DNA from: Promethearchaeota archaeon
GTDB lineage: Archaea; Asgardarchaeota; Lokiarchaeia; Sigyniarchaeales; SOKP01
Direction of reading: 5' to 3'
Assembly: GCA_011364925.1 (NCBI GenBank)
Contig: RDOA01000055.1
Location: forward strand, 1 to 22,941
Length of the DNA: 22,941 nt
Positions 1 through 22,941 of the stretch are shown one piece after another (the first letter of the stretch is position 1; each line of letters begins with the position of its first letter). The notes below the pieces were generated by a model. The model was not told the origin of the DNA. It saw nothing but the letters and a program-made list of their open reading frames with translations, and searched no databases. Both the position numbers and the translations under genes were made by a program.

Positions 1-366
1 ATTTTAGAAGAAACTTCAACGGAAGTATCAGAGATCGAGAATCTCTTTGGAAAGAAAGTAGCAGGAATTGTATCGGAACTTACCAAACCAGAGGAACTTA
101 CCAAAGAGGATTGGTTAGAAAGCTTTACGGATTTTTCAAAAGAAGCAAAAATCGTTAAATTAGCAGATAGAATTGACAATTTATCAAGCATGGAAACATG
201 GAGAATATACTTTTCTGAAGAAAGAATAGCTCGATATAGAGAACAAGCTAAAACAATCCTAAGAACCTGTGGAGACGCTAGTACTGGTTTATATACAAAA
301 CTTTTCAATATGATTTATTATCATATGTCGAGCTATTCATTATTCAAAGATATTTGGTTATGGTGA
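1..366 (+). CDS. HD-domain hydrolase, RelA/SpoT-Mesh1 (HD_4) family, 5'-truncated by the window edge
   Basis: Not in the ORF track. Frame 1 is open from base 1 to TGA 364-366: ILEETSTEVSEIENLFGKKVAGIVSELTK...SKEAKIVKLADRIDNL. This matches the family pattern (HD)xxEDT...FGxxVAxxVxxxT...VKLADRxxN. The stop comes soon after the HD domain, so no synthetase domain follows. Confidence 0.85.
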   Translation: MLEETSTEVSEIENLFGKKVAGIVSELTKPEELTKEDWLESFTDFSKEAKIVKLADRIDNLSSMETWRIYFSEERIARYREQAKTILRTCGDASTGLYTKLFNMIYYHMSSYSLFKDIWLW

Positions 367-371
367 TTATA

Positions 372-614
372 ATGTATGTGAAAATTTGGATAGTTAAAGG
401 TTCTAGTTTTGGCTATTTTTTAATTAAAACTAAAAAATATTACAGGTTTATAATTGCTAGTAAAAAAGATGGCTTTAGGTTATTAGATCAAAAATACATT
501 TTTAAGAGTAAAAAAGTCTACTTGAAATCTCCATACTCAAACAAATGGAGCGAAAATAAGCCATTAACCGAAGAAGAGATAAAATCAATTAATAAACTAA
601 AAGCTAATATATAA
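372..614 (+). CDS. small basic hypothetical protein (~80 aa)
   Basis: ORF 354..614. The in-frame ATG at 372 lies just after the upstream stop and is the likelier start. No recognisable motif. Confidence 0.5.
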   Translation: MYVKIWIVKGSSFGYFLIKTKKYYRFIIASKKDGFRLLDQKYIFKSKKVYLKSPYSNKWSENKPLTEEEIKSINKLKANI

Positions 615-726
615 TATAAGATCTGAATTTAAGCAATAAATTATCCAGCTTTAATTGGAGTTTTTATTTTAATATCTCTAATTAAAGAACACAATTTTTT
701 ATTCTCTCATTAATTTTGCTACATAA

Positions 727-1716
727 TTAGCTGATATCTCTTCTTTTATAGATTATAAATCCAATTATGAAAATTACTAGTGCAAATATTAAAATAATTA
801 GAAGAGAGATGTGTGGAGGCTGATAATTAGTTTTATTAAAGATTTCAAATTCAGGAAAAAGCTCATCATATTCTATAGTATAAATTCCCCAACTTTGGAG
901 CCATCTTATCATTCCTTCTGGAAGTCCTGAAACGAGGGCTTCATATAACCAAGTGTATATATTCATAAAATGATATCCTAAATCGTAATTATACACTTGA
1001 AATACCTCGTAATAAATTTCACCATATGAGGATGGCATCATTAGAAAAGGTCTTACAATAAAGAACAAAAAAATCATGATAAGTAGTAACATAAGGGGAA
1101 TTAATGCTGCAGTTTTTACACTTCTGAATAACATCGAAAATCCCATTGTAATCGTTCCAAAGAATATTATCACAATTAGAGAAAAGAAAAATTGTGTCCA
1201 GAAAAAAGATATCATGTCATGGAAAGGATGCTTTAAAAATGCAATCACACAGACAAATCCAAGGCTAATGAAACTTATCATAATATTATAAATAAACATA
1301 GCAAAATATTTTCCACATGTAATTTCTCCCCTCGAAATCGGTTTAGTTACCAAAAGTACTAGAGTGCCTGATTTTAATTCATCAGATATTAAGGAAGCAG
1401 TAGAATAAATTAAAAGGAACGGCATTACGGTCAAATATGAGAAAAATGTGTGCGCCATACCTAAATTTTCATTGAGAGATGACTGGTCGGTTAAATATGA
1501 TGCATTTAAAGAAAGAATCCAAGTAACTGGTATAATACTCATTAGAACCATTGCAAGAAAGAATTTCCAGCGGTTAAATAGATCAAACATTAATGTCTTT
1601 TTAAACACTGTATAATGAATGTCCAAATGTCTTTTAAGAAAATTGAAAAAAAATGAATATCCAATTCTAGGTTTTTCCTTACCTTTAATATCCTCGACTT
1701 TAGAACTTAACTTCAT
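727..1716 (-). CDS. ABC-2 type exporter permease
   Basis: About 6 TM segments and the motif ISDELKSGTLVLLVTKPISRGEITCGK (E..GT..LL..P.SR....GK). Its start overlaps the ATPase stop (TAATG). Confidence 0.9.
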   Translation of the reverse strand: MKLSSKVEDIKGKEKPRIGYSFFFNFLKRHLDIHYTVFKKTLMFDLFNRWKFFLAMVLMSIIPVTWILSLNASYLTDQSSLNENLGMAHTFFSYLTVMPFLLIYSTASLISDELKSGTLVLLVTKPISRGEITCGKYFAMFIYNIMISFISLGFVCVIAFLKHPFHDMISFFWTQFFFSLIVIIFFGTITMGFSMLFRSVKTAALIPLMLLLIMIFLFFIVRPFLMMPSSYGEIYYEVFQVYNYDLGYHFMNIYTWLYEALVSGLPEGMIRWLQSWGIYTIEYDELFPEFEIFNKTNYQPPHISLLIILIFALVIFIIGFIIYKRRDIS

Positions 1717-2678
1717 TATTCATGCCCTCTATTTTTCATAAGATTAACAAAGATCTCTTGTAGAGAAGTTTCAGGTTGATGAAAACTTTTAATGATAAAT
1801 TTTTCTTGAGTAATTAAATTTGATATGATTTCTTGAAGTTTTTCCGCTTCATTATGCATTATGTGAATTTTGTTATCATTCTCATTTATCCATGCTTTTA
1901 TCACGCCTTCAACTTGATTTAATTTTTGTACCATCAATTGATTTGCGTTTGTGTCTAAAATAAAAAGATCTTTTGATACTGCTTGGGTAGTTTTAATGTT
2001 TTCAATCGTGTCTATTAAAATGATTTTTCCATTATTGATTATTGTGACCTTCTCACACATTTGTTCAATCTCGGATAAAATATGACTCGACACGAAAATA
2101 CTAATATTTTGAGCGAGCTTTTTAATGTATTCAACAATCTTTTTCCTTCCAATAGGATCCAAGTTTGTTGTTGGTTCGTCTAATATTAATAATTTTGGGT
2201 TGTGGATTAAGGTCGAAGCTAATCCAACTTTTTGTTTCATACCGCCAGAAAATTTAGAAATAGTCTTCTTTTTTTCTTTAGATAATTCGAAATATTCTAA
2301 CAATTCTCTTGCTTTTAATTTAGCATCACTACTTTTCAATCCGAATAATTTTGCAGTATACATTAAATACTGGAAAGCGGTCATCTTTCCGTAAAAGACA
2401 GGATCTTGGGGGAGAAATCCAATCATTCTACGCGCTTTTAATGTTCCAGCTTTTACGCCTCTAATATAAGCCTCACCACTTGTTATCGAGATAGCACCCA
2501 TCAACATATTGATTGTAGTGGTCTTTCCTGCACCATTTGGGCCTAAAAAACCATGAATCCCAGGCTCGACCCTTAAATTAATGCTATCTACCGCTCTTGT
2601 CTGTTTTGAACGTTTATCGTAAACCTTTGTTAAATTTGTAGTCCAAATTTCATAATTATTTTTCAAATTATTATTCAC
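1716..2678 (-). CDS. ABC transporter ATP-binding protein (DrrA/CcmA-like)
   Basis: Walker A GPNGAGKTT, signature FSGGMKQK, Walker B LLILDEPT, H-loop SSH. Confidence 0.95.
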   Translation of the reverse strand: MNNNLKNNYEIWTTNLTKVYDKRSKQTRAVDSINLRVEPGIHGFLGPNGAGKTTTINMLMGAISITSGEAYIRGVKAGTLKARRMIGFLPQDPVFYGKMTAFQYLMYTAKLFGLKSSDAKLKARELLEYFELSKEKKKTISKFSGGMKQKVGLASTLIHNPKLLILDEPTTNLDPIGRKKIVEYIKKLAQNISIFVSSHILSEIEQMCEKVTIINNGKIILIDTIENIKTTQAVSKDLFILDTNANQLMVQKLNQVEGVIKAWINENDNKIHIMHNEAEKLQEIISNLITQEKFIIKSFHQPETSLQEIFVNLMKNRGHE

Positions 2679-2701
2679 ATCATGTAGTTTTTCTAATTTT
2701 A

Positions 2702-4735
2702 TTATTGAATATTGGCTTGAAAAATTCTGAAAAGAACATATACGATTTCTATATTTATTGGATAGAAAAAGAAGAAAAATAAAAACTCGATGATACTATA
2801 TTTTAGAAAACCCAATTGTGCGTGAGCATTGTAAAATATAATGAAGTTAAGAGCCAATAACAATACCAAATTTAACAGTAATAGTAAGATTCTAAACTTT
2901 ATAAAATGTCGATGAAGAAATAATAAGATTGATTCATTTCCAGTTAATGCTAACAACATCAAGCCAATTAGAAGCACGACTGCAGGAACCCTAAAATCAG
3001 TACTCAATTCAGCTAGGAGCAAGCTTAATAATATAAAAATGAGTCCGCATAGCGCAAAAAAAATTAGGACCATAACTTTCCATAAAGATTGCTTATTTTT
3101 AGCCATAATTTTAGACCATTCTTTTTCCCGATATCTCATAGTGTATGGTATATAATCTGTCATTGATAATATAACGAAAATACCCGATAATATAATTAAA
3201 AATATGGTTAAAGAAAACCACATCAATGAAATAAATAACGGCAAACCCCCAATATAAAAACTATTAAAACTAATCGTTAAGCTTACGAGAAAAAGTCCTA
3301 TAATAATGATATATGCTATGGTAGCCTTGAACGCACCTTTATACCATGCCCACAGCTCATCAGAGATAAATATCTTAGGAGTCCCTTTTTGCTTTAATTC
3401 TGAGATTATTGTATTAATATCTCCTACTTGTTCAAAAATTTGAGTAATCTTTTCGGGTGTTAGCTGCTTATCATCTTCGTAATCTAAAATCAATTCTCTC
3501 ACTTCACTCTCAACTTCGTTGAGAATCACATCCCTTTCTGTTTTTCTTAACCAGAAAGGTAACTTTTTACGATTTGAATTAATATAAGAAGCTAATTTTT
3601 CCTCAACTTCATTATTTTGGTTTAATTCTCTTATTGAATCCTCCTGATTTCTTAGATCATTTTTAAAATCTTCCGATTTATCATTTTTCAGATGTTTAAC
3701 ATAAGATTGTTTCTTGATTATCCTTTTATTAAGACTTAAAAATATTTGATATCGTCCGTATTTATTCTTAAAAGTAAAAATTTGATAAATTTTGTAATTA
3801 ATAGTTATCAGAACAATTGGAAATCCTAAAACCTGGAAAAAAACCAATAAGAAGATAACTACTTCAAAATCTTGGAAACCATGTTGATGCCTGTAATCCA
3901 AGGAAGTATATAATACCATTAATAAAAAGATCAGAAGAAATTCTATAACAATTAAGATTAAATGTAGAACTTCAAATTGCTCACTAAATTTAATTCTTAT
4001 TACTTTAATCGCAAAAAGAATTAAACAAAGAATAGCATAGAAGTATCCCGTAGGATTAGGAAGTTCACCTGAAGGAGTAGTAACAGCAGATGATAAGTAA
4101 AAGAATATTGCTCCAAATAACCATATGAATGCCCAAATTCCTAAAAACTTTGAATTTACTGGATTTTTAATCGGGTGATCTTGAATATAAACCATATTTG
4201 AGTATTTTTTATAAAATCTGGTTATTCTTGATTCATACGGTATATATCCATAAGTTGATAAGTAAAAAAATACAATTGATATCACTAAACCAAGGGAAAT
4301 GTAAATTATTAGCAAGTATAACCTCATATAAAAACTCAATGACTCAAGATTTATTCCAAAAACCACGAACGACCATGCAAATGGAAAGAGCATCGAAAAA
4401 ATGCAAGAAAATAATATAATTTTTAAATATCTGAGAAAAAAAGGCCATAATTCATTGCTTATAAATACGCGGGGTGTACTCTTAGCAGTGTATTTATTCG
4501 CGAGTTCCTTCGGATCTCCAATTTGGGAAATAGCTATCTGCAAATCAGTCTCATTTGGTTTCTTGTTCTCGGTGTTTTCTATTGCGATCTCCCATATGTG
4601 ATCCTCAATCTCATTTAATATCTCGTTTAATTCTGTCTTATTTAACCTAATCCATAAAGGAAGATTATTCTTAATCTCGCATAAATACTGATTTATCATC
4701 TCAGCTTCTTTTACCAATTTGGATGCCATAGTCAT
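2702..4735 (-). CDS. polytopic membrane protein with two HAAS-like signalling domains (internal duplication)
   Basis: N-terminus INQYLCEIKNNLP...EILNEIEDHI...IGDPKELA matches the HAAS pattern, and a second copy lies mid-protein. Each copy is followed by TM helices. ATGA overlap with the padR stop. Confidence 0.8.
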   Translation of the reverse strand: MTMASKLVKEAEMINQYLCEIKNNLPLWIRLNKTELNEILNEIEDHIWEIAIENTENKKPNETDLQIAISQIGDPKELANKYTAKSTPRVFISNELWPFFLRYLKIILFSCIFSMLFPFAWSFVVFGINLESLSFYMRLYLLIIYISLGLVISIVFFYLSTYGYIPYESRITRFYKKYSNMVYIQDHPIKNPVNSKFLGIWAFIWLFGAIFFYLSSAVTTPSGELPNPTGYFYAILCLILFAIKVIRIKFSEQFEVLHLILIVIEFLLIFLLMVLYTSLDYRHQHGFQDFEVVIFLLVFFQVLGFPIVLITINYKIYQIFTFKNKYGRYQIFLSLNKRIIKKQSYVKHLKNDKSEDFKNDLRNQEDSIRELNQNNEVEEKLASYINSNRKKLPFWLRKTERDVILNEVESEVRELILDYEDDKQLTPEKITQIFEQVGDINTIISELKQKGTPKIFISDELWAWYKGAFKATIAYIIIIGLFLVSLTISFNSFYIGGLPLFISLMWFSLTIFLIILSGIFVILSMTDYIPYTMRYREKEWSKIMAKNKQSLWKVMVLIFFALCGLIFILLSLLLAELSTDFRVPAVVLLIGLMLLALTGNESILLFLHRHFIKFRILLLLLNLVLLLALNFIIFYNAHAQLGFLKYSIIEFLFFFFFYPINIEIVYVLFRIFQANIQ

Positions 4736-5328
4736 TTCTCCTGATCATAAATTTCTTGAAAATCTTCTAATCCTAAACCACAAATGCTACATGATTTCTT
4801 AATCATACTTTTTTGTTCGATTCGATTAGAGCAATTAGGACATATCAAATACTTTTTGCGTTTTAAATTAACTTCAATATCAATTATTCCTGAAATTGAA
4901 TCGACAAGTCTAGAAAAAAATCCCATTAACCGATTATGAACATCAATCCCTTTTTGTGTAATTATATTATAGCTTCGAAGTCTTCCATTATACTCCTTCT
5001 TCTCCGTTTCTACTAAGTCATCCCGTTTTAACTTTCGCAAAATTGGATAAAGAGTGCCCTCTTCTATAATGAGGATATCTTCGGTTTCCCTTTTAATTTC
5101 CTTAACCAATTTGTATCCATAGATGCCTTCCTCTCCCGAATGCATTATAACTGATAAGATTATTAATTTTGAAATCCCTCTTATAACCTCAGATTCAAAA
5201 CCATCCAGATATTCCCGGAACGCTTCCGAATTTATCAAGGCTTTTGGATTGTAACTCTTTACTTGCTTAATCAAAAGTAATTTCAACTCATATTTTTTAA
5301 AATCTTTAACTTTAATACTGTTTATCAC
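4732..5328 (-). CDS. padR: PadR-family transcriptional regulator with C-terminal zinc ribbon
   Basis: YGYKL...EEGTLYPILRKL...GRLRSYNIITQKG, plus C-terminal CPNC...CSIC. GTG start. Confidence 0.9.
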   Translation of the reverse strand: MINSIKVKDFKKYELKLLLIKQVKSYNPKALINSEAFREYLDGFESEVIRGISKLIILSVIMHSGEEGIYGYKLVKEIKRETEDILIIEEGTLYPILRKLKRDDLVETEKKEYNGRLRSYNIITQKGIDVHNRLMGFFSRLVDSISGIIDIEVNLKRKKYLICPNCSNRIEQKSMIKKSCSICGLGLEDFQEIYDQEK

Positions 5329-5331
5329 TCT

Positions 5332-5352
5332 ATACTATGCATTGTATAGTAT
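5332..5352. promoter_or_regulatory. palindromic operator, probable PadR autoregulatory site
   Basis: ATACTAT-GCATTGT-ATAGTAT has perfect 7-bp arms plus an inner CA/TG pair. It lies between the TATA box and the padR start codon. Confidence 0.75.
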
Positions 5353-5358
5353 GATCAA

Positions 5359-5372
5359 TATTTAAATCTTTT
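5359..5372 (-). promoter_or_regulatory. archaeal BRE + TATA promoter of the padR operon
   Basis: The minus strand reads AAAAGA-TTTAAATA about 30 nt upstream of the GTG start, implying a near-leaderless transcript. Confidence 0.6.
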
Positions 5373-5840
5373 GCTAATTATATGAACTAAGTTAAAGTCT
5401 TGTTCTTTCATTCAAAAAATGTAAGAAAAATAATCTGAGAAATTATTATTCATTATTATCCCACGAGCGTTATATGGTTCATTTTTAATAGTTTCTTGAA
5501 CTTATATTAAAAGCAAAAGATATGCCAATAAAAAGAAAAAAAAAGGAATAAATAATTTCTTTAATGCCTCTTCGCATTAGTTAATGACTAATCCATTTTG
5601 TCTTACAACCTCTTGAGATTCAATTAACGAATATCTCGAATCAAAAATAAGAAAGTTAAATAATAACTTTTTTTAATTAAATCGATCATCTACTTTTCCT
5701 TTTTTGATCGTTATTTTTAAAAGATTGAAAAAAAAAATCTTATTTTTTAATTCTGAAATTGTGGTTTTAATCATATTTCTTTCTGTTTTGATTTAATTTC
5801 TATCTTTTTGGTATTTATAATGAAAATTTCCAGAAGAATG

Positions 5841-5987
5841 GGCATTATTATTATTACTTAATATAAATGATCCTTAATATTAACTCTCAAACTTTTAGAT
5901 ATAACTGCTTAAATGAACCAGACTCAAATGAAAGTAGAGGTAAAAAATATCTCTTTTAATTACGGCATTATTATTATTACATAATAT
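5841..5987. repeat. two-copy 24-bp direct repeat GGCATTATTATTATTAC(T/A)TAATAT
   Basis: Copies at 5841-5864 and 5964-5987, with one mismatch and 123-bp spacing. Confidence 0.8.
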
Positions 5988-6273
5988 TATTTAAATATGA
6001 TGCACAAAAAGATACTAATTGGTGCTTGAAATTAGGATCCTTAGATGGAATGAAAGAAAGCGAATAAGTCTCACTAAAATCTCTATTGAATTTAAAGGGT
6101 TACGTTTTTGTTAAAATAAAATTTTTGGTGTTATTTTTGTCGCTATACGGTTTTTAACGGTTAAAAATTTTTTAACGCAAATCAATAAGTATATAAACCA
6201 GAAGAGTTCATTATATATCTTTTTTACTAATTTACTAATTTTTCTAAAAAAGTTTCAGTTAAAACTGTAAATC

Positions 6274-6288
6274 GAAAAATTTATAAAT
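6274..6288 (+). promoter_or_regulatory. probable BRE + TATA promoter for the 83-aa winged-helix gene
   Basis: CGAAAAA-TTTATAAA about 95 nt upstream of ATG 6379. SD-like GGATGTGA at 6364-6371. Confidence 0.45.
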
Positions 6289-6378
6289 TGAAAAACCATA
6301 TTATGATTAAAAATCGTTCAATGGGATCATTATCCCACATAATAAAAAAAATAAAATAAATTTGGATGTGAATTACAG

Positions 6379-6630
6379 ATGTTAGAAAAGTTACAAAAAA
6401 GCCCTGAAGCTGCAATTTTTGCAGTAAATGAAGTTTTTAAAACCTACGAGCTAATGTGTTTGGATAAATTGAAGGAATTAGGAAGATCAACAGCTCGAGA
6501 TTGGTCTTTCGCAATGGGTTACACACATCGTAGTTCACTTGCGAAAATAATCAAGAGAATCAAGGAAAGATACCCTGAAAAGCTTAAAATCTATGATAAC
6601 AGATATCCTCGACTCTACGAAGCATTATAA
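6379..6630 (+). CDS. small winged helix-turn-helix DNA-binding protein
   Basis: LDKLKELGRSTARDWSFAMGYTHRSSLAKIIKRI followed by the beta-wing LKIYDNRYPRLYEAL. Basic protein with an SD-like site. Confidence 0.7.
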   Translation: MLEKLQKSPEAAIFAVNEVFKTYELMCLDKLKELGRSTARDWSFAMGYTHRSSLAKIIKRIKERYPEKLKIYDNRYPRLYEAL

Positions 6631-6742
6631 CGAGTGAAATTACAATACATACTCAGATTCTTTACTATTCGTTCATTCTCCCTTCAATTCTACACATTAT
6701 CAATATTTTTTTAAAAGATATATCAATACGAGTGGTTAAAAA

Positions 6743-6988
6743 ATGATAATAAAATGTCCGGAATGCGGGTTAGAATATTCCTATGGCAGAAACATTTGTC
6801 ACAAGTGTGAAAGTAATACGATATTATTTGGTGCCATTTTTGAAGGACCGAGACAAACTTATCAATGGAATTGCGAAAGCTATTTTAACAATGAAGCTCT
6901 CTCATTTAAGAACATAGATTCTCATAAGGAATTCTTAAGAATTACATCCGAAGAAAAAGATGTTAAAATAGAAGAAATTTTAAATTAA
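6743..6988 (+). CDS. small zinc-ribbon protein
   Basis: CPEC-x10-CHKC at the N-terminus and an acidic C-terminus. Confidence 0.7.
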   Translation: MIIKCPECGLEYSYGRNICHKCESNTILFGAIFEGPRQTYQWNCESYFNNEALSFKNIDSHKEFLRITSEEKDVKIEEILN

Positions 6989-7016
6989 ATGAAGAAAATG
7001 AACAGAGTAGCCAACA

Positions 7017-7142
7017 GTAGCTTTCTAATCTTTGCCATCGAGATTAGAAGCAAGAAGACACGACTACTACAGGAAGCTCTTGCCATGGGTGCCCCCTATG
7101 TTCAAAACATAGCCATGGCAAGAGCTAACATTCCAATTTTTT
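7017..7142 (+). promoter_or_regulatory. two-hairpin structured element (candidate cis-regulatory RNA or terminator) upstream of hdrBC-gltB
   Basis: A 9-bp stem at 7023-7031/7041-7049, then a 14-bp stem at 7075-7088/7113-7126 enclosing a 7-bp stem at 7096-7102/7106-7112. T6 tract at 7137-7142. Confidence 0.6.
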
Positions 7143-7146
7143 AGAA

Positions 7147-8513
7147 ATGAAAAAATAAAAAGTGAAAAGAACATTCAACAGGAGGTTGTATTATTTCCAG
7201 GATGTGTAATTACGCACCGGCTTCCATTTATAGAAGTTTCAATAAGGAATGTTCTGGATCACCTCGAAATCCTCTATAAAGAAAACTCAAAGTTTTCCTG
7301 TTGTCCGGAACCAAATGGTATAAAAAATTCGAATAAGTTCTTGTATTCAATAACGGCCGCTCGTAATCTTGCCCTTGCTGAAAAAGAAAATCAGATTTTA
7401 CTTACCCCGTGTAACGGATGTTTTACAACTCTTAAAAAGGTGGAAGGGGAACTTGAAGAAAATCACGACTTCATGAGGGAGATAAATCGATATTTAGACA
7501 AGATTGACTTAACAATTCAAGGAAAAACTGACGTTTTCCATATGGTTGAGTTTTTTTTTAAATTCAGGAGAGAAGCGATTAGGGATAACCTTAAACATCC
7601 TTTAATCGGATTAAGGATTGCTGTACATCATGGATGCCATTTTCTTAGACCTAGCAATCGAGTCCAAACAGACGATCCTTTAAAACCGACTATATTTGAC
7701 GAATTAATTACGGATTTAGGTGCTGAAAGTATTGATTATTCGCTTAAAATGGAATGTTGTGGGGGGAGTCTTGAAAGAGCTGGGAAGTTCAATTTATCCC
7801 TTGAGATTCTTCACGCTAAATTAGAAAGCATGAAAGAGCAGGAAGTCGATTGTATTGTTGTTAGCTGTCCTCAATGTTTTATTCAATTTGATCACCTTCA
7901 GCAAGAATTGAAAAGGCAAGAATATGAATTTGATATTCCAGTTTTATATTACTCAGAATTATTATGTTTGGCTTTTGGGATCGATATTCGAGATCTAATT
8001 GAAAAATTCCATAGAACCAATGTTGGATCGCTGTTTGAGAAGATTAGAATGATCCAAGAGAAGAATCGCGAAATTAAAAAGTATTTCGATCTAAATTTCT
8101 TGATAAAATGTCATTCATGTGGCGCTTGTGAAACTGATTGTATCCTTGCCAAAATGACAGATTTCAGTCCAAAAGAGATTATAAACAAACTCCTTTGTGG
8201 TGAAATCGACGAAGTAGTTTCAGATCCTTCGATTTGGATGTGTCTTGATTGTTACTTATGCTTTGAACTATGCCCAATGAGAGTCGGGCTTGTCGAAGTA
8301 TTTACAATTTTACGAAATTTAGCGACACAGAAAGGTTTTGTTACAAAAGGATTTGAAGCTGAATTTAATTCATTCCACCAAAATGGAATTATAGGGATGG
8401 TGTCAAAAACCGCTCGAAAAAGAGTTGGTTTGGAATTCCATAAACCCGATGTAGGAGATTTGAAAGAATTATTTAATTTAATAGAAAGAGAAAGTATAAG
8501 AAGAGATTCTTAA
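7147..8513 (+). CDS. hdrB: heterodisulfide reductase HdrB-HdrC fusion protein (start ambiguous, apparent frameshift near the 5' end)
   Basis: The frame extends upstream of the track's TTG 7341 through LFPGCVITHRLPFIE...FSCCPEP. It gives two complete CCG motifs (C-x31-CC-x35-CNGC and C-x39-CC-x35-CPQC), then a C-terminal HdrC-like 2x[4Fe-4S] domain (CHSCGACETDC, WMCLDCYLCFELCP). Confidence 0.85.
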
Positions 8514-8534
8514 AAGTAGAAAGGTAATGATAAA

Positions 8535-9728
8535 ATGAGATGGGAGAATTATACATCTTTACCTGAAACTTTTAGGAATCAGAGAGTCTTCGATGGATGC
8601 GGAATTTCTGGTCTGATTAATATAGATGGGACAAGAATTTCAGGAGATACTGTTATTGACATGCTGTGCATTCTAAAAGAAAGGGAAAATGGGTTGGGTG
8701 CAGGGTATGCGGCATATGGAATCTATCCGGAATACAAGGATTATTTTGCTTTTCATTTTCTTTTTGATAATGAAACTGCTAAGTCAAAAGTTCTTGAATA
8801 TCTTGAAAATTTCGGTAGTGTTATCCAATCTGAACCCATTCCAACAAGTCTTTCTCACGAAATTGACAATCCTCCAATAACTTGGAGAGTATTTTTTAAC
8901 CCCATAAGTGAGAGAAATCAAGATGAAGCGGAAAAAATAGTTCAAATCGTTATGGAAATCAATGAGAATATAGATAATGCTTACGTAATGTCATCAGGAA
9001 AAAATATGGGCGTGTTTAAAGGGAATGGTTGGTCACATGAGATAGCAGATTTCTACAAAATTAGAGAATATAAGGCTTATATGTGGCTAGCACATTCAAG
9101 GTTCCCTACTAATACTCCTGGATGGTGGGGTGGAGCTCATCCATTTAATTTGTTGAATTGTTCTGTAATTCATAATGGTGAAATCACTTCCTATGGCACG
9201 AACAGGAGATATTTAGAGTCATTTGGCTACAAATGTACATTATTTACTGATACTGAAGTTATTGCGTATTTAATTGATTTGTTATGCCGTAGACATAAAT
9301 TTCCAATATCTATTGCAACTATTGCTTTAGCACCACCACTATTTGACGAGATTGAGAAACTTGATAGAAAATCTCAAATAATTATTAAAAATATTAGAGC
9401 GACTTATAGGAGTGCTATGTTAAATGGCCCATTTTCTATAGTTGTAGGGAATTCAGATCCTATACCAACGATGATGGGTTTATCTGACAGGAAAAAATTG
9501 CGTCCATTAGTGGTCGGAATTTCTGAAGATGAAAACACAATTTACATGAGCAGTGAAGAAGCTTCGTTTAATCGCTTAATGCTTATTAACAATAGGCTTG
9601 ATTTAAAAGAAGTATGGCACCCGAAAAGTGGGACTGCTGTTATCGCTAAGCTAGGGAAAGGATTAATCAAAAATGGTATTGAAAATCCTCTAAAAAAAAG
9701 GACAATTGCTCTATTGGAGGTGGCATAA
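8535..9728 (+). CDS. gltB1: glutamate synthase, glutamine amidotransferase (class II, Ntn) subunit, archaeal GltB1
   Basis: Short propeptide followed by CGISG; also ERENGLGAG, AHSRFPTNT, AHPF, HNGEI, TDTE, LNGPFS and DRKKLRP. Confidence 0.92.
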   Translation: MRWENYTSLPETFRNQRVFDGCGISGLINIDGTRISGDTVIDMLCILKERENGLGAGYAAYGIYPEYKDYFAFHFLFDNETAKSKVLEYLENFGSVIQSEPIPTSLSHEIDNPPITWRVFFNPISERNQDEAEKIVQIVMEINENIDNAYVMSSGKNMGVFKGNGWSHEIADFYKIREYKAYMWLAHSRFPTNTPGWWGGAHPFNLLNCSVIHNGEITSYGTNRRYLESFGYKCTLFTDTEVIAYLIDLLCRRHKFPISIATIALAPPLFDEIEKLDRKSQIIIKNIRATYRSAMLNGPFSIVVGNSDPIPTMMGLSDRKKLRPLVVGISEDENTIYMSSEEASFNRLMLINNRLDLKEVWHPKSGTAVIAKLGKGLIKNGIENPLKKRTIALLEVA

Positions 9729-11249
9729 ATGGCAATCGCACATGAAATTATTTCGCACTACAAAGTAAACATAGATCGCGAAGACTGCCAAAAATGCAAA
9801 AGATGCTTGACTAACTGTTCTTTTGGAGTTTTTTCTTTCAATGGAGAACGGATTATTGCTCAGAGCAATAAATGCGTTGCTTGCCAGAGGTGCGTTGTTA
9901 TGTGCCCTGCAAAAGCTATCCATATTTCACAAAGCGAATCGTTTTTACCACCTCATGGGAATTATACGAGAAAAATACGTAATATCATTTGGGCTCAATC
10001 TGGCAACGGAGGAGTCTTACTTTCGGCAACAGGGAACGATAGACCTATTAGATCGATATTTGACGATCTCCTTCTTGATGCTTGTCAAGTGACTAACCCC
10101 AGTATTGACCCTCTCCGGGAAACTATTGAAACTAAGATCTTTTTCGGTCGAAAACCAAAGAAACTTGAATTTATTGTGGAATCTGATGACTTTACAGATG
10201 TATCGCTTAAGACTCAAATTTTCCCCAATTTTGAGATTGATATGCCTATTATGGTTGGTCACATGAGTTTAGGATCGATTAGTTATAACGCGTGTCAAGC
10301 TATATACCGAGCCGCACGAGAATTAAATATTATAGCTGGTTCGGGAGAAGGAGGTTTACATCCCGACTTTTATGAGTTTGCTCCAAATATTATTACTGAA
10401 ATTGCTTCAGGACGATTTGGAGTAGATATTAATTATTTAAACAATGCAGCTGGTTTAGAAATAAAGATTGGTCAAGGTGCAAAACCCGGTCACGGTGGGC
10501 ATTTACCAGGAGAGAAAGTAAATAGTTTAATAGCTCAAACTCGGATGATTCCGGAAGGTAGTGATGCATTATCTCCTTATCCTCATCACGATATCTATTC
10601 AATTGAAGATTTAGCTCAATTAATAGCTGCATTAAAAGAAGCGACTAGATATAAGGTTCCAGTCGGAGTAAAAATAGCAGCAGTCCATAATTCCGCTCCA
10701 ATCGCAGTCGGTATAGTAAGGGGCGGAGCAGATTTTTTAACTCTTGATGGGTTTAGAGGTGGAACTGGTGCTGCACCAAGGATAATAAGAGATCATGCGG
10801 GAATTCCCATTGAGCTAGCTATTGCTGCTGTAGACGAGAGACTTAGGCAAGAAAATTTAAGAGAGGAAGTAACTTTAATTGCTGGAGGCTCAATCCGTTA
10901 TTCTGCTGATTTAGTTAAAGCAATAGCTTTAGGTGCTGATGTTGCAATGTGTAGTTTACCAGTATTAATTGCAATGGGGTGTAGGGTTTGTCAGCAATGC
11001 TTTAGAGGTCTCTGTTCTTGGGGGATTGCCACTCAGCAGGAATATTTAGTTAAAAGATTAGATATAGATATAGCGAAAAAAAGGATTATTAATTTATTTC
11101 ATTCTTGGAATGAAGAGTTAAAAGAAGTTTTAGGAGCGATGGGTATTGATTCAGTAGAGTCGCTTCGTTCAAATAGGGATCGATTAAGATACATCGGTCC
11201 AAACCCGCGAATAGCGGATATTTTAGGAGTAAAACACGCAGGCGAATAA
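9729..11249 (+). CDS. gltB2: glutamate synthase FMN-binding subunit with N-terminal ferredoxin domain, archaeal GltB2
   Basis: Two CxxCxxCxxxC motifs; MSLGSIS, SGEGG, ASGRFG, EIKIGQGAKPGHGGHLPGEKV, HHDIYSIEDL; [3Fe-4S] motif CRVCQQCFRGLC. SD GGAGGTG upstream. Confidence 0.95.
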   Translation: MAIAHEIISHYKVNIDREDCQKCKRCLTNCSFGVFSFNGERIIAQSNKCVACQRCVVMCPAKAIHISQSESFLPPHGNYTRKIRNIIWAQSGNGGVLLSATGNDRPIRSIFDDLLLDACQVTNPSIDPLRETIETKIFFGRKPKKLEFIVESDDFTDVSLKTQIFPNFEIDMPIMVGHMSLGSISYNACQAIYRAARELNIIAGSGEGGLHPDFYEFAPNIITEIASGRFGVDINYLNNAAGLEIKIGQGAKPGHGGHLPGEKVNSLIAQTRMIPEGSDALSPYPHHDIYSIEDLAQLIAALKEATRYKVPVGVKIAAVHNSAPIAVGIVRGGADFLTLDGFRGGTGAAPRIIRDHAGIPIELAIAAVDERLRQENLREEVTLIAGGSIRYSADLVKAIALGADVAMCSLPVLIAMGCRVCQQCFRGLCSWGIATQQEYLVKRLDIDIAKKRIINLFHSWNEELKEVLGAMGIDSVESLRSNRDRLRYIGPNPRIADILGVKHAGE

Positions 11250-11252
11250 ATT

Positions 11253-12086
11253 ATGATTATAAATGAAGTTAAAGAAAAAATTTACGAGATCGGTTTTGAT
11301 GACATAATAGAAATAGACGCAGCTCCAAATGGAGAGCCGATTGATTATCGGGATTTAAATGCTATGATACACGCAAGAACTCTTAAAAATTGCAAAAAAA
11401 TTGTTTTATATAATATTTGTGGACAACGTTTTATAGGCGCTGCGTTACAAGGGGATTTTGAAATTATTATTAACGGTGTTCCTGGAAACGATTTAGGAAT
11501 CTTTATGGATGGACCTAAAATCACTGTTTATGGAAATTGCGAAGATCAAGTAGGGAACACCATGAATCAAGGCTCTATGATAATTAATGGAAACGGTGGC
11601 GATGTGATTGGTTTATCGGCTAGAGGAGGAACAATCTATATTAAGGGTGATGTAGGATACCGAGTTGGGATTCATATGAAAGAATACAAGAATAAATTCC
11701 CAATTATAATTATTGGGGGTACTGCTAAAGATTTTTTAGGTGAATACATGGCAGGCGGAATAATTGTTGTGCTTGGGTTAAAATTCTTACCTGATGGCTC
11801 TATTATTGACATAGACCAATCTATTTGTGGTAATGAGTTAGGAACGGGAATTCATAGAGGCAGTATCTACCTAAGAACTGATGAGAAATTAGAGGATAAA
11901 TTAGGTGTTGGTGCTAAAATTGTGGAATTTGATGGAAAAGGAAAAGAGGAAATCGGGCCATTTCTGTATGAATATTGCGAAACATTCAATATTCCATTCG
12001 ATTTGGTTATTAATAAGCAATTTCAGGTGATAAAACCAATTTCGAAAAGACCTTACGGAGGAACCTACTGTAATAAGATGATATAA
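11253..12086 (+). CDS. gltB3: glutamate synthase GXGXG beta-helix subunit, archaeal GltB3
   Basis: Glycine repeats GQRFIG, GVPGNDLGIFMDG, GDVGYRVGIHM and DFLGEYMAGG. Starts 3 nt after gltB2. Confidence 0.92.
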   Translation: MIINEVKEKIYEIGFDDIIEIDAAPNGEPIDYRDLNAMIHARTLKNCKKIVLYNICGQRFIGAALQGDFEIIINGVPGNDLGIFMDGPKITVYGNCEDQVGNTMNQGSMIINGNGGDVIGLSARGGTIYIKGDVGYRVGIHMKEYKNKFPIIIIGGTAKDFLGEYMAGGIIVVLGLKFLPDGSIIDIDQSICGNELGTGIHRGSIYLRTDEKLEDKLGVGAKIVEFDGKGKEEIGPFLYEYCETFNIPFDLVINKQFQVIKPISKRPYGGTYCNKMI

Positions 12087-12143
12087 TTATGTTTTAATTT
12101 GAATAGGTAAAAATCTGATATAAGAAAAAAAAAGGATAATTAA

Positions 12144-13943
12144 TTATTCTAATGTTTTTTCGAATTCGTTAACGAATTCTTCGATTTGATTTATACCGAG
12201 TTTCCAGAAGTCCGGTTTTGTGATATCTAATCCGACGATGTTAGCTAGTTCCACAGGAGATAAGCTCCCTCCAGCGCTTAACAGTTTTTTAAACTTTGGA
12301 ATAAATTCCTTTCCTTCTTCCTTAAACTTGCGATACAAAGCGAATACAAACAGTTGAGCGTAAACATAAGGATAGTTATAAAAACGGAAATTTGGCATGA
12401 AGTAGTGTGGTTTCATAGTCCATTCCCAGATCATTTCATCAAACCACTCAACAGAATCTCCGTAAATACGATCGCGTCCTGTGCACCAATATTTCGAGAT
12501 TGTTGGCCCGTCTAAATTTTCACCATTTTCAATCGCTTCATAAAGGCTTTGTTCAAAAAACACTCTTCCACTTACCTGAAACGCTGCTTGTCCCGTATCA
12601 TCCAATACATGGGCAAGTATTGCTCTTTTTTCTTCTTTTGTCGCTGCTTTTTTAAGCAAAAGATCAGTTGTTAAAAGTTCACCAAATGTAGAAGCTGTCT
12701 CTGCAACTGTATAGCCAGGATGTTGATTGAAAAAGGTTTGGTTTCTTGAAGCAAGGTAATCGTGAACAGCGTGCCCTAATTCATGCGCAAGAGTGTAGAT
12801 TTCGTTTAAAGCACCAGTGAAGGATAGCAATATAAAAGCTGACTTTCCATTATACCACGATGAACAATATGCCCCATTTCGCTTTCCCTTCCTTACTGCT
12901 GCGTCGATATGGTTTTTTTCGAACATGTCAATCACATAATTTTTGAAATCCTCGTCAACGTTCCCATATGCTTCTAATACGAGTTCTTTTGCCTCATCCC
13001 ACGTTCTCTTTTTCATTGAGGGCGCTTCCAAGGGTGCTCTAACATCGGCGCAAGTTAGTTTATCTAAATTCATTACTTTTGCTTTTAATTTAAGGTATCT
13101 TTGATAAACATCGACATTTTCTTCAACAACTTTCATCAAATTGTCTATAATTTCTTGAGTTGTATCATTGAAAATAAGGCTATGATGCATTGGGCCGTCG
13201 AATTTGCGTCTTTTGGAAATCTTCGTCCAATCTGAGCAAATACATCTAAGAGCTGTAGAAAATACTTCTTGATTCTTACCGAGTAATCCATAAATAGATT
13301 TATTTGTAGAAATTCTCGTATTTCTATCAGGATGAGTTATTAGACTATTTGCCTCCCCGTAAGATAAAACTTGCTCTACTCCCTCAACCATAACATGAAA
13401 TTCTCTCGTATTAAGCCATTTTCCTTGCAATTCACTCCATGCTCTCACTCCAAACTGATCTTTCTCTAAAATAAGTTGTTCTTCAACCTCTGATAATAAA
13501 TGAGGTACATTTCTTTGAATTTTCTCTAGGTAATGTTTGTAGTCTTTTAAGACTGGATCGCTGATAAATTCCTTTTTATCCTTAATTAATTTTCCAATCT
13601 CTAGTTTAAAGAACGCCAAAGTCTTTGAAGTTTCAGTTAGGAAGTCATCAATTTTTTTTTTAAGTGCCTCAGATTCTGGAATTGTCATGTTTGCGTCATA
13701 ATTTAGATGAGCAAAAGTAGTTAACTCGTCTAAATCAGCATCAAATCTTTCTTGCTTTCTGAATAGTTCGTAAAGCTGTTCAGTTGAAAAAGTTGCTATG
13801 TTAATCTTTCCTTTGTATTCGTTCACAAATTCATCAGTTTGTTTTTGAAGCGCATCCATATATTTAGCAATTCTTGGATCATCATGCTTAGTGAAAATCT
13901 CAGATAAGTCCCAAGCTATTTCATTTTCTGTCATAATTATCAA
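12144..13943 (-). CDS. pepF: oligoendopeptidase F (peptidase M3B)
   Basis: N-terminal WDLSEIF, RKGKRNGAYC, zinc motif TLAHELGHAVH, AETAS, PHY...FYNYPY. Confidence 0.93.
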   Translation of the reverse strand: MIIMTENEIAWDLSEIFTKHDDPRIAKYMDALQKQTDEFVNEYKGKINIATFSTEQLYELFRKQERFDADLDELTTFAHLNYDANMTIPESEALKKKIDDFLTETSKTLAFFKLEIGKLIKDKKEFISDPVLKDYKHYLEKIQRNVPHLLSEVEEQLILEKDQFGVRAWSELQGKWLNTREFHVMVEGVEQVLSYGEANSLITHPDRNTRISTNKSIYGLLGKNQEVFSTALRCICSDWTKISKRRKFDGPMHHSLIFNDTTQEIIDNLMKVVEENVDVYQRYLKLKAKVMNLDKLTCADVRAPLEAPSMKKRTWDEAKELVLEAYGNVDEDFKNYVIDMFEKNHIDAAVRKGKRNGAYCSSWYNGKSAFILLSFTGALNEIYTLAHELGHAVHDYLASRNQTFFNQHPGYTVAETASTFGELLTTDLLLKKAATKEEKRAILAHVLDDTGQAAFQVSGRVFFEQSLYEAIENGENLDGPTISKYWCTGRDRIYGDSVEWFDEMIWEWTMKPHYFMPNFRFYNYPYVYAQLFVFALYRKFKEEGKEFIPKFKKLLSAGGSLSPVELANIVGLDITKPDFWKLGINQIEEFVNEFEKTLE

Positions 13944-14023
13944 AATATTAAGTTCTAAGAAATAAAAATCTTATCAAGATATTGGGTTTTCCAGATGTAT
14001 AATTCTAAAACTAGTGTGTTAAG

Positions 14024-15583
14024 CTACTCGTATTCAATCGTGCTTGGAGGTTTATTACTTATATCGTATACGACGCGATTAATCCCCTTGACTTCGTTTA
14101 TGATTCTCGTACCGATTTTTTCCAATAATTCCCAATCTAATTTCGCAAAATTAGCAGTCATTACATCTAACGATTCTACTACTCTTATGGAACAAATATA
14201 TTCGTAAGTGCGAAAATCACCCATGATCCCTACAGTCTTTAGAGGCAAAAACACGCAGAACGCTTGCCAAAGGCTATCGTATATTCCAGCTTTCTTAATC
14301 TCTTCGATTAAGATTTCATCTGCCTCTCTTAAAATGTATAGTTTTTCCTTTTCAATTGGACCTATTATTCTTATAGCTAATCCCGGTCCTGGAAAGGGAT
14401 GTCGCTTGATTATAGAACTGGGTAAACCTAACTCCATTCCAATTTTTCTGACCTCGTCTTTGTACAAATCTTTCAATGGTTCAATAATTTTAAGCATCAT
14501 GTTGTCGGGTAGCGTTAAATTGTGATGAGACTTAATTTTTGCTGAAACATTACTAGTAGCGCTTGTTTCTACACGATCGGGATAAATGGTTCCTTGAGCA
14601 AGATATCTTATATCAGGATGTGTTTTTTCTAATTCTAATGTTTTGTTTTCAAAGACTTCAATAAAGGTATGGCCGATGATCCGTCTTTTTTCTTCTGGGT
14701 CATCTACATTTTTTAATCTTTCTAAAAATAAGTCTTCAGCGTCAACGTAATGGAAATTCTCAAAGTTTAAAACTTTTTGAAATGTTTCTTGCACTTCGAA
14801 TTCTTCGTTTTTCCTTAATACACCGTTATTTACAAAAATACAATGCAAACGATTACCTATAGCTTTTTGGAGGAGTAAAGCCACAACCGAGGAATCTACT
14901 CCACCACTTAGTCCTAAAATAACACGATCTTTCAGTCCTACTTCATTTCGAATCTTTTCAATCGCAGTTTCTATCCAATTTCCGAGCTTCCATTCCTTTT
15001 TAGCGTGAACGATTCTATCAATAAAATTTTCTAAGATCACATCTCCTTTTTTTGTATGAATAACTTCAGGATGAAATTGGACACCGTATAATTTTAAATC
15101 TTCATTAGCATAAGCTGCAATAGGGGAAGTGTCTGTTTTAGCTAAAACTTCAAAACCTGGGGGCATACTTTCAGCTTGATCGCCATGAGACATCCACACG
15201 ATCTCTTCTTTCTCTAACGAATTTAATAATTGTGCAGGCTGGAGAATCTCTAATTTGGTTTTTCCATACTCTTTATTAGAAAATGGTTTAATTTTTCCTC
15301 CTAATTGATGAATTATTAGGTGAAAACCATAACAAATACCTAATACTGGAATTCTTTTATTAGATGTATAAGTGAAGAAATCTTCCGTAAGTTGTGGGCT
15401 ATTTTCTTCGTATACGCTACTTGGTCCACCTGAAAGGATTATTCCAATAGGATTATGCTGTTTTAGCTCATTAATTGAAACATCATTTGGTAAAATCTCT
15501 GAATAAACTCCGTGTTCTCGAATACGTCTCGCAATTAAGTGAGTGTATTGCGAACCCATATCTAAAATGCAAATTTTATCCAT
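14024..15583 (-). CDS. guaA: GMP synthase (glutamine-hydrolysing), fused GATase + ATPPase
   Basis: ILDMGSQYTHLIARRIRE, GICYG, VQFHPEV, SGGVDSSV, IKSHHN, HPFPGPGLAIR, C-terminal KPPSTIEYE. ATG 15583 (MDKICILD) is preferred over the track's start at 15649. Confidence 0.97.
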   Translation of the reverse strand: MDKICILDMGSQYTHLIARRIREHGVYSEILPNDVSINELKQHNPIGIILSGGPSSVYEENSPQLTEDFFTYTSNKRIPVLGICYGFHLIIHQLGGKIKPFSNKEYGKTKLEILQPAQLLNSLEKEEIVWMSHGDQAESMPPGFEVLAKTDTSPIAAYANEDLKLYGVQFHPEVIHTKKGDVILENFIDRIVHAKKEWKLGNWIETAIEKIRNEVGLKDRVILGLSGGVDSSVVALLLQKAIGNRLHCIFVNNGVLRKNEEFEVQETFQKVLNFENFHYVDAEDLFLERLKNVDDPEEKRRIIGHTFIEVFENKTLELEKTHPDIRYLAQGTIYPDRVETSATSNVSAKIKSHHNLTLPDNMMLKIIEPLKDLYKDEVRKIGMELGLPSSIIKRHPFPGPGLAIRIIGPIEKEKLYILREADEILIEEIKKAGIYDSLWQAFCVFLPLKTVGIMGDFRTYEYICSIRVVESLDVMTANFAKLDWELLEKIGTRIINEVKGINRVVYDISNKPPSTIEYE

Positions 15584-15665
15584 AAGGCATTTACTCTTAT
15601 TTTCTATTTTAAGAAATATTTGGTTTGAATTTGTAATGAATTTTCTCAATATAAAATATATATTA

Positions 15666-16556
15666 TCATAATTTTTTCCAACGATTTGTCAATAGTCTTT
15701 CTCTAATCTTCAATATAATCATAACTATCATTAAAGGTATTCCGAGATAACCAACAATCATCATAATTGTAATAATCAAACGATAAAGGCGATTGGAAGG
15801 ATAATAATACATGACATACACATTATCTATCATAATTCTCTCATTTACCCATTCCCAAGTATAGCTTCTACCATTTGAAAAATTCGAAATCGTACAAGTA
15901 TAATTAAATATTTCAGGAATGCTTTTTGAATATGAATCAGGAAGCTTTCCATATGTTTTGAATTCAACGCGTTCAGAGGTTGACCCATTCCACGCACGAG
16001 AAGTACCTACATCATAGAGGATAGCTAATTGATCATCATTGAGATCTGGAATCACTTTTCCTTCAAACATGTATTCTAGTCTAAGAGAAGAATTTTCAGG
16101 GAAAGTTACATTAGCTAAAATAAAGTTTCGTAAATTTGTAATTGCCAAATTTTTTGAATCTAAATATTCCGCCCAAGGATCTGACCAATGATACTGATAA
16201 ACGGTAAATTCTATAGGATTATCGTCTACTTTAAGACTGCAAGATGACTCCCAATTTTTAAAATCCGATGAGAAAGGAGCAGCAAGAGTAATATTCTGGG
16301 AAGAATTAGGATTATATATAGTATAGTTTCCCTTAAAGCTCAAATCTATTTGATCGTAGGATTCTTGATAACTTATATCAAAAAGAATGTTTGCGTTGGT
16401 CATCATTAGAGAACAATCTTCCGCAGGGAAAAAATCGCCTGTTCCAGTATATTCTACTGCTGCTATATCAGCAAGAGAATAAGGAACAATCATTATAGAA
16501 GACATGAATAATACTAAAGAAACTATGAAAAAACATTTTCTATTAAATATCCGCAA
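15666..16556 (-). CDS. exported, C-terminally membrane-anchored protein (DUF4424-like by eye)
   Basis: Signal peptide ending SLA-D, a beta-rich body with several N-x-S/T sequons, YDVGTSRAWNG, a C-terminal TM helix and a basic tail. Confidence 0.65.
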   Translation of the reverse strand: MRIFNRKCFFIVSLVLFMSSIMIVPYSLADIAAVEYTGTGDFFPAEDCSLMMTNANILFDISYQESYDQIDLSFKGNYTIYNPNSSQNITLAAPFSSDFKNWESSCSLKVDDNPIEFTVYQYHWSDPWAEYLDSKNLAITNLRNFILANVTFPENSSLRLEYMFEGKVIPDLNDDQLAILYDVGTSRAWNGSTSERVEFKTYGKLPDSYSKSIPEIFNYTCTISNFSNGRSYTWEWVNERIMIDNVYVMYYYPSNRLYRLIITIMMIVGYLGIPLMIVMIILKIRERLLTNRWKKL

Positions 16557-16693
16557 TTATAGCCCTCTTGCTGTGGTTAATTAATGTAAAAAGAAGACAT
16601 TAAAATTTAAATAATTTTTTGGTCCTTTATTGAAAATAAAGGATATATAAATAAAAGTAAGAAATAAATTAGATTTAGGTAAATTTTAAATTT

Positions 16694-17944
16694 TTACAAC
16701 CATCCTCTAAGTTTCATAGCGTTGACAACTCTTTCTACAGAGATACTATACGCACCCATTCGGTTATAGGTATTATAACGCTTCGCGTGATCAACTGTAG
16801 ATCGATACGCGTTAGTCATAACTCTGTCTAACGCTTCAAACACTTCTTTCTCAGTCCAGAAATAACTATAATAACCTTGGACCATCTCAAAATAAGAAAC
16901 TGTCACTCCACCTGCATTGCAGAGGAAATCGGGGATGACAAGGACTCCTTTATCAAATAAGACTTTGTCCGCATCTGGAGTGGTAGGACCATTGGCTTGC
17001 TCTGCTAAAATTTTACATTTAACATTATTGACATTTTTAGCGGTTATCACATTCTCTAATGCCGCAGGAATTAGAATGTCCACATCTAATTCTAATAATT
17101 CCTCGTTTGTTATTGGTTGAGTTCCTTCTAAACCAACAACTGATCTCGTTTTTTCTTTATGTTGACCTGCATCGAATGAATTAATACCATCTTTATTGAA
17201 AATACCTCCCTTAGAATCTGACACTGCAATAATTTTACAATTAAAATCATTTTGTAAAAGCTTTGCCGACCAAGATCCTGCGTTTCCATAGCCTTGGACT
17301 GCCACTGTTGCGCCGTTCAAATTTAGTCCGATATCCTTTGCTGCTTCTCTTATTGTAAATACTCCTCCCTTAGCGGTTGAGATAGATCTTCCTGCACTCC
17401 CCCCTATTGGTAGAGGCTTACCCGTAATTACAGATGGAGCATGTTTACGTACAATTGTTTCGTACTCGTCCATCATCCAAGCCATTATTTGAGGAGTAGT
17501 ATAAACATCTGGTGCTGGTACGTCTACATTAGGCCCTATAAAATCTGCAAGTTTTCGTATAAACGCTCTCGCAAGAGTTTCAAGTTCCCTATTACTCATT
17601 CCTTTAGGATTGCAGATAATACCCCCTTTAGCCCCTCCAAGAGGGATATCTACAACCGCTGTCTTCCAAGTCATCCATGCGCTTAAGGCTTTCACAAGAG
17701 AAGCACTTTCTTCGGGATGCCATCGAATTCCACCTTTCATTGGGCCTCGAGCAGAATTGTATTGAGACCTAAAACCACGGAATGTCTTTAACGAGCCATC
17801 ATCCATTTTCATGGTAATTTTAACTTCGATGAATCTTTCTGGTACACTTAATGCATCATATATCTCCTTACCATACCCTAATATCTCGCAAGCATCAGAT
17901 AGTTGTTCTTGAGAGATCTTAAATGGATCCAAATTTTCACTCAT
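16694..17944 (-). CDS. gdhA: glutamate dehydrogenase, paralogue 1
   Basis: [61 protein letters not shown]. Confidence 0.95.
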
Positions 17945-18126
17945 GGTCTATCATCTATGTATTGATTGTTAAAAAAATTATAATTCTAGATAGTAGATTG
18001 TGAATTTTTTATAATATCTAATTAATTGATACTATCATATATGAATATTTTTTAGTTTTAATAAGTTTACTATGGGAGCAAATTGGGAAATTTCTGCTAA
18101 TTTTGTTCTTGTACGATAGATTTTCT

Positions 18127-18939
18127 TTAGAAGTTCATATTTTTATTATCTAAAATCCATTTAAGTACTATTGAGAAAATTAATATTTCTTGATTATTCA
18201 TGCTGTGCCCTGCGTTATCTAATAAAACAGCCTGATTTTCCGGGATTTTAGCTTGTTTTTTGTTTAATTCAAAAGTAATCGCGTATGGGAATATGCTGTC
18301 CTTCTTTCCATGAATGAGATAAACTCGATTTTTATTATATTCTGAATCACTTTTAAGGAAAAAATGAGCTGTTATATGTAATACTTTTTCATTCTTTACT
18401 TTAGACATGACCCGTCTAACAAACCATCCTGCTGACAAAAAACGGAATTTAGCATTAAGTATTGACTCAATAGAATGTAAGGCACTTATTCCAACCACCA
18501 TTGCTACTCGTTTGTCAACGTAGCACTTAGTTAAAACAGATGTTCCACCCATTGATTTTCCAATGCAGCAAAGTGCTCCTTTTTTAGCATCCTCGAAATC
18601 AGAGACAAGATCAAGAACACTTTCAACATCACCGTATAATTTATACCATTCTGCTTTTTTACCTCCTGTCTCTCCGTGACCCCTTTGATCAATCCCTATG
18701 GTAAGATATCCCATATGAGCAAAAGCAATAAGAAAATATTCATTTTTTTCCTTATTTGCATGAAATCCATGAAAAAATAGAATTGTCGGTCTAGGTTCGG
18801 GATATCGTCTCCCTTTTTCAGTCTGAATAGTCTCAGAATAGGATCGATAAAATTTAGCTGAAGATTTCGTTCCATCGCTGTAATTGAAATCTACTATTTG
18901 CATGTTAATGGTTGCGTTAGACACTTCTCGAGAACTCAT
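18127..18939 (-). CDS. alpha/beta-fold serine hydrolase
   Basis: FFHGF, DQRGHGET, nucleophile elbow GKSMGG, HGKKD (Asp), AGH (His). Confidence 0.9.
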   Translation of the reverse strand: MSSREVSNATINMQIVDFNYSDGTKSSAKFYRSYSETIQTEKGRRYPEPRPTILFFHGFHANKEKNEYFLIAFAHMGYLTIGIDQRGHGETGGKKAEWYKLYGDVESVLDLVSDFEDAKKGALCCIGKSMGGTSVLTKCYVDKRVAMVVGISALHSIESILNAKFRFLSAGWFVRRVMSKVKNEKVLHITAHFFLKSDSEYNKNRVYLIHGKKDSIFPYAITFELNKKQAKIPENQAVLLDNAGHSMNNQEILIFSIVLKWILDNKNMNF

Positions 18940-19010
18940 TTGGACATCAGATAAGTTTCTTTTTTATTTAATGAGTAGAAAGTTTGAATAAGCTAAATTT
19001 GTTTCTAATT

Positions 19011-19343
19011 TTAGAATTTCAGAAATGAATGAAAGGTCCTTCCTTGAGCTTCTATAATGCATTCTTTTCCGTTAGGTGTTATTTTCAAAATTGCTTTATC
19101 AATTACCTCCATTGATATTCCTTCTTTTGGAAGAACTTGATGGAACCAATTGACAATTGATCTATAATACCTCTCAACATCGTCTTCATCCAATTTTGGA
19201 TTAAAAGTACCTTCTTTTAAATCGATTAATATCTCTCGTTCAGGAGTATAATGATAAAATGGATCTATCATATAGCCTTTTGAGTCTCCCGAAGATTCTC
19301 TCAGAACTTGATTTACAACTGATTTCAATCTGCTTAACTTCAA
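19011..19343 (-). CDS. hypothetical protein (110 aa)
   Basis: Clean ORF with protein-like composition filling an intergenic gap. TTG start, no motif recognised. Confidence 0.65.
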   Translation of the reverse strand: MKLSRLKSVVNQVLRESSGDSKGYMIDPFYHYTPEREILIDLKEGTFNPKLDEDDVERYYRSIVNWFHQVLPKEGISMEVIDKAILKITPNGKECIIEAQGRTFHSFLKF

Positions 19344-19681
19344 TTTGGTAATGTTATTCTTTTTTAATTATTTGATAATAATAGGAATCTCAATAATACT
19401 TTAATAGATTTTAGATAATAAAAGTATGAATTTCTTGAATTAATTTATTAATTGTATTTATGTTTAAAATTGTAGGTATTGAGGTTTTTTATATACATTT
19501 TGGGATTAGCAACAATACAAATAATAATTATATGAATAAAAAAAACCTACTATTCAAATATTGAAATGAATTTGTGTGGACGATACCCATTTCATCTCAT
19601 AAATAATTAATGCAAAAAAGATTAAATTTTATGGGGAATAAGTTCTCCTATCATTTTCATAATTTAAACAGTGTATTGTTT

Positions 19682-20938
19682 ATGGTTGAAGAAATAAATC
19701 CTTACGATGTAGCAAAAGCTCAAATTGATATTGTAGCGAAAGAAATGGGATTAGAGAAAAATATAGCGGAGTATCTCAAAAGAATCGAACGTGCGTTAAT
19801 AGTCACTATTCCAATTATAATGGATGATGGTTCATTAAAGATCTTTGAAGGCTATAGAGTGCATCATTCTACAGTTCGAGGTCCAGGTAAAGGTGGAATA
19901 AGATTCTCGATGGAAGTTACTTTAGACGAAGTAAAAGCTCTCGCAACTTGGATGACATGGAAAACTAGCTTATTGAACTTACCTTTGGGTGGAGCAAAGG
20001 GCGGAGTTCGCGTAGATCCTAGGAAACTTTCATTTAAAGAGTTAGAACGTCTTACAAGAAGATATACCGCTGAAATAATAAATGTTATAGGTCCGGATAT
20101 TGACATACCGGCGCCTGACATAAACACTAATTCCCAGATCATGGCCTGGATGATGGATGTATACTCAATGCAAAAAGGACGCTCGATCCCCGGAGTGGTA
20201 ACAGGAAAACCTGTGGAAATTGGCGGTTCAGTAGGTAGAGAACCGGCTACTGGTATGGGGATGTATTATGTGCTTCAAGCTTTATGCGAAAAAATGAACT
20301 TGGATTTAAAGTCGCAAAGAATAGTTATTCAGGGTCTTGGTAATGTAGGTGGTACGATTGCTGATATTTTATATAAGGAAGGCTGTAAAATATTGGCAGT
20401 GTCAGATATATCTACTGGAATTTACTGCGAGGATGGTTTAGAAATCGATAAATTATTAGAATGGGCAAAAGCTAGAAATGCCCTTATAGATTATAAAAAC
20501 GATAATTATAAGTTCATTACTAACCACGAATTGCTTACTACTAAATGTGATGTATTGATTCCTTCTGCTATAGAAAATCAAATAACCCAAGCTAATGCGG
20601 ATAAAATAGATTGTAAGATTATAGTAGAAGGTGCAAACGGACCAACCACTCCAGAAGCAGATAAAGTTCTTTTTAAAAAAGGGATACGTGTAATACCTGA
20701 TATACTTGCTAATAGTGGTGGCGTATGCGTATCATATTTTGAGTACATTCAAGATATCAACTCGTACTTCTGGAAACTCGACCGGATTAATGCAGAGCTT
20801 AAATCAATAATAATTGAAGCGTTTGAAGAAACATACAAAATATCAGAAGAGAGAAAAATACCTCTTAGAACGGCAGCATACATTATTGCGGTCTCAAGAA
20901 TTGCGAAAGCTATCGAACTGAGAGGATTTTTTCCTTAA
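19682..20938 (+). CDS. gdhA: glutamate dehydrogenase, paralogue 2
   Basis: GPGKGGIR, MTWK, LGGAKGG, DIPAPD, IQGLGNVG, EGANGPTT. ATG 19682 (MVEEINPY) aligns with paralogue 1's MSENLDPF and is preferred over 19610. Confidence 0.95.
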   Translation: MVEEINPYDVAKAQIDIVAKEMGLEKNIAEYLKRIERALIVTIPIIMDDGSLKIFEGYRVHHSTVRGPGKGGIRFSMEVTLDEVKALATWMTWKTSLLNLPLGGAKGGVRVDPRKLSFKELERLTRRYTAEIINVIGPDIDIPAPDINTNSQIMAWMMDVYSMQKGRSIPGVVTGKPVEIGGSVGREPATGMGMYYVLQALCEKMNLDLKSQRIVIQGLGNVGGTIADILYKEGCKILAVSDISTGIYCEDGLEIDKLLEWAKARNALIDYKNDNYKFITNHELLTTKCDVLIPSAIENQITQANADKIDCKIIVEGANGPTTPEADKVLFKKGIRVIPDILANSGGVCVSYFEYIQDINSYFWKLDRINAELKSIIIEAFEETYKISEERKIPLRTAAYIIAVSRIAKAIELRGFFP

Positions 20939-20983
20939 ATAAATTTTATTTTTTTAATAATTTTCCAACTCTACTCACGGTTC

Positions 20984-21832
20984 TTATTTGAATAGAAATA
21001 GCTGTAGAAAGAATTTGAATAAATTTAATTCGTTTAAGAGAGTCATGTTGGAAATTAAGTATTCAAAAATATTTTCTTCTATAAAATAGTGTAAGGTTAC
21101 ATAATAACCCTCTTCACTTTTTATCATTTCAGTGATTCTTCTTATTAAGTTGATAATCTGCTTTTCTACTACAAGCATATCGCAATTTCGTGGGTTTATA
21201 TTGATAATATTGATACCGGAAATAGGATCAAAAGAAATTTTTCTTAGTTCAGGATTTTGTTGAACATATTGATGGTTCAGGTAATTTTGAAACATTGACT
21301 CAATTTTTTGATATGTTGAATCCTTTTTCTCAGGAGTAAAATGGCCTTCAATTACATTAATCAATAAATTCAATATCTGCTGAAACACTCCTAAGATATC
21401 AATATATTCTGCAATTGTTGAGACACTTTCAGCTGTGATCCATTGATCATAGTACTCATCAATAATATCCTTAAATGGGTTAAAAAGTTCTGTATTGCCT
21501 TTCCATAAAACCTTCCAAGCTTCAATGTCTTTATAAACATATTGGTCAAGAAATGTCTGCATAATAATATTTAATCGAGCTTTAAGCATATTTGAGCTAA
21601 TGTCTTTTTCAGATGTTGCTACAAACAATAAATTCGACTCTTTATCTTCTAGATATGACCACCTTAGCCCTCCCATTTCAATGCTTTCAATACCTTCTTT
21701 GAGTTCGTAAGTAGTAAATTGGTTTAAAGCGGCTAAAAGTCCACTGATGAGATCCTCGTCTAAGGGTAAATCCATATAAGGCTTGTACAACAGAGTAATT
21801 CCACTTTCCGAATCAAGAATCCAAATATTCAA
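20984..21832 (-). CDS. longin-domain protein (Asgard eukaryotic-signature type) with helical C-terminal extension
   Basis: IWILDSESGITLL...DEDLISGLLAALNQF...IESIEMGG...LLFVATS...LNIIMQTFLDQY...WKGNTELFNPF fits the b-b-a-b-b-b-a-a longin pattern. Confidence 0.8.
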   Translation of the reverse strand: MNIWILDSESGITLLYKPYMDLPLDEDLISGLLAALNQFTTYELKEGIESIEMGGLRWSYLEDKESNLLFVATSEKDISSNMLKARLNIIMQTFLDQYVYKDIEAWKVLWKGNTELFNPFKDIIDEYYDQWITAESVSTIAEYIDILGVFQQILNLLINVIEGHFTPEKKDSTYQKIESMFQNYLNHQYVQQNPELRKISFDPISGINIININPRNCDMLVVEKQIINLIRRITEMIKSEEGYYVTLHYFIEENIFEYLISNMTLLNELNLFKFFLQLFLFK

Positions 21833-21918
21833 ACCAAATCCCCGATTTTAGAGTTTGTCAATAGGTATATAAAATTACCATTTAATAAATGATTATTTTT
21901 AGAAAAAATTTTTTTAAT

Positions 21919-22413
21919 TCACAAGAAATCTTGAAGGTCTTTTGTTTTGCAACATTTCTCTACATTTCTTAACATATCAGAGATTTTTCGCTGTAATACT
22001 AGATCAGCGCCACCTCCGAGTAGATTAAGAAATTCACTGGTTAAGGTAAAAGTTTCAATAAAAACACCCAGTTTAGATTTTGTGTTAGAAAGGGGTTTTA
22101 TTCTTATACGACCTTCTAATTCTCTAATATCTTTATTATTTCTAACGTTGAACTCGATTAAACGCCCTTTTTCTGCGTCTTCTCCCTTATCTGAAAGCAA
22201 TAATTCCCCTTCCATTTCAATTGGAATTTTAACTAAATCAATTTCATCGTAAATTTTTGTATGAAGTACATTAGGCGCGATAAATTGTGCCTCCATTTTT
22301 TTCGAGGGATTAATTTCTTCCCAAAAAGCAGATGTATAGAGTGCTTTAAAAAGTTGTTCGTTATTACAATTATTAACTTCCAATACTTTTGAAATCTTAG
22401 CCAATTTTACCAC
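21919..22413 (-). CDS. hypothetical protein, possible SRPBCC/START (helix-grip) fold
   Basis: Strand, then EQLFKALY...WEEINP, a run of strands and a long C-terminal helix. 164 aa. Confidence 0.55.
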   Translation of the reverse strand: MVKLAKISKVLEVNNCNNEQLFKALYTSAFWEEINPSKKMEAQFIAPNVLHTKIYDEIDLVKIPIEMEGELLLSDKGEDAEKGRLIEFNVRNNKDIRELEGRIRIKPLSNTKSKLGVFIETFTLTSEFLNLLGGGADLVLQRKISDMLRNVEKCCKTKDLQDFL

Positions 22414-22494
22414 TATTTATTATTTTTCGTATTTATTAATAAAATTGGAAAGTTTATAATCTTTGATATTACATACCACAAATGTAAGGATGGT

Positions 22495-22563
22495 AGCCTC
22501 AGACTTCCTTGATTATTTCATGTTTAGAACCTCTAAATCATGCTGTTGCATTCATCATTGGCT
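22495..22563 (-). ncRNA. box C/D methylation-guide sRNA
   Basis: The minus strand reads AGCC-A-[C: AUGAUGA]-AUGCAACAGC-[D': AUGA]-UUUAGA-GGU-UCUAAA-C-[C': AUGAAAU]-AAUCAAGGAAGU-[D: CUGA]-GGCU. It has perfect C and D boxes, a terminal stem and 10-12 nt guides, and is intergenic. Confidence 0.8.
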
Positions 22564-22621
22564 TTTAAAATTGTGAATTTGAATTAAAAAGGAGCATATA
22601 ATTTGTTATTTTAAATAAAAG

Positions 22622-22819
22622 TTAAGCCCGAAACAGCTTACTTTCTTTTAGACTCCGTTCCTCTTTACAGTTAGGACAAATCCATGTTGTCTCATTCTTT
22701 TTTACCGAATTGATACACGTATCGCAAATCGTAATGTCGCAAATACAATATGAACATTTATCAAGTTTATCCGCGCAATCTTTCCCACATATAAAACATT
22801 TCGTATGACTATTCGACAT
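22622..22819 (-). CDS. stand-alone C4C4 RING-type zinc finger protein
   Basis: C-x2-C-x13-C-x-C-x4-C-x2-C-x12-C-x2-C. Confidence 0.75.
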   Translation of the reverse strand: MSNSHTKCFICGKDCADKLDKCSYCICDITICDTCINSVKKNETTWICPNCKEERSLKESKLFRA

Positions 22820-22941
22820 TTCTATTTAATAATTTAAAATCTTTAATAATATACATTATTATGATTAGTATTAATTAAATTTATCAAAATTTCTGGACAA
22901 ATGGAAAACCTTAAATCACTAATTCGATTGCTTTCTCTTTT

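Follow-up and report, generated by a model that had tools for sequence, protein, structure and literature searches.

Characterised glutamate synthases are NAD(P)H- or ferredoxin-dependent, and for methanogens F420 has been proposed as the electron donor. The split synthase of methanogens has an FrhB-like fourth subunit (PMC3087415, PMC9012536); its F420 dependence is putative, and biochemical proof is lacking according to PMC3087415. TfrAB uses thiols for a biosynthetic fumarate reduction (PMC8764690), and in the sHdr-LbpA system Hdr-like non-cubane proteins are genetically tied to lipoyl carriers, with dihydrolipoyl dehydrogenase proposed as the NAD link (PMC6067878). Within our coverage of the literature, outside which most subscription journals fall, we found no account of a glutamate synthase linked to HdrBC. 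Here we describe a candidate in a Lokiarchaeon, where four adjoining genes probably encode a glutamine-dependent glutamate synthase with an HdrB-HdrC fusion as its electron-input subunit, fed by a dithiol. We hold this reading, which is drawn from sequence, with moderate confidence.

The window, meaning the whole stretch of 22,941 nt that was analysed, contains the following features around the locus.

6379-6630 and 6743-6988 (together 6379-6988), plus strand: two small co-directional ORFs
about 7073-7132, plus strand: decayed remnant of an extra FMN-binding glutamate-synthase-family gene, from DNA alignment to intact paralogue coding regions
7113-8513, plus strand: open reading frame of hdrBC in the ORF list
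7160-7175, plus strand: RBS-like AAGTGA (7160-7165) and probable AUU start codon (7173-7175), from orthologue comparison
7173-8513, plus strand: hdrBC fusion, 446 aa from the probable ATT start, from Pfam/NCBIfam, PDB sequence matches, ligands and fold
8535-9728, plus strand: gltB1, class II glutamine amidotransferase, 397 aa, from motifs and domain match
9729-11249, plus strand: gltB2, 506 aa, N-terminal 2x[4Fe-4S] ferredoxin domain and FMN synthase barrel
11253-12086, plus strand: gltB3, GXGXG beta-helix subunit, 277 aa (PF01493, E 1e-30)
12144-13943, convergent to the cluster: pepF

The initial annotation had described a tight co-directional cluster led by hdrBC and closed by the convergent pepF. 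The spacing of the four genes (21, 0 and 3 nt) and the pepF boundary hold, but transcription may start ahead of hdrBC, with the two small ORFs possibly leading the transcript. Across the cluster the domains run CCG plus 2x[4Fe-4S], GATase_2, ferredoxin plus Glu_synthase, and GXGXG. The cluster is also, as first described, devoid of GltD, an FrhB-like subunit and HdrA; all three types are encoded only elsewhere in the genome. The GltD-like genes lie on other contigs, and the pairing of GltD with GltB that defines the NAD(P)H-dependent GltBD is thus not seen. A sigma-70 promoter scan, which does not cover archaeal promoters, stayed at chance level.

Of the small ORF products (Atlas score 0.89, a lead only), the one of 83 aa is weakly helix-turn-helix-like and the one of 81 aa has a paired CxxC; both ORFs sit ahead of gltB1 in G003 and G273, genomes without hdrBC at that place. 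A strong hairpin was found at about 7075-7130 (z -3.9), for which Rfam gave no credible match. We rejected it as a regulatory RNA since its sequence can be aligned with the coding region of the extra FMN paralogue, whose remnant explains it, and later co-option of the remnant may have taken place. The intact paralogue, identified by Pfam and Atlas, is about 550 aa and often lies beside this operon in relatives, and tblastn detected no intact copy in the assembly. The remnant itself matches with 80% over 20 aa by tblastn, and coding selection was not seen on it. A leader peptide encoded by the 51-aa ORF at 6989-7144 was dismissed, the ORF having 2 synonymous versus 12 non-synonymous changes.

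The fusion was reported to have its CCG motifs intact, and we confirmed this for both CCG motifs along with both HdrC cubane motifs. The HdrB part (residues about 1-293) has two CCG domains with ligands C11, C43, C44, C80 and C83 and a second set of C155, H156, C195, C196, C232 and C235, while the HdrC part (about 300-446) has cubane motifs C313/316/319/323 and C357/360/363/367. These ligands are invariant or almost invariant in 68 homologues, and two CCG domains, 10 Cys plus His and two cubane motifs are what the HdrB/HdrC fold family calls for. The AlphaFold model (pLDDT 92.6) matches 5odc_B with a Foldseek TM of 0.93. In GltB1 the nucleophile Cys22 follows a short propeptide, with motifs HSRFPTN and HNGE. 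GltB2 has 8 Cys in its ferredoxin domain, and its barrel (PF01645, E 1e-126), aligned to solved GltS, has the substrate motif together with an invariant cluster motif CxxCxxCxxxxC formed by C418, C421, C424 and C429. Among 79 complete loci the two HdrB motifs are present in 79 and 77, and the GltB1 Cys with HNGE and the GltB2 ferredoxin and cluster Cys are found in all. With amidotransferase, FMN barrel and GXGXG subunit, gltB1-3 have the sequence features of a split archaeal glutamate synthase, which is their predicted activity.

The adjacency proved to be conserved in Asgard genomes, metagenomes and bacteria when neighbourhoods of hdrB/hdrC and gltB1-3 were searched, as the initial annotation had suggested doing. 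Of 400 Asgard genomes, 54 from 8 families and 17 genera have the fused HdrB-HdrC; it stands one gene upstream of gltB2 in 44 of these and has gltB1 directly next in 6, and the other 4 stop at a contig edge. For the metagenomes, where loci were picked by HdrBC similarity alone, gltB1 comes next in 67/73 loci of the B-then-C order and the remaining 6 end within 360 nt, as against 0/5 canonical C-then-B loci. Named bacterial carriers are Bacillota, Ca. Acidulodesulfobacterium and Planctomycetota. Type I glnA adjoins 18/73 loci and amt 4, and glnK is also among the neighbours, an assimilatory setting. In trees the HdrB clusters with other glt-linked HdrB, apart from the canonical HdrB paralogues of this genome. 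A single origin of the glt-linked HdrB gave p-AU 0.38 in a quick tree, with 26 versus 13 rows picked after the first tree, and in a larger tree labels are unreliable where loci are cut at contig ends. HdrB distances follow those of GltB2 with rho 0.81 (GltB1-GltB2, rho 0.87), which shows, as far as distances go, co-inheritance and not co-evolution.

Other modules occupy the same position in related operons. A single contig of G307 carries a pair of split-GltB operons, of which one begins with hdrBC and the other with an NAD(P)H flavoprotein and ferredoxin, and the second synthase of the present genome is followed by etfB-etfA, the ETF being ferredoxin-fused. Neither the flavoprotein nor EtfA was found in any of the B-C loci of the metagenome set. 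A separate canonical hdrCBA directly follows gltB3 in one other lineage. In the Bacillota locus L207 the order is glnA, gltB1-2-3, lpdA, lipB, lipA, a free lipoyl domain and hdrBC, and L118 and L122 (54% identical to L207) have lpdA, a lipoyl domain, hdrBC and gltB1. Lipoyl genes flank the operon in 3 of the 156 loci searched, all bacterial and none Asgard; the lipoyl domains are E2-type, and a GcvH query does not pick them up. The present genome itself has LpdA, a LipS2-ligase-LipS1 cluster and two GcvH in which the lipoyl Lys is present. GcvH (50/53 carriers) and LpdA (47/53) are near-universal in carriers and non-carriers and therefore do not discriminate; a strong LpdA match is missing from three near-complete carriers. 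Family searches of the host found no DsrC and no ComA, the latter in an assembly with gaps and for the ComA route only, and the thiols may therefore be others than CoM/CoB. Gene content, conservation, residues, fold and the alternative modules are direct observations.

On this basis we infer that HdrBC and the synthase form a complex, that the reaction runs towards glutamate and that the thiol is a dithiol. The two non-cubane [4Fe-4S] clusters of HdrB would convert a dithiol, or a pair of thiols, from the reduced form to the disulfide, and single electrons would pass via the two cubanes of HdrC to the N-terminal ferredoxin domain of GltB2, to which HdrC would be physically wired, and on through GltB2's own Fe-S cluster to FMN. 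GltB1 would free ammonia, which with 2-oxoglutarate would give 2-iminoglutarate to be reduced by FMN, and the thiol would be re-reduced elsewhere. The best-supported carrier would be a dihydrolipoyl group attached to a protein, with dihydrolipoyl dehydrogenase using NADH to recharge it; as a second option, a bifurcating HdrABC separate from the synthase would recharge a pool of thiols. HdrBC had from the outset been proposed to join thiol/disulfide redox to glutamate synthesis, and the genomic side of that proposal (adjacency, ligands, module swaps and lipoyl genes) is borne out. Taken together, the data point to nitrogen assimilation powered by thiol carriers, probably protein-bound lipoate, and not by NADPH or ferredoxin.

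The reported potentials are -0.29 V for dihydrolipoamide (PMC6067878), -281 mV for CoM/CoB (PMC12054007) and -240 to -270 mV for the FMN of GltS (PMC8097209). With textbook values as inputs, we computed about -45 kJ/mol for the overall thiol-driven reaction, and synthesis with NADH leaves about 50 kJ/mol to spare. The cubane potentials of HdrC and GltB2 may place an uphill step in the chain.

It could also be that GltB2, via its own ferredoxin domain, takes electrons from free ferredoxin or from a GltD-like protein encoded in trans. In that case HdrBC would be co-regulated with the synthase and work alongside it when nitrogen is limiting, perhaps reducing disulfides with ferredoxin or serving as a redox switch on the enzyme. 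The GltD-like genes elsewhere in the genome fit such an arrangement, an AUU start may bring HdrBC output below 1:1, and G003, G015, G273 and G033 retain same-lineage gltB1-2(-3) without an upstream hdrBC, G015 having only a 74-aa HdrC remnant. Hence HdrBC is not strictly indispensable, or those glt copies are recent orphans. We still find this explanation unlikely, as the fusion is never apart from glt genes wherever this can be judged, in two domains of life, HdrBC occupies the slot of recognised electron modules in sister operons, and adjoining lpdA and lipoyl domain genes make sense only as an NADH-to-thiol feed.

Slightly less likely still, we believe, is that HdrBC is an adaptor docking directly on an HdrA encoded elsewhere, the synthase then being the high-potential sink of a flavin-bifurcating HdrA(-MvhD) complex and no thiol shuttling freely. 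There are numerous hdrA genes and 14 copies of mvhD in the genome, the ETF of the second synthase is another bifurcation-type module, and the NADH surplus given above would suit a bifurcating system. Against this, hdrA lies beside only 2/73 loci, there with its own canonical hdrCB, and the strictly conserved HdrB ligands imply thiol catalysis. In the HdrABC architecture HdrC is a two-ended wire, and therefore HdrA and GltB2 would be rivals for the same end.

The initial annotation had left open that the FMN subunit instead oxidises glutamate, to 2-oxoglutarate and ammonia, with HdrBC passing the electrons to a disulfide. Lokiarchaeia ferment amino acids, two glutamate dehydrogenases are encoded in the same window, and glnA was not assembled in this genome; it is present in 49/53 other carriers, and its distribution does not separate carriers from non-carriers. 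Hdr-like domains also take electrons in proposed M. acetivorans dehydrogenases (PMC8764690). The direction is nonetheless disfavoured and we think it improbable: by our computation, again on textbook inputs, it is uphill by about 30 kJ/mol with acceptors of -0.28 to -0.29 V and comes close to zero only if the older value of -138 mV is used, the amidotransferase, of no use in that direction, is intact in 79/79 loci, and type I glnA, amt and glnK are the neighbours.

The start of hdrBC is probably ATT 7173, with AAGTGA 7 nt ahead of it. The ATG at 7147 that was initially taken as start is off by 26 nt; it reads ATG AAA AAA TAA and stops after two codons. The same string occurs in the 90%-identical orthologue of G024, there in another frame relative to hdrB; a frameshift from this ATG was ruled out, since G000 and G024 differ in this frame relation and both keep the ATT frame. 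In 22 orthologue sequences ATG, GTG and TTG are absent from the stretch that runs from the upstream stop to the codon of the first Cys ligand, the codon at the start position is ATT in 21 and ATA in 1, and an SD-like motif lies ahead in all 22. The 5' stretch up to the first TTG has 9 synonymous versus 1 non-synonymous change against G024, that is purifying selection. That hdrBC is a pseudogene lacking a usable start codon, a doubt raised at the outset, or a chance neighbour would agree with the missing in-frame ATG/GTG/TTG and with its decay in G015, but we give it hardly any credence because AUU initiation is conserved among relatives, the 5' stretch is under selection, an intact frame encodes every ligand and the adjacency is itself conserved. 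The AUU start leads gene callers to cut many such hdrBC genes short, past the first Fe-S ligand.

A thiol-fed synthase would, if true, bring a new electron donor to a core nitrogen-assimilation reaction, and a protein-bound lipoyl group would be an HdrB substrate in organisms making no methane. The question of the HdrB substrate without methanogenesis becomes directly testable, and the Bacillota locus holds all parts for reconstitution in one cluster (LpdA, LipB, LipA, lipoyl carrier, HdrBC and GltB1-3). Further, we speculate, tentatively and with the odds rather against it, that this is a further, thiol-driven synthase class of Asgard archaea and anaerobic bacteria in which an HdrABC-recharged thiol makes nitrogen assimilation a high-potential sink driving ferredoxin reduction. 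Part of the roughly 50 kJ/mol released by NAD(P)H-dependent synthases would be recovered if the recharge by HdrABC is true. It should be noted that glt-linked hdrBC genes inflate counts of 'heterodisulfide reductase' in Asgard genome surveys.

Compared with known systems, the locus lacks the clustering with a type III ligase (GmaS) that goes with N-methylglutamate synthase MgsABC; the three neighbouring ligases tested are all above the type I GlnA cut-off and all fail type III. As in sHdr-LbpA, Hdr-like genes occur near lipoyl genes, here lpdA and a lipoyl domain in the 3 bacterial loci only, but the flow proposed there is from sulfur oxidation via lipoyl to NAD+ whereas here it would be from NADH to glutamate, and HdrA-like, LbpA and sulfur-transferase genes are absent from the window and the Asgard loci. 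With NADPH-GltS (GltBD of Azospirillum; PDB 1EA0, 6S6S) and ferredoxin-GltS (1LLW) the locus shares the Ntn amidotransferase, FMN barrel (E about 5e-56) and beta-helix, and hence the chemistry, and it differs in its three chains, the additional 2x[4Fe-4S] domain on GltB2 and an operon without GltD. The F420-type split synthase of methanogens and ANME (PMC3087415, PMC9012536) is likewise a several-subunit archaeal synthase with a dedicated electron-input gene, but its fourth subunit is the FAD/F420-binding FrhB and here it is the flavin-free HdrBC. HdrB and HdrC from the HdrABC of methanogens (PDB 5ODC, 7BKB, 8RVU) match at E 1e-48 to 1e-58 and 1e-14 to 1e-19, respectively, with all cluster ligands and a fold TM of 0.91-0.93; here the order is a fused B-C, the operon is without hdrA or mvhD, and the scores are below the equivalog cut-offs (TIGR03288, 248 versus 345; TIGR03290, 77 versus 160).

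The closest working analogue is TfrAB of Methanothermobacter, where an Hdr-type CCG/Fe-S module couples thiol oxidation to a reduction by a biosynthetic flavoenzyme, as proposed here. TfrB is HdrD-like with Fe-S first, whereas HdrBC has the B-then-C order. The acceptor there is an FAD fumarate reductase, a subunit not present here, and at this locus it would be an FMN glutamate synthase. HdrBC scores 62 on NF004898, below the cut-off of 385, and is hence not a member of that family but may work in a Tfr-like manner.

HdrBC heads a split glutamate synthase operon in the window (contig C66 of a 3.9 Mb genome in 112 contigs), whose homologues carry the names Promethearchaeota/Lokiarchaeia. The association is genuine and well outside what chance would give. 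The four genes are tightly packed with intergenic gaps of 21, 0 and 3 nt, the convergent pepF begins 57 nt past the operon end, and the Pfam and NCBIfam domains run as follows:

7173-8513, plus strand: hdrBC; CCG and dicluster ferredoxin (HdrB then HdrC)
8535-9728, plus strand: gltB1; class II amidotransferase
9729-11249, plus strand: gltB2; ferredoxin and glutamate-synthase FMN barrel
11253-12086, plus strand: gltB3; GXGXG

GltD, FrhB and HdrA were not found within the cluster, and all three are encoded elsewhere in the genome; gene calls and domains bear out the tight co-directional cluster without them that the initial annotation described. The hdrBC product (446 aa) matches methanogen HdrB and HdrC in sequence, scoring below the methanogen equivalog cut-offs, and its predicted fold (pLDDT 92.6) superposes on 5odc_B with a TM of 0.93. 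Across 68 homologues, the most distant at 32% identity, little or no variation is seen in the non-cubane-site ligands (ten Cys plus His) or in the eight cysteines of HdrC. In trees HdrB clusters with other glt-linked HdrB and apart from the canonical paralogues that the same genome encodes; the trees neither establish nor reject one origin for all glt-linked HdrB.

The HdrB-HdrC fusion was found in 54 of 400 Asgard genomes, covering 8 families and 17 genera, and 53 of these carriers have a matching GltB2. In 44 carriers the fusion and gltB2 share a contig, with the fusion one gene upstream; gltB1 directly follows it in 6 more, and the remaining 4 are cut by a contig end. Among 80 metagenome loci selected solely by HdrBC similarity, 73 show the B-then-C order, whether as a fusion or as two separate genes; gltB1 comes next in 67 of these, the other 6 ending within 360 nt, and in 0 of 5 canonical C-then-B loci. 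The unit also occurs in one Bacillota genome, Ca. Acidulodesulfobacterium and one planctomycete. Catalytic and cluster motifs are all kept across 79 complete loci, where HdrB distances track GltB2 distances nearly as closely as GltB1 distances do, a correlation that speaks for co-inheritance only. At one locus metV-metF lie immediately 3' of an hdrBC-gltB1-2-3 operon (L101:11872-13412). In G279:C122 (L213), about 3 kb lacking gltB2 separates hdrBC-gltB1 from a partial gltB3, and gltB2-gltB3 are on another contig; this is either rearrangement or misassembly.

The linkage holds in one direction only, as 13 genomes lack the fusion yet encode a related GltB2. Seven are a divergent lineage whose operon holds an NAD(P)H flavoprotein in 5 of 5 read, usually with a ferredoxin gene, 2 are cut by contig ends, and in 4 (G003, G015, G273 and G033) hdrBC is absent upstream. 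In G015 (L038:10130-10351) it has shrunk to a 74-codon HdrC remnant with gltB1-2-3 intact, a natural loss useful for study. A single contig of another Asgard genome, G307, holds both a split operon headed by hdrBC and a split operon headed by an NAD(P)H flavoprotein, and a second synthase in the window's genome is followed by etfB and ferredoxin-fused etfA. That operon (G000:C51:1-6532, L037) also has a long FMN subunit and an amidotransferase-GXGXG fusion, likewise in G010 (L046) and G030 (L047), and is possibly an ETF-coupled, bifurcating synthase. The split glutamate synthase of methanogens and ANME has an FrhB-like subunit (PMC3087415, PMC9012536). None of the HdrBC loci carried the NAD(P)H flavoprotein or EtfA. 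The simplest reading of these gene contents would be HdrBC as one among several interchangeable electron-input modules. The proposal that HdrBC is the redox partner is favoured by gene-order conservation and by the other electron modules in the same slot, while the 4 genomes that keep the synthase with no hdrBC upstream count against it. Co-regulation of HdrBC and the synthase without wiring is the alternative that holds up best against these data, and we consider it unlikely.

As to the electron donor, the Bacillota locus (GCA_040753155.1) reads glnA, gltB1-2-3, dihydrolipoyl dehydrogenase (scoring above cut-off), lipB, lipA, a free lipoyl domain of 76 aa, hdrBC. Two further loci (L118 and L122, 86% identical and each 54% to the Bacillota locus) read lpdA, lipoyl domain, hdrBC, gltB1. 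The window's genome encodes LpdA, two GcvH (one of them not part of the glycine-cleavage operon), six TusA-domain proteins and a LipS2-ligase-LipS1 cluster; searches there for ComA and DsrC found neither. The lipoate assembly cluster lies at G000:C42:235-3072 (L212), and the orphan GcvH-like protein (G000:C3:4713-5111, L211), its lipoyl Lys intact, is a candidate carrier. Lipoyl-system parts are equally common in fusion carriers and non-carriers, hence the lipoate model is permitted in Asgard archaea, not proven. Thiol:fumarate reductase is a precedent for thiol-driven reduction (PMC8764690) and sHdr lipoyl carriers for an Hdr-lipoyl link (PMC6067878). A thiol-driven glutamate synthase is the best explanation of hdrBC-gltB1-2-3, and on balance we lean towards it; a search of our searchable library found no paper describing an HdrBC-linked glutamate synthase. 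In one further lineage, represented by three near-identical loci, gltB3 is followed by a separate canonical hdrCBA; a thiol shuttle accounts for this arrangement better than HdrBC docking directly on HdrA does, and such docking seems quite unlikely. Four of 14 MvhD matches in the genome (contigs C38, C112 and C5) carry two TGA codons in frame, in keeping with selenocysteine.

Reported potentials are -0.29 V for dihydrolipoamide (PMC6067878), -281 mV for CoM/CoB (PMC12054007) and -240 to -270 mV for GltS FMN (PMC8097209). With textbook values, these give estimates of about -45 kJ/mol for thiol-driven forward glutamate synthesis and about +30 kJ/mol for glutamate oxidation. Reverse operation, initially suggested as the FMN subunit oxidising glutamate with a disulfide acceptor, would carry this cost and is improbable.

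The open hdrBC frame begins at 7113; its first ordinary start, TTG 7341, is already past three cluster ligands. ATG 7147, taken as the start in the initial annotation, had to be given up, as it runs into TAA after two Lys codons in the window and the G024 orthologue alike, and a one-base difference shifts its G024 counterpart into another frame. Among 47 lokiarchaeal orthologues, related sequences whose counts are not a statistical test, 22 have no ATG, GTG or TTG from the preceding stop codon to the first Cys; the same position holds ATT in 21 and ATA in 1 (ATT is 51% of Ile codons). An SD-like motif precedes it in all 22 (window site 7160-7175); of 12 orthologues that have a normal start close by, just 2 show such a motif there. 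Relative to G024, the 56-codon stretch between ATT 7173 and the TTG carries 9 synonymous changes and 1 replacement. Most likely hdrBC starts at AUU (7173) and is intact; against this recurrent start, its motif and the mainly synonymous change, a pseudogene is hardly credible. Many database copies have lost the first Fe-S ligand to truncation by gene callers (forms of 390, 419 and 430 aa).

Type I glnA flanks 18 of the 73 B-then-C loci and amt 4. In the window's genome glnA was searched for and not found assembled; as it is present in 22 of 22 congeners tested and 49 of 53 carriers, and in G010 stands ahead of the ETF-type operon, which in the window's genome is truncated at its 5' end, an assembly gap is likely. 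Near the operon in the window are:

6379-6630: small HTH-like ORF
6743-6988: small zinc-ribbon-like ORF, homologues of which adjoin glnA and glt operons in relatives (L039, L046, L057, L066)
7073-7132: remnant of an extra FMN-binding glutamate-synthase-family gene, intact at L057:12990-14636 and others
16694-17944, minus strand: glutamate dehydrogenase
19610-20938, plus strand: glutamate dehydrogenase

The two small ORFs are possible candidate nitrogen regulators, and the extra FMN-binding gene is often an operon neighbour in Lokiarchaeia and some bacteria. The dehydrogenase genes, less than 8 kb from the operon and with guaA between them, form a local nitrogen cluster with it.

The HdrBC-linked enzyme belongs to the split glutamate synthases; it is proposed to work like TfrAB, yet stands outside the TfrAB family.
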